Of a DNA stretch of 64,000 nucleotides, positions 1-64,000 are shown piece by piece (position 1 is the first letter of the stretch; each line of letters begins with the position of its first letter). The translations under genes were made by a program, and so were the position numbers. The notes under the pieces are model-generated. The model saw only the letters and a list, made by a program, of their open reading frames with translations. It was not told the origin of the DNA and did not search any database. The stretch is from Synechococcales cyanobacterium VAR_4_metabat_354 (lineage in GTDB: Bacteria > Cyanobacteriota > Cyanobacteriia > Cyanobacteriales > Chamaesiphonaceae): assembly GCA_031414775.1 (NCBI GenBank), contig JANOQI010000031.1, positions 95,693-159,692 on the forward strand. The letters are read 5' to 3'.

Positions 1-204
1 ATTGGCTACAACGCCGCGACTAACGAATATGTCAACATGCTGGAAGCTGGTATCGTTGACCCTGCGAAAGTGACTCGTTCGGCCTTGCAAAATGCTGCTT
101 CGATCGCAGCGATGGTTTTAACTACCGAATGTATCGTAGTTGATAAGCCTGAGCCTAAAGATGGTGCTCCCGCTGGTGGCGGTGGCGGCGACTTCGATTA
201 CTAA
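1..204 (+). CDS. groEL: Chaperonin GroEL, C-terminal fragment (5' end outside window)
   Basis: Frame 1 reads [67 protein letters not shown]. This contains the GroEL '[15 protein letters not shown]' motif and the cyanobacterial GroEL1-type GGDFDY tail. Not in the ORF track. Confidence 0.97.
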
Positions 205-233
205 AAAATCTTAGTTTTAATTTACCTAATTCG

Positions 234-258
234 CCCTAAATTCCTCAGGAATTTAGGG
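234..258. terminator. Inverted repeat/putative terminator between convergent groEL and GST genes
   Basis: CCCTAAATTCCT-C-AGGAATTTAGGG, a perfect 12-bp inverted repeat followed by TTCTTT. It overlaps the stop codon of the convergent gene. Confidence 0.6.
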
Positions 259-1263
259 TTCTTTGCTATTTGCTAACAAGAACCTATCGTGCGGCTGCCA
301 TAAATTATTAGCAGTAAGACCGGTGGGAATAATCCCCCCTGGATTCAGTGGAAATAAATTGCCATAATAGTCGCGTTTGACACTTTCAACATCACAGGTC
401 TCCGCTATCCCTGGCAGTTGATAAATATCCCGCAGATAAGAGCCTAAGTACTGATAATCTTGAATACGCTGCTGGTTACATTTAAACAAGCCATGGTAGG
501 CCAAATCGAAGCGAAACAAGGTAGTAAATAGTCGAACATCAGCTAACGTCAAAAGATCGCCGCAGAGATAGCGGTTGTTCGCCAGTACCAAATCGAGTTC
601 CTCTAGCACTGTAAATAAATCTTGGCTAGCCACATCGTAAGCCGTTTGGGTCTGGGCAAAGCCACAGCGATACACTCCATTATTGACAGCATGATAGATT
701 TTCTCATTCCATCGATCGATCTCCGTCCTCAATAGCTGGGGGTATAAATCCACGCCAGGATGCTGGGCAAATTCATTAAATTCAGCATTGAGCATTACAA
801 TGATTTCGGCGCTCTCATTGTTCACAATTGTTTTAGTCTGTTTGTCCCACAAAACGGGAATAGTACAGCGACCACTATAACCGGGTTGAGATAAGTTGTA
901 TAACTCGCGCAAAGTCTGACAACCTTCTTCGCTTTCCTCAAAAATCCAACCACCAGCTTCCGGAGAAGGCAAAGCGATCGATACTGATATCACACTTTCT
1001 AATCCTTTCAGTACCCGCACCGCTAAAGTTCGATGCGCCCAAGGGCAACTCATTCCCACATAGAGATGATAACGCTGGGTTGCTGATTGGTAGGTGCTAT
1101 CTGGTTTAGTACTAATTTCGCTATGAAAGGAGCTAGTTGGACGTTGATAGGCTCCTGTTCGATCGCGCGGTGCCAGGTTAGACATCATGATTTGCCAGAG
1201 CGTTGTCCAGACAAACTTACCGAGTATGATGATTAAATTGGGCGGCAGTGACTTTCCTTTCAT
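253..1263 (-). CDS. Glutathionyl-hydroquinone reductase (omega/Xi-class GST, YqjG/ECM4 family)
   Basis: CPWAHR active site, TIPVLWD, IVNNESAEII and NNGVYRCGFA motifs. Confidence 0.93.
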   Translation of the reverse strand: MKGKSLPPNLIIILGKFVWTTLWQIMMSNLAPRDRTGAYQRPTSSFHSEISTKPDSTYQSATQRYHLYVGMSCPWAHRTLAVRVLKGLESVISVSIALPSPEAGGWIFEESEEGCQTLRELYNLSQPGYSGRCTIPVLWDKQTKTIVNNESAEIIVMLNAEFNEFAQHPGVDLYPQLLRTEIDRWNEKIYHAVNNGVYRCGFAQTQTAYDVASQDLFTVLEELDLVLANNRYLCGDLLTLADVRLFTTLFRFDLAYHGLFKCNQQRIQDYQYLGSYLRDIYQLPGIAETCDVESVKRDYYGNLFPLNPGGIIPTGLTANNLWQPHDRFLLANSKEP

Positions 1264-1371
1264 GAAGCTTCTGGGGTTCCTGATTTTTTTCAGCTTAACG
1301 AAATCTCGTCAAAACAGCTGGTTGGCAATAATCGAGAGGTCTGGAAAGATGCTGAAAAGTTATTTTCGGCA

Positions 1372-2382
1372 TTAATTAAGCGGCAACGACAAGCCCAAAG
1401 CCGCTTTAACATCCGCTAAAGTCTGGTTCGCCACAACTTCCGCTTGCTCCTGACCCTGCCGTAACACCGACTCCAAATAAGACCTGTCGGATACCACTTC
1501 TTGATACTTAGCCTGAATCGGCGCGAGATGAGTAATCATCGCCTCTGCCAACAGCGGTTTAAACTGACCCCAACCCATCTCTCGACATTCTGCTGCTACT
1601 GCTTCCTTTGTTTGACCGCTGACGATCGCATACAATGACAACAAATTACGACACTCCGGTCGATTCACATCATCAAAATTCAGACCGCGTTCTGGATCGG
1701 TTTTACACTTTTTGATTTTTTGCTGAATCAACTGCGGTGGATCCAACAGATTAATCCGGCTCAAATCTGAGGGGTCAGACTTCGACATCTTTTTAGTGCC
1801 ATCGGTCAAGCTCATTACCCGTGCTCCCTCTGCCAAAATTAACGGCTCTGGCAACTTTAATACTGGTTTCTCCGCAGCATAGAGATGATTAAACCGACCC
1901 GCAATATCCCGTGTCAGCTCTAGATGCTGCTTTTGATCTTCGCCTACCGGCACCCGATCGGTTTGATACAGCAAAATATCCGCTGCCATCAACACCGGAT
2001 AATCCAGCAGCCCCACCCCGACGTTATCCCCTTGCTTAATGGCCTTTTCCTTGAACTGGATCATCCCTTCCAGCCAGTTTAAAGGCGTAATACAGTTAAA
2101 CAACCAAGTCAGCTCGGTATGCGCCCGCACATGGGATTGAATAAAAATATTGGCATGGCTGAGATCGATACCACAGGCTAAATAGAGAGCGGCGACTGTG
2201 TAACTATTAGCTGCTAGTTTCTGGGGGTTATGGGGTACAGTAATGGCGTGTAAATCTACTACACAAAAGAAATTTTCATAGTCGGCTTGATTGACTACCC
2301 AGTTGCGGATGGCACCCAAATAGTTGCCTAAATGTAGATTGCCCGTAGGCTGCACACCCGAAAGAACACGCTGTTTAGCCAT
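1372..2382 (-). CDS. trpS: Tryptophan--tRNA ligase
   Basis: SGVQPTGNLHLGNYLG (HIGH-type), VPVGEDQKQHLE and KMSKS motifs. Confidence 0.98.
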   Translation of the reverse strand: MAKQRVLSGVQPTGNLHLGNYLGAIRNWVVNQADYENFFCVVDLHAITVPHNPQKLAANSYTVAALYLACGIDLSHANIFIQSHVRAHTELTWLFNCITPLNWLEGMIQFKEKAIKQGDNVGVGLLDYPVLMAADILLYQTDRVPVGEDQKQHLELTRDIAGRFNHLYAAEKPVLKLPEPLILAEGARVMSLTDGTKKMSKSDPSDLSRINLLDPPQLIQQKIKKCKTDPERGLNFDDVNRPECRNLLSLYAIVSGQTKEAVAAECREMGWGQFKPLLAEAMITHLAPIQAKYQEVVSDRSYLESVLRQGQEQAEVVANQTLADVKAALGLSLPLN

Positions 2383-2424
2383 AAAAATAGTTTTGAATAT
2401 TAGCCAATGAAATTTCTAGAAATA

Positions 2425-2522
2425 GACCTGGGCTGGATGACCGGAGCCGGACTATGCTGTTTATCTAAGACGCTCGAATACAATTGCAGGTTAAAGCAAT
2501 TGCCGACACCCTAGCCTGGGTC
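2425..2522 (-). promoter_or_regulatory. Putative structured leader RNA upstream of trpS (unassigned)
   Basis: The ends GACCCAGGCTAGGGTGTCGG / CCGGTCATCCAGCCCAGGTC form a long imperfect stem that encloses the hairpin CAATTGC-N8-GCAATTG. An extended -10 (TGGTATAAT, minus strand, 2535-2543) lies just upstream. Confidence 0.4.
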
Positions 2523-2604
2523 GATAAGTGGCCAATTATACCAAGATTGAACGCGATATTTCACTGGAAAACATGATTTGTTGCAGAATAGTTTCCGATC
2601 TCTA

Positions 2605-4014
2605 TCATCCGCCAGTTCGTAATTTCTCCACCAAATCATAAAAAGGTTGCCAGTTATCTTCTTGATCGATCGAATCCCAAACCGACTCAATCACTGGTCT
2701 TAGTGGCACAGTTACTGGATTCCAACGAGTTAGTAGCTTGCCCACCGTCGCCAGCTGCTCTGGTGGCAAATTAGTGATGGCTTGATGATATTGTTGTCGC
2801 CATTGACTTAGTAATGCCGCACTAGTATTTTCTGGCAACCAATTGGTGGTCAAAATCTGGTTGAGATCCTGCTGCCAGTTATCTTGCCACTGCTGTGCCA
2901 GCTTCGCAAAAAAATCGTGATAACCCACCTGCGATTGGTAAAGTAGTTCGATTGTGGCATTCAATAAATCTTCAGGAGGGTGAGTAAGACCTAGCTTGCG
3001 CCCTAGTAATTTTTGATAACTATGCTTGTAGTGGTTAGCAAATTCTGCCAGTGCTGTTACCATCTCTGCCGGTTTTAGAACTGCGGCCAAGGGCTTTTGT
3101 AATAATTCTAAGTTGAGCTGACAAATCCCCGGTTGGTTCGCATAGCTATAGCGACCAGAGTGGTCGAAGTAAGCTGCGGTAAAATCTGGCAAGTAGGAAG
3201 GAATAAAAGCAAAAGGGCCATAGTCAAAACTCTCGCCAGTAATCGACATATTATCGGTGTTTAAAACAGCGTGACAAAAACCAGAGACCATCCATTGAGC
3301 CACTAACTCGGCTACGCGCTGCACCAGCTCCCGGTAAAACAAGATATATCTGTCGGCTTGATTTAAGAGATGCGGGTAATAATATTGGATGACATGATCC
3401 AGCAATTTCTGAATGAGGTCAGGTCGCTGCAGATAATGTAACCGCTCAAAAGTTCCAAACCGGATGTGCGATCGACTGAACCTGACCATCACCGCAGACC
3501 GTGTGGGCGATGGCTCATCCCCCCGCCACAGCTCCAGACCCGTTTCAATCATGCTCAAACAACGCGAGGTTTTTACTCCCATCCGGTGCAGAGCTTCAGC
3601 GGCAATCACCTCCCGTATTCCCCCCTTTAGTGTCAACATCCCATCACCGCCCCGGGAATAGGGCGTACGGCCAGAACCTTTAGTACCAAAATCGTATAAC
3701 TCACCATCAGTACCGCGTACTTGGCCATAGAGAAAACCCCGGCCATCACCCAATCCGGGGTTATATTGACCAAACTGGTAGCCATGGTAGCGTAGCGCCA
3801 TTAGAGGATGAGCATGGCGCACAAACTGACCAAAAGCTTCGGCAAAATCTTGATCTTGCACGGCGTTAGGTTCTAAGCCCAACTGAGTTAAGATGTCATC
3901 ATTGCGCCAGCGCAAGGTATATTGCGGGAAATCAGCAGCGGCCACATCATCGTAGTAGTCGGTGCCCAAGGTTTCGATCGCTGGTTCGTATTGAAGATTT
4001 AGGAAGGGATTCAT
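2605..4014 (-). CDS. selO: Protein adenylyltransferase SelO/YdiU family
   Basis: [52 protein letters not shown] and FDYGP motifs. Confidence 0.93.
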
Positions 4015-4021
4015 CTGGATT

Positions 4022-4282
4022 ATGACTGACTCGTTAATGTTTCAAGAAGATGAATACGTGATGCTTACCCCTGGACAGCCAGAGGAAATTCTGACTGCTG
4101 CTGAAATGTTAGCAAAACTAGAGTCTACCTTAGCGGCAACCTCAGTAGATTTGCCGATCGATGTCTCCATCAAAACCTCGATCGCGGCTCAAGCCGCCTA
4201 TTTGTTAGTCAACTATTGCGAGCTGGACTTAGATAATGGTCAGTATCTGCACTGGTACGCTGTGCGCTTAGAAAAGAATTAG
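4022..4282 (+). CDS. crr7: Chlororespiratory reduction protein 7 (CRR7, NDH-1 assembly)
   Basis: 86 aa; [14 protein letters not shown] start and CELDL...[11 protein letters not shown] end, typical of CRR7. Confidence 0.8.
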
Positions 4283-4845
4283 GCAGTAGCGGCAACAGGA
4301 GCTACGACAATCAGGGCTAATTCCAACTCTTCTTCACCAGTAGACGTAATGGTGCTACGCACACCGGGTCCAAAAAATCTGGTGATTTTGTCCTGTTTTT
4401 CTTCCCAAGTAGCTAAGGAAATGAGCGGGGTATAAAATTCTAAAACGATAGTATAATTGCCATCGATCGATTCCTCACGTAATCCTTTCAAAATTGGCCG
4501 TTCCTCATCGGTGGGCGACATCCCCAATTTTTCTAAAGCCAAATCTAAATGTGCTTCCTCGCCATAACGGAATCTGGTGACATCTTGGCGGATCTGCTTT
4601 TGGGTAGGTGTTTCTTGGGCTTTCCGGAGTTTCATCATCTCTGGCTCTGGCTCAATGAAGGCCACTGGTTTTAGCTCGGAAGATTTTAGTGCTAATCCTC
4701 CTAAGAGCAACGGTACACCATAGAAGAATCCCACCAGGTTGAGAGTGGAGTTATCGACAGCATAAGCGCCAAACCCAATGAGAGTTAGTAAACCACCAAT
4801 ACTGATCAAGGTGGGGCCCAGCGGGATTCTTTGAATCAAAGACAT
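4279..4845 (-). CDS. DUF2854 family membrane protein
   Basis: Two N-terminal TM helices; GFFYGVPLLLGGLALKSSELKP, DVTRFRYG..AHLD and FFGPG motifs. Confidence 0.8.
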   Translation of the reverse strand: MSLIQRIPLGPTLISIGGLLTLIGFGAYAVDNSTLNLVGFFYGVPLLLGGLALKSSELKPVAFIEPEPEMMKLRKAQETPTQKQIRQDVTRFRYGEEAHLDLALEKLGMSPTDEERPILKGLREESIDGNYTIVLEFYTPLISLATWEEKQDKITRFFGPGVRSTITSTGEEELELALIVVAPVAATA

Positions 4846-5025
4846 AAGATTTAGGAATTTTTAATTAAGTACAAATATCTTTACATTATAGGGACGTAGT
4901 TGCTGATTTCACTAACCCCAAGATGGGATGATCCGACTTCGATTAGTGATATCGCCTACTTCTGCCGACTGACTTCCGACCAGCAGTGCGCCTAAGCTAG
5001 CAGCAATTGAACATCTCAGGTTCCT

Positions 5026-5946
5026 ATGCTGCAACTTAACTCCCGTTCCGTCATTCGCCAACGATTACAACGAGCAATCTCTGACTATCTAAGTCTTGAA
5101 CAACTCAACCATAGCTTGGCCGAATTACCTGCTCAGTTCCAGCAACCTACCACTCGACCCTGGCGCAAGATTGACTGGCGATCGATCGACATCAGTCAAA
5201 TTCATGGCATCGAAGTCGAAGTTTTCCTCGCCGTCTTGCAAGGCTCGATGGATACCGAAGCGCCGATTCGGGGCTATACCCAAGTTAGCCGTCAATACCT
5301 AGAAAACCTATATCCGCAGATGGCCACCTATGTTGGGGGGAATTTCAACGACCAAGGTTGTCTCACTGAGCCGGGACTCTGGGAAAAAGAAGAACGCCAG
5401 CATACTCCCGCCTTGATCAAAATCTATCGCCAACTAGCTTGCCACCCACCAGTGATTGATCCCCATACTGTGCGGGATTATCAACCGACCGATGACCGCC
5501 ATCACGATTTATTCAAACATGGTCTGCACCGCACTGCTACGGAATTTGCCGCTGGCTGTCTTTACCTGTGGTTAATGGCACATACCACTGGTTCCTTACA
5601 CCAGGTGCTCCAAGAAATTGCCCAAGATGAAATCAACCATGCTACTAGGTTCTGGGGCTTTGGGGTGTGGGCTTACCCCGCAGCTTCCTGGCGCTCACTA
5701 GCCATCACACTAGTCAAAACAGCTAACCGCCAGCTGACTTACAGTTCCAGCAAAAGCAGCCTGCTGGGCACAATTCAGCGGATGACTAATGTGATGGGCT
5801 GGCCGCAGTGGACTTGGTACAACCGTGCCAGCTTTATATGGGTCTCCCTCCAAGCCTTGTGGCAAATGGTGCGCTGGAGTCGCCAGCTCGATCGACAGCA
5901 ACTTAATCACTTGTTTGGTGAGCCACCAGCAACTACTACTTCATAA
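5026..5946 (+). CDS. Ferritin-like (diiron) domain protein
   Basis: Two ExxH motifs (EERQH, DEINH) with helical-bundle spacing. Confidence 0.7.
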   Translation: MLQLNSRSVIRQRLQRAISDYLSLEQLNHSLAELPAQFQQPTTRPWRKIDWRSIDISQIHGIEVEVFLAVLQGSMDTEAPIRGYTQVSRQYLENLYPQMATYVGGNFNDQGCLTEPGLWEKEERQHTPALIKIYRQLACHPPVIDPHTVRDYQPTDDRHHDLFKHGLHRTATEFAAGCLYLWLMAHTTGSLHQVLQEIAQDEINHATRFWGFGVWAYPAASWRSLAITLVKTANRQLTYSSSKSSLLGTIQRMTNVMGWPQWTWYNRASFIWVSLQALWQMVRWSRQLDRQQLNHLFGEPPATTTS

Positions 5947-6005
5947 CTACCAAAAGACTACAAATATAGATATGATAGAATCCTTGGCCATAAATCTAGA
6001 GATTA

Positions 6006-6587
6006 ATGATGTCAAAATTTTATTCAGAATTAACCGACGAGCTAATTAAATTCATCGAGCAGCAACAAATTTTCTTTACAGCCAGTGCGCCCCCAGAAGG
6101 CCGCATCAACCTTTCGCCGAAAGGGATGGATACTTTCCGGTGCCTGAGCCGTACCCAGGTGGCTTACCTGGATCTCACCGGCAGTGGTAACGAAACCGCT
6201 GCTCACCTGCGCGAAAATAGCCGAATGACCATCATGATGTGCAGTTTTAGCGATGAGCCATTAATTTTGCGCCTGTATGGTCAAGGTGAAGTGATTAGCC
6301 CCCTGCACAACTTGTGGGCAGATCTACTGGCTGAATTCCCGGAGATTCCTGGTCAACGGCAAATTATGATGATGTCGATCGAATCGGTGCAGACATCCTG
6401 TGGTTATGCCGTGCCCACCTGTACCGGAATAACTGAGCGTCCGAAGCTCCAGCAATGGGCAGCGCGTAAAGGTGTTGATGGTGTTAATAAATATTGGCAA
6501 CAGAAGAACCGCCGCAGTATTGATGGTTTAGATACTGGCATTACTGCCCAAATCCAGGCTTTCCCCACCGTCCCAACCGAGATTTAA
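6006..6587 (+). CDS. Pyridoxamine 5'-phosphate oxidase-like FMN-binding protein
   Basis: FFTASAP..GRINLSPKG, YLDLTGSGNETAAHL and SCGYAVP motifs. Confidence 0.85.
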   Translation: MMSKFYSELTDELIKFIEQQQIFFTASAPPEGRINLSPKGMDTFRCLSRTQVAYLDLTGSGNETAAHLRENSRMTIMMCSFSDEPLILRLYGQGEVISPLHNLWADLLAEFPEIPGQRQIMMMSIESVQTSCGYAVPTCTGITERPKLQQWAARKGVDGVNKYWQQKNRRSIDGLDTGITAQIQAFPTVPTEI

Positions 6588-6713
6588 GATCTTCATGATT
6601 TTGAATAAAATCTAATGAAATCCTGGTGATTTTTGTCAAGATAGAATAATCATTCTATAATTTTTACCAATTTGGACGGCTAAGAATATCTATTTGCTAG
6701 TTTTGTTAAGGTT

Positions 6714-8204
6714 ATGGGAAAAAAAATTCTGAGAGCAGTCATCTTAGCTGTGATGACAATCTGTTTAGTTGTATCGGTGCCGGTGTCAGCAAAAAAAACG
6801 CTGTCAGGGACTTCTCTCCCCAATAACTACCAAACAGAAGGTGAACCACGCCCCACAGTTACCAAAATACGTAGCAGTGTTTCCTGCTTGGGTACCGCTC
6901 CTAATAATACTCTACTACTTGATAATAACGATGAGCAAGCTATTCAGGGTGCTGGAAGCTATTTGGACTGTGCGATCGCCAAGGCTACTGGCACAATGGA
7001 TCAGCCCATTGCGCGGCAGTTGTCTGATGCTCTAGCTACTGAGAAGCCAGTGGTGACTGTTGTTCCCAGTCCGGTAGCGATGATTGCTCCAGCTAATGTA
7101 GAAGTGGCTGAGGTGCTAGCCAATAATACTGTGGCTAGAATTGGTCCGAGCAGTAATTATAGTCGCGCCACACCTTTACTTAAGGGCATCAAAGCAGTTG
7201 TTGTCGGTCGGAAAGAGGGTGATAATAATGGTAAAAATAGCAGCTGGATACAGCTAGACTATGGTGGTTGGGTGAATGTTAGTGACCTGAAAGTAACAAC
7301 TGGTAACGTTCCAAAATCAGTAGTGAAAAATATCCGCAGTCAAAATCGGAATGGTAACACCGATGTATTTTTTACTTTGCAAGTACCGGTGCCCTTGGTC
7401 ATTGAGCAGACCGAAAAAACTCTGAAACTTACTCTCTACAACACCACTGCCTCAAGTAATATGGTGAAACTGATGAGTAATCCGCTGATCGATCGAGTGG
7501 AATCAAAATCCGTTGCTCCTAGTCAGGTGGAATATACTTTTATCTATAAGTCTCGTCAGCAGTGGGGCTACAAATATCGCTATGATGGCAACAATTTAGT
7601 GCTGTCCTTACGTCATCCGCCCACAATTGCGAAGCAGAGCAATAAACCGTTGATCGGAGTGAAGATTCTCCTCGATCCCGGACATGGTGGAGCAGATTCG
7701 GGGGCGTTAAGTGCTACCGGTTATACCGAGAAAGAGGCTAACCTTTTTGCGGCCAAACTTTTGGCTAATGAGCTATTTGCTAAAGGTGCCACAGTCTATC
7801 TCACCAGAGAAACTGACAAAGCAGTTTCTTTAGATGAGCGGCGTACCATTGTCGAACAGCTGGAACCAACTATTTCTCTCTCGGTTCACTACAATTCTTC
7901 CCCTGAGGATGTGGAACCATCTAAAGCCGAAGGATTCTCCGTTTTTTGGTACCATTCTCAGGCGCAGGGCTTGGCTAATTTTTTACACACCTACGCTACT
8001 CAGTATGCCGATCGTCCTCAGTATGGCGTGATTTGGGATAACCTAGCTTTGGCGCGACCAGCAGCAGCTCCATCGGTGCTGTTAGAGTTAGGCTTCATGA
8101 GCAACCCGAAAGAATTGCAATGGATTAGTAATCCTCAAGCCCAACAGCAAATGGCTAAGACTTTAGCCAGCGGCATTACCCAGTGGTTTATGACTGCTAC
8201 CTAA
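6714..8204 (+). CDS. N-acetylmuramoyl-L-alanine amidase (Amidase_3) with signal peptide
   Basis: Signal peptide; ILLDPGHGG, EKEANL, SLSVHYN and VLLELGFMSNP zinc-amidase motifs. Confidence 0.9.
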   Translation: MGKKILRAVILAVMTICLVVSVPVSAKKTLSGTSLPNNYQTEGEPRPTVTKIRSSVSCLGTAPNNTLLLDNNDEQAIQGAGSYLDCAIAKATGTMDQPIARQLSDALATEKPVVTVVPSPVAMIAPANVEVAEVLANNTVARIGPSSNYSRATPLLKGIKAVVVGRKEGDNNGKNSSWIQLDYGGWVNVSDLKVTTGNVPKSVVKNIRSQNRNGNTDVFFTLQVPVPLVIEQTEKTLKLTLYNTTASSNMVKLMSNPLIDRVESKSVAPSQVEYTFIYKSRQQWGYKYRYDGNNLVLSLRHPPTIAKQSNKPLIGVKILLDPGHGGADSGALSATGYTEKEANLFAAKLLANELFAKGATVYLTRETDKAVSLDERRTIVEQLEPTISLSVHYNSSPEDVEPSKAEGFSVFWYHSQAQGLANFLHTYATQYADRPQYGVIWDNLALARPAAAPSVLLELGFMSNPKELQWISNPQAQQQMAKTLASGITQWFMTAT

Positions 8205-8215
8205 CTCAACTACTT

Positions 8216-8833
8216 ATGTCTAATGAAACTTCGCTGAATTCTACTCAATATCAACAAAAAATGCAGCGCCGCCAAGAGGTGCAGGCTACGCGGATTGCTA
8301 ACTCTATTTCGGAAAAAGGTCTAATTATTGTCAATACCGGGAATGGCAAAGGTAAGACCACCGCTGCCTTGGGGATGGTGATGCGTTCCCTGGGGCATGG
8401 CTATCGAGTGGCGATTATTCAGTACATTAAGGGCGCTTGGGAACCAGCTGAAAAAGCAGTGCTCTCCAAATTTTCTGGTCAGCTAGAATTCCATGCGATG
8501 GGCGAGGGCTTTACCTGGGATACGCAAGACCGCGATCGAGATATTCAGATGGCCAAGTTAGCTTGGGAGAAATCTCTGAGCTATATATTGGATGCGTCTT
8601 ATCGCTTGATATTACTGGATGAAATCAATGTGGCTCTGAAGCTGGGATATTTAGACCCCGAAGAAATATTAGCTGGCTTAGAGCAAAAGCCAGCTAATAC
8701 ACACGTGATTCTTACTGGTCGAGGCGTACCAGCGGCCATCATCGATCGAGCTGACCTAGTAACCGAAATGAATCCGATTAAGCACCCTTTTCGGGAGCAA
8801 GGCGTCAAAGCCCAACCCGGCATCGAATTTTAA
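8216..8833 (+). CDS. cobO: Cob(I)yrinic acid a,c-diamide adenosyltransferase
   Basis: TGNGKGKTTAALG P-loop, MGEGFTW, LLDEIN, HVILTGR and ADLVTEM..IKHPF motifs. Start moved to ATG 8216 to avoid overlap with the amidase gene. Confidence 0.95.
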   Translation: MSNETSLNSTQYQQKMQRRQEVQATRIANSISEKGLIIVNTGNGKGKTTAALGMVMRSLGHGYRVAIIQYIKGAWEPAEKAVLSKFSGQLEFHAMGEGFTWDTQDRDRDIQMAKLAWEKSLSYILDASYRLILLDEINVALKLGYLDPEEILAGLEQKPANTHVILTGRGVPAAIIDRADLVTEMNPIKHPFREQGVKAQPGIEF

Positions 8834-8846
8834 TTAAGTATTTTCT

Positions 8847-9470
8847 CTAGCCGCGCAGCGCAGACTGCCAGCGGCTACTCTTATACATACTACGACAGGA
8901 GTTTAGTAGTTTGAGTTCTGTTTTGCCAATCTTTTTAACTGCTTTGTACTCAGCACTGCTGGTTTTCGTATAACCAGTCTCTAAATTTACGGCGTAAGGA
9001 TGAGCTGCATTAGAGTCACCGTCAACAACCATCATATTCAGCTGGCTGGAGCGCAGCCTGCCGTGAAAGCAACTGAATTCAGAATTTGCTAAAAAGACTG
9101 CTCCGAAGACCCTGCCACTTTTGTTCTCAAAGACTACATATTCACTATTCCGTCTACCTGGTTGATTGCTTTCGCCGTAGAGATAAGTTCCATTTGCGAT
9201 CAATCGACTGTTGCTGTTGGTAGCGATTACTTTCTTTTTACCCACCAAGGATGATGAACGTTTAGTGTTACCGGTACTGAGTCCCACAGCATTATCGCGA
9301 CTGTTGGCGGCGATCGTTTTCCTCTTCCCGACCAAGGATGATGCCTGGTTCGTGGCGCTGATTCCTCCAGCATGGACTGGAATTGCCGTCAAAGCGGTAC
9401 CTACCATAATTGCAGCCAAACAGATTTTGCTAGCAGAAAAACAAAATTTGACCAATCGATGAACCGACAT
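8847..9470 (-). CDS. Secreted cyanobacterial hypothetical protein
   Basis: Signal-peptide-like N-terminus; G.YLYGES..P....EYVVF..SEFSCF.G core; internal 14-aa duplication. Confidence 0.7.
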   Translation of the reverse strand: MSVHRLVKFCFSASKICLAAIMVGTALTAIPVHAGGISATNQASSLVGKRKTIAANSRDNAVGLSTGNTKRSSSLVGKKKVIATNSNSRLIANGTYLYGESNQPGRRNSEYVVFENKSGRVFGAVFLANSEFSCFHGRLRSSQLNMMVVDGDSNAAHPYAVNLETGYTKTSSAEYKAVKKIGKTELKLLNSCRSMYKSSRWQSALRG

Positions 9471-9647
9471 ATTCTTTAACCCTAGGGAAAATCGCGAGGT
9501 GGAGATTTGAGGAAAATGGATTACTCCAGTTTGCTCTTACAGCTTGTATATACTGTTATAACCAAATTTGCGTACGATCAATCGAATTTTCAGCCATAAG
9601 ACATATAAAGTATTGATGAATGGTTAACAGATAGATGGATACTTAGT

Positions 9648-10625
9648 CTAGCTAGCCACATAGTCTCGGAAACTGCCATGACAGCGCCGCAGATGTGAGA
9701 GTGCCTGATGCTCTAGTTGTCTGACTCTTTCGCGGCTGAGATGGAGGATTTCTCCCACCTTAGCCAAAGACATTTCGACATCGCCGTCTAAGCCAAATCG
9801 CAGAGTCAGTACGTGACGTTGCTGAGGAGTCAGCTCTGCCAATATTTCTTGCAGCTCTTGGCGAAGATTGTCTTGCGCCGTATAGTTTTCTGGGGAAATG
9901 CTCGCATCTTCTAACAACTCAGATAGCTCGGTATCTTGGTTATCACCCACCCGTACATCTAGGGAGATGGGTTGACGCGAAATGGTTAGGTATTCACGAA
10001 TTTGGCTTGGCTCTAGTGATAGTGCCTGGGCAATTTCTAGCGTTGTGGGGTTGCGACCTAGCTCTTGAGATAGTTCTCGTTGAGTTTTTTTGATTTTGTT
10101 AAGCTTTTCGGTGATGTGGATGGGCAAACGAATGGAACGGGCTTGCTGGGCGATCGCTCGGGTAATGGCTTGTCTAATCCACCAGTAAGCATAGGTCGAA
10201 AATTTGTAGCCCCGCGTCGGGTCAAATTTTTCTACTCCTCTTTCTAGACCTAGTGATCCCTCTTGAATTAAATCTAGGAATTCTAAGTTGCGTTTTTGAT
10301 ATTTTTTGGCGATTGCTACCACTAAACGCAAGTTAGCTTCAATCATTCTTTTTTTTGCTATTGCGCCCTGTCGCAGGATGCGTTGCAGATCGACTTCACT
10401 AATTTCCGCCTGAGTAGCCCACTCGGCGTTACTAAGTGATGTAGCTTGCTCGTGTTGAATTTTTTCTTTTAGTTCTTGCAATTGCATCATTTGTTGTACT
10501 TGCTTACCAAAACTAATTTCTTCCTCATGAGTGAGCAGTGGTACCCGGCCAATTTCATGTAGGTAGGCACGGATTGTATCACCGTGATACCGGGGTTGTC
10601 GATCGGTCATTTTTTTGCTGGACAT
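9648..10625 (-). CDS. sigB: Group 2 RNA polymerase sigma factor, SigB-like
   Basis: YLHEIGRVPLLTHE..GKQVQQMM, KKYQKRNLEFLDLIQEG and SLDVRVGDNQDTEL match the SigB clade. ATG 10625 chosen as start. Confidence 0.85.
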   Translation of the reverse strand: MSSKKMTDRQPRYHGDTIRAYLHEIGRVPLLTHEEEISFGKQVQQMMQLQELKEKIQHEQATSLSNAEWATQAEISEVDLQRILRQGAIAKKRMIEANLRLVVAIAKKYQKRNLEFLDLIQEGSLGLERGVEKFDPTRGYKFSTYAYWWIRQAITRAIAQQARSIRLPIHITEKLNKIKKTQRELSQELGRNPTTLEIAQALSLEPSQIREYLTISRQPISLDVRVGDNQDTELSELLEDASISPENYTAQDNLRQELQEILAELTPQQRHVLTLRFGLDGDVEMSLAKVGEILHLSRERVRQLEHQALSHLRRCHGSFRDYVAS

Positions 10626-10868
10626 ATCTGTTTCACTCCCGGTCAAAATAGTTAGACGGTCAGGGCAAGTAAGTTAATAAGGCTGAGCTTGCACTAATGG
10701 CTATTGAAAATACATGGTTTAACCTTAACTATTGTTACGACACTAGCAGAATCTTTTTGTTCCAAAACTTAATTTATTATTAAGCATTTTTAAACTAGGT
10801 CTTATGGCTGTTCGTCGTCTATCCAGTTGTTTAGTTCTTACAATTAGGGACAACATAATTCCAGAATG

Positions 10869-12653
10869 TCACAGATAGTTAATAATGTCAGTACAATAGA
10901 TGATAGTGGAATCTGGCTCAGATAAATGACATAATTGTGACAGGTTTGTTCGACGCCATTCACTATCTTGCTGAGCATTAGTAGCTATTTCCCAGACTCT
11001 AATCCCTGGTTCATTGATATGTCTTAGTTGCTGCTGAAATCCTGACCAAGAGGTGATTCTTTGATAGCTAATCTGGTATGCCATACACAGCATCGAAAAA
11101 TCTACATTTTGTGGAGTTACGAAAAATTCTTGAAAGGGTGGATCAAACTTTGCGATCGAAAGCATCGTAAAAATACCACCGCCATTGTTATTAATTAATA
11201 GAATTGTTAAGCTTCCCTGGAACTGTTGTCGCAGTAAAAGTCCATTGGTATCATGCAGCAGTGAAAGATCGCCAGTAATGAGTATTACTGGCTGTGTTAT
11301 TCTGTGTGCAACGCCTAATGCGGTGGAAAGAGTGCCATCGATGCCATTGGCACCGCGATTTCCTAATGGTCGGTATTGTTGATTATTGGGTCGCCAAAAA
11401 AATTCCATATCCCGAATTGGCATACTGTTGGCGATAAATACGATGGTGGCTGGAGGCAATGATTGGGATAGCAGCCAGGGAATTTTGCATTCGCACAGCC
11501 GATCGATCTCGACCATCGTACGATCGATCAATTTACGAGTTTGTCGGTCTAGTGCCAGCCAGTTTTTACTATAGCCAGAAATGGTGGCGTGATCCCGATT
11601 CTGACAATGTTTGGCTATTTCGGTCACTGGAATTCTTAGATAGCTAGCATTGAGGTGGAGCGCGTTTACGTTCTGCTCACTAGTTTCGATAATCCAAGTA
11701 CGAGGTCTGATTCGGCTTAGCCATTGCCGTAATTCTTTGCTGGTTGGCAAATCGCCAATTTGGATAATTACTTCCGGGGTAAGACTTGGTAACACTGTGG
11801 CATTACGCAGAATTAGATCGTAACTAGAAACCAGGTAGGGATTTAAGTCGGCATAGTTACGTAGTGGTGATAGTCCTTCAGCTAATACTGGCCAGCCTAG
11901 AAATTGGGAGATTTGTCCGATCGATCGAGCATAGTCTAGGGGATCAAGGGGTTGAGACACCCCGGCAATAATCAGACCCCTGGTCGCCTGCCAATCAGTC
12001 GGAATTGACCACTGGGTAATAGATAGTCGGGAGAGATTCGGGATTGCTGGGGGCGGAAAATCGGCTAGAGTAGTTGCCAGTGCTTGGATTTCTGGTTGGC
12101 TAATGGGCGGTAGTGGATCGCAGAAAGGTAGGTTGAGATGAACGCCGCCAGGTGTTGGTGTAATAGTGCGTTCCCAGGCGTAGCTAATGGTCTGTTGCAG
12201 ATAGGCCAGTAGGTTTGGCTGGCTGCTGGGGACGGCGATTTCGGCTTGCCAATTGGGATAGTCACCATAGAGTTTAACTTGATCGATCGTTTGACCAGAG
12301 TGACAATCGCGTAGTTCCGGCGGTCGATCGGCAGTCAGAATTAATAAGGGTACCCGGCTTTCGCGGGCTTCGATGACAGCCGGGTAAAAGTTGGCGGCAG
12401 CAGTGCCAGAAGTGCAGACTAACGCCGCTGGTCGCCCAGTGCGTTTAGCATGACCGAGGGCGAAGAAGGCGGCGGAGCGCTCATCTAAAACTGAAACTGC
12501 CTCGATGTGGGGAGCCTGGGCAAAGGCGACAGCTAAGGGGGTGGAGCGGGAGCCGGGACAAATGACGGCTAGCGATACGCCTAAATATTGAAGGGTATCG
12601 ACGAGGACGGAAGCCCAGAGGGTGTTGATATTCCGAAAGTCTAGATCTGCCAA
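10869..12653 (-). CDS. menD: SEPHCHC synthase (phylloquinone/menaquinone biosynthesis)
   Basis: CPGSRSTPL, DERSAAFFALG, CTSGTA, NRGANGIDG and GDLSLLHD motifs. Confidence 0.97.
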   Translation of the reverse strand: MADLDFRNINTLWASVLVDTLQYLGVSLAVICPGSRSTPLAVAFAQAPHIEAVSVLDERSAAFFALGHAKRTGRPAALVCTSGTAAANFYPAVIEARESRVPLLILTADRPPELRDCHSGQTIDQVKLYGDYPNWQAEIAVPSSQPNLLAYLQQTISYAWERTITPTPGGVHLNLPFCDPLPPISQPEIQALATTLADFPPPAIPNLSRLSITQWSIPTDWQATRGLIIAGVSQPLDPLDYARSIGQISQFLGWPVLAEGLSPLRNYADLNPYLVSSYDLILRNATVLPSLTPEVIIQIGDLPTSKELRQWLSRIRPRTWIIETSEQNVNALHLNASYLRIPVTEIAKHCQNRDHATISGYSKNWLALDRQTRKLIDRTMVEIDRLCECKIPWLLSQSLPPATIVFIANSMPIRDMEFFWRPNNQQYRPLGNRGANGIDGTLSTALGVAHRITQPVILITGDLSLLHDTNGLLLRQQFQGSLTILLINNNGGGIFTMLSIAKFDPPFQEFFVTPQNVDFSMLCMAYQISYQRITSWSGFQQQLRHINEPGIRVWEIATNAQQDSEWRRTNLSQLCHLSEPDSTIIYCTDIINYL

Positions 12654-12765
12654 GGTTGATCGGTCATAAAAGGCTGATGATAAGTCTATTGTACTGTTTC
12701 GTCTATTCTCTGGAAAATCGATACCTTGCCACTAAGTTGGCCGGATTACTGAATCAGGATTATAG

Positions 12766-13455
12766 CTATATTGTATTTCTAGTGATTTTAAGCATCTGAT
12801 TGCCACCGGGCTGTAGTTCATATTTGACCGGTTGGATTTCACAATTGAAACCCAGAGCTTGTAGTTGGATGATGATTGGTTGTAAGTATGGTGATGGTTT
12901 CAGCATCAGTGTCAGAAGGGGAAATATGCGCACCTCGTTACAAATGCGGAGCATTTCTATGATGGAGTCGAGGTGGAACTGTTGATCGAGGTGATCGGAG
13001 TACAGAAATAAAAAGTGGGAAGATAATCCTAGACTGTATGCGGATTTCGGGTATTTGAGGTGGGGCATTTCGCCGACTTCGTAGCGGTTACTGGCTTTCC
13101 CGACGGCATAGTCGCTCGCAAATAAATCCATGACTTGCTCGCGATGGACGCGGAGGGTGGCGGGGGATTTGTGGTAGTTCCAAACCCAATCATCGGGAGT
13201 GCTGGCGACTTGGGCAATGATGTTATCAACCACGGCATCAAATCTGGTTCTGATTTGGTTGGTGGTGAAGGTATAGAGGGGATCGATCGACTTTATTTCA
13301 TAGCCAAGTTTGGTGCCTTCGGCGTTGAAACTGGCCGGACCATCACCGACACTGAGGATTGATCGGCTGAAATCTTCTTCAGTTAGGGTGAACATGTGGA
13401 TGTATTCGTCAAGCGATCGACCAAAGGGAACAATGTTTTCTAGATGCATTACCAT
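12766..13455 (-). CDS. Putative SAM-dependent methyltransferase
   Basis: GRSLDEY..MF, GDGPASFN, SSHFLFLY and EVRIFPL conserved family motifs. Confidence 0.75.
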   Translation of the reverse strand: MVMHLENIVPFGRSLDEYIHMFTLTEEDFSRSILSVGDGPASFNAEGTKLGYEIKSIDPLYTFTTNQIRTRFDAVVDNIIAQVASTPDDWVWNYHKSPATLRVHREQVMDLFASDYAVGKASNRYEVGEMPHLKYPKSAYSLGLSSHFLFLYSDHLDQQFHLDSIIEMLRICNEVRIFPLLTLMLKPSPYLQPIIIQLQALGFNCEIQPVKYELQPGGNQMLKITRNTI

Positions 13456-13547
13456 GTGCTGTTTGTCCCTTGCTGCTCAGGAGAGGTCATTATACTGGGT
13501 AAATTGATTTTGGAGATAGTCGGTTTTTTGGGGAGTAATCAGATTTA

Positions 13548-15329
13548 CTAAATCGGATCGACGGCCTGAGTTTTCTTGATAGCTTTAGCCCGAGACTTCT
13601 TGACCGGTGAAGTCAACGGTACATTGCGGGAAGCCGTCTTACTCCCCGTCACCTTCAATAACAAAGCATCGGCAAAGGCAATCGATTCTGCCGCCGTATG
13701 TCCACCAGCCAACTGGGCAATCTCCTCCCGTCGCCGATTAGACTCCAACCGCTCAATTTTCACCACTGTGCGTTCCGCTGCTTTTTTGCCCTGACCCTCC
13801 TTATGGACATGAAAATGAGCATCGGCCATCGCCGCCATAATTGGTTGGTGGGTGACGCAGAGAATTTGATGATAGGAGGTTAGTTGTTGTAGTTTATCGG
13901 CAATCAACTGCGTTACTTTCCCCGACACTCCCGTATCAATTTCATCGAAAATCAGCGTACTTGTGCCAGTCACCGCCGAAAAACAAGCTTTCAATGCCAG
14001 TAAAAAGCGACTCATTTCCCCACCAGAAGCCGTAGCTACCAATGGCTGCATTACTTCCCCCGGATTAGGGCTAAACAAAAAAGTGATGATATCAGCACCA
14101 TGTTGGCTAGGGGGCTGGGGCTGAAAATCTACCTGAAATTTTACCTTGGCCATGCCTAAAGGCTGTAGTTCACTAATTAGCTGTTGCTCTAAGGTTTCTG
14201 CGGCACTGTAGCGTAATTTAGTCAGTCGATCGCACTCCGCCACCAATTCATCATGTTGCTGCTGTACTAATTGGGTTAAAGCGGCGATCGATTCACCCGC
14301 ACCCGTAAGATCCACCAACTCTGCTTGGATCTGCTGGTAATATTCGATTACCCCCGCCAAGTCGTTGTTATAGCGCCGACAGAGCTGCTTCAAAAACCGC
14401 AGCCGTTCTTCGATTTCTTCTAAGCGCGTTGGGTCGGCTTCCAAACCATCACCATAGCTATTTACCTCTCGTCCGGCATAAATAATTTGTGATAGTCCAT
14501 TGCTTACTGCTTCCAAAATGGTCTGAAGCTGGGGGTCAATATCTACCATTCCCATCAGTACATTCTCGGCTTTGCCCAATAAATCTGCCGCTGCCGAAAT
14601 TTCACCACTATCGTTTTGATAGAGCAGTTGATAGACCTGATAACTATGCTGCTGTAAATCTACCACATGATTGAGGGTGCAGTGCTCTTGCTCCAGTGTT
14701 TCCAGTTCATCTGGCGCTTCTAAATTCGCTAAATCTAGTTCTTGCAAATGAAACTGCAACAGGCTAACTTTTTCTGATCGAGTTTGGGCTTGGAGTTGTC
14801 GATCGACTAACTGCTGCTGAGTCTGTTGCCAGGTCAGAAATAACTTAGCCACCAGCTGCTGCTGCCGTTGGAGCTTCATGCCACCATAACCATCTAAGAG
14901 CTGTCGCTGGCCAGCTAACAACTGCCCGGTCTGTCCCTGAGCAGTAATTTCAACTAAATGCTCGCGTAAGTTGGTCATCATTTGCTTATTCACCAGCGAG
15001 CCATTGACTCGTAAGCGCGATCGCAAGTTCTTACCATTCAAGCTAATTTCCCGACTACAAACTAAATCGGTATGTATCGCAATCTTGTTAGCCTGGAGCC
15101 ATTCGGCAATTTGGGCTGGGGGGCGAAATATCCCCTCTAACAATGACTGTTTGGCACCTGTACGCACCATGCGGCTGTGTACTGACCCACCCAGCAGCGC
15201 ATCGATCGCATCTAAGATAATCGACTTCCCCGCCCCGGTTTCGCCAGTGAGAACATTTAGCCCCTGGTCGAAATCGATCGTCAATTCATCAATCAGAGCA
15301 AAGTTGCTAATGCGTAAAGACAGTAACAT
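13548..15329 (-). CDS. recN: DNA repair protein RecN
   Basis: NFALID, TGETGAGKS, ASGGEMSR, FDEIDTG and CVTHQP motifs. Start at ATG 15329 (MLLSLRI). Confidence 0.97.
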   Translation of the reverse strand: MLLSLRISNFALIDELTIDFDQGLNVLTGETGAGKSIILDAIDALLGGSVHSRMVRTGAKQSLLEGIFRPPAQIAEWLQANKIAIHTDLVCSREISLNGKNLRSRLRVNGSLVNKQMMTNLREHLVEITAQGQTGQLLAGQRQLLDGYGGMKLQRQQQLVAKLFLTWQQTQQQLVDRQLQAQTRSEKVSLLQFHLQELDLANLEAPDELETLEQEHCTLNHVVDLQQHSYQVYQLLYQNDSGEISAAADLLGKAENVLMGMVDIDPQLQTILEAVSNGLSQIIYAGREVNSYGDGLEADPTRLEEIEERLRFLKQLCRRYNNDLAGVIEYYQQIQAELVDLTGAGESIAALTQLVQQQHDELVAECDRLTKLRYSAAETLEQQLISELQPLGMAKVKFQVDFQPQPPSQHGADIITFLFSPNPGEVMQPLVATASGGEMSRFLLALKACFSAVTGTSTLIFDEIDTGVSGKVTQLIADKLQQLTSYHQILCVTHQPIMAAMADAHFHVHKEGQGKKAAERTVVKIERLESNRRREEIAQLAGGHTAAESIAFADALLLKVTGSKTASRNVPLTSPVKKSRAKAIKKTQAVDPI

Positions 15330-15399
15330 TAGATAACAAAAGATAAAGTTAATTTGGGGCGTTCTGCAATCATCACCTAGCAAAAGGCTAGGCAGAATT

Positions 15400-15417
15400 G
15401 TTACAATACTTTACAAG
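15400..15417 (+). promoter_or_regulatory. HLR1-like (RpaB) direct repeat
   Basis: GTTACAAT-AC-TTTACAAG fits (G/T)TTACA(T/A)(T/A)-N2-(G/T)TTACA(T/A)(T/A) with one mismatch. It lies in the recN/ABC1 divergent region. Confidence 0.55.
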
Positions 15418-15442
15418 CTTACATACTCCGAGATTCTTGATT

Positions 15443-17401
15443 ATGAACATGGCCTCCCACGAACCCCCGGCACAGATGACGATCGAAGCCACTTCGGTTG
15501 AGCTAGAGGAGCAGTGGCATGACCCTAATGATAGTTCGTGGCTGCGTTACGATCCAGAGGCGGTAGCGGAGTATTACAAATCTAAGATTTTTCAGGTGTG
15601 GGGGAGGGCAATCGCCATCTTCCTTCCCATGGTAGGCTTTGCCCTAGGAATTTGGTGGGATAAGACCTGGGGGAGACTCCAAAAGAACGAACTGAAACGG
15701 GCTGTGCAAATGCGGAAGCTATTGACCAAGCTCGGTCCTGCTTACATCAAAATCGGCCAAGCCTTGTCTACTCGCCCCGACTTGGTACCACCGGTCTACC
15801 TCGAAGAACTAACCCGGCTCCAAGATAAAATCCCGCCCTTTTCCAACGATATCGCTTTTCAATTTATCGAAGAAGGACTAGGCGACAGACCCGAATATAT
15901 TTACGCCGAAATTAGTGCCGAACCGATCGCGGCTGCCTCCCTGGGGCAGGTCTACAAAGGCAAGCTCAAGACCGGCGAAACAGTGGCCATCAAAGTCCAA
16001 CGCCCCGGCTTGGTAGATAAAATTGCGCTAGATATCCATGTGATGCGCAGTCTTTGCCAATGGGCGCAAAACACCTTCTCTCGGATTCGTAGCAATCTAG
16101 TAGCGATCACCGATGAATTTGCCGAGCGCATTTTCGAGGAAATGGATTACGAAAATGAAGGCCGAAATGCCGAAAAGTTTGCCCAACTCTATGGCAGTTT
16201 TGAGGATATTTATGTCCCCAAAATCTACTGGGAATATACTTCGCGGCGGGTGCTAACCATGGAGTGGATTGATGGCATTAAGCTAACCGATGTAGAGGCA
16301 GTGGCGGCTAACGGCATTAATGCTACCTATCTAGTGGAAATTGGTGTGCAATGCTCGCTGCGACAATTATTAGATCATGGTTTTTTCCATGCTGATCCGC
16401 ATCCTGGCAACTTGTTAGCGATGTTCAATGGCAAGCTAGCTTACCTAGATTTTGGGATGATGAGTCAGGTCAAAGACTATCAACGCTATGGCTTACTAGA
16501 GGCGATCGTCCATTTAGTAAATCGCGATTTTGATGGTTTGACCAGAGACTATGTGAAGCTAGAGTTTTTAACTCCAGAGACCGATCTTAGCCCGATTATT
16601 CCAGCCCTGGCCAAGGTTTTCAACACCTCGATGGGTACCAGTGGCACCAATGTGGCTGAGCTGGATTTTAAAAGCGTGACCGATCAACTGTCTGGTGTGA
16701 TGTATGAGTTTCCGTTCCAGGTGCCAGCTTACTACGCGCTGATTATTCGCTCATTGGTTACCTTAGAAGGGATTGCGATCGCTGTCGATCCAGACTTCAA
16801 GGTCTTGAGCAAAGCCTATCCTTATGTAGCCAAGCGACTGCTCACTGATACCGCTCCTGAATTGCGTAGTTCGCTCCAAGATTTATTGTTTAAAGATGGC
16901 TATTTCCGCTGGAATCGCTTGGAGAACTTGCTCAATAACGCCCGTGATAGCGAAGAGTATGACTTGAGTTTGATCATGAATCAATCGATCGACTTCATTT
17001 TGTCCGATCGCGGTGCTTATATCCGGGACAAACTAGCCGATGAGGTGATTCGTAGTGTAGACGCTTTAGGTCAATCAACTTGGAGTCGTTTCACTGCCCG
17101 CTTTCAAGCGCAGCCGATCGCTCCCGATCCCGCTGCAACCAGTGCCGCTGATACTCTTGGCCATATCCAAAGAATTTGGGGCATCTTGCAACAGACCAAA
17201 GGCTTTGACCCGGTGGTAATCTTACCAATCATTCCCCAAATTCTTACCAAATCAGAAACTCAAAGTTTTGGGCGCAAGGTTGCTGGTGGTTTAGCCCAGC
17301 GTTTAGCAGTGAGGTTAATTCGCGAAGTATTGCTCCAAGACATACCTGCTGTTGTTGATGTCCCCTCCACAGCTTTACCACCAGTACGGCAAACAGCTTA
17401 G
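15443..17401 (+). CDS. AarF/ABC1/UbiB family atypical kinase
   Basis: LGPAYIKIGQALSTRPD, PIAAASLGQVY, VAIKVQRP, FFHADPHPGN and YLDFGMM motifs. Confidence 0.95.
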   Translation: MNMASHEPPAQMTIEATSVELEEQWHDPNDSSWLRYDPEAVAEYYKSKIFQVWGRAIAIFLPMVGFALGIWWDKTWGRLQKNELKRAVQMRKLLTKLGPAYIKIGQALSTRPDLVPPVYLEELTRLQDKIPPFSNDIAFQFIEEGLGDRPEYIYAEISAEPIAAASLGQVYKGKLKTGETVAIKVQRPGLVDKIALDIHVMRSLCQWAQNTFSRIRSNLVAITDEFAERIFEEMDYENEGRNAEKFAQLYGSFEDIYVPKIYWEYTSRRVLTMEWIDGIKLTDVEAVAANGINATYLVEIGVQCSLRQLLDHGFFHADPHPGNLLAMFNGKLAYLDFGMMSQVKDYQRYGLLEAIVHLVNRDFDGLTRDYVKLEFLTPETDLSPIIPALAKVFNTSMGTSGTNVAELDFKSVTDQLSGVMYEFPFQVPAYYALIIRSLVTLEGIAIAVDPDFKVLSKAYPYVAKRLLTDTAPELRSSLQDLLFKDGYFRWNRLENLLNNARDSEEYDLSLIMNQSIDFILSDRGAYIRDKLADEVIRSVDALGQSTWSRFTARFQAQPIAPDPAATSAADTLGHIQRIWGILQQTKGFDPVVILPIIPQILTKSETQSFGRKVAGGLAQRLAVRLIREVLLQDIPAVVDVPSTALPPVRQTA

Positions 17402-17469
17402 TACTTTTTGTAACCTTTGGAATTCCGGATATTTTCTATAATAGAAGGCAGAATTCTTCTGGTTTCTTT

Positions 17470-17931
17470 ATGAGTGGTCAAGATCAACAAGTCCACCAAC
17501 TCGCCCAGGCTGGCCGCACAGCGGCTCTGATCTCTCTCTTGGCTTGGGATCATAAATGGGCAACAGCCAAAGGGGAGTTCGATCGAACTCCTCTACACTA
17601 CGCGGCGGCGGCTGGATCGGCAGACTGCATTAAAGCCTTACTCTACCGCAGTCAATATTTGCACGTTACTTTAGAGCGTCCCCAGTCAGTACCCGCCGAG
17701 AAAGCTTTACTGCTGCAACAGCGAGCGACCTTTATCGACCCGCCAGATAATCTTTATGCCTGGACTCCATTGTTTTATGCTGTCCAAAGCGATTCCTTAG
17801 CCTGCGTCAAGCTGCTCCTAAGAGCTGGTGCCGATCCTAACCATGCGAGCAGTTGTGCCGAAACCCCCTTGGGCTACGGCAAATCTCTAGCTGTCCGTGC
17901 TTTGCTAATTGAGTACGGAGCAAAGCCATAA
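17470..17931 (+). CDS. Ankyrin-repeat protein
   Basis: RTPLHYAA...CIKALL, WTPLFYAV...CVKLLLRAGADPN and ETPL ankyrin motifs. Confidence 0.85.
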   Translation: MSGQDQQVHQLAQAGRTAALISLLAWDHKWATAKGEFDRTPLHYAAAAGSADCIKALLYRSQYLHVTLERPQSVPAEKALLLQQRATFIDPPDNLYAWTPLFYAVQSDSLACVKLLLRAGADPNHASSCAETPLGYGKSLAVRALLIEYGAKP

Positions 17932-17935
17932 AACA

Positions 17936-17967
17936 AGCCGCCCCTAGCATCAAGTCTAGCGACGGCT
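17936..17967. terminator. Imperfect hairpin between convergent genes
   Basis: AGCCG..CTAG-N8-CTAG..CGGCT. Confidence 0.4.
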
Positions 17968-18019
17968 ATTATCTATCTACAAGAACAGAAATTTTTAAGA
18001 TTTCAATCTAGTAAATCGA

Positions 18020-18538
18020 CTATTTCTTGAGACCGTTTAGAACACCCAAAATGCTGGTGATCGCGGAAGAAGCTTCTGCCTTTTTAGGAGATGCACTACC
18101 CATTACAGTTTTGAGTTTGTCAATGCCAGCTTCAATTAGGGGGTACTTATCGCCAGCGGCTGTTTTCACCATCGGGGAGGCCATTGTCCAAGCAGTTTCA
18201 AACTTAGCAAACTGACTTTTCGCGCCGGCCATATCACCTTTACCGATTGCGGTGTTAGCTTGCACCAAAGCTGATCTAACTGGGGAGACAGTCTTTTCTA
18301 AAGCTGCACCAGTAACCTTTTCACCACCAGCTTTCGCAGCGTCACCACCGGCTTTCATGGCATCGCCACCAGCTTTCATCGCATCATTACCGGCCTTGTT
18401 AGCTGTGTCAGCGGCTTTATTCGCTGTATCAGCAGCCTTGTTGGCTGTATCAGTAGCACCACCACAAGCGGTCAAAGTCGTTGACACAGCCAGGAGTAAG
18501 CCAGCAGCTACTGCCATTGATTTTTTATTAATAGACAT
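18020..18538 (-). CDS. Lipoprotein with heptad repeats
   Basis: Lipobox LTAC at Cys25; (DTANKAA/G)x3 then (N/GDAM/AKAG)x3; helical C-terminal domain. Confidence 0.8.
   Translation of the reverse strand: MSINKKSMAVAAGLLLAVSTTLTACGGATDTANKAADTANKAADTANKAGNDAMKAGGDAMKAGGDAAKAGGEKVTGAALEKTVSPVRSALVQANTAIGKGDMAGAKSQFAKFETAWTMASPMVKTAAGDKYPLIEAGIDKLKTVMGSASPKKAEASSAITSILGVLNGLKK
18326..18451 (-). repeat. 21-bp coding tandem repeat (6 units, two subtypes)
   Basis: Encodes DTANKAA DTANKAA DTANKAG NDAMKAG GDAMKAG GDAAKAG. Confidence 0.85.
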
Positions 18539-18577
18539 AAGAATCGATCCATCACAAACACTACAGCCTTCATTATA

Positions 18578-20272
18578 CTATTTTCCTTTGGCCGCTGCTT
18601 TGGCGGTTTTCGCTGCTTTCTTGGCGGCTTGCTCTACCGCCAGACGTTTTTGTTGTGCAGTTTCCTTTTCTTCTTGTAGTTTGTCTAAGTAGTAATGATA
18701 GTCACCGGCATAAACGCGGAACTCACCATCACGAATTTCAACAATTTTGTTGGCAACTTGAGAGATGAAATATCGATCGTGAGAAACCACTAGAGCTGTC
18801 CCATCATAGTTTTTCAGGGCATCTTCCAGCATTTCCTTGGCTGGAATATCTAAGTGATTAGTCGGCTCATCTAGGATCAACAAGTTAAAAGGTTTCAAGA
18901 GCATCTTGGCTAGAGCTAGACGCGCTTTTTCACCACCACTTAACGATTCCACTTTCTTGAAAACAGTGTCACCACTAAACAAAAAGCGTCCCAACAAGGT
19001 GCGAACTTCCTCGTTGCTCCATTCCGGCACTTCGTCATGAATGGTAAACATAACTGTTTTGTCTAAATCTAGTGCTTCGGCTTGATTTTGCTCAAAATAG
19101 CTGGGTAGCACTTGGTGCTGACCCAGGGAAATACTGCCCTCGGTGGGGGCTTCTACGCCCATAATCATCTTGAGCAGCGTCGATTTACCGCTGCCATTGG
19201 GACCTAAAAAGGCAATCCGATCGCCTTTTTCAATTAACAGGTCGGCACCGAGGAATAAAATCTTGTCGCCGTAGGTATGCACCAAGTTTTTGATATCGAC
19301 TACTTCGCGGCCACTGCGCGGCGCTGGTGGAAACCGGAAATGCAGAGTGCGACCACTGGAGAGCGGCGCTTCAATACGTTCAATTTTGTCCAGTTGTTTT
19401 TCCCGACTCTTGGCTTGGGTACTGCGGGTGGCACTGGCACGGAATTTTTCGACAAAGGCTTGTTGTTTTTCTAGTTCTTTTTGCTGACGCTCAAAAGCAC
19501 CGAGCAACGCCATTTCGTTTTCAGCCTTTTGATTGAGATAAGCTGTGTAATTACCTAAGTAACTGGTGGAAACACCGCGTTCGGTTTCGACAATCTGATT
19601 ACAGAGTCTGTCTAAAAATTCCCGGTCATGGGAGACAATGACCATCGGTGTTTCCAGTTTCCGCAGATAATTCTCTAGCCATTCGATCGTTTCTAGATCT
19701 AGGTGGTTGGTAGGTTCATCTAATAACAGCAGATCGGGGCTTTGCAACAGAATTTTGGCTAAACTCATCCGCATTTGCCAGCCACCACTAAACGCACTAA
19801 CTAATCGATCGGCATCTTCGGCTTCAAAACCCATTTCTGGCAAAATCTTGTCTATCTCGGCTTCTAAGGCGTAGCCGTTTAAGCCTTCGTATTGGCGCTG
19901 CAATTTGTCCATTTTGTTGAGCAGCTTGTCTAACTCTTCGGGAGTGGCCGCTTCTAATTGATGATGAACGACGCTGAGAGCTATATGCACGTCATTCGCT
20001 TGTCCGAAGGCTTGCCATAGTTCTTCTTTGACTGTGCGGGTACTATCAACTTCAAATTCTTGGCTGAGATAGGCAATATGTAAACTCGCTGGTCTAATGA
20101 TCTCGCCGCTAGTTGGCTCGGTTTTGCCCGCAATAATCTTGAGCTGAGTGGATTTACCAGCACCGTTGACCCCCACGAGGCCGATCCGATCGCCAGGCTT
20201 GACTTCCCAATTAATGTCTTTTAGAACTTCTCCAGTGGGGTAAATCTTGCTGATATGTTCTAGTCTGAGCAT
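18578..20272 (-). CDS. ABC-F family ATP-binding protein
   Basis: Two ABC domains (GVNGAGKST/FSGGWQMR/LLDEPTNHLD and GPNGSGKST/LSGGEKAR), no TM segments. Confidence 0.95.
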   Translation of the reverse strand: MLRLEHISKIYPTGEVLKDINWEVKPGDRIGLVGVNGAGKSTQLKIIAGKTEPTSGEIIRPASLHIAYLSQEFEVDSTRTVKEELWQAFGQANDVHIALSVVHHQLEAATPEELDKLLNKMDKLQRQYEGLNGYALEAEIDKILPEMGFEAEDADRLVSAFSGGWQMRMSLAKILLQSPDLLLLDEPTNHLDLETIEWLENYLRKLETPMVIVSHDREFLDRLCNQIVETERGVSTSYLGNYTAYLNQKAENEMALLGAFERQQKELEKQQAFVEKFRASATRSTQAKSREKQLDKIERIEAPLSSGRTLHFRFPPAPRSGREVVDIKNLVHTYGDKILFLGADLLIEKGDRIAFLGPNGSGKSTLLKMIMGVEAPTEGSISLGQHQVLPSYFEQNQAEALDLDKTVMFTIHDEVPEWSNEEVRTLLGRFLFSGDTVFKKVESLSGGEKARLALAKMLLKPFNLLILDEPTNHLDIPAKEMLEDALKNYDGTALVVSHDRYFISQVANKIVEIRDGEFRVYAGDYHYYLDKLQEEKETAQQKRLAVEQAAKKAAKTAKAAAKGK

Positions 20273-20427
20273 TAACAGTCTCCTGCGACAACGGTGATAA
20301 CCAATTGTAACAAAAAGTTAACGCTCTATCTGACTTTTGCCCAATAGCGCTGCTTCGCTGCTCGCCTAGCTTGTAAGAGAAACGATGTTGGCAATGAGTG
20401 TGACAGTATCTTTGGAATATTGATGTC

Positions 20428-20457
20428 AAAAAAAGCCTCCAATTTGGGGGCTTTTTT
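20428..20457. terminator. Bidirectional-type intrinsic terminator downstream of the small atpT-like gene
   Basis: AAAAAAAGCCTCCAA-T-TTGGGGGCTTTTTT: a GC stem flanked by A and T tracts. Confidence 0.8.
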
Positions 20458-20476
20458 GGTGACAGTTGTTTGAGAG

Positions 20477-20629
20477 TTAAGACTCATCGTCTTCGTCGTA
20501 GATCTCTCCAGTAAAGGGCTGTACTCCTACCAAATGCTCCTTCCCTAACTTTCTGTAGGGGCTGAAGACGACGGCCACGGCATCAGCGACGTAACCAACA
20601 GTTTCTGTAATAATGCGACCAATACTCAT
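20477..20629 (-). CDS. atpT: Probable AtpTheta (Norf1)-family small protein, ATP synthase inhibitor
   Basis: 50 aa MSIGRIITETVGYVADAVAVVFSPYRKLGKEHLVGVQPFTGEIYDEDDES. SD GAGGT upstream and a terminator downstream. The Y..(D/E)A....FSP...GVQPF.G pattern is recalled from the AtpTheta family. Not in the ORF track. Confidence 0.65.
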   Translation of the reverse strand: MSIGRIITETVGYVADAVAVVFSPYRKLGKEHLVGVQPFTGEIYDEDDES

Positions 20630-20706
20630 AAGAAGTACCTCTGAAGGTGCGAGTTGGTGAATTAAAGATCTAAATGATTCAATTTAATTATTGCACTCAT
20701 AAGTTT

Positions 20707-20721
20707 TAATAATCATTTTCG
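20707..20721. promoter_or_regulatory. Fur-box-like sequence upstream of the atpT-like gene
   Basis: TAATAATCATTTTCG matches the 7-1-7 Fur consensus TGATAATCATTATCA at 12 of 15 positions. Confidence 0.35.
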
Positions 20722-20753
20722 CAATAGTTATTTACTAAATCATTCCCAAAGCA

Positions 20754-20785
20754 AATGGGACGGTCTCGATCGAGACCGTCCCATT
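20754..20785. terminator. Perfect 32-bp palindrome downstream of psbM
   Basis: AATGGGACGGTCTCGA|TCGAGACCGTCCCATT, centred on TCGATCGA, 22 bp after the psbM stop. Confidence 0.7.
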
Positions 20786-20807
20786 CATGGATAAATCTTA
20801 AACTTAA

Positions 20808-20921
20808 CTATTCTGCACCAGTACCACGGGTATTGGTTTGAATAAAGAGAATGATCAGAAAAATCGAAGGAACCAAGATAAAAAGTAAACTGGCTACAAA
20901 GCCCAAGCTATTAGTTTGCAT
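20808..20921 (-). CDS. psbM: Photosystem II reaction centre protein M
   Basis: MQTNSLGFVASLLFILVPSIFLIILFIQTNTRGTGAE (37 aa), downstream of the 2Fe-2S gene as commonly seen. Not in the ORF track. Confidence 0.95.
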   Translation of the reverse strand: MQTNSLGFVASLLFILVPSIFLIILFIQTNTRGTGAE

Positions 20922-21007
20922 AAATTCTCTTTTAAATTCAGTAATCGCCAAATCTAAGATGTAATGTACCGCAGAGCTGAATTTTCAGCAAGTAGACTTA
21001 ACAATGT

Positions 21008-21304
21008 TTAGGGCTTGGTGTTCACTTTAATAGCGCCGTTAACCATGGTTTGGCAAGCCAAACGCCAGTTATCGGGCTTGTTTTTGAGCTTTTTTTCTTC
21101 AAAGGCGGTGCGGGGGGAAAGATTTTCCATCCCTTCTACAATTTCTACTTTGCACAGACCACATTGCCCGATCCCACCGCAGTTCATCATCTTGCCTTTG
21201 AAGGTATAGATGTCTATGCCGTTCTGGATCGCCTTGGTACGCAGGTTAGATCCCTGGGCAAATACAAATTCTTTATCTTCTTTGACAAAACTGATCGTGC
21301 TCAT
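21008..21304 (-). CDS. 2Fe-2S ferredoxin-like protein
   Basis: [11 protein letters not shown]...RLACQ cluster ligands. Confidence 0.92.
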
Positions 21305-21430
21305 GTGGCTCCGCAACTATTTAAGTATCTATTAAGAATTATTAAGAACTTTTGGACGTTTGCCAAGGGGGGAAAGCCAGCAATCTGCTAACTCTCCCCT
21401 CATGCTAGAACATTTTAGTTGTCAGGATTA

Positions 21431-22873
21431 TTACTGATTAGCGTAAACAGCATTACGCAAGGTAGCTAAATCCCGATTGTAATTAACGATCGCTCGACTG
21501 TAATTGCTCTTGGCTCTAGTTAGCTCGGTTTCAGCATTAATAACATCTAGCTGGGTACCAACCCCAGCAGCCAACCGCAGCCGTGCTAACCGCAGGCTTT
21601 CCTGTGCTTGGGCTTGGGCACCTTTAGCAGTGGTGATATTTTTTTTGTTAGAACTTAAGCTCAAAAAAGATGTTTCAACTTCTAGGCGCACTTTATCGCG
21701 AATCGCTATGGATTCAGTTTCAGCGATCGACGCACCCACGCGCTCTTGGTCAATTTTGGAATTGACTGCACCACCATCCAATAAATTGAGTCTTACCCTA
21801 GCCCCAATGCCATAGTTGTCTCCAATACCAGTATTAGCAGTAAAATTTTGCCCTGCACTATAGTTAGCAAACAAACTAACTTGAGGGTCGTTCTCAGCGT
21901 TTGCGGCGATGGCATTGAGGGAACTAGCATCACGCTTGATCTTTTGTTGCTTTAGTTCTGGCCGATTGTTCAAAGCTTCAGAAACACTTTTATCTAAATC
22001 TAATGTCCATTGTTCTTTCATCGCAATCGGTTCTGCGGCACTATATTCTATATTTTCAGAGATATTTAAAAGTTGAGCAATGGTTTTTTGGGCAGCTTGC
22101 TGCTGGCTCTCGATTTTGACTACATCTTGTTCGGCAGTAGCTTTTTGAACATCCGCTCGAATTACATCAAACTTAGTACCCAGGCCAGCCTTCTCCTGAA
22201 TTTGGGCGTTGCGCAAGCTCTCTTTGGCATTTGTGACTGCTGCTTGATTAATTTTGAGCTGTTCATCAGCATCTTGCAGGTCGTAGTAAGCCTTAATGAC
22301 ATCCGCCCGAACTTTACGAGCAGCCTTTTCTACATCTAACTTATCGGATTCCAACTGTTTTAACCCGGCCTTTTCCAGGCTGTTACCAAGTAAATTATTT
22401 AGGCCGTATTCAAGATTTAATCGCCCTTGCCAACCAAGGCCATCGGATCTAAATTCCTGGTTGTTAGGTTGATCAAAAAACAATGATCTACGATTGTTAT
22501 CGAGAGACCCTTCAATGCCTAAAATCGGCCAACTAGAGGCTTCAGCGGCTCTAATCCTAGCTGTGGATCTCTTGATACTAAGACAAATAGCTTCTATCTC
22601 TTTGTTGTTCTGGTTAGCTAAGTCCAAAGCCTGACGCAAGGTTAGCTTGCCATTTTTACTTTTATCAATCCGAACATCACTAGGACTAAATTCTGTTTTG
22701 ATAGATTCACTCTGAGCGCCGCCAGAACTGGGTTGTTTTTTGTCAGGGCAATAATTCGTTACCGTTTTACTTGGAGGGGGAAGAGTCGGCTGAGCGATCG
22801 AGGGCAAAATTGCTGCCATCAAAGAGATCACTGCTAGCGAGAAAGCACCTAAAGTTTTATCTAAATGAGTCAT
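21431..22873 (-). CDS. TolC family outer-membrane efflux protein
   Basis: Signal peptide; LTLRQAL.LA..NN, AGLGTKFDV and AGVGTQLDVINAET OEP repeats. Confidence 0.9.
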   Translation of the reverse strand: MTHLDKTLGAFSLAVISLMAAILPSIAQPTLPPPSKTVTNYCPDKKQPSSGGAQSESIKTEFSPSDVRIDKSKNGKLTLRQALDLANQNNKEIEAICLSIKRSTARIRAAEASSWPILGIEGSLDNNRRSLFFDQPNNQEFRSDGLGWQGRLNLEYGLNNLLGNSLEKAGLKQLESDKLDVEKAARKVRADVIKAYYDLQDADEQLKINQAAVTNAKESLRNAQIQEKAGLGTKFDVIRADVQKATAEQDVVKIESQQQAAQKTIAQLLNISENIEYSAAEPIAMKEQWTLDLDKSVSEALNNRPELKQQKIKRDASSLNAIAANAENDPQVSLFANYSAGQNFTANTGIGDNYGIGARVRLNLLDGGAVNSKIDQERVGASIAETESIAIRDKVRLEVETSFLSLSSNKKNITTAKGAQAQAQESLRLARLRLAAGVGTQLDVINAETELTRAKSNYSRAIVNYNRDLATLRNAVYANQ

Positions 22874-22987
22874 GGTTATATATTTGCAATCCTGAATGGG
22901 TATTACTATCTTGGATGACCAGGGTTCAGAGATTTTTGGCTATGTCAGTAGCCTTTCTCCATTTTAGCTAAATTTCAACCAAAATTT

Positions 22988-24325
22988 TTAGTCTAGGAGT
23001 AGACCAACTACTGTTAAAAAATCGGTGATATCCGATACGGGCAGACAAGTAACCTGCAATTCTCGTTCCAGCTCTTCGATGGTCACGTCATCCAGAAATT
23101 TAGCTTCGTCGTGTTTCAACATCACTGCTGGTAACAATAAACCATTACCCAGATCGCGCTGCCGCAGGTTTTGGAGCAAATCTTGCCCAGTCAACAGGCC
23201 AGTGACGGTCATGGTTTGCCCCCAATAGGCGCTGGCCAAAGCCACTAAATTAATTTGTAAACCGGGAAACTGATTTAGTCGATCGATAATCGGCGCAAAG
23301 GCTTTTTCGACGGTATTCCCCACCACCCAGGTATAGGTGCGCGGCTGCCCATCATATTCACAGTCGGCAATTTCTTCTTGGAATTCGTCAATAAACCGCC
23401 GAATGGAACCGACCCCGTTGCCGAGTTGGGGATAATCTTCGTAGTCGGCACTAGTTGGTAATTCTTGACCAGCAATTAGATACCATTCGTCGGCCAACCA
23501 AACAAAAGTGGACTGGTATTGTTGTCGGAATTCCGCTTGCAGCGTTTGAACTTGGGCAATTACGGCTTGGGCGGCAGCGGCATCGACGGGCTGTAATTGC
23601 TCACCGCTGGCTGGTCGGAACTTGGTCAAACCGACTGGCACCACGGCAACAGAGACAACAGCTGGCAAGTCACCCTGGTGAAAAGCAGCCAAATCCCTAA
23701 TGGTTTTTTCGAGCTGATGACCATCATTAATGCTGGGGCATAAGACCACCTGGGCATGGATTTGCAGCCGCCGCTCGGCAAACCAAGCTAATTGATCGAG
23801 AATTTTACCAGCTCGATCATTTTGCAACAATCGACTGCGTACTTGGGGATCAGTAGCATGAACAGATACAAAAAGTGGCGATAGACGCATTCGATCGATC
23901 CGTTCCCATTCCCGCTGGCTCAGATTCGTGAGGGTAAGATAACTGCCGTACAAAAAGCTCAGCCGGTAATCATCATCCTTCAGATAGAGCGAAGCTCTTT
24001 TGCCTGGGGGTTGCTGGTCAATAAAGCAAAAAGGACAGTGATTATTGCATTGGATCAAGCCATCAAACAGCGCCGTCTCAAACTCTAATCCCAGATCTTC
24101 GTCATAGTCTTTTTCAATTTCTAGTTGGTGACTTTTGCCCTGGGCATCCAAAACTTCCAGATTCAGTAGTTCATCTGCACACAAAAATTGATAATCGATC
24201 AGGTCTCGCACTGGTTGATCGTTGATTTTTACCAATCGATCGCCAGCGCTAAAACCTACTTCCTCCGCGATCGATCCGGGCACCACTCCGCTAATTTTGG
24301 CTGGCTGCGTGGCAATCTCACTCAT
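22988..24325 (-). CDS. TIGR03279-like radical SAM protein (PDZ + DUF512)
   Basis: N-terminal PDZ-like segment; CNNHCPFC motif; KDDDYRLSFLYGSY. Confidence 0.9.
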   Translation of the reverse strand: MSEIATQPAKISGVVPGSIAEEVGFSAGDRLVKINDQPVRDLIDYQFLCADELLNLEVLDAQGKSHQLEIEKDYDEDLGLEFETALFDGLIQCNNHCPFCFIDQQPPGKRASLYLKDDDYRLSFLYGSYLTLTNLSQREWERIDRMRLSPLFVSVHATDPQVRSRLLQNDRAGKILDQLAWFAERRLQIHAQVVLCPSINDGHQLEKTIRDLAAFHQGDLPAVVSVAVVPVGLTKFRPASGEQLQPVDAAAAQAVIAQVQTLQAEFRQQYQSTFVWLADEWYLIAGQELPTSADYEDYPQLGNGVGSIRRFIDEFQEEIADCEYDGQPRTYTWVVGNTVEKAFAPIIDRLNQFPGLQINLVALASAYWGQTMTVTGLLTGQDLLQNLRQRDLGNGLLLPAVMLKHDEAKFLDDVTIEELERELQVTCLPVSDITDFLTVVGLLLD

Positions 24326-24329
24326 TTGG

Positions 24330-25193
24330 TTAACCTTCCCAACCTTGGGCTACTGCTACTAACAAGGCTAACCCAAAAGCCAAGCGATACCAAACAAACA
24401 CCCAGTTACTATACTTTTGTAAGAATTTCATTAACCAGGCGATCGATAGATACGAAAAAATAAAAGTGGCCACAATGCCCAAAAGCATCGGCATCACCAT
24501 TGCTTTTTCTTGAAGCACATCTTTAGTCTGAGCCAGGGTGGCGATTGCTAGAGTCGGTAAGCCTAAAAGAAAGGAAAACCGAGCAGCGGTCTGGCGCTGC
24601 AAACCCAAAAACAAACCAGTAGTCAGCGTCGAACCAGAGCGGGAAGCACCGGGCAGCAGGGCAATCATCTGACCCAAGCCCACCAAAATTCCATCCCGCG
24701 TTTCCAGTTGGTTAAAGTCGCGAGTGCGCTTGCCAAATTTTTCAGCTAAGCCCAGTAAAGTAGCCATGACGATCGACATAACTCCAATTAAAGCTGGACT
24801 CTCTAATTCCACCTTCATCGCCTTTAGCAATAGCCCCCCAGCCAAAGCCGGAATGGTACCGATCGCAATCCCCAAAAATATTTTCCATTCTTCCCGCTGC
24901 CATTCTTTTTTCTGAAAAGCCTGCCACGCCCCGGCAAAAATTTGTTTTAAATCTTTCCAAAAGTAGAGAATGACCGCAATCACACTACCAAACTGAATGC
25001 CATCGATCGCCGCTTTGCTCCAGCCAGCGTGAGGCGCACATTCTTGTAGGACATCTTTGGCACACATGGCGGCTGTCACTTCTCCCCAGCTAAAGATGTC
25101 CCGGAAAATAATCAGGTGAGCGGTGCTACTAATCGGCAAGAATTCAGTGATGCCCTGTACCAAGCCCAGAATAATAGCCTGAATATACTCCAT
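24330..25193 (-). CDS. uppP: Undecaprenyl-diphosphate phosphatase
   Basis: GITEFLPISSTAH, PGASRSG and AARFSFLL motifs. Confidence 0.95.
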   Translation of the reverse strand: MEYIQAIILGLVQGITEFLPISSTAHLIIFRDIFSWGEVTAAMCAKDVLQECAPHAGWSKAAIDGIQFGSVIAVILYFWKDLKQIFAGAWQAFQKKEWQREEWKIFLGIAIGTIPALAGGLLLKAMKVELESPALIGVMSIVMATLLGLAEKFGKRTRDFNQLETRDGILVGLGQMIALLPGASRSGSTLTTGLFLGLQRQTAARFSFLLGLPTLAIATLAQTKDVLQEKAMVMPMLLGIVATFIFSYLSIAWLMKFLQKYSNWVFVWYRLAFGLALLVAVAQGWEG

Positions 25194-25392
25194 AAAAATA
25201 AAATCCAAAAGATCACTCGTTTAGCATACAGGAGCCTCCGTCATGCCGATAGAGCCAAAAAACAGGGTGAAAGACCACTCATCACAGACATCAACTACTA
25301 CTCATTCAGCCAATAGCGACTCCAAACCCCCAAAGTTTTTGTGATATCTTTGAAGAATAATTAATTTTAGTAAATAAACTTAACAAGTTCTT

Positions 25393-26091
25393 TTGTTAAA
25401 CAATACATTTAACCCCACTCCTAACAAGGCTGGGTGGATTTCACTTACCGAAATTCATTGGAGAGTCTTCGCCGCCGCCGCTTTCTTAGTAGCTGTCCCA
25501 GTCTTTGTGGAAGCCCCCCTCGTCCGTAACTGGCCTTGGCTCAGTGTCGGGCTAACAAGTTTTTGGGTAGGTCTTAGTTACTTCCTTTATCAAAAACCCC
25601 AAACCAAAATCTGGGGCGACCTGTTGTTTGGATTTAGCTGGAGTTGGCTCGCGGGAGCAATTTATTGGGGCTGGTGGCGTTGGATTCCAGCCTTTCATTT
25701 GCCGATCGAATCGATCGGACTGCCGGTCGTGCTTTGGTTGTGCTGGCGGGGGACTGGCAAAGTCGGTAGTCTTTTTTACCTCGGATCTTTGGTGGGGACA
25801 GCAGTTACCGATGTATATTTTTATTTAGTCGATTTAGTTGGCTATTGGCAGCAGTTAATGGTGGTAGAGCCAGCTTTAACAGCGCCAATTTTACAAGCAG
25901 CAGTATTGCAAGTCCGTAGCCCGTGGGGCACAATCTGGGCAATCGTACTAGTGAGTTTATTACTGAGCATGGGTATAATGTGCTTGAGCCGTAAAAAAAA
26001 TCATTGGTATGCTTTCAGTGGTGCCATTCTCACCACTATCGTGGTAGATACGCTGTTTTTGGTGTTGGCAAATATCAACCAAGCATTGTAG
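25393..26091 (+). CDS. DUF3120 family membrane protein
   Basis: VPVFVEAPLVR..PW, AIYWGW.R..P..HLPIE and FYLGSL.GTA.TD motifs. Confidence 0.8.
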   Translation: MLNNTFNPTPNKAGWISLTEIHWRVFAAAAFLVAVPVFVEAPLVRNWPWLSVGLTSFWVGLSYFLYQKPQTKIWGDLLFGFSWSWLAGAIYWGWWRWIPAFHLPIESIGLPVVLWLCWRGTGKVGSLFYLGSLVGTAVTDVYFYLVDLVGYWQQLMVVEPALTAPILQAAVLQVRSPWGTIWAIVLVSLLLSMGIMCLSRKKNHWYAFSGAILTTIVVDTLFLVLANINQAL

Positions 26092-26114
26092 ATATCTACT
26101 TACTCGTTTTTCTA

Positions 26115-27176
26115 ATGTCCACTCTCACCCGTTACTCAACTGTGACCCAAGGACTTTCTGCTTATTTGGTATTACAAGCTGATTCCGGTACTCGCCGTTT
26201 TGCATTGGTAGAGGGCAAGTGCTGGACGGTCGGGAGAGGTGAAGAAAACGACATCGTAATTAAGGACCGTTGTCTCTCTCGTAACCACGCCATGCTGCAA
26301 TGCACAGAGGGTGGTTACTACCTCATCGATATGGGCAGTAGCAATGGCACCTTTGTGAATGGTCGCCGCGTTAATATTCCGGTCATTATTCACAACGGCG
26401 ATATTGTGATTTTTGGCCAAACTGAGTTGAAGTTTTTCTTGCCCCGGCTGGCCGAGGAGGCTCTTCCCGCAGAGGAAGGCACTTTGGATGGTACGGCTAC
26501 ATCGATTCTACATGTGCGTAGATTGATGTCAGTAATGGTTCTGGATATGCGCAACTATACAGCGTTTACCAGACAGATGGATGAGAATTTACTCTCCGAG
26601 GTCATGACCACTTGGTTTCGGAATGCCGGCCATATCACCCGCTGTTATGGTAGCTGGGTAGATAAATATATCGGAGATGCGGTAATGGCCATTTGGTTTC
26701 ACAACTCCGAAACCATTCAAAAGCAGGAAATGATCAACATTCTCCAGGCTATGAATGATATTAACCAAATGACCAAAACCCTAAGCAGCCGCTATCCCCT
26801 CCCTTTTGAGCTAAAAGTTGGGGCTGGGCTGAATACTGGTTATGGGATGGTCGGAAATGCTGGCAGTAGTAGCCAGCCAGATTACACCGCCTTGGGTGAT
26901 ACGGTCAATTCGGCGTTTCGACTGGAAACTATCACCAAGGAAATTGGGGCAGAGATTGCCATTGGTGAAGATACTTATCAGTATCTAGCGCCTTTTCTTG
27001 GTGATAATCGGGTGTTCAAGAAATGTTCGGTGAAGCTGAAAGGTCATGAAGAATCTTCTGTCACCTACGCTACCAATTTTGGTGCTCTCGATGCGTTCCT
27101 TAGTCTAGAAGCATCTCCCCGAAACTCTTGGCCAGCAACCGACGCTGTTGTTACTACTAATCCCCTACTTAATTAG
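26115..27176 (+). CDS. FHA-domain class III adenylate/guanylate cyclase
   Basis: FHA (GR..SRNHA..DMGSSNGTFVNG) plus cyclase (DMRNYT, DKYIGDAVMA, DYTALGDTVNSAFRLE). Start set at ATG 26115. Confidence 0.92.
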   Translation: MSTLTRYSTVTQGLSAYLVLQADSGTRRFALVEGKCWTVGRGEENDIVIKDRCLSRNHAMLQCTEGGYYLIDMGSSNGTFVNGRRVNIPVIIHNGDIVIFGQTELKFFLPRLAEEALPAEEGTLDGTATSILHVRRLMSVMVLDMRNYTAFTRQMDENLLSEVMTTWFRNAGHITRCYGSWVDKYIGDAVMAIWFHNSETIQKQEMINILQAMNDINQMTKTLSSRYPLPFELKVGAGLNTGYGMVGNAGSSSQPDYTALGDTVNSAFRLETITKEIGAEIAIGEDTYQYLAPFLGDNRVFKKCSVKLKGHEESSVTYATNFGALDAFLSLEASPRNSWPATDAVVTTNPLLN

Positions 27177-27198
27177 GTAAATTAAACTTCAAATCAAG

Positions 27199-27837
27199 TT
27201 AAATATCACCGTTCGCTAACAGTTGAATAGCTGCTGGTAGTATTTTGTGTTCCTGTATCTGAATCCGGGCGTGGAGACTATCAGCATCATCACTAGCTAG
27301 GACTGGCACGGCGGCCTGGAGCAAAATCGGGCCACTATCTACTTCCAGGCTAACTAAATGCACAGTACAACCAGTGATTTTTACTTGAGCGGTTAGGGCT
27401 TGTTCGATCGCCTTAATCCCGGGAAAACTGGGCAAAAGGCTAGGATGGATATTGAGCAGTCGATCGGGAAAAGCATCAATCAATACTTGGGTAATCACCC
27501 GCATCCAACCGGCCATGACTACGCAGTCTACTTGATATGCTTGCAAGGTTTGGACGATCGCCTGGTCTAGTTCGGCGCGGTTGGCAAAGTCTTGGTGGTT
27601 GTGTAGGACGCTGGGGATGTGGTGCTGAGCGGCTCGATCGATCGCTTTAATGTCGGGTTTATTATGGATCAAGACAGCGATTTGGGCATTTAGTTCTTGA
27701 CGTTCAATAGACTCGATAATCGCGGCGAAGTTACTACCGGCACCAGAAGCCATAATCCCCAATCGCAGGGGTGGTCGATCGAAGTTAACTGGGGGCAGGT
27801 GCGGGACGACCAGAGGAGAATATAAATCTACCGACAT
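27199..27837 (-). CDS. purN: Phosphoribosylglycinamide formyltransferase
   Basis: MASGAGSNF, AGWMR, NIHPSLLPSF and GCTVH..VDSGPI motifs. Confidence 0.97.
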   Translation of the reverse strand: MSVDLYSPLVVPHLPPVNFDRPPLRLGIMASGAGSNFAAIIESIERQELNAQIAVLIHNKPDIKAIDRAAQHHIPSVLHNHQDFANRAELDQAIVQTLQAYQVDCVVMAGWMRVITQVLIDAFPDRLLNIHPSLLPSFPGIKAIEQALTAQVKITGCTVHLVSLEVDSGPILLQAAVPVLASDDADSLHARIQIQEHKILPAAIQLLANGDI

Positions 27838-27924
27838 ATTTTATGATCTGAGGTTTGCTTCAGTATCTTTAGCACATTCTGCTGTAGCCGTAGCCCATCG
27901 ACATCACCTTTTAAAAAATTATTT

Positions 27925-29448
27925 ATGAACAGCATCAATCTACCGCCTTTGATTCAGGCCATGCTCCAACCCGGATTTTATCCACATCCGGTGACAGAAC
28001 CGATCGAGTTATTACAAACCCATGCTTCCTATGTCTTTTTGACAGGTGAGATTGCTTACAAGCTGAAGAAACCAGTCAATTTTGGCTTTTTGGACTACTC
28101 CACGGTTGCCCAGCGGCAACATTTTTGCCAGGAGGAATTACGGCTCAATCAACGGGGCGCAGGGGAATTGTATCTGGCAGTTCTACCAATCAGCACTACT
28201 GGCCAGCAGTTTGTTTTAAATGGCAGCGGGGAGATCGTAGAATATGCCCTCCAGATGGTGCAGTTTCCCCAAACCGCCCTGCTCAGTAATATGTTCGAGG
28301 CGGGGGCAGTCACTACTGATCAGATGGTGGCAATGGCCAAAGTGGTCGCTGTTTACCATGCGGGGGCACAGACCAACGAATATATCAGCAGCTTTGGTAA
28401 CATCCCCACCTTGCGCCGATCGATCGAGGAAAACTATCAGCAAACCACCCAGTATATTGGTATTGCTCAAACCCCCCAGCATTACGCCGCGATCAAAGCT
28501 TTTACCGATCGCTTTTTTGATCAACATCCAGAAGTATTTGTCGATCGAGTCCGGGGTAACTTTATCCGGGAATGTCATGGCGACCTTCATCTGCGTAATG
28601 TTTGCTACTGGCCAGACCGGATTCAGTTGTTCGACTGTATTGAGTTCAAGGAAGCCTTTCGGTATGTAGATACTATGTACGATGTGGCCTTTGCCACAAT
28701 GGATCTGACAGCCAGAGGCCGCACTGATTTAGGCAACGTGTTTTTGAATAATTACCTCGAGCAAACCGGTGACTGGGAAGGTCTACAAGTACTGCCCCTC
28801 TACCTCAGTCGCCAAGCTTACGTGCGGGCGAAAGTAACTTCTTTCTTACTAGATGATCCAACAATTGCGGCGGTCGATCGAGCAGCTGCCCAAACCACCG
28901 CTCAGGATTATTACCAACTAGCTTGGCAGTACACTCAACAACCTGCTGGCCGCCTAATTTTGATGGCCGGATTATCCGGATCGGGCAAAAGTACTGTTGC
29001 TCGCCAGATTGCCCAGCAACTCAATGCTATTCATCTGCGATCAGATGCAGTGCGTAAGCATCTGGGCGGTATCGCCCTCACTGATCAAGGCGGTGCCGAT
29101 CTCTACAGTCCGGCGATGACCACCCATACCTACAGCCGCCTCCAGTGCTTAGGTATGAAACTTGCTCGTCAGGGCTATACCGTGATTTTGGATGCGAAGT
29201 TCGATCGGCAGTCTTGGCGAGCGCCAGTACTACAATCCGGCTTACCCGTCCAGATCGTGCATTGTCAGGCACCAGCTCCAGTCTTAGTAACCCGTCTCCA
29301 GCAGCGTACTGGCGATATCGCCGATGCCACCGCCGACCTGCTAGCTAGTCAAGCTGCCAGTTGGGAAAACTTTACAGTGGCTGAAGCTAAATATGTCATG
29401 GCGATCGATACCACTCAAGATTTAACAGCGTTCTTCAGTCAGCTATAA
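27925..29448 (+). CDS. Aminoglycoside-phosphotransferase-like + AAA_33 kinase fusion
   Basis: QTHASYV, CHGDLHLRN and FDCIEF; C-terminal GLSGSGKST and RSDAVRK. Confidence 0.88.
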   Translation: MNSINLPPLIQAMLQPGFYPHPVTEPIELLQTHASYVFLTGEIAYKLKKPVNFGFLDYSTVAQRQHFCQEELRLNQRGAGELYLAVLPISTTGQQFVLNGSGEIVEYALQMVQFPQTALLSNMFEAGAVTTDQMVAMAKVVAVYHAGAQTNEYISSFGNIPTLRRSIEENYQQTTQYIGIAQTPQHYAAIKAFTDRFFDQHPEVFVDRVRGNFIRECHGDLHLRNVCYWPDRIQLFDCIEFKEAFRYVDTMYDVAFATMDLTARGRTDLGNVFLNNYLEQTGDWEGLQVLPLYLSRQAYVRAKVTSFLLDDPTIAAVDRAAAQTTAQDYYQLAWQYTQQPAGRLILMAGLSGSGKSTVARQIAQQLNAIHLRSDAVRKHLGGIALTDQGGADLYSPAMTTHTYSRLQCLGMKLARQGYTVILDAKFDRQSWRAPVLQSGLPVQIVHCQAPAPVLVTRLQQRTGDIADATADLLASQAASWENFTVAEAKYVMAIDTTQDLTAFFSQL

Positions 29449-29476
29449 TCCTGGATACTAAAATCCTCGCCCCACC

Positions 29477-29836
29477 ATGATCTCGATCACTCCCACTGCT
29501 GCGGCTGAAATTCAACGGCTAAAAAATGCTCGCCCCAATACCCATTTGCATTTAACCCTGGGCACTGGTAGCTGCGAACAGTTCTACTACATATTGAATT
29601 TGGTAGAGCAGTGGCCAGCCGAAGTAGTGGTATATGCCGTAGAAAACTTCACGATCGGCATCGATCAACGGTTCCATAAATTTTTAGAAATCATTCAAAT
29701 AGATTTCGCCCAAGATCTAATGGGTGGTGGCTTTCGGTTTAATAATCCCCAAGCCCTCAAAGTTTGTGGCTGTGGTAATGCCTTCACCGCCATCCCCGAC
29801 AGAGCCGAAACGGCCATCAGCGGCTTGGATATTTAA
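29477..29836 (+). CDS. HesB/IscA family Fe-S assembly protein
   Basis: ITPTAA.EI, GSC and DLMGGGFRFNNP..CGCGNAF motifs. Confidence 0.88.
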   Translation: MISITPTAAAEIQRLKNARPNTHLHLTLGTGSCEQFYYILNLVEQWPAEVVVYAVENFTIGIDQRFHKFLEIIQIDFAQDLMGGGFRFNNPQALKVCGCGNAFTAIPDRAETAISGLDI

Positions 29837-29935
29837 ACCACCGCTAATTCACTACTCAGATCATCCCTATAATTGGAGAGTCTGGGCTAAAATTTGCACA
29901 TAATATCAAAATCTTTCGCCACCGCGAGTACATAA

Positions 29936-30871
29936 ATGAATTTAGTCATACTCCAGGGCTATCTGGATAATATTTCATTTGGCATTTTACTAGTTATTAT
30001 GCTAGTCTATTGGGTAGGAGCCGCTTTTCCTAAAATTTCCTACCTACAAAATATTGGTACCGCTGGCATGATGGTAGCCAATCTTTGCATGGCAGCTTTG
30101 CTAGCTGCCCGTTGGATTACTGCTGGTTATTTTCCCTTGAGTAATCTTTATGAATCTCTCTTCTTTTTGGCTTGGGGGGTGACAGCCATTCACCTGATCG
30201 CCGAACGCATGAGTCAAAGCAATTTGGTTGGTGTGGCCACTGCCCCCGTCGCCATGGGAATTACTGCCTTTGCGGCGCTTTCCTTGCCTGATGACATGCA
30301 AGCTTCTGCACCGTTAGTACCAGCCCTCAAATCTAATTGGCTGATGATGCATGTGAGCGTGATGATGATTTCCTATGCCACCTTGATGGTCGGCTCGGTA
30401 TTAGCAATCGCCTTTTTAGTGGTGACTGCTGGCCAGCATGTCGAGCTGCGCGGTAATTCTCTCGGAATTGGTGGTTATCGACTCAGTACAGCGGGTAGTC
30501 CAGAAACAACCACTTATAGTGAATCACTGCCGCTATCGCCCCAAAGATTGAGCCTTGCTCAAACCTTAGATAATGTTAGTTATCGAATTATTGGTTTGGG
30601 TTTTCCACTGCTCACGATCGGTATCATTGCTGGTGGAGTCTGGGCAAATGAAGCCTGGGGCTCGTATTGGAGTTGGGATCCGAAAGAAACATGGGCGCTA
30701 ATTACCTGGCTGTTTTTCGCCGCTTATCTCCATTCCCGCATTACCAAAGGATGGCAAGGGCGTAAACCAGCAATCTTAGCTGCTACCGGTTTTGTGGTAA
30801 TTTGGATTTGTTATTTAGGCGTAAATATTTTGGGCAAAGGACTTCATAGTTATGGCTGGTTTTTCAGTTAA
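29936..30871 (+). CDS. ccsA: Cytochrome c biogenesis protein CcsA/CcsB (system II)
   Basis: [36 protein letters not shown] and GLHSYG motifs. Confidence 0.96.
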
Positions 30872-30992
30872 AGCAGATGATTTTTGCTAGCAAAACAAGT
30901 AAAATTTCGAGGTGCTATATATGGGCATCTCAATTTCAAATCATCTTGGGTACCACCACCCTCAATATTTACCACAATCGTGAGAAGTAGAC

Positions 30993-31871
30993 GTGAGTAA
31001 TCAGTTTCAGCCACTAGCCAATGGTGAAGTAGTATCTGTCCAAGGTACTTATCGAGTCAGTGATCTAACAGCTCAAATCCGGAGCAATTTAGATGAAGCT
31101 TTAGCCGAATGGTCGAATGAAGAGGGCATTGCGGGCGAGGTGCTACGATTCGGCGCTGCTGCTTGGCAAAAAGGTAAAGTACAGCTAGGTTTATCGATCG
31201 AGTTTGCTCCTCATGATGGTCTGCTGGAATCGTTGCTACCGCCAGTTACTGGCGGTGGGACGTTTTATTTCTTAGCCGATGGCGAAGTTGTACATGTCCA
31301 AAATACCTACCGGGTTAGTGAGTTAACAGCTAAAATTCGTCACCAGTTAGATAGTGTTTTGGCTGAATGGTCGAGTGATGAAGGATTGGAAGGTGAAGTC
31401 CTGCGTTTTAGTTCTCAGTCTTGGCAAAAAGGCAAAGTACGGCTGAATTTGACACTGAAATTCTTTCCTGATGATAGTGGTTTTATTCCACCAGTGCCTA
31501 GTGTAGCAATATCTAGCTCAGCAGTGAAAGCTGGCCGCACCGCAGTTTTACCCACCACTGTTAACCAAGTTAGGGTGGTCGATCTCGAAGAACCATCAGT
31601 TGTCATGAAGACCCCGATTATCGAATCGACCCTAGAAGATGATCATTTTGAGTTGGGTACCATGTCACCAATTACTGGCGAAATCGAAATGAACCTCGTT
31701 GATAGCGAGAGTGAACAAAATAGCTATGTGGATTTTGATTTGTCCGCAGCTATCCCCGAAGTTAATCTAGATGAATTAGTCTCTCGATCGAATGTTAGTA
31801 GACCGTCTTTAATTGATGAAGTTTGGAACGAGATGAGTCAACCCAATTGGCCTGGTATTGGCAGAGCGTAA
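30993..31871 (+). CDS. KGK-domain protein with two tandem KGK domains
   Basis: Two copies of L.(N/D)GEVV.VQ.TYRVS.LTA.IR..LD..LAEWS..EG..GEVLRF....WQKGKV.L.L...F.P, then an acidic tail. Confidence 0.8.
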   Translation: MSNQFQPLANGEVVSVQGTYRVSDLTAQIRSNLDEALAEWSNEEGIAGEVLRFGAAAWQKGKVQLGLSIEFAPHDGLLESLLPPVTGGGTFYFLADGEVVHVQNTYRVSELTAKIRHQLDSVLAEWSSDEGLEGEVLRFSSQSWQKGKVRLNLTLKFFPDDSGFIPPVPSVAISSSAVKAGRTAVLPTTVNQVRVVDLEEPSVVMKTPIIESTLEDDHFELGTMSPITGEIEMNLVDSESEQNSYVDFDLSAAIPEVNLDELVSRSNVSRPSLIDEVWNEMSQPNWPGIGRA

Positions 31872-32844
31872 CCTGAAACCCTGGACAGATCTTCATACTG
31901 GATTGCAGCAAACACTGCGCCAGCTTAAAATTCTGCCTAGACAAGCTAGTATTCTCATCGCTGTTTCTGGTGGTCAAGACTCCCTGTGCCTAGGTCAGCT
32001 GCTGGTAGATCTCCAGCCTCAATGGCATTGGCGGCTGGCGGTGGCTCATTGCGACCATGGCTGGGCAGAAGATATGGGTGTTGCTCAGCGAGTACGTGAG
32101 ATGGCCGCCAGTTGGCAAGTCCCCTACCACTGCTGGAATGTCCAAGGTTTAGCGGAAACTGAAGTAGCCGCGCGAAATTGGCGTTATCAAGCCCTAGCCC
32201 AAATGGCTCAGACTAACAGCTATCAATATGTGGTTACAGCTCATACTCAAAGTGATGTCGCCGAAACCCTGATCTACAATCTTATGCGGGGTTCTGGCAG
32301 TGATGGCTTGAGTAGTTTACGCCCATCCCGGCAATTGACCGAGCAGATCCAGCTGGTGCGGCCACTGCTTAATATCCCCCGCGCCAAAACTGGTGAATTT
32401 TGCCACCACTGCCAGTTGCCGGTCTGGTTAGATCCTTATAATCACAAACTTCAATATGCGCGCAATCGGGTGCGGCAACAGCTGATTCCGCTCATGGAAA
32501 ATCAGTTTAACCGCCAAGCCAGTAAGCACTTAGCGCAAACAGCCGAAATCTTGCAGGCTGAGACATCCTATCTCGAAAGTGTGGCGATCAGCTATTATCA
32601 GCAGGCACTAGTAGAGACCGGTATGCTCGATCGACAGATGCTCCAACCATTGTCGATCGCTATTCAGCGCCGGGTGATCAGACTTTTTTTGCAATCGGAA
32701 CAGATCGCCCTCAACTTTCAATCGATCGAACAAGTTGTAAAGTTGCTGCACGCCCCGCGTGGTAGTCAAACTAGCTCATTAGCAGGCGGCTTTGTTCAAG
32801 TCCAGCAAAATTACTTAAAAATCAAAAAAGGACATAGCAATTAG
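31858..32844 (+). CDS. tilS: tRNA(Ile)-lysidine synthetase
   Basis: AVSGGQDS PP-loop, AARNWRY, TAHTQSD.AET, RPLL and RNRVR motifs. Confidence 0.95.
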   Translation: MAERNLKPWTDLHTGLQQTLRQLKILPRQASILIAVSGGQDSLCLGQLLVDLQPQWHWRLAVAHCDHGWAEDMGVAQRVREMAASWQVPYHCWNVQGLAETEVAARNWRYQALAQMAQTNSYQYVVTAHTQSDVAETLIYNLMRGSGSDGLSSLRPSRQLTEQIQLVRPLLNIPRAKTGEFCHHCQLPVWLDPYNHKLQYARNRVRQQLIPLMENQFNRQASKHLAQTAEILQAETSYLESVAISYYQQALVETGMLDRQMLQPLSIAIQRRVIRLFLQSEQIALNFQSIEQVVKLLHAPRGSQTSSLAGGFVQVQQNYLKIKKGHSN

Positions 32845-32879
32845 CTACATCCTGAAATGGGACTATTAGGGGCTAGTGC

Positions 32880-34532
32880 TTACATACCCGAAGATGTATC
32901 TTGGCTGTCGTAACTCAGGTCATCCAGCATCGCTTCTAGCTGTTGGAGAGGATTAGCGTCAGTACTGTTTAGCTGATCTTTTAAGTTCTGGAGATGGTTC
33001 TGCAATGGCTGAATCACATCTTCATACAATGCTACTTTTGCTTGCGCTTCCACACTGTTTTGCTGTCGATAATGCAATTCTTGTTCCAGATTTTGCACTG
33101 CTTCAGACTTGGCTAAATATTCATTGACCTGAATTTCTACTTTGGTTTTGGTTTGTTCCAGTACTCCCTGTAAATACTGAATCTCAATGTCTGATCGTTG
33201 GAGTTCTTCTTGTTGACGTTGGCGCTGGTCAGCCAAGAGTTCTAGAACTTGGTTCCAGTTATTGTCCCCCTCCGCAGACTGGTTCTGGCGATATTCCAAC
33301 ACACTAATATGAGCCTGGAGAATGGCCTGCCTGTCGATCAATGTTTCCCGCTGACCCTCCAGGGTTTGCTCCAACATATGGTAACCATCTTGTTCGTCAC
33401 TCAATTCATTTTCAAGACGTAGCTTATCAAAAGCACTAGCTTCAGCCATCTCAGCTTCCATTTTGTTGATAAAAGACTGTTGCTCCGTCAACTCTTCTTC
33501 CTGAAGCTGCACCAGATTACTAGCCTGATGCACTTCTTTTTGGAGGCTGGCTGCAATAGACTCTAGTTCTTCAATTGGCAACTTTTCAATCTGCTCAATA
33601 TTTACTTTGTCGCTAGTGAACACTGCTAAACCGCCCCGCGCCATCATCAGAATCTTTTGATAGTTTTCGTCTTCCAATTGAATACGATCGGTCAATTGTC
33701 TGGAGTATTCTTGACGAATGCTGAGGGCATGTTGTTGTACTTCCCAAGCAGTTTGAGATTGCTCTAGAGTGGTTTGGAGGTGTTGCAATTCCAGCTTTTG
33801 TTCAGAAATCAACTGCTGCTGCTTTTCCAAATCAGCAATGCTGGCTGCGGCTTCTTGCCGCTGCTGATTGAGCTGCGCCCAATGCTGCTGCAATAAATCT
33901 TCTTGTAATTCGATCGCCGACAAAGAACTGGTACCACCCTGAAATTGCTCAACTAGCGATCGCATAGTAGTAACTTGATGAGAAGAAAGACCCGCACCTC
34001 TCTTTTGCTGTGCCAATATTTCCTGTTCTGCTTGCAGTTTTTCCCGAGCGCTAGCAATCTCTTGTAATTCGTTGGCACTGGACTTAAGAGTTTCTTCCAA
34101 ATGCTGAGATTCTTTAGTCAAACGCTCCAATTCACCTCGGGTAAATTCCAGCTCTTCTTCCCGGTTAAATATTTCTTCCTGGCGTAGTTGAAGCTGCTGG
34201 CTTTGCAGACCCAGCGACTGTCGCCAGCTCTCGATTTCGTCTGCCTCTTTTTTGTATTTTTCGATCTGGCGCGAGAGATTTTGGAGAATTCCTACCAAAT
34301 GGCGACCAGCCTCACGCAATTGGCCTTGAATCTGCCGATTAGAATTCATGTCTACCAACATTAAAATGCCAGTATTGTAGTTATTAGCTTCTTCTGGGGC
34401 GGAAACTAGTTCATCACCTTGAATTGCACTCCAGTTCTGTTCGGTGCGCTGGCAAGCCAGCAACCGTAGTTCAGCTTTACCCGAACCAATAAACCCACCT
34501 TTTTGTTTTTGAATTTCTGCTAGGTATAGCAT
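32880..34532 (-). CDS. hmpF: Pilus motility/taxis coiled-coil protein HmpF
   Basis: MLYLAEIQKQK...ELRLLACQR..QNW N-terminus and EIESWRQSL; long coiled coil; divergent from the chemosensory genes. Confidence 0.88.
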   Translation of the reverse strand: MLYLAEIQKQKGGFIGSGKAELRLLACQRTEQNWSAIQGDELVSAPEEANNYNTGILMLVDMNSNRQIQGQLREAGRHLVGILQNLSRQIEKYKKEADEIESWRQSLGLQSQQLQLRQEEIFNREEELEFTRGELERLTKESQHLEETLKSSANELQEIASAREKLQAEQEILAQQKRGAGLSSHQVTTMRSLVEQFQGGTSSLSAIELQEDLLQQHWAQLNQQRQEAAASIADLEKQQQLISEQKLELQHLQTTLEQSQTAWEVQQHALSIRQEYSRQLTDRIQLEDENYQKILMMARGGLAVFTSDKVNIEQIEKLPIEELESIAASLQKEVHQASNLVQLQEEELTEQQSFINKMEAEMAEASAFDKLRLENELSDEQDGYHMLEQTLEGQRETLIDRQAILQAHISVLEYRQNQSAEGDNNWNQVLELLADQRQRQQEELQRSDIEIQYLQGVLEQTKTKVEIQVNEYLAKSEAVQNLEQELHYRQQNSVEAQAKVALYEDVIQPLQNHLQNLKDQLNSTDANPLQQLEAMLDDLSYDSQDTSSGM

Positions 34533-34714
34533 CTTGACTTATCCCTGTCTTACTGTGAGATTACCTAATTTGTCGCCAAACCCAATTCCAGTTATTAAAA
34601 TCAGCTATCAACTTATATATAGATACATAGATACTCTTCTTACTAACAATCTGTTTCACTAACAAGCAATTATTACCATCAATCTGACTGATGCGGTCAG
34701 CGGAGGAACGATAC

Positions 34715-34810
34715 ATGCACTTGGTCGCAGTTATCTTATATCATGCCCAGGAAAACCAGCTGATGTACGATAATCATATCTACAGTCTACTCAACTCGTC
34801 ATCAGCATAA
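34715..34810 (+). CDS. Candidate small ORF (31 aa)
   Basis: GGAGG 8 nt before ATG; MHLVAVILYHAQENQLMYDNHIYSLLNSSSA*. No recognisable family. Confidence 0.3.
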   Translation: MHLVAVILYHAQENQLMYDNHIYSLLNSSSA

Positions 34811-35244
34811 AATAATCAGCATTGATTTTTATCGATGCCTGCCAAAATGGCTGTTTTCTAAAATTGCCTACCGTGATAAACATTGCCACAATATCTTTTT
34901 TGTGATCGGGCATAGCAAATTGGGCACGAAGTTTGGGCAAAATGAATTTATCAGGATAAATTAATTATCTTAAGCCCGGCGGCTACCATTCTAGACTAGA
35001 GTTGTACTGTCATGCCATGCTTGGTGATCATGGCGTTTTAGCATCAGCTTTAGCAGCAATATATCGATAATTAGTGGTAGGTATAGCATAGCTTTAAAGA
35101 AACGTTATTCGATGCGATGGTTATCCTGGAAAAAATATCCCTATAATTATTACCTATGACAGATGTCGGACTAGTCGGTTTACACTCACTTTTCATCATC
35201 TTTTTTTCATCACCGCCCATCTATCTTCAACGTCAGAGATATTT

Positions 35245-35610
35245 ATGAGAACAGTACTAATTGCCGAAGACAGCACTACCCAGCGGGAGATGATGAAAGA
35301 ACTTCTACAGTCTAATGGCTTGACCGTCAACATTGCGACGGACGGAGAACAAGCCGTAGACATGGCTCTGATTACAGTGCCAGATATTGTAGTTTTAGAT
35401 GTGGTTATGCCCAAAATGAATGGTTACGAGGTCTGTCGGAAATTAAAATCTGACCCTAAAACCCAGAATGTACCAGTTATTTTGTGTAGTTCCAAAAGTG
35501 AAGACTTCGATCGACACTGGGGTATGAAACAAGGAGCCGATGCTTATGTTTGCAAGCCTTTCGACCCCTACGAATTAATTGCTACCATCCAACAACTCTT
35601 GAATAATTAG
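35245..35610 (+). CDS. CheY-like response regulator (PilH/HmpB type)
   Basis: Single receiver domain: ED, LDVVMPKMNGYEVCR, KPF. Confidence 0.93.
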   Translation: MRTVLIAEDSTTQREMMKELLQSNGLTVNIATDGEQAVDMALITVPDIVVLDVVMPKMNGYEVCRKLKSDPKTQNVPVILCSSKSEDFDRHWGMKQGADAYVCKPFDPYELIATIQQLLNN

Positions 35611-35620
35611 GAGTATCAAC

Positions 35621-36151
35621 ATGGTTTTTGATCTAGATGTATTAAGTAGTAGTGTAGATACTTCGTCAGTTTCCACTCCTAGTTTGGAACAGCGCGAAGG
35701 AGAACTATGCTTGACTTTCTTTGTACCATCGGGCAAAAAATTTGCCTTGCCAGCGGTGGGAATTAGGGAAGTTATTTCTACAATTGCTGATCGAATCACG
35801 CCTATTCCCAATGCTTCACCATTACTATTGGGAACATTTAACTGGCGTGGTCAAGTCATTTGGGTTGCTGATCTAGGACAGTTTCTCGGTGACACAATTC
35901 TAGTCAACACCGACAGAACAGAAGTTTCCATACTGGTGGTGGAAGAGCAAGAGACCGTGATGGGTTTTGCCATTTGGAGCGTCGCAAACACTGAATGGCT
36001 AAATATCAGCAATATAACCAGTGCACAGGGTTTGTCAGATAGTACATTATCTTTCGTTAAAGGTGGGTATGTTTTAGATGCTCAAGAAAATGGATATTTA
36101 TACTTATTAGACCAGGTTGCGATCTTATCATCGGCACGTTGGGCAAGCTAG
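35621..36151 (+). CDS. CheW-like adaptor (PilI/HmpC type)
   Basis: FALPA..IREV, ITPIPN..PLLLG..NWRGQVIWVADLGQFLG. Confidence 0.92.
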   Translation: MVFDLDVLSSSVDTSSVSTPSLEQREGELCLTFFVPSGKKFALPAVGIREVISTIADRITPIPNASPLLLGTFNWRGQVIWVADLGQFLGDTILVNTDRTEVSILVVEEQETVMGFAIWSVANTEWLNISNITSAQGLSDSTLSFVKGGYVLDAQENGYLYLLDQVAILSSARWAS

Positions 36152-36271
36152 AGATATGAAAATAATTATTTCCTCAGCAGTAATATTTTTTACACAGTAA
36201 TTTAGCTAGTTAAAATCTTGGTTTGTTTATTTTAATTCTGCGCTCAGTAGTACAGTTAATCAGGTTCTATC

Positions 36272-38788
36272 ATGGTTTCTACTCCCAATTACGATCAAGA
36301 ATACTTCCTCAAAGAGTATCAGCAAGCTGAAGATGCTTACTCGCAGGGTAATTACCCTAAAGCAGCAGTAATTATTGATAAATTATTGCCTACCTATGCC
36401 AATAATTCCAACACTAGATTACTTCGTGGTCACATTTACTGCTATGGACTTCAGCAGTATGAAACTGGTTGTCAAGAGTATGAGCAAGTACTGAAAATCG
36501 CCAGTGATGAACAGTCTTTACAATATGCGCGAGATGGCATCGTCTATGCCAAAAGTCATCTACAGGGTGACTCTGGTGGCCACCGACTCAACCAACCACC
36601 TCAGGATCGCGAGCTGGAGTTGATGACTTGGCAGCAGCCAGATTTGCTCACTATTGATGATGGATTTGACATTGCAGCTAGCAAGCTGGGTGGAGAAAAT
36701 TCTGGTGGCTTATTTCAGGTAGAATCTACAGATTTTCTGACAAATCAGAAATCTAATCATACTTTCAGTACTGCACCTACACATACTGGCTTCCACAATA
36801 ATGAACAAGATACTCTAACGGATGCTTTTGCTTTCGATTATCCTAGTGGCGAGCCAGCGACGGAAGCTTTTGCCAGCGACCCCTTCGATAAAATTGCTGC
36901 TACTTACGAAAATCTTGATACTCCAGCACCTCAAAAAAATGATATGGAGCTAGCCAATGGCAATAGTGATAAAACACTTTTGGATGATTCTCCGTCTAAT
37001 TCCTGGATGTTGAACGATCAACCAGAGAACACTTCTGACTTTATTTCTGGATTTTTGGCCAATGAAGTAGCTAAAGGCAAAGTAAACATTTCTAACTCGG
37101 CCTTCTTGGGTGGAACTTTCCCGGCGGCCAACTCACCAGAGGATTCTCAGAACTTATTTATCGATCGAACCAAATCATCTTCATTTGGTTTACCAGAACC
37201 TTCTGGTTTGCTGGCTTCTTCTGATATCGATCATGGCAAACCATTGTCTGGCAGCATCATCTCATCCAATTTGACAGCCTTTGATGCCACCTCCACTTTC
37301 ATTAATAGTAGTGTTGAAGACAGTACGGTTGTTGGTAGCAGTGTAGAAAACCGCAGTGATATCAGCGGTTCGCTTACTAACCTCAGTAGCCTACCATTGG
37401 CCAAAAAGCCTTGGGTTCTCGGTAGTTTAGCCGGTGGGGCGGCGGCAATAACAGTAGCGGTCATGGCTTTAGTCTCCACTACCGTCCTAACCAAAGAAAA
37501 AAATCCTCAATCTTTCTTAGTGCCTGGACTCCTCATGGCTTTAGGTGCTGGAGCCGCCAGCTTCGGCACCACTACGCTTTTTAGTCGTCGCTACAATCGC
37601 GAAGTTGAAAATACAATTTTAGACTTGCAATCTACTTTTGAGCAAGTCTCTCAAAAAAATCTCAAGGCGAGAGCAACCGTCCAAGGCTCAGGAGAGCTGG
37701 GTAAGCTCTCTGCTTCCTTCAACCAAATGCTACAAGGTGTAGTTACTAGCAACAGTGAAGCTCAGCGCAAAGCTCGAGAAATGGAACAAGCTAAAGACGA
37801 GCTGCAAAGACAGGTAATCCGGCTACTCGACGATGTAGAGGGCGCTGCGCGGGGAGACTTAACTGTTAAAGCGGAGGTCACTGCCGATGTATTAGGTGCT
37901 GTCGCTGACTCTTTTAACTTGACGATCGACAGTCTGCGCCAAATTGTTCAACAAGTACAAACAGCAGCTGTTCAAGTAAACAATAGTTCCACCGAGAGTG
38001 AAGCATTTGCCCGGCGACTATCCTCCGATGCTCTGCGCCAAGCCGAAGAATTAGCGGTCACTGTGAACTCCGTCCAGATGATGACCGCCTCCATTAAACG
38101 GGTAGCCGAAAGCGCCCGAGAATCGGAAGAAGTAGCACTCACTGCCTCTGCTAGCGCCCTCAAGGGTGGGGAAGCGGTAGAAAGAACAGTAGCCGGTATT
38201 ATGGAAATTCGGGAAACGGTGGCTGAAAGTACTCGCAAAGTGAAACGCCTGGCCGAATCCTCTCAACAAATTTCCCAAATTGTCTCAGTCATTTCCCAGA
38301 TCGCTTCCCGTACCAACTTATTAGCATTAAATGCCAGCATTGAAGCCGCTAGAGCAGGAGAAGCCGGTAAAGGATTTGCAATCGTGGCCGATGAAGTTCG
38401 GCAGTTAGCCGACAGAAGTGCTAAAGCTTTGAAGGAAATCGAGCAAATCGTATTGCAAATTCAGAGTGAAACTGGCTCGGTGATGGCTGCAATGGAGCAG
38501 GGTACACAGCAAGTAATTCGTGGTACTAAACTAGCGGAGCAAGCCAAGACATCCTTGGATGACATTATTCAGGTATCAAACCGGATTGATTTGTTGGTGC
38601 GCTCCATTACTAGCGATACGATCGAGCAACGAGAGACTTCTAAATCGGTAACAGAAGTAATCCAATCCGTGGAAATCCAGGCTCAATCAACTTCTCAAGA
38701 GGCACAGAAAGTATCTTCTTCTCTGGAAAACTTGGTAATTGTGGCTCGTAATCTCTTGACTTATGTAGAGCGGTTTAAAGTGGAATAA
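36272..38788 (+). CDS. Methyl-accepting chemotaxis protein with N-terminal TPR (PilJ/HmpD type)
   Basis: TPR-like N-terminus, two TM helices, HAMP domain and [26 protein letters not shown] signalling tip. Confidence 0.95.
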
Positions 38789-38836
38789 TTGCCCACTCGT
38801 AAAATAACTTGACTGAAAATTTAGTTGGCGAAAATC

Positions 38837-40864
38837 ATGGCACAACAAGACAAAATCATTGGTTACTTTTTGGATGAATCTCAAGAACACTTGCGTGTGA
38901 TCGAGGAAGGGCTAATTACACCCAGTTTGTTATCTCAACCAGCACAGATTAGAGAAGTGTTTCGCGCGGCTCATTCCATCAAAGGAGGCGCGGCTATGCT
39001 GGAGTTAGATACCATTCAACAAATTGGTCATCATTTTGAGCAAGCATTCAAACAAATCAAAGAAAAGTCATTGTCTGTAGATGAGCCACTCCAAAATTTG
39101 CTGCTAGAAGGTTTGGAAATGTTGCGCTTAGCTCTCCAAATCTTACGACATCAACAAACACCGCCGATTAGCCTCGCACAGGAAGAAGTATTCGGAAAGA
39201 TTCGATCGTACTTAGCTAGCCAACGAACTCCCAGCTCACCCAGCCTCAACAACTCTGATTTTCTCCCCAATCCAGCTATCGAAAAAGCATTTAGTAGTTA
39301 TGTGAATCATAACCTGCGACAGTTTGATAAATTATCCAGTAAACCCCAAGCAGACAATAATATCAGACAAGAACTGTCAGATATTTGCCAGAAAATCGGC
39401 GACTTAGGTAAGGATTTTGATTTTGTGAACTGGACGAACCTCTTAACTAGTTGTCAGATAGTCATCAACAATCCACTGATTCCGATCGATCAGCTCTGTG
39501 ACACCATCCCGAATGCTATTAAGCAAGCTCAATTCTTAGTAATTAACGGTAATCACCAGTCCATTGTTGCCACACCAGAATTGAACGAATTGCTGATGTC
39601 AGAAGTTCTTACAGACTTAACTTTGACATCTTCTGCCAGCAATTTTGACATATCAGAAAATAGTTTAGAAGAAACCGCCGACATTTACAACGTAGGTGAA
39701 TTTATGCAGTTATTTGATGAAGAAATCACTGCCGATGGTACTTGGGTACAAGAAGAAGATGTTCTCGCTCTAGATAATATCGATAAGTCCGCCCATTCCG
39801 AAGAAAATCGACAATCGACCACACTGTGGGATGAAGATATTTTTGAAAGACCACTACCAATATTGACTCTAGATGAACCAAATTCTACTCTGGCCTACAG
39901 CGTTGAGCTACAACCAACCGTCAACTTGCCGCAATTCAACTTTGAAGAACCTAGTAATTCAGAGCTGTTTATGGAAAACGAGGCCAAAACAGATTCTCCA
40001 GCTATTCATCTCAATTCAACTGCCATTAACAGCTTAAACGGCAAAGATATCGATTGGAGCGGCTTACTCGCAGATATTCCCGATGAAGCAATCGTAGATT
40101 ATCAAGAGCTAGTAAATTTATCATCAACAGTAGATCAATGGCCAATCCACCCCATTAGCAATGATCTAAATCCAGCTGTTTTAGGAGTAACTGCTGATAG
40201 TCAACCTGATGATCCTTTCGCCATTATCAGTGTTGAAGAAGAAGAAATACAGGAAGAAAAGATTTTTATTACTGAAGAAGAGGAAAGAATATCAAATGAA
40301 CTAGCGGCCTTTGACTTAGAACAACCAGTTTTTACGGATTTTGCTGTTGAAAACACTTTGTCTCAAAAAGATTCGTCGATTTTGGATACTGATAATTTCC
40401 ATAAATTTGCGGTAGAGCAATCCATAGATCAAGATCAAGACAATTTGATTTTAGATGTTTTTGAATTTGATGATGATCAATTTACCTTCGATTTTTTATC
40501 ACAACCGTCAACTGATTTAGAAATATCCAATATTTTTAGTATCGATCCGCCACCAATAATTAGTATTCCTGATTTGCCGACCCTAGATGAATTGATGGCA
40601 AAAAGCCTGAATACAACACCTCTTAAGAGTGAAATTACGTCTTCGGATCTAGAAGATTGGCGAGAATTATCAGCATTTGATGACCTCTTGGCGGATACTC
40701 AAACAACCGATGCGGATATCACTGACCTCAACCAAATCATGATTAACGGTAATTTGGATCCAGAGTTAGAACTAGAAGATTTGGAGGATTTGTCGGATTT
40801 TTTACAAGCCTCAGTTAGTTCTGACCAAATTGGCGATCTCGACAGTTTAGTTAGACCTAACTGA
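38837..40864 (+). CDS. Hpt-domain protein (N-terminal half of split CheA, PilL-N-like) with long acidic tail
   Basis: YFLDESQEHL..IEEGL...FRAAHSIKGGAAML Hpt motif; about 400-aa D/E-rich low-complexity C-terminus. Confidence 0.85.
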   Translation: MAQQDKIIGYFLDESQEHLRVIEEGLITPSLLSQPAQIREVFRAAHSIKGGAAMLELDTIQQIGHHFEQAFKQIKEKSLSVDEPLQNLLLEGLEMLRLALQILRHQQTPPISLAQEEVFGKIRSYLASQRTPSSPSLNNSDFLPNPAIEKAFSSYVNHNLRQFDKLSSKPQADNNIRQELSDICQKIGDLGKDFDFVNWTNLLTSCQIVINNPLIPIDQLCDTIPNAIKQAQFLVINGNHQSIVATPELNELLMSEVLTDLTLTSSASNFDISENSLEETADIYNVGEFMQLFDEEITADGTWVQEEDVLALDNIDKSAHSEENRQSTTLWDEDIFERPLPILTLDEPNSTLAYSVELQPTVNLPQFNFEEPSNSELFMENEAKTDSPAIHLNSTAINSLNGKDIDWSGLLADIPDEAIVDYQELVNLSSTVDQWPIHPISNDLNPAVLGVTADSQPDDPFAIISVEEEEIQEEKIFITEEEERISNELAAFDLEQPVFTDFAVENTLSQKDSSILDTDNFHKFAVEQSIDQDQDNLILDVFEFDDDQFTFDFLSQPSTDLEISNIFSIDPPPIISIPDLPTLDELMAKSLNTTPLKSEITSSDLEDWRELSAFDDLLADTQTTDADITDLNQIMINGNLDPELELEDLEDLSDFLQASVSSDQIGDLDSLVRPN

Positions 40865-40877
40865 GGCTCAGAAACCC

Positions 40878-43430
40878 TTGATTAACTTAGAAAACTCGAA
40901 TCCTTTCACTGAAACCTTTATGCTACCTGGAGATATTTCGATCGATGACATCCAGATGTCAGAAGAATTCACAGATCTAGACCTAGATCTATTGGCTCTA
41001 TCAGTAGCCAGTGATATTAATACTGACGACTTTGCTGCCCTAGATTTAGATTTTCATGCAGATCAATCGGCTACAGACAATTTGAATGAAATGGTATTGG
41101 AAGAACTAAGTTTAGGCGATGTAGAAATCTTCGCCTCAGAACAGGTACCTACTAATGATCATATTAATGAGGTTTTCGCCGACCTAGATTTGAGTTTTGT
41201 ATCGGACCAGTGGGACACTGATGAACGCTTTACAAACATTGATTTAAATACCCTTGATGGTGCAAATATAGATGAACTAGATGATCTGCTATCAACTACT
41301 GCTCTAGTCAAGAATTCAGCGAATTTTGACAATCTGGACTTGCTCTTAGATGATGTCGCACCGAGTGTTAGCCAGACTATTCAAGATGACGAAGAATTCC
41401 AGCAGATTGAGAAAATGCTGCAACACTCTGAAAGTAAAAAAACAGAGCGCATCGTTACCAGTAAACCAGCCTCCCGGAGCAAAAAACAGCGGACTTTTGA
41501 GCAGACAATGCGGGTTTCTGTCAAAAGTTTGAACAATCTCAATAACTTAGCTGGGGAATTGGTAGTCAACCGCAATACCTTAGAACAAGACCAAAACCGA
41601 CTGCGCCAATTTGTAGATAAGCTACTCCTCGAAGTTCAGAATATGAATGAAGTGGGTAAGAGTATGCAGGATTTGTATGAAAAATCCTTACTAGAAAGTT
41701 CGCTGTTGGCCAGTCGTCAACACCAGCAAAATAAACCGGCTATCCCTAGTGAATATGATGCTGAAGGGACAATGGCCGAGATCGAATATGATCCGCTAGA
41801 AATGGATCGGTTTACGCCTATTCACTTGCTCTCGCAGCAGATGATTGAATTGACAGTGCGCATTCGGGAATCTACCTCAGATATTGAATTTGTGGTGGAC
41901 AACAGCACGGAAGTAACTCGCAGTTTGCGCCAAATTAATAGTCAGCTGCAAGAAGATTTAAATAAGAGTCGGATGTTGCAATTTGCTCAAACATCCGATC
42001 GATTACAAAGAGGGGTTCGAGACAATGGCTTAAAGTATGGCAAGCAGGTGGAGCTGCATGTCGAAGGCCGCGACACCATGATTGATAAGGTGATTCTAGA
42101 AAGCCTGAATGATCCATTGGTACATATGGTGAATAATGCGATCGCCCACGGTATTGAGTCACCAAAAGTTCGACTGGAGGCTGGTAAGCCAGCGGTTGGC
42201 TCTATTACTATTCGGGCAGTCCACCAGGGCACTCAAACTATTATTTCCCTCCGTGATGATGGCGCTGGGATAGATGTTGAGCGGGTCAAGGCCAAGGCGA
42301 TCAAAACCGGTGTGATTACCTCCGCGCAAGCCGTGACGATGACTAAGTCAGAAGTCTATGACTTATTATTCTTGCCCAGTTTTTCGACTAAGGAGCAAGC
42401 TGATGAGATCGCTGGTCGCGGTGTGGGGATGGATGTGGTGCTAACGAGTTTACAAGAAATTCGGGGCACGATCACTACCGAGTCTGTATTAGGTAAAGGT
42501 ACTACCTTTACGATCCGACTTCCTTTGGCCTTGAGTATTGCCAAGTCACTGATTGCCGTTAACAAAGATGCTGGTATTGCCTTTCCGATGGATGGAATTG
42601 AGGACAGCCAGGATATTAAGAAGGAAGAAGTAATTCCCAATGAGGCTGGTCAGCCGTGCTTCCGATGGCGTAATCAATTGATGCCCTTTAGACCCCTATC
42701 CGATCTGCTGTCTTTCAACCGTCCGATGCGCCAAATTAGTTATTACAACAATTTGGAAGAGAAGGAAGAGTTGGTGTCACTAATTGTGTTGCGTAGTAGT
42801 GGCAATCTAATTGCAGTGGAAGTTGATCGAGTAATTGGAGAGCAAGAAATCGTAATCAAGCCACTCCAAGGGCCAGCTCCCAAACCAGTTGGTATTGCTG
42901 GTGCAACAGTACTAGGCGATGGTCGAATTATTCCGATCGCTGATGTGGTCGAACTAATTGATCTGGCTAACGGGGTAATTAGTAGGCAACATAGTGGTCT
43001 GTGGTCGATAAATGAGATAGTTCAGGATCAATCGGCTCAGCGGGAACCAATGGTTCTAGTGGTCGATGATTCGATTACAGTACGTCAGTTGTTATCTCTT
43101 ACATTTACTCGTGCTGGTTATCGGGTGGAACAAGCCCGGGATGGTCAAGAAGCGTGGGATAAACTGCGGGCGGGTCTCCCTTGCGACATTATTTTCTGTG
43201 ATATTGAAATGCCGCGCATGGATGGATTAGAATTGCTGGCTAAGGTGCAGCAAGACGAAACTCTGAAAAAGTTACCGATGGCCATGCTGACCTCTAGAGG
43301 TTCCGATCGACACCGCCAAATTGCCTCAGAATTGGGAGCTAGCGGTTATTTCATTAAACCGTATCTAGAAGATGCTTTGTTGGCAGCAGTCAAAAGGATG
43401 CTGAAAGGCGAGGTGTTAGCGATCGTTTAG
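40878..43430 (+). CDS. CheA-like hybrid kinase lacking Hpt (dimerisation, HATPase, CheW, receiver; PilL-C/HmpE-like)
   Basis: LNNLAGELVVNRN, HMVNNAIAHGIE, DDGAGID, GRGVGMDVV, GATVLGDG and a C-terminal receiver (VDDS..DIEMPRMDG..KP). No Hpt His motif. Confidence 0.92.
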   Translation: MINLENSNPFTETFMLPGDISIDDIQMSEEFTDLDLDLLALSVASDINTDDFAALDLDFHADQSATDNLNEMVLEELSLGDVEIFASEQVPTNDHINEVFADLDLSFVSDQWDTDERFTNIDLNTLDGANIDELDDLLSTTALVKNSANFDNLDLLLDDVAPSVSQTIQDDEEFQQIEKMLQHSESKKTERIVTSKPASRSKKQRTFEQTMRVSVKSLNNLNNLAGELVVNRNTLEQDQNRLRQFVDKLLLEVQNMNEVGKSMQDLYEKSLLESSLLASRQHQQNKPAIPSEYDAEGTMAEIEYDPLEMDRFTPIHLLSQQMIELTVRIRESTSDIEFVVDNSTEVTRSLRQINSQLQEDLNKSRMLQFAQTSDRLQRGVRDNGLKYGKQVELHVEGRDTMIDKVILESLNDPLVHMVNNAIAHGIESPKVRLEAGKPAVGSITIRAVHQGTQTIISLRDDGAGIDVERVKAKAIKTGVITSAQAVTMTKSEVYDLLFLPSFSTKEQADEIAGRGVGMDVVLTSLQEIRGTITTESVLGKGTTFTIRLPLALSIAKSLIAVNKDAGIAFPMDGIEDSQDIKKEEVIPNEAGQPCFRWRNQLMPFRPLSDLLSFNRPMRQISYYNNLEEKEELVSLIVLRSSGNLIAVEVDRVIGEQEIVIKPLQGPAPKPVGIAGATVLGDGRIIPIADVVELIDLANGVISRQHSGLWSINEIVQDQSAQREPMVLVVDDSITVRQLLSLTFTRAGYRVEQARDGQEAWDKLRAGLPCDIIFCDIEMPRMDGLELLAKVQQDETLKKLPMAMLTSRGSDRHRQIASELGASGYFIKPYLEDALLAAVKRMLKGEVLAIV

Positions 43431-43454
43431 ATGGTAGAAATAAAACCATGTTAA

Positions 43455-43481
43455 AGAGTCCCTCTTGACCGAGGGACTTTT
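43455..43481 (+). terminator. Intrinsic terminator after the chemosensory operon
   Basis: AGAGTCCCTC-TTGACC-GAGGGACTTTT. Confidence 0.7.
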
Positions 43482-43503
43482 GCGAAGTCAGCCGCAACCC
43501 GAT

Positions 43504-44541
43504 TTATACCCCCACCATTGCTTGGATTAAACTCGCTGTGGCTGGTGCTAACAATACCCCATTCCGATAGTGGCCAGTCGCTATTAACACCCGTTCATGT
43601 CCTGGCAAATGTTCAATTACGGGGGCTGGTCTGCCTACTGGTCGAGGGCGCAGCCCACTCCAAGTATTAATAATTTCAGCATCAGCTAGAGCAGGATAGT
43701 AGGCGATGGCCTTTGCCCGAACGATCTCTAACGGCTCTGGCATAGCCTCAACTTTGGCTCCTAATGGAAACTCGACGGTAGCACCAACCCAATATTCACC
43801 ACTATTCAGCGGGACAATATGCACGTCATCACCAGTAACTACTGGTTGAAAATCAGCCATGCTCAGAGCTATTGGTAAACGATAGTGGATGGCCTGACCA
43901 AGTACTGGCATGAGTTCAATGGTTGGCTGGAGAGTGTTGGTGATCGCCATACTTCCCAAACCAGCCGCAACTACTACCCAGTCTGTTTGGAGGGCGTTAA
44001 TGGTGGTGATTTCTGTTTCCCAATGGAACTGAGCGCCCTGGCGCTGGGCAGCAGTTACGAGGGCGTGAGTTAGTTGGGGTGGGTGAATCTGCCAATCGGC
44101 GGGGGAGTAGATGGCGTTGCTGAAGGAGTCAGGATTAATATGGGGTAGTCGATCGATCACGCTCTCCCGATCCCAAATTTCTAGTGGCCAGCCCTGTTCG
44201 ATCCGAGTCTGAGCCAGTGATTGCCATTTGGTCAGATCGTCACTGGCCGCAAGTAGCTTGAGGATTCCTTGGGAATTGTGCGCTACGGGCAGACCAGCTG
44301 CCGCTAATTGAGGAATTAGGCGGTGATAGTAATTAAGGCCCTGTTGACGTAGTTGCCACGCCCGACCTTTGGTTTTTTGGCTGATCACCCCCATTAGTAA
44401 ACCCAGCGCCGCACCGGTAGATTCTTGGGCGGGTTGGTGCTGTCGATCGATCACTACCACTTCCCAGTCGGGCAACTGACTGAATTCGTAGGCAATGGTG
44501 GCACCGACGATGCCACAACCAATGATCGTAATGATAGGCAT
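43504..44541 (-). CDS. FAD-dependent oxidoreductase (DAO/glycine oxidase-like)
   Basis: GCGIVG Rossmann motif, WSGLRPRP and ATGHYRNGVLLAP. Confidence 0.9.
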   Translation of the reverse strand: MPIITIIGCGIVGATIAYEFSQLPDWEVVVIDRQHQPAQESTGAALGLLMGVISQKTKGRAWQLRQQGLNYYHRLIPQLAAAGLPVAHNSQGILKLLAASDDLTKWQSLAQTRIEQGWPLEIWDRESVIDRLPHINPDSFSNAIYSPADWQIHPPQLTHALVTAAQRQGAQFHWETEITTINALQTDWVVVAAGLGSMAITNTLQPTIELMPVLGQAIHYRLPIALSMADFQPVVTGDDVHIVPLNSGEYWVGATVEFPLGAKVEAMPEPLEIVRAKAIAYYPALADAEIINTWSGLRPRPVGRPAPVIEHLPGHERVLIATGHYRNGVLLAPATASLIQAMVGV

Positions 44542-44546
44542 CAGTG

Positions 44547-45002
44547 CTACAGGTCACTCATCTCAAAGTCAGCAAAGTCAAATCCAGGAACAACCACACA
44601 GGCTACTAGGGCATATCCAGCTTTACCGTTAACTGGTTGAGCTTTTTGCCAATAATTGGGCGGTACAATTGCTTGAAAACAATTATCTTGGCCAAGGTGG
44701 ATTAATTGTAATGTCCCTTCTAAGGTTTCGGCTAGGACTAGCTCCAGTGGGTCGCCCGCTTGGTGGAACCATAACTCTGCTGATCGTACCCGATGCCACC
44801 GCGAAAAATGGCCAGTGGGCAGCAAAAATAAAATTGCTGTACCAGCTGACCTGTCGCCGGGATAGTCTGGAGGTAAGGCGGATTGGGGGAAAGTTAGGTT
44901 CGATCGCCAGGTTTCTATGTAAAAACCGCCTTCGGGATGAGGCTGCAATTGCAGGGTCTCAATAAGCTGGGTAACGGCAGGTAGGAGCGGGGTGGCAGAC
45001 AT
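44547..45002 (-). CDS. Cupin_5 (DUF985) protein
   Basis: LQPHPEGGFY.ET, TAILFLL, HRV.SAELW and CVVVPGFDFADF motifs. Confidence 0.9.
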   Translation of the reverse strand: MSATPLLPAVTQLIETLQLQPHPEGGFYIETWRSNLTFPQSALPPDYPGDRSAGTAILFLLPTGHFSRWHRVRSAELWFHQAGDPLELVLAETLEGTLQLIHLGQDNCFQAIVPPNYWQKAQPVNGKAGYALVACVVVPGFDFADFEMSDL

Positions 45003-45282
45003 TAATATTCACGAAATCAAGGATACCAAAAGTGGTTAAGAACTAAGTTGTGGATATGGCACATCCTAAATCTCTTTTCTCATAAAAGTATCCTTAGCGA
45101 ACAGCCATAAGGTTTTCATTCTACCCCACTATCTTAAACTGGCAAATATTTCGAGGGACAGTTACGGACTGGTCATTGGGTCGAGTAAAATAATGAAGTG
45201 TCACAGCAATAACGGCTAATACACGCTGTTAGTTATCATAGATAGTGTGTAGACTTGATTCCCAGACCTTAGTAGAACTGCA

Positions 45283-46077
45283 ATGAGTCCCCCGACTAGA
45301 TTCACTATTGATTTCAACGAAGAATTCCCCCATCTGGAGAAAGCACCCAGTATTGAGGCTGTAATCCATTGGCAGGCAAGTCCGAGTAAAGCATTGGATC
45401 CAGATACTCTTAGGAACGAGCTTATTCGACATTTGCCAGACTATCCAATTTGTGAACCTCAACATGATGTAGAAATTGCTTTTGGAACAGCAGTAGGTTC
45501 CTCCGAGATGAGCCACCGCACCCAGTGGAATGGCTTTAGAATACGAGATGAAAAAAATCATGTGGCTCAGTTCACCCCGATGGGAGCTGTATTTAGCCAG
45601 CTTGAGCCTTATGAAGAATGGGAAAGCTTTCAAACAGAGGCTATGAGATTTTGGGACATTTTTCTAGAGATAGCTGTGCCGACAACCATTCAGCGGTTAG
45701 GAGTACGCTACATCAACCGTATCGTTCTGGGGCGTAACGAAAACCCTTCCACATATCTAAAAATAATGCAATCGGCTCTGGCTGATCTTGAGCTTCCAAC
45801 GGAATCATTTTTTTATCAAGATACTTACCAGATTCCTGGCTATCCTTATCACGTTAACTGGGTACGAACTATTCAGACTCAGTCAATTGCTCCAGTTGAC
45901 TATCAACCTCAAGCCCTTATTATTGACATAGATGTGTTTACAACAAATGAATTTATTGCTTCAGATCGGGAATCCTTAATTAAGCATCTTCATGAAATGC
46001 GTTGGATTAAAAATAAAATCTTTTTTACTTGCATCACCAAAACTGCCCTAGAACAATTTGGAGAATTGAAGTCATGA
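45283..46077 (+). CDS. TIGR04255-like protein
   Basis: L.KAP..EAV, Y..WE.F, RLGVRYINRI, IIDIDVF and L..(M)R..KNKIFF..IT motifs of this sporadically distributed family. Confidence 0.8.
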   Translation: MSPPTRFTIDFNEEFPHLEKAPSIEAVIHWQASPSKALDPDTLRNELIRHLPDYPICEPQHDVEIAFGTAVGSSEMSHRTQWNGFRIRDEKNHVAQFTPMGAVFSQLEPYEEWESFQTEAMRFWDIFLEIAVPTTIQRLGVRYINRIVLGRNENPSTYLKIMQSALADLELPTESFFYQDTYQIPGYPYHVNWVRTIQTQSIAPVDYQPQALIIDIDVFTTNEFIASDRESLIKHLHEMRWIKNKIFFTCITKTALEQFGELKS

Positions 46078-46532
46078 CATCAGCAACCATATCTAGAGGA
46101 AACAGCGAAACCGCTCAGTATCTTAACAACGCTAGTCAATCTAACAGTCAGCATTTTCAACAGTTAGCATCCTTAAGTAAACAATCTGCCTATGAGGAAC
46201 TGATTAATATTTGGGAAGAATGTAAAACAGATAATTGGGACGGATATAATGCTCTCCCCATCCAAAAACAAACCTTTAAGAATACTTACTCCTTCATCAA
46301 ATCATTACCATTGGGATATACCTTACCATCAGTTGGTGTGGAACCAGACGGTCATCTAACACTCGAATGGTATAAACACCCTCGATGGACTATTTCAATA
46401 AGCATTAGTCCAGAAGGCATCCTTTACTACGCAGCATTATTTGGCAATAGCGATGTACGAGGCTCCGAAATTTTCTCATGGGAGATTTCTCGAAATCTCT
46501 TTGATTTAATTCAACGAGTAAATATTGCATGA
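46074..46532 (+). CDS. Hypothetical 'NWDGY' protein (152 aa), translationally coupled
   Basis: ATG overlaps the upstream TGA (ATGA 46074-46077) with SD GGAG; NWDGYNALPI and P.V..EPDG.L.LEW motifs. Confidence 0.75.
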   Translation: MTSATISRGNSETAQYLNNASQSNSQHFQQLASLSKQSAYEELINIWEECKTDNWDGYNALPIQKQTFKNTYSFIKSLPLGYTLPSVGVEPDGHLTLEWYKHPRWTISISISPEGILYYAALFGNSDVRGSEIFSWEISRNLFDLIQRVNIA

Positions 46533-46942
46533 TTGATCCCGAAAAGGTTCCTCCCATTGCAAATACTGAAAAATTGGCACGATACGTGACTCAAAGCGGA
46601 CAGTTTCGTAAAAGTGACCATACGGTGAAGCAAGACCTTTTCATTCCCCATCCACGCCCAGAGTTATCCTTAACACGCCATTTGAATGCGACTGAAGCTG
46701 AAATCTGGGAAATTGGTATTCATGTGTCCAAGCAGATGAATCGAAATCTTTATGGCAGATCGGATATTCAGGCAATTGACTGCAAAATTGACTCGCTGAA
46801 TGTAGTAGAGAAGCCGATCCCCAACAATTCAAATCATGCCGATATTGAAGGTTGGCCATCCCAAAAACAAGATCAAAAAGCTATTGCTCTTAAACTTGCA
46901 GCATCTGCAAGTAAAATCATTCTTCCACCAATGCAATCTTAA
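46529..46942 (+). CDS. Hypothetical protein, possible ADP-ribosyltransferase-fold toxin (R-S-H pattern)
   Basis: ATGA overlap at 46529-46532; EKLAR(18), ELS(47)LTR and NH(103)ADI. The ORF is well supported; the function is inference. Confidence 0.65.
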   Translation: MIDPEKVPPIANTEKLARYVTQSGQFRKSDHTVKQDLFIPHPRPELSLTRHLNATEAEIWEIGIHVSKQMNRNLYGRSDIQAIDCKIDSLNVVEKPIPNNSNHADIEGWPSQKQDQKAIALKLAASASKIILPPMQS

Positions 46943-46956
46943 GCAGTGAGGTGAAA

Positions 46957-47005
46957 ATGCCTAAATCTAAGAGTAAAGTAAAACACTTCTCTCAAACTTA
47001 GGCAT
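46957..47005. terminator. Imperfect hairpin at the right border of the island
   Basis: ATGCCTAA...TTAGGCAT outer arms with inner AGAG/AAGT..ACTT/CTCT complementarity, between convergent genes. Confidence 0.45.
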
Positions 47006-47043
47006 CTATAACAAGAGCTTTATCAGCAAGGGCTGGGGCATTC

Positions 47044-48831
47044 TTAAGCCGGATAAATCCGCAGGCGGCGTTGGGGTTCTTCTCCAAAACTATCAGATCG
47101 CAATCGATAGTGCTCAATTAGTTCGTGTTGCATCTTGCGTACCTTCGGTGACCTCGGTAGTAATTCCACCGGCTGACCCTTGGGAATCACAATTTGCTCG
47201 ACGGCCAACCGCGCTTCTTCTAGAGCCTCCAACTCATCCTCACTACCATCCTTGGCAAACAGCCGCAGGTCAGTAGTTTCGGGTAATACATCATCCAAAT
47301 TTAGCATCCGGCGCAAAGTGCGGGTTAGTTGCGGAATCGTCCCCGACTTCACACTATAGATGGGCAGCTGACGCACCTTGGCCACTTGCCGCAACTTGGT
47401 GTGATTTTTGATATGAGTCCGCAGTGCCAACACCGCATCCGCACTATCCATATCCTTAGTTAGTACCACGGGCAACTGCAAGACATCGATAATTTGCTCT
47501 AGCTCGGTAGCACTAATCCCATAGGGATAAACGTGCAGGGGCAGTCCATCACCACGCGGATCGGTGCCATCGGGTTCTTCGCCATCCCAGGTTGCTTGGT
47601 TAAGCAGTTCTTGGAAAGTGGCACGGGAGTTATCTTCTGCGGCAATGACCACGCTACTCGCTTGGCGAATCGATCGATCATTACTGGCATATTGACGAGT
47701 GGCGGCTGGCAACGGTTCCATCCGACCAGTGGCGCGCCAGCCTCTCCCGCCATCATTATTGACAGCGGTAGGCGCAACGCTGGAGGGCTGGGCGGAGGAT
47801 GATGATAGTTCTTTTTTAATGGTTACTACGCCCTCTTCGTTCACGGTGCGTACCTGCGGCGTGGGTTGGCGACCGCGCAGTAAGTTATCCACCATATCAG
47901 CCACACTGTCGTGTACTACCCAGCGATGGCGCTCCTGCATTTCGACGGCGATCGTGAAGGTGGGGGGTGCTTTACGCTCCAAGACAGTCTTTTGAGAAGA
48001 TCGTCGCCGCGCTTCTTCATCGCCCAAAGTCACCGCTTGAATGCCACCGATCAGATCGGAAAGGGTGGGATTTTTGATCAGGTTTTCCAGTTGATTGCCG
48101 TGCGCAGTGCCGACCAATTGCACACCCCTTTCGGCGATCGTGCGCGCCGCCATAGCTTCTAGCTCGGTGCCAATTTCATCAATCACAATCACTTCTGGCA
48201 TGTGGTTTTCCACCGCTTCAATCATCACTTGATGTTGCAGCTCTGGTTTCGATACCTGCATCCGCCGCGCTCGTCCGATCGCCGGATGCGGAATATCGCC
48301 GTCGCCAGCAATTTCGTTGGAGGTATCAATAATTACCACTCGCTTGTTTAGATCATCGGCCAGCACCCGAGCAATTTCTCGCAGGGCAGTGGTTTTACCC
48401 ACACCGGGACGACCCAACATCAGAATCGACTGACCGGTTTCCACCAGATCGCGAATCATATTGATCGTGCCAAAAATCGCCCGACCCACCCGACAGGTTA
48501 AGCCCACTATTTCCCCGGCTCGATTGCGCATGGCGCTGATCCGGTGCAGGGTGCGCTCGATGCCCGCCCGGTTATCGCCACTAAATAACCCGACTCGATC
48601 AACACAATATTGCAGATCTTCCTTTGTAACCGGAATTTCGCTCAGATATTCAGCACTGTCAAAAAACCGCGCTTCCGGGTAGCGGCCTAAGTCCAGTACG
48701 ACTTCAATCAGGCCACTTTTATTGGGATGAGCGTCAATAATCTGGCGAATCGGTTCGGGCAAAATCTCGAGCAGCTTACTGAGATCATCAGTGATTTGCT
48801 TTCTTCCTAAACTGATGTTTTGATCCACCAT
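47044..48831 (-). CDS. Ycf45/SpoIIIAA-like AAA ATPase with C-terminal R3H domain
   Basis: GRPGVGKTT, DTSNEIAGDGD, VIDEIG and R3H (RKMQH...GEEPQRR) motifs. Confidence 0.92.
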   Translation of the reverse strand: MVDQNISLGRKQITDDLSKLLEILPEPIRQIIDAHPNKSGLIEVVLDLGRYPEARFFDSAEYLSEIPVTKEDLQYCVDRVGLFSGDNRAGIERTLHRISAMRNRAGEIVGLTCRVGRAIFGTINMIRDLVETGQSILMLGRPGVGKTTALREIARVLADDLNKRVVIIDTSNEIAGDGDIPHPAIGRARRMQVSKPELQHQVMIEAVENHMPEVIVIDEIGTELEAMAARTIAERGVQLVGTAHGNQLENLIKNPTLSDLIGGIQAVTLGDEEARRRSSQKTVLERKAPPTFTIAVEMQERHRWVVHDSVADMVDNLLRGRQPTPQVRTVNEEGVVTIKKELSSSSAQPSSVAPTAVNNDGGRGWRATGRMEPLPAATRQYASNDRSIRQASSVVIAAEDNSRATFQELLNQATWDGEEPDGTDPRGDGLPLHVYPYGISATELEQIIDVLQLPVVLTKDMDSADAVLALRTHIKNHTKLRQVAKVRQLPIYSVKSGTIPQLTRTLRRMLNLDDVLPETTDLRLFAKDGSEDELEALEEARLAVEQIVIPKGQPVELLPRSPKVRKMQHELIEHYRLRSDSFGEEPQRRLRIYPA

Positions 48832-48869
48832 TATGTTTGTTTTTTACTAATCTAGATGTTCAACAGATT

Positions 48870-49922
48870 TCACAAGGGTTTGAGCTGACTGACCAAAGAA
48901 AAAGCTCGATCGACTGCTAACCATAAGATATCGGGATTTTCTTCGAGCTTAGTAGTACCAGTCAACTGTTCTAAAATAGGAGCCAGCATGACTCGGGCAT
49001 AGCTGCCGTAGGCTACACCAGATATGAGATTTTCATGGTTCTGTCCGTCTGGTAGTAAGTTCATTGCTCTCAGTTTAGCAACTGTGTATTGGTTTGTGCC
49101 GCCGGCTAGCTGCACATAGCCCGGTAATTTGGCCTGGGCAACCTTTTTGCCGAGGGTGATCGCCGCATGGGTAGTCCCCATCCCGATGTCACCACTCATC
49201 GGTCGGCCGTCAGTTTGCCACAGAATGATCGGCTGCGGATCGATAGTAGTCAACAGTTTGGCAATCCAACGCAGGTAGTCGATCGAACCTTGACCATCGG
49301 GAGCACTGATCGCCACCAGCTGAAGTTGGTTCAGCACCGGAGAAATTTCTAACCAGAGTTTTTGGAATTCGGCAGCGTGGCCGGGTTGGGTATGAATCTC
49401 GATCGCCTGCACTACTTGCGACTGAATCAGTGGCCTGATCGCCTGCGGAGTCACCAGATGTTGCTGTTCGGTAATGTGTTGAACCGGGCAGATCGGCAAA
49501 CAGCGGCCACAGCCATAACAGCGATCGGTAATGACTCCTTGTTGAGTGGGGGTAAAAGCAATCGCCTCGGCTGGACAGACTTTGACACAGGGACGAAGGC
49601 AATCGATCGGACAAAACTGCGGGTCAAAAACGGCCTTGCGAAAATGCGGGTCGATGCCATCATTGACACTGACCATCAACCAGGGAGACACATAGCCCTG
49701 ATAACCACGCTGCTGAGCCTGGGGTAACAGCATCTTGGCTGCCGTCAGTCCAGCCTGAGCCGCCGCCACTACCGCCGGTTCGGCAGCGACATCAATACAG
49801 TCAGCACCAGCCAGAGCATAAACCAAACTGAGGTTCCGGACATCTGACAGGTCTTGGAAGCTGGCACCGCAGATCAGCTTAAACCAATTGCCAGCTTGGA
49901 GGGATTGATGAGGAAATAACAA
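48870..49922 (-). CDS. ldpA: Circadian input Fe-S protein LdpA
   Basis: WFKLICGAS, DPHFRKA, two 4Fe-4S motifs (CPIDCLRPCVKVCP; CYGCGRCLPICP), DGRPMSGDIG and QLAGGTN. Confidence 0.93.
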   Translation of the reverse strand: MLFPHQSLQAGNWFKLICGASFQDLSDVRNLSLVYALAGADCIDVAAEPAVVAAAQAGLTAAKMLLPQAQQRGYQGYVSPWLMVSVNDGIDPHFRKAVFDPQFCPIDCLRPCVKVCPAEAIAFTPTQQGVITDRCYGCGRCLPICPVQHITEQQHLVTPQAIRPLIQSQVVQAIEIHTQPGHAAEFQKLWLEISPVLNQLQLVAISAPDGQGSIDYLRWIAKLLTTIDPQPIILWQTDGRPMSGDIGMGTTHAAITLGKKVAQAKLPGYVQLAGGTNQYTVAKLRAMNLLPDGQNHENLISGVAYGSYARVMLAPILEQLTGTTKLEENPDILWLAVDRAFSLVSQLKPL

Positions 49923-50031
49923 GGAAAAAATAAAACAGCAACTCTCACTATCCTAATCCCCTATTCGATGGAAACGTTAGCGTATAAAGGAAGATGTAGT
50001 CGCTCACCGCCTTTACCATCGGTTAATTTAG

Positions 50032-51162
50032 ATGACCAGTAAATTCCCTTCCACTTACAAACCCAAATCCCGGGTCGATTATTTTTACGATGAACCAGGT
50101 GCAGTACCAGGCCAACTAAATCTTAGTCAAGATGCCGCTCCGGCGGAGTTGGCCGTCATTGACTATGGCCCGGACAAACTGACTGTTCATAACTCTGCTC
50201 CCACTAAAGATGCTGCCTACTACCTAGAGGATAAGTCTGTTTCCTGGCTAGATCTGCTCGGTTTAGGTAATCAGCAGACCTGGCAAGAACTCAGTCAAAC
50301 TTTCAATTTCCACCGGATGTTGGTCGAAGATGTCGTGAATATTCCCCAACGGCCTAAAATCGAGCATTATCAAGACCAGCTTCTGATAGTGTCTTGGATG
50401 GTCACTTTACCCTCTATCGGCCAGGGTTTCATCAAAGAACAGGTCAGCTTAATCCTCGGTCGTAATTACCTGTTGACAGTGCAAGAAGAACCAGATCATG
50501 ACTGTTTTCAGGGCGTGCGCGATCGAATCAACAATGGCCAAGGAGCAATTCGGCAGCATGGCGCTGACTATTTGGCCTACGCCTTACTAGATGCCATTAT
50601 CGACGGTTTTTTTCCGGTCTTGGAATACTACGGCGAACTAATCGAAGAGCTAGAAGATGAAGTCGTCACTCGTCCCAGCAAGCAGACCCTCACCAAAATC
50701 TACCAAATCCGGCGAGATCTATTGACTCTGCGGCGGGCTATTTGGCCACAGCGCGATGCGATTAACCAGCTAATCCGTGACGGCAGTGAGTTCATTAGTG
50801 ATGAAGTGAAAATCTATCTACGGGATTGTTATGATCACACCGTACAGGTGATGGATATGGTAGAAACCTATCGTGAGTTGGCTTCGGGCTTAATGGATGT
50901 CTATTTGTCATCAGTCAGCAACAAAATGAACGAAATTATGCGCTTGCTGACCGTAATATCTTCGATCTTTATCCCGTTGACCTTCATCGCTGGGGTCTAT
51001 GGGATGAATTTCAGTGCCGAGAAATCGCCGCTAAATATGCCAGAGCTAAGTTGGTACTGGGGTTATCCGGCCTGTCTAGGCTTGATGGGCACTACTGCTA
51101 CTAGTCTCGTGATTTATTTTTGGCGGCGGGGCTGGTTCGAGAATGTCTCGGGAGTCAAATAG
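50032..51162 (+). CDS. corA: Magnesium/cobalt transporter CorA
   Basis: QRPKIE, YLRDCYDH and YGMNF signature; two C-terminal TM helices. Confidence 0.96.
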   Translation: MTSKFPSTYKPKSRVDYFYDEPGAVPGQLNLSQDAAPAELAVIDYGPDKLTVHNSAPTKDAAYYLEDKSVSWLDLLGLGNQQTWQELSQTFNFHRMLVEDVVNIPQRPKIEHYQDQLLIVSWMVTLPSIGQGFIKEQVSLILGRNYLLTVQEEPDHDCFQGVRDRINNGQGAIRQHGADYLAYALLDAIIDGFFPVLEYYGELIEELEDEVVTRPSKQTLTKIYQIRRDLLTLRRAIWPQRDAINQLIRDGSEFISDEVKIYLRDCYDHTVQVMDMVETYRELASGLMDVYLSSVSNKMNEIMRLLTVISSIFIPLTFIAGVYGMNFSAEKSPLNMPELSWYWGYPACLGLMGTTATSLVIYFWRRGWFENVSGVK

Positions 51163-51266
51163 GCTCCAGCCAAAAAGTATAAACCCCGACAAGAGAATAT
51201 TGGGGAAATTCGTTACAATGTAAAGGAATATTACGAAAATTCCCCTCTACCCTTTCGGAGAAATGC

Positions 51267-52172
51267 ATGGAGCTACAAAAAATTGAGCGCTGGAGCCTGA
51301 TTGGACACTTAGTGTCCATGGCTTTCGGCCTAGCTGGGTTGCTGATTGTGCTGCCCCATGCCGAGTTAATTTTACAATTACCGCCGATCGGGCAGAGTGT
51401 ATTTCAGTTATCGATGGCCAATGGCGGTGTCATGTATATTTTGCTAGGGACGATTGCCGTGGCAATTTATGCCTATCGAATGCTAGGACTAAATCAGTTG
51501 CTGTGTTTCATGATTCCAGCAGTAGGGTTATCTTTGAGTAGCGAGTTACTGGGAACTAGCACCGGCTTGCCTTTTGGTGATTATGGCTATCTGAGCGGCT
51601 TAGGTTACAAAATCGCTGGTTTAGTGCCCTTTACGATTCCCCTCTCTTGGTTTTATTTAGGTTTTTCTTGCTACATCATTGCTCGCGCTGGTTTTGATAA
51701 TACTCAATTGCCCAATTGGTTGCGTCACGGCGGCGCGATTTTTTGTGGAGCATTATTACTCACTTCCTGGGATTTTGTTTTAGACCCAGCGATGAGCCAA
51801 ACTGCTGTGCCTTTTTGGGAATGGAAAACGCCGGGGCCGTTTTTTGGGATGCCTTACTTGAATTTTGCAGGTTGGATGGAAACTGGTGCTGTGTTTATGT
51901 CGGTGGCAGCGATGCTGTGGCCTAAAGAAAGAATTCAACTCGATCGGACACAACTACTATTACCGCTGGCCATCTATTTAGGAAACTTTGTTTTTGCTGC
52001 TGTTCTAAGCATGGCTGGCAATATCTGGATTCCAATGTTGTTAGGAATTGTGCTGGGCATTTTACCGTTGTTTTTGCTGTGGTTTGCGGCCAAGCCAGCT
52101 ACCGAAAATATTGTAGTGGCAGCGGATCTAGAGTTAGGAGCTGAACCGGAATACGCTGGTTCTGGTAACTAA
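51267..52172 (+). CDS. cruF: Gamma-carotene 1'-hydroxylase (carotenoid 1,2-hydratase)
   Basis: SMAFGLAGLL, SELLGTSTG.PFG.Y.Y..GLG, WDFVLDPAM and GMPY.NF.GW motifs. Confidence 0.9.
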   Translation: MELQKIERWSLIGHLVSMAFGLAGLLIVLPHAELILQLPPIGQSVFQLSMANGGVMYILLGTIAVAIYAYRMLGLNQLLCFMIPAVGLSLSSELLGTSTGLPFGDYGYLSGLGYKIAGLVPFTIPLSWFYLGFSCYIIARAGFDNTQLPNWLRHGGAIFCGALLLTSWDFVLDPAMSQTAVPFWEWKTPGPFFGMPYLNFAGWMETGAVFMSVAAMLWPKERIQLDRTQLLLPLAIYLGNFVFAAVLSMAGNIWIPMLLGIVLGILPLFLLWFAAKPATENIVVAADLELGAEPEYAGSGN

Positions 52173-52329
52173 TTACCAATCGATTATCTGATGCTGTTAG
52201 ACAATTTCAGAATAATTTTGCTAGAAAATATCAGCCGCACTCGGCATCAATCTTGGTATCACTTCTTTTCGCATCGGCAGTTTGCTCCGACAAAGACTAT
52301 TCTGTTAAATATAGATTTTGGAAGTGGTT

Positions 52330-52890
52330 ATGTCTCGTGTGGGTGTGAATCAAGTTAAATCACAAACGATTTTGGTGACGGGTGCGGCCAGATCCGGAAA
52401 AAGTGAATGGGCAGAAAAATTAGCGCACTCTACTGGTTTACAGGTAGTTTATATGGCTACGGCCAAGATCGATCGAACTGACCAGGAATGGCAGACACGG
52501 ATTGAGCAGCATCGCCAGCGACGGCCAGCTCAGTGGCAGACGATCGAAAGTGTGGTGAATGTGGCGCAGATTATTACGGCGGCACCAGCTACTAAATGTT
52601 TGATAGTAGATTCGTTGGGGACTTGGGTGGCGCATTTTCTGGAACAGCCAGAAGAGCAGTGGTTAATGGAGCAGCAGCAGTTTTTGGAAAGTATCAAAAA
52701 TCCGGCGGCACAGGTGATTTTAGTGGCAGAAGAGACCGGTTGGGGAGTGATTCCGGCCTACGAATTGGGGCGGTTGTTTCGCGACCGGCTCGGAAATTTG
52801 GTTAGGCAGGTAGGTTCGATCGCTCGTCCGGTGTATTTGGTGACGGGTGGTCATGTTTTAAATTTGTCGCTACTAGGACAAGTGCTTTAA
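52330..52890 (+). CDS. cobU: Adenosylcobinamide kinase/phosphate guanylyltransferase
   Basis: TGAARSGKSEWAE, RI..HR.RRP..W, DSLGTW and EETGWG..P...GR.FRD motifs. Confidence 0.95.
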   Translation: MSRVGVNQVKSQTILVTGAARSGKSEWAEKLAHSTGLQVVYMATAKIDRTDQEWQTRIEQHRQRRPAQWQTIESVVNVAQIITAAPATKCLIVDSLGTWVAHFLEQPEEQWLMEQQQFLESIKNPAAQVILVAEETGWGVIPAYELGRLFRDRLGNLVRQVGSIARPVYLVTGGHVLNLSLLGQVL

Positions 52891-52917
52891 CGCTAATTTA
52901 TTTGCCAATAAACAGGT

Positions 52918-53730
52918 TCAATGGTGGGCACACCAGTCGCTCCAGCCCCCAGGATATAGCAGTGGTTGAGGGTATCCACCAATTGCTAGCGAAAGCGCAT
53001 TCACACAAGCTGTTACCCCAGAGCCACAGTACAGAACTTTGGTTTTATCAGCTGGTAGTTGCTGCCAACGCTGCTGTTGAAACAATTCAGGTAGCAGTAA
53101 GCCGTCAGCATCAGTAACTTCTGGCCAAGGGTAATTGTATGCTCCCGAAATCCGCCCAGCATAAGGGTCAATCGGTTCTTGAATTCCGGCATATCGATCA
53201 GCCTCGCGAGAATCTATCAACACGATTGGTGAATGCTCATCACAGTCCGAGACCGCTTCGATCGATACCGTCCAATTTTGCTGGATCTGGGGTACAAAAG
53301 CGGCCGATCGACTAATTGGCTCTGCGTTCGATATAGGTAAACCAGCCTTTAACCATTGGGGATAGCCACCATCTAAAACAGCCGCCTGATCGTGTCCATA
53401 GTAGTGGAGCAACCACCATAACCGTGCGGCGAAAGCCAATCGCGAATCATCGTAAGCTACTACTAAAGTTTGGCCAAATTCGATGCCAATTTGGGCAAAT
53501 TTGGTAGCTAGAACATTAGGTTCGGGTAAAGGATGCCGACCACCATATTTTTGTACCGGTGCTGAAAGATCTTGATTTAAATCTAAATAATGAGCATCAG
53601 GAATGTGGGATTCTAAATATTTTTGTCGCCCCAAGTTTGGGTCAGCCAAAGAAAAGCGACAGTCGATCACCACTACTTCTGGATTATCGAGATTTTTAGT
53701 TAACCAATCTACCGATACAACATGTTTCAA
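52918..53730 (-). CDS. Tandem-rhodanese sulfurtransferase (SseA-like)
   Basis: GRHPLP, ARLWW, LDGG, YCGSGVTA and YPGGWSDW motifs. Confidence 0.93.
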   Translation of the reverse strand: MKHVVSVDWLTKNLDNPEVVVIDCRFSLADPNLGRQKYLESHIPDAHYLDLNQDLSAPVQKYGGRHPLPEPNVLATKFAQIGIEFGQTLVVAYDDSRLAFAARLWWLLHYYGHDQAAVLDGGYPQWLKAGLPISNAEPISRSAAFVPQIQQNWTVSIEAVSDCDEHSPIVLIDSREADRYAGIQEPIDPYAGRISGAYNYPWPEVTDADGLLLPELFQQQRWQQLPADKTKVLYCGSGVTACVNALSLAIGGYPQPLLYPGGWSDWCAHH

Positions 53731-53835
53731 TTGAGTGTCTCCACAGTGTATTCACTAAGCTGCAAGAAATCGATTAGTGGTTTTTATCATACCGTAATAA
53801 AAGTTTGGCAGTGATGTTTGCAGTACTGGTCGTTA

Positions 53836-57899
<4,064 letters not shown>

Positions 57900-57990
57900 C
57901 GGTAATTTTTGGGAGGAGCGATGGGTTGATTTTAAAAAATATTTCTAAAAGAAATTCAATAAATAATAGAAGAATAATTTATTCTTTACT

Positions 57991-58725
57991 TTATTGGTGA
58001 TCGGACTCAATTAACATTGATACTAGATCGTAAAAACTAATTTCTTCTGCCTCATGAATCTCATCAAATACCAAAATACAAAATGAAGTTACTTTACCAG
58101 TCGAATCAATAATTACTGGTTCCCATTCTGGTTCATTGCTTTTTTTGATTAACCACTCCCCATTAATGCTTAATTTGATCACCTCTCCAATGTAGGCAAT
58201 CAGTAAGCCTAACAGTTTCTTATTACTCATGTAATCTTGTTTATTTTTGCTTTTGATCTCTCGATCAATTATCAGTAGACTAATTAAAGTTTGATCAAGT
58301 TCAGCAAGATTGATTTTTAATTCTTGCGCTAGTCGAGAAATTAAATGTGGAACTTCCTGAACAAATCGATCTCGACTGGGAATTTGATTGTACAGAATAT
58401 GAACTGGGGCAAGATTGTTCAGTTCAGTTAACCCATTAAGCTCTTTTTGCCAATCATTAACAGAATCGTAAAGATTCCCATTACCATCTTTGCCAATAGC
58501 TAAAACCTTACCGTTCGTGCACTGGTAAGTTTTATCAAAAACAAACAACAAGCTGTTTGGAGTCTGAGAATTTAACGATAAATTGATAGAACAATTATTT
58601 TCTTGAATATAATTATGAACTTGTCGCTTATTAAGTTGCTGTAGTGGAATATTGCTAGCCACTAATATCCTCCTACTACATTTTCTAAACTTGATGAGTT
58701 TTGAGAGTTCTGACACTCTCCTCAA
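57991..58725 (-). CDS. AT-rich hypothetical protein (start uncertain)
   Basis: 244-codon ORF filling the chlD-glycerate kinase gap; C-terminal IAYIGEVI...GEW...WEP motif. Confidence 0.6.
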   Translation of the reverse strand: MRRVSELSKLIKFRKCSRRILVASNIPLQQLNKRQVHNYIQENNCSINLSLNSQTPNSLLFVFDKTYQCTNGKVLAIGKDGNGNLYDSVNDWQKELNGLTELNNLAPVHILYNQIPSRDRFVQEVPHLISRLAQELKINLAELDQTLISLLIIDREIKSKNKQDYMSNKKLLGLLIAYIGEVIKLSINGEWLIKKSNEPEWEPVIIDSTGKVTSFCILVFDEIHEAEEISFYDLVSMLIESDHQ

Positions 58726-58767
58726 CTTGTTCTTTTCAGCATATCAGCCCCCGCCCATCATTCCAAG

Positions 58768-59964
58768 CTAAATCCGCACCGCCATCACAACATCCGCCAC
58801 ATTAGTCCCAGTCACCCCAGTCACAATCAAATCCTGGAGTGGCTGGAAAAAATTATAACTATCATGACATTCCAAATAATCAATGGCCTCTAAGCCCTGT
58901 GCTTGGCCAAGAGAAACAGTTTGTTCATTGGCGATCGATCCCGCTGCATCACTCTGACCATCAATGCCATCGGTACCCATACTCGCAATCCAGGCTGGCT
59001 TACCCAAATCGTAGAGAGTCAGAGCCGCCGCCAGCACCAATTCTTGGTTGCGACCACCTCGGCCAGCACAATTAGGCGGCAAGGTGACAGTGGTCTCGCC
59101 GCCATAAATCAAAACTGTCCCAGACGATTCCTGGACAATGGCCTGAGCAATCTCCCGCCCCCGCTCCTGCGCCTCTCCCTGTAAAGCCGTGGTGACAATT
59201 TGAGGCACATAGCCTTGGTCACTCCAATATTTGGCCACCGCCTGGCAGGCTTGGCGATTACTGCCCACCAAAACATTTTGGGCTTGGGGATGATTGGTTA
59301 AACCGGAACCAATGGTGGCGATCGCATCTCCCACCACATCCGATAAAATTAAGCCAATCACCTGAGCGGGTTGTGCCAGCTCCACTAAACCACCGCCTTT
59401 TAACCTGTCGAAACTAGTTCGCACCTGATTCATGGTGGTGATATCCGCGCCGCTGGCCAGTAATTCTTGATATTTGAGGCGTAAGACTGCCAGGTCAATT
59501 TCGGGTAGTGGATCGACCAACAAGGCAGTCGCCCCACCGGAGATACAGGCCAAAACCAAAGTATTAGGGGTGCAGTTCGTGAGTAATTGCCTGACCTGCA
59601 TACCAGCCATCAAGCTGCCTTCATCGGGTAAAGGGTGAGCGGCTGGGATGATTTGCCAATTAGATGGCAGATCAGCTGAGGGTAGATCATTTGGTGTGAT
59701 GATCACAGCTTGGCGGGTTTTGTCTGCGGCTAATTTAGCAATGGCAGTGGCCATCGGCATTGCGGCTTTACCCACCGCGATTAGGCGGAGATCGATCGAG
59801 TTCAAATCCCAAGCTGTGGATTCAATTATTAAAGAATCGCCCTGCCGATGAACATGCTGATGAATAGCTTGCTGGGGATCGATCGCTAGTAAGGCTTGCT
59901 GTAAAGCCTCAACAACATGCTGTCTGACATAGTGACTGCATTTTACTAAATTCAATTCATTCAT
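58768..59964 (-). CDS. Glycerate kinase type 2 (DUF4147 + MOFRL)
   Basis: GKAA, HPLPD, ISGG, LSDVVGD...IGSG, GGETTV, GGRNQE, TDGIDG and TGTNVAD motifs. Confidence 0.92.
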   Translation of the reverse strand: MNELNLVKCSHYVRQHVVEALQQALLAIDPQQAIHQHVHRQGDSLIIESTAWDLNSIDLRLIAVGKAAMPMATAIAKLAADKTRQAVIITPNDLPSADLPSNWQIIPAAHPLPDEGSLMAGMQVRQLLTNCTPNTLVLACISGGATALLVDPLPEIDLAVLRLKYQELLASGADITTMNQVRTSFDRLKGGGLVELAQPAQVIGLILSDVVGDAIATIGSGLTNHPQAQNVLVGSNRQACQAVAKYWSDQGYVPQIVTTALQGEAQERGREIAQAIVQESSGTVLIYGGETTVTLPPNCAGRGGRNQELVLAAALTLYDLGKPAWIASMGTDGIDGQSDAAGSIANEQTVSLGQAQGLEAIDYLECHDSYNFFQPLQDLIVTGVTGTNVADVVMAVRI

Positions 59965-60060
59965 GATTGAGATTTTTGTTACAAGAAATCAAGCATTGTA
60001 AAATAATAAGTGCATACCAGTTTAATTTGGAAATCGACACTCCAGAAAAAGAGGTTAATA

Positions 60061-60675
60061 ATGGTTGTTGCTACATTCAAGCGTCATACACCTGCCGAGT
60101 ACTTGAAACGCGAAGAGCGGGCAGAGTTTAAAAGCGAATTGATTTTAGGAGATATCATTCCAGTGGCTGGAGCTTCCGCAAACCATAATCGAATTGCTCT
60201 TAATTTCTGCCGTCTATTCCCATTAAAGATTCAATCGCAAAGTTACGAATTTTTCATGAGTGATATGCGGCTGTGGCTACCGCTGCATGAAAGTTATACT
60301 TATCCTGATGCAATGGTGATCGCTGGGGAACCTCGGTTTACAGATAGCAAGCAAACTGCTTTAACCAATCCCTGCCTAATTGTGGAAGTTTTATCAGGTT
60401 CAACGATGGAGTATGATCGATCGGATAAATTTCGTTTATGTCGCTCTATTCCTGAATTTGAAGAATATATTTTGGTTGACCAAACTGCCTATCGAGTAGA
60501 ACAATTTACCAAGGTCGATAGTCACCAATGGTTACTGACAGAATGGATTGGTGAAGATGCTGTTTTATCTCTTAAGTCGGTGGCAGTTGAAATTTCTTTG
60601 AAAGATTTGTACAAGCGGGTTTCGTTTACTTCTTCTACTTCTTCTTCTCCAGAACTAGAGCAGGACAAGCAATAG
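60061..60675 (+). CDS. Uma2 family (PD-(D/E)XK) endonuclease-like protein
   Basis: EYL..E.....KSE, YPDAMV, P.LIVEVLS.ST..YDR..KF and EYILVDQ motifs. Confidence 0.9.
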   Translation: MVVATFKRHTPAEYLKREERAEFKSELILGDIIPVAGASANHNRIALNFCRLFPLKIQSQSYEFFMSDMRLWLPLHESYTYPDAMVIAGEPRFTDSKQTALTNPCLIVEVLSGSTMEYDRSDKFRLCRSIPEFEEYILVDQTAYRVEQFTKVDSHQWLLTEWIGEDAVLSLKSVAVEISLKDLYKRVSFTSSTSSSPELEQDKQ

Positions 60676-60693
60676 CCGCGTTTTGCTAGAGCA

Positions 60694-61446
60694 TCAAGTG
60701 AGGTTTAAACCGCCATCCGCCATCACGATTTCGCCAGTAAGGTAGCTACTCGCCACCAACATCGCCGCTACCTGGGCGATTTCAGTTGGTTGTGCTCCGC
60801 GGCCCATCGGTGAGCGCTCTTGCCAAAGTTTTCGCGCCTCTGTCCAATGCTCTGTCATCGGTGTTTCGACTAATCCTGGTGCGATCGCATTCACCCGAAT
60901 TTGCGGTGCCAGACTCACCGCCAAAAGTCGGGTCATGTGGTTCAGAGCAGCCTTGCTAGCAGCATAGGGAATTGAGGCTCCTTTGGGACGAACGCCTGCA
61001 TGGGAACTGATGTTCAGAATGCAACTGGGACAATTACTACTCGACGATTCACGCAGCGCACTTTCAGCTTCGGCAATTAGTGTCCAGGGTGCAATGACAT
61101 TGACTTCGTAAATGTCTCGCCAAATTTCGGCGGCAGCTTCCTTCAAAGAATTATGCGGAATCACTGCACTAATACCGGCATTATTCACCAATACATCCAG
61201 ACGGTTATGGTGCGACACGACTTCAGTAATCAGATGACGAACTTGCTTTTGGTCAGCTAGATCGGCCTGAGTGTAAGATGAACCAGAATGACTCTGTGCC
61301 AATGCTTGCCCCACCTCCACTGAAGATTTGGAATGAAAGGCGATGGCAAAGCCGTTCTCAAAAAGTTGTTGGGCAATTGCCATGCCGATACCGGAGGTTG
61401 AGCCAGTGATCAGGGCAACCCTTTTTTCGTTCATGCTATTTCTCAT
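60694..61446 (-). CDS. SDR family oxidoreductase
   Basis: TGSTSGIG, LVNNAG, YAASK and IRVNAIAPG motifs. Confidence 0.93.
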   Translation of the reverse strand: MRNSMNEKRVALITGSTSGIGMAIAQQLFENGFAIAFHSKSSVEVGQALAQSHSGSSYTQADLADQKQVRHLITEVVSHHNRLDVLVNNAGISAVIPHNSLKEAAAEIWRDIYEVNVIAPWTLIAEAESALRESSSSNCPSCILNISSHAGVRPKGASIPYAASKAALNHMTRLLAVSLAPQIRVNAIAPGLVETPMTEHWTEARKLWQERSPMGRGAQPTEIAQVAAMLVASSYLTGEIVMADGGLNLT

Positions 61447-61533
61447 GAGTTTCTAAACTAGCGCAGTTACAACAATTTCATTTAGGCTTGAATTGTACTC
61501 GATCGATACTCCTCTACTCTGAAGTTATTAGCG

Positions 61534-61573
61534 AAAAAAGAGCAGGTCAGCCACTTTGGACTAACCTGCTCTT
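61534..61573 (-). terminator. Intrinsic terminator of the site-2 protease gene
   Basis: AAGAGCAGGT...ACCTGCTCTT stem with an A6 tract (U-tract on the minus strand). Confidence 0.75.
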
Positions 61574-61597
61574 CAGGAAAATAATAAATACAACTAC

Positions 61598-62737
61598 TTA
61601 AACTGGTACTGTTGAACTCCGCTGTTGCACCAAGTTAACAATTGCGGCTTTCTCTAACAGACCAACTAGTGAGCCATTCTCACGAATCACATTCAGTGAA
61701 TGGAGATGATATTTCTCTAATTGCTCGATCGCTTGCATCAGTGGCTGACCAGATTCAATCGTCGTGGTTTGTTCGATCGGCTGCATCAATTCACTTACGA
61801 GTGTGCTTGACCACAACTCACTGGCCACTCTTTTCAAAGCATCCACATCAATTGTTCCAACCAGCTGACCATCTCCATCCGTAACCAAAAAACGATTCCA
61901 GTTGCTATGCTCTAGAGTCCGAAAATCCACAAAGGCACGGAGAGAAGATTGCGCTGAGACGATCGGACTATTAGCCGTCACGGCATCTGCTGCCACCAAA
62001 CCCACCAACTGGGACTGAACCCTGGCAAACTGTGCCGACTGCTGTGCATTCTGCAACAAGAACCAGCCAATCAGGGCATTCCAGAGGTTATCAAAGCTGC
62101 CAAATAGTACCAAAGGTACTACGCCAGAGGCGATCGCTAGGTAACCAAAAGCTTGACCAACCCAACTAGCGAACTTGACTCCTTGGTAAGGATTGCCAGT
62201 GACTTGCCAGACAATCGCTTTGAGGATGTTGCCACCATCTAACGGTAGGCCAGGGATGAGATTAAAGGCTCCTAGGGTCAAGTTGACAGTGGCGAGGACG
62301 GTAACAATAGCGGCCAGGGGCGCAGGCAGAATGACCAAACCATTAAAGAGTGTCAATACACCAAATAGTAGGAAGCTCACTGCTGGCCCGGCGATCGCCA
62401 CCCAAAAAGCATCAGCCGGTGTTTCCGACTCTTTCTCTAAACTGGCGACTCCCCCGAATAGGAATAAAGAGATCGATCGAACGTTAATTCCCTGACTAAT
62501 TGCCACCCAGCTATGACCCAATTCGTGGGCGAGAACAGAAGCAAAAACCAATAAACCAGTCACGAGACCCAAAACTAACGGTACCCCTGATGGTAAGCCG
62601 GGAAAAGCTGCCGCCAGACCATCGCCGTAGGTAAGAGTCACTAGACCCAGTACTAAAAACCAAGAGGGATTAACGTAAAAAGGAATTCCAAATAATGTCC
62701 CTAGGCGGATATTGCCATTCATGCAGCGACCTCTCAT
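61598..62737 (-). CDS. Site-2 protease (M50) with CBS domains
   Basis: HELGH, AGP and FNLIPGLPLDGG motifs; C-terminal CBS pair. Confidence 0.93.
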   Translation of the reverse strand: MRGRCMNGNIRLGTLFGIPFYVNPSWFLVLGLVTLTYGDGLAAAFPGLPSGVPLVLGLVTGLLVFASVLAHELGHSWVAISQGINVRSISLFLFGGVASLEKESETPADAFWVAIAGPAVSFLLFGVLTLFNGLVILPAPLAAIVTVLATVNLTLGAFNLIPGLPLDGGNILKAIVWQVTGNPYQGVKFASWVGQAFGYLAIASGVVPLVLFGSFDNLWNALIGWFLLQNAQQSAQFARVQSQLVGLVAADAVTANSPIVSAQSSLRAFVDFRTLEHSNWNRFLVTDGDGQLVGTIDVDALKRVASELWSSTLVSELMQPIEQTTTIESGQPLMQAIEQLEKYHLHSLNVIRENGSLVGLLEKAAIVNLVQQRSSTVPV

Positions 62738-62773
62738 AATCTCGGTAAAACAGTTATTACCGCTTGTTCATCT

Positions 62774-62791
62774 ATTGTAACCAAATGTTAA
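62774..62791 (-). promoter_or_regulatory. HLR1-like (RpaB) repeat overlapping a TACAAT -10
   Basis: Minus strand TTAACATT-TG-GTTACAAT upstream of the site-2 protease gene. Confidence 0.4.
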
Positions 62792-62924
62792 GAGAATTCT
62801 CATAATTCAAGAATGTGGATGACCGAACGTCCGATCGACCACAGCATTTCAAAGTACTCATCAATTACACACCGCCGTAAAGCTTTATGATGACAGTCGA
62901 AGCTTTTCCATACTTTTCTTTCCG

Positions 62925-63812
62925 ATGAATAACTTCCAGCAAGCAGCCCAAAAAGGCGACTTTTTAGTCACCGCCGAAGTCGCACCCCCCAAAGGTGCCG
63001 ATGCTAGCCACATGCTGGAAATGGCTCAAAAACTCCAAAATCGGGTTCACGCCGTCAATATTACCGATGGTAGTCGTGCCGTGATGCGGATGACCCCGCT
63101 GGTTGCTTCCGTTATTTTGCTACGCGCAGGCATTGAACCGATATATCAGCTGACCTGTCGTGATCGCAATCGAATTGGACTCCAAGCTGATTTATTGGGC
63201 GCACAAGCTCTGGGCATCAAAAATATCCTCGCCCTTACTGGCGATCCGATCAAGGCTGGCGACTACCCCACCGCCAAAGCCGTATTTGACTTAGAATCCG
63301 TCCGCCTCCTCACTTTAATCGGTCAGCTGAACAGCGGTAATGACGGCAATGGTAAACCTTTACCGGATGCTGGTACTGACTTTTTCCCTGGTGCCGCCGT
63401 CGATCCCCAATCTAAAAGTTGGTCAGGTCTTACTAGTCGGTGCGAGAAGAAAGTAGCTGCCGGGGCGCAGTTCTTTCAAAGTCAGCTCATTTCTGACTTT
63501 GATATCCTCGATAAATTCATGACCCAGATTGCTGCTCAATACCAAAAGCCAGTCTTGGCGGGCATCTTCCTCCTCAAGTCGGCTAAAAACGCCGAGTTTA
63601 TCAATCGCTATGTGCCTGGAGTAGATATTCCACAAACGACGATCGATCGATTAGCAAAGTCCAGTAATCCTTTACAAACCGGCATCGAAATCGCCGCTGA
63701 GCAAGTGAAAATTGCCAAGACTATGTGCCAGGGTGTCCATATGATGGCCGTCAAGCGCGAAGATTTGATTCCCCAAATCCTGGATTTAGCTGGCATCGAT
63801 ACGGTGAGATAG
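62925..63812 (+). CDS. metF: Methylenetetrahydrofolate reductase
   Basis: TAEVAPPKG, NITDGSRA, CRDRNRI.LQ, LTGDP and GAQFFQSQ motifs. Confidence 0.9.
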   Translation: MNNFQQAAQKGDFLVTAEVAPPKGADASHMLEMAQKLQNRVHAVNITDGSRAVMRMTPLVASVILLRAGIEPIYQLTCRDRNRIGLQADLLGAQALGIKNILALTGDPIKAGDYPTAKAVFDLESVRLLTLIGQLNSGNDGNGKPLPDAGTDFFPGAAVDPQSKSWSGLTSRCEKKVAAGAQFFQSQLISDFDILDKFMTQIAAQYQKPVLAGIFLLKSAKNAEFINRYVPGVDIPQTTIDRLAKSSNPLQTGIEIAAEQVKIAKTMCQGVHMMAVKREDLIPQILDLAGIDTVR

Positions 63813-63862
63813 AATTCCAATCTGCCTCTAGGCTTAAGCCGTAGCTATGGTGATTGTAGATA

Positions 63863-64000
63863 ACGTGAGTTCGGGATAAGGAAAGAAAAAAAGGGGCAAA
63901 ACAGATAGTCTGGAGGTACCAATCAACCAAAAATCTGGATTGCCTTATGCCTAGTTTAGAAGAACTCTTTTGTTCCGTCGATGATTTCTGTCAAATCTTT
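63863..64000 (+). mobile_element. IS982-family insertion sequence, left end (truncated by window)
   Basis: Starts ACGTGAGTTCG (IS982-like terminal repeat). ORF from ATG 63947 reads MPSLEELFCSVDDFCQIF, the typical IS982 transposase N-terminus. Confidence 0.8.

Follow-up and report, generated by a model that had tools for sequence, protein, structure and literature searches.

A mobile three-gene module, predicted to be a toxin-antitoxin system, headed by a TIGR04255 protein in a cyanobacterial genome

The closest described relatives in design of the locus reported here are the TAC systems, in which the toxin and antitoxin genes are followed by the gene of a chaperone and the antitoxin carries a C-terminal ChAD, as laid out in the accessible part of the source (bioRxiv 2024.02.24.581848). 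The third protein of such systems is SecB-like; the antitoxin relies on it, and a phage protein sets off the release. One of their toxins, CmdT, uses the triad H-Y-[E/D/Q] and showed no toxicity by itself, according to the available portion of PMC11618068. A different ART-like toxin, the Pseudomonas T6SS antibacterial effector Tse2, has a pocket formed by R14, S80 and H122 (10.64898/2026.06.15.732508, available in part). Closest by family profile is PDC-M32, a predicted PADLOC defence candidate of Payne et al. 2024 that, in the accessible text, was picked for its embedding in defence systems (bioRxiv 2024.01.29.577857).

Here, we analysed a three-gene locus within a stretch of 64,000 nucleotides, the whole of which is called the window below. 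The locus is a real, conserved and mobile tripartite module, a predicted toxin-antitoxin system that would follow the logic of the TAC systems with other components.

The locus and its spread

Three co-oriented genes on the + strand make up the module. Gene 1 (45283..46077, 264 aa) belongs to the TIGR04255 family (145.3 bits against an NCBIfam cut-off of 30, profile positions 2-252 of 252, E 2.7e-42) and is a putative helper that may serve as sensor or chaperone. Gene 2 (46074..46532, 152 aa counted from its ATG, with an in-frame TTG also listed by the ORF tool at 46029) encodes a WDGY protein, a putative antitoxin, and gene 3 (46529..46942, 137 aa) encodes a putative NAD-dependent toxin with a predicted ART fold. 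Both gene junctions are ATGA overlaps (46074-77 and 46529-32). The whole accessory segment of ~2.0 kb (45013..47035, no strand assigned) lies between two genes on the - strand, one of 151 aa on the left (44547-45002) and one of 595 aa on the right (47044-48831), which are plausibly a cupin and a ycf45-like gene by the sequence-based labels of the initial annotation.

The segment has a G+C content of 40.7%, below the values for the window (46.3%) and the genome (45.6%), a bias that is mild because 8% of 4197 same-size genome windows are equally low. The motif CGATCG is absent from 44901 to 47671, and this gap of 2770 bp is the longest in the window; in the genome, 33 of 8375 gaps are at least that long and 176 of 4197 equal-sized windows are free of the site. 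The initial annotation had described the three coupled ORFs, the TIGR04255-like nature of gene 1, the lack of CGATCG in the three genes and a richness in A+T, and each of these descriptions holds, the last in its direction and with a small effect. Across the window (1-64000), CGATCG is strongly over-represented (156 occurrences, 10 expected) and the 8-mer GCGATCGC is rare (11), the pattern of a HIP1 variant. Gene 3 and the downstream gene converge, and the space between their 3' ends contains a hairpin with 17-nt inverted arms (46957..47005, no strand assigned; -13.6 kcal/mol, z -3.8, 1 of 200 shuffles equally stable) that appears terminator-like, and the terminator scan did not call it. No transposon ends, target duplication or operator-like repeats upstream were found at the locus, and the promoter scan there was at chance level. 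Genes 2 and 3 occur once in this genome, which also has a second, unrelated TIGR04255 operon (L001, G000:C62, about 210500-212250) with an HTH-type middle gene and a third gene of the "QGD" type that is cut to 62 aa and followed by a transposase-like ORF.

Relatives were gathered as 99 of 120 listed for gene 3 (set A1) and 107 of 120 listed for gene 2 (A2), with 131 diverse rows for gene 3 (A3) and 58 rows for gene 1 (A4). The conservation in A3 and A4 was too low along their whole length to scan for loci with them. At the genome loci found with A1, gene 2 lies directly upstream of gene 3 in 31 of 31 and gene 1 is also present in 28; three of the 31 (L058, L059, L061) have a broken gene 3 next to a whole gene 2. 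A2 led to 267 metagenome loci, and in the best 80 of these, a set biased to full-length gene 2, gene 1 stands upstream in 71 of the 71 with room for it and gene 3 downstream in 65 of 66. Thus the three families co-occur well beyond this genome, in support of the interpretation in the initial annotation. Several loci depart from the common layout: L046 holds a second, divergent triplet (9865-11723), which is encoded on the other strand at a distance of 1.4 kb; L067, L069 and L070 have distant gene 2-gene 3 pairs behind a different first gene, which encodes a 100-aa protein in L067 and L069 and a longer one without a TIGR04255 match in L070; and L083 (4001-4525) has genes 1 and 2, no gene 3 found downstream, and a gene 2 frame extended by ~20 codons.

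The gene 3 profile gathers 2340 clusters at 50% identity, and within the phylum it matched 9 of 401 genomes, two of them strongly. The left flanking gene is matched in 7 of 12 genomes of the genus. In G007 (locus L073), matches to 44401-45012 and 47036-47589 lie ~70 bp apart with the module absent, an empty site that sets the triplet apart from syntenic core genes, while G003 carries the module at the same site and four other genus genomes have the flank alone within the examined stretch. Against L031, where the module stands beside the same genes, dN/dS is 0.17, 0.18 and 0.15 for genes 1, 2 and 3, so the triplet is under purifying selection; dS is 0.21-0.50 across the module and 1.27 and 1.58 in the two flanking genes, and the low values therefore point to exchange here that postdates the split of the hosts. 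The gene 2 tree intermixes planctomycete rows with cyanobacterial ones. Viruses carry the triplet too, in divergent form: a P2-family Ralstonia phage has one, and so do 5 of 28 viral loci (5 of 13 clusters), the third gene in two of those five being recognised solely by alignment; no match of the gene 3 profile in viral contigs was confirmed. The module is accessory and mobile.

A predicted toxin and its antitoxin

The model of gene 3 (pLDDT 94.5) was compared with known structures by an exhaustive structural aligner, and almost every top-ranking row was an ART-fold protein: Tpt1 (Z 6.7, rmsd 3.5, 92 aligned), four times in the first 16 rows, then Tse2 (Z 5.7, rmsd 3.3, 104 aligned, 14% identity), AvrPphF (Z 5.2) and Tne2 (Z 5.0). 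These Z-scores are middling, in a range that the aligner rates as possibly a common arrangement, and the weight of the predicted fold, which had also been put forward from the letters of the DNA, lies in the uniformity of the match list. Foldseek returned no match for gene 3 at E<=0.001 in the PDB or among viral models. Three putative pocket residues, R18 (codon 46580-82), S47 (46667-69) and H103 (46835-37, all +), are conserved in 130, 130 and 131 of the 131 A3 rows, respectively, and are invariant in 12 of 12 divergent homologues of 15-34% identity; compared by order alone, they match the pocket of Tse2. Pfam searches with the 131 members at E<=0.1 gave no ART family and no Tse2-family match. 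For all three genes, Pfam gave nothing credible (RES and DarT were not matched), PHROGs gave no match and the PDB sequence search nothing credible; clusters in the ESM Atlas were unnamed or TIGR04255, with an AF2212-like one at 0.79 as a lead. Homologues of gene 3 of 217-224 aa (P0012, P0017 and others) have a C-terminal linker and a hydrophobic, membrane-anchor-like helix. It is very probable that gene 3 is toxic, and it probably works through NAD+ chemistry.

Gene 2 is predicted to bind gene 3 directly, with a complex score of 0.90 in three runs against 0.00 for the best control, in line with the antitoxin and toxin roles first assigned to the two genes. Of solved pairs, 116 of 157 attained the mark applied to this score, as did 2 of 215 mismatched ones; the mark is roughly valid for the alignments used. 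The runs had at least 96% of contacts in common and a partner pLDDT of at least 91, and since both families are without a credible PDB sequence relative, a complex memorised from a like structure is unlikely. The predicted interface covers gene 2 residues 46-131, among them 54-61 with WDGY, and contacts S47 of gene 3; the motif itself (residues 55-58; 46236..46247, +) thus falls in the predicted toxin-binding face, and W55, D56 and G57 are each at least 90% conserved. Coupling by ATGA and a predicted direct complex at that score would together fit the pattern of type II toxin-antitoxin pairs. Two homologues of gene 2 (P0387, P0388; 344 aa) are fused to a C-terminal SocA/Panacea antitoxin domain and another (P0233) to PF22513, which we take to be of the ribbon-helix-helix type; by domain content, these fusions point to an antitoxin role. 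No fusion of gene 1 to gene 2 or of gene 2 to gene 3 was found among longer proteins, an absence that is weak evidence because 8000 candidates were scored.

The first 45 residues of gene 2 (46074..46208, +) form an N-terminal tail rich in Ser, Thr, Asn and Gln, which is not among the confident gene 3 contacts of the predicted complex and is a candidate handle for gene 1. Residues 2-41 are 55% S/T/N/Q, compared with a control mean of 23%. Scored with a profile of residues 5-36, the three loci without gene 1 give -1.9, -1.2 and no hit, and the 30 loci with it give 3.7-62.3 bits, three divergent ones among the latter also being low (3.7-9.7 bits). The tail thus tracks the presence of gene 1, in a small sample with three loci that lack it: these loci represent two changes on the best tree and are grouped in 0 of 200 bootstrap trees, and the well-supported branches are compatible with a single origin. 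Since gene 2-gene 3 pairs without gene 1 exist, gene 1 is not always needed, and in its absence an N-terminus of DNA-binding type can take the place of the tail (L050 by reading, P0233 by PF22513).

Stand-alone WDGY genes like gene 2, with neither gene 1 nor gene 3, lie among phage genes at 23 of 28 viral loci (8 clusters; L159, L161-L180, L184, L185) and are possible antitoxin mimics. In L184 (4423-5429), a viral contig of 424 kb, the WDGY gene directly follows a gene that matches phrog_1017 and PDC-M42C and that is presumably a NADAR-like ADP-ribose hydrolase.

Proposed mechanism and alternative readings

TIGR04255 is present in 21 of 41 related genomes, and its loci in these relatives have a coupled second gene in 30 of 30 cases and a third gene in 28. 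The third genes fall into a "QGD" family (18), another unnamed family (6), the ART fold described here (2), HEPN (1) and PIN (1), and 10 of the middle genes form an HTH-type family. In the commonest third-gene family, "QGD...CD[LI]" (L002-L012, L021-L023, L025, L027 and L028 included), the scanned members matched nothing in Pfam, NCBIfam or PADLOC, and the third gene of the L014 type has no detectable kinship with gene 3 (hhalign probability 0.1%). In the middle proteins, S/T/N/Q account on average for 35% of the first 40 residues, compared with 23% in the remainder and in 1699 control ORFs, and one representative from each of 8 middle-protein families gives starts of 28-55%; the measure was chosen after inspecting the sequences, and control starts were taken at the first Met.

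On these grounds we propose that the module is a mobile toxin-antitoxin system of three components, whose most likely function is to abort phage infection, with gene 1 holding the gene 2 tail, and we give this full reading an even chance. Gene 3 would be a small ART-fold toxin that uses NAD+ in its R-S-H pocket, to transfer ADP-ribose to nucleic acid or protein or to cleave NAD+, and gene 2 would neutralise it through direct binding by the WDGY core. The curved sheet of gene 1 would hold the extended N-terminal tail of gene 2 and thereby keep the pair silent, until a phage molecule competed for gene 1, or a shut-off of host synthesis stopped resupply, and the freed toxin arrested the cell. The coupling of the genes, their co-occurrence, mobility and purifying selection, the folds, the predicted complex of genes 2 and 3 and the tracking of gene 1 by the tail were computed; the logic of the mechanism would be that of TAC systems, borrowed by analogy from the accessible text of bioRxiv 2024.02.24.581848. 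That gene 1 acts through the tail is the slightly favoured view of its part.

The evidence on an anti-phage role comes from the surroundings of the triplets. At 31 genome loci, 128 of 165 picked neighbours were scanned, long ones cut to 600 residues. PADLOC matched 26 of these 128 and 12 of 50 ordinary genes of the window, so that a raw enrichment of defence neighbours, which the initial annotation had named as a check, was not seen. By reading, clear restriction-type neighbours occur at 5 of the 31 loci: in L038 a type I RM operon encloses the triplet, with hsdM-hsdS on one side and a GmrSD/HEC-05-like gene plus hsdR on the other, and L035, L039, L052 and L060 have restriction- or nuclease-type neighbours. 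None of the 50 control genes had a restriction or GmrSD profile match, in a split judged after the fact. In L181 the triplet lies directly beside a P2-like portal-terminase pair, the portal side being, in the accessible part of PMC9122126, the position of a known P2 defence hotspot. Further triplet copies occur in other viral contigs, and the copy in the Ralstonia phage was not counted as portal-side because it adjoins the integrase end. The window copy has housekeeping genes around it and no defence neighbour, and most copies are likewise alone. An anti-phage role is somewhat favoured by the copies enclosed in the RM operon and adjoining the P2-like portal. The same pair might instead be a selfish addiction or stress module with no part in phage defence, gene 1 merely stabilising the antitoxin, as the solitary position of most copies among housekeeping genes, the absent enrichment and the three loci with a broken gene 3 beside a whole gene 2 would allow; the copies in the RM operon and at the portal, the kinship with PDC-M32, a family picked for defence embedding, and the lack of any match to gene 3 as a single query among 72,556 plasmids make this unlikely.

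Within the proposed three-component system, the fold of gene 1 does not fix its function. The model (pLDDT 90.8) is a curved beta-sheet backed by helices, and the top structural rows are McsB, phosphagen kinases, TBP and RepDE, families outside this listing not being excluded. Both VIA lists are led by McsB and arginine kinases (Z 7.2-8.3, 172-186 aligned), with the McsB kinase domain at Z 8.3, rmsd 4.0 and 172 aligned, followed by TBP (Z 6.4-6.9) and RepDE (Z 6.5-7.0). NCBIfam gives TIGR04255 alone and Pfam no family at E<=1. Gene 1 could accordingly be an enzyme with the guanidino-kinase/glutamine-synthetase fold, switching the pair through modification of either the toxin or the Ser/Thr-rich gene 2 tail, a reading that the leading matches and the conserved polar residues R138, R142, N145, D215 and D217 favour; yet it is improbable at 4-10% identity and an rmsd of ~4 A, with almost equal scores for TBP and RepDE, no match to the gene 1 sequence in Pfam or the PDB and no NEED-type motif, which is a kinase motif, seen in it. 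A step less probable again is that gene 1 forms a TBP/Rep-like saddle for binding DNA or RNA, as operon repressor or phage nucleic-acid sensor, in keeping with the TBP and RepDE matches and with the DNA-binding-type N-termini that can replace the tail where gene 1 is absent, but at odds with the HTH already present in the middle gene of several TIGR04255 operons, an rmsd to TBP of ~5 A and the missing operator-like repeat upstream. It is very improbable that gene 3 is a non-toxic Tpt1/KptA-like enzyme for NAD+-using processing of RNA or DNA ends with genes 1 and 2 as partners, although Tpt1, which is not a toxin, heads the structural matches, because the NAD-binding half alone is matched (chain range, as given, 86-180 of 179 residues), Tse2 lies within 1 Z, strong matches are patchy in the phylum, the predicted partner is tight and inhibitor-like with antitoxin-domain fusions, and HEPN and PIN genes occupy the same slot in sister operons.

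Relation to known systems

The analysis gives TIGR04255 a testable role, and genes 2 and 3 now define two unnamed families. A broader and more tentative reading, which we consider possible though less than evenly likely, is that TIGR04255 is a sensor-chaperone unrelated to SecB that heads a large class of tripartite immune operons, grips a Ser/Thr-rich N-terminal tail that many unrelated antitoxins have acquired and so arms at least five toxin families (the R-S-H ART fold, HEPN, PIN and two unnamed ones). If so, the TAC principle would have been invented a second time by convergence, and the stand-alone WDGY genes of phages would be antitoxin mimics. If gene 1 could be exchanged among many toxins as their phage sensor, SecB would be dispensable for TAC-type immunity, and the R-S-H ART fold would gain a small resident model with its cognate inhibitor.

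In agreement with the initial annotation, the module is not identical to any named system, with no match above weak scores. Literature searches found it described nowhere, and the term TIGR04255 is absent from the full texts searched, a corpus in which most subscription papers are not covered and another naming is possible; the supplement of PMC13586616 holds neither TIGR04255 nor PDC-M32, and the accessible DefensePredictor text has nothing that matches the module.

By sequence profile, genes 2 and 3 are probably distant kin of the candidate pair PDC-M32A/B, a link that the initial annotation had missed. Of 107 members of the gene 2 family, 93 hit the C-terminal portion of PDC-M32A (best E 4e-6), and of 99 in the gene 3 family, 37 hit PDC-M32B (best E 1.2e-4), so that the A-B pairing is kept. 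The window proteins themselves match weakly (E 0.0048 and 0.034), and true PDC-M32 members are far stronger (1e-153 and 6e-38; PMC12429752, available in part). Only positions ~257-368 of the 375 in the PDC-M32A profile are matched by gene 2 homologues, its first ~250 positions match neither gene 1 nor gene 2, gene 1 homologues give no hit, and PDC-M32 consists of two profiles with no TIGR04255 hit.

Two further comparisons concern the pair of genes 2 and 3. MbcTA, ParST, Xre-RES and DarTG share with it an upstream, coupled antitoxin, predicted direct binding and the ART fold (Z 3.0-4.2), but here there is no Pfam RES or DarT match, gene 2 is without a DNA-binding domain and a third gene is usual. 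Tse2 shares the ART-like fold and the R/S/H pocket order with gene 3, at 14% identity and with no Pfam Tse2-family match in 131 members; gene 3 lies in a resident operon rather than with a secretion system, and gene 2 has no PDB sequence relative although Tsi2 is in the PDB.

With CmdTAC (PD-T4-9) and the other TAC systems (HigBAC, MqsRAC), in the accessible parts of their descriptions, the module shares three coupled genes, an ART-fold toxin, an antitoxin with an extended tail, a third component common to different toxin families and copies in P2-like prophages (PMC11618068, bioRxiv 2024.02.24.581848). The comparison with CmdTAC made at the outset therefore stands for the tripartite logic and fails for the toxin clade, the SecB sequence, the gene order and the end that bears the tail. 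The toxin is of a different clade, the conserved residues here are R18, S47 and H103 instead of H-Y-[E/D/Q], and the third gene has no SecB sequence match: a 58-row profile of gene 1 drew no SecB chain from the PDB, and SecB is absent among the structural matches listed. The order of the genes is reversed, with gene 1 first, then antitoxin and toxin, and the tail is N-terminal in place of the C-terminal ChAD. The likeness to CmdTAC is thus one of logic alone, and the module is not CmdTAC.
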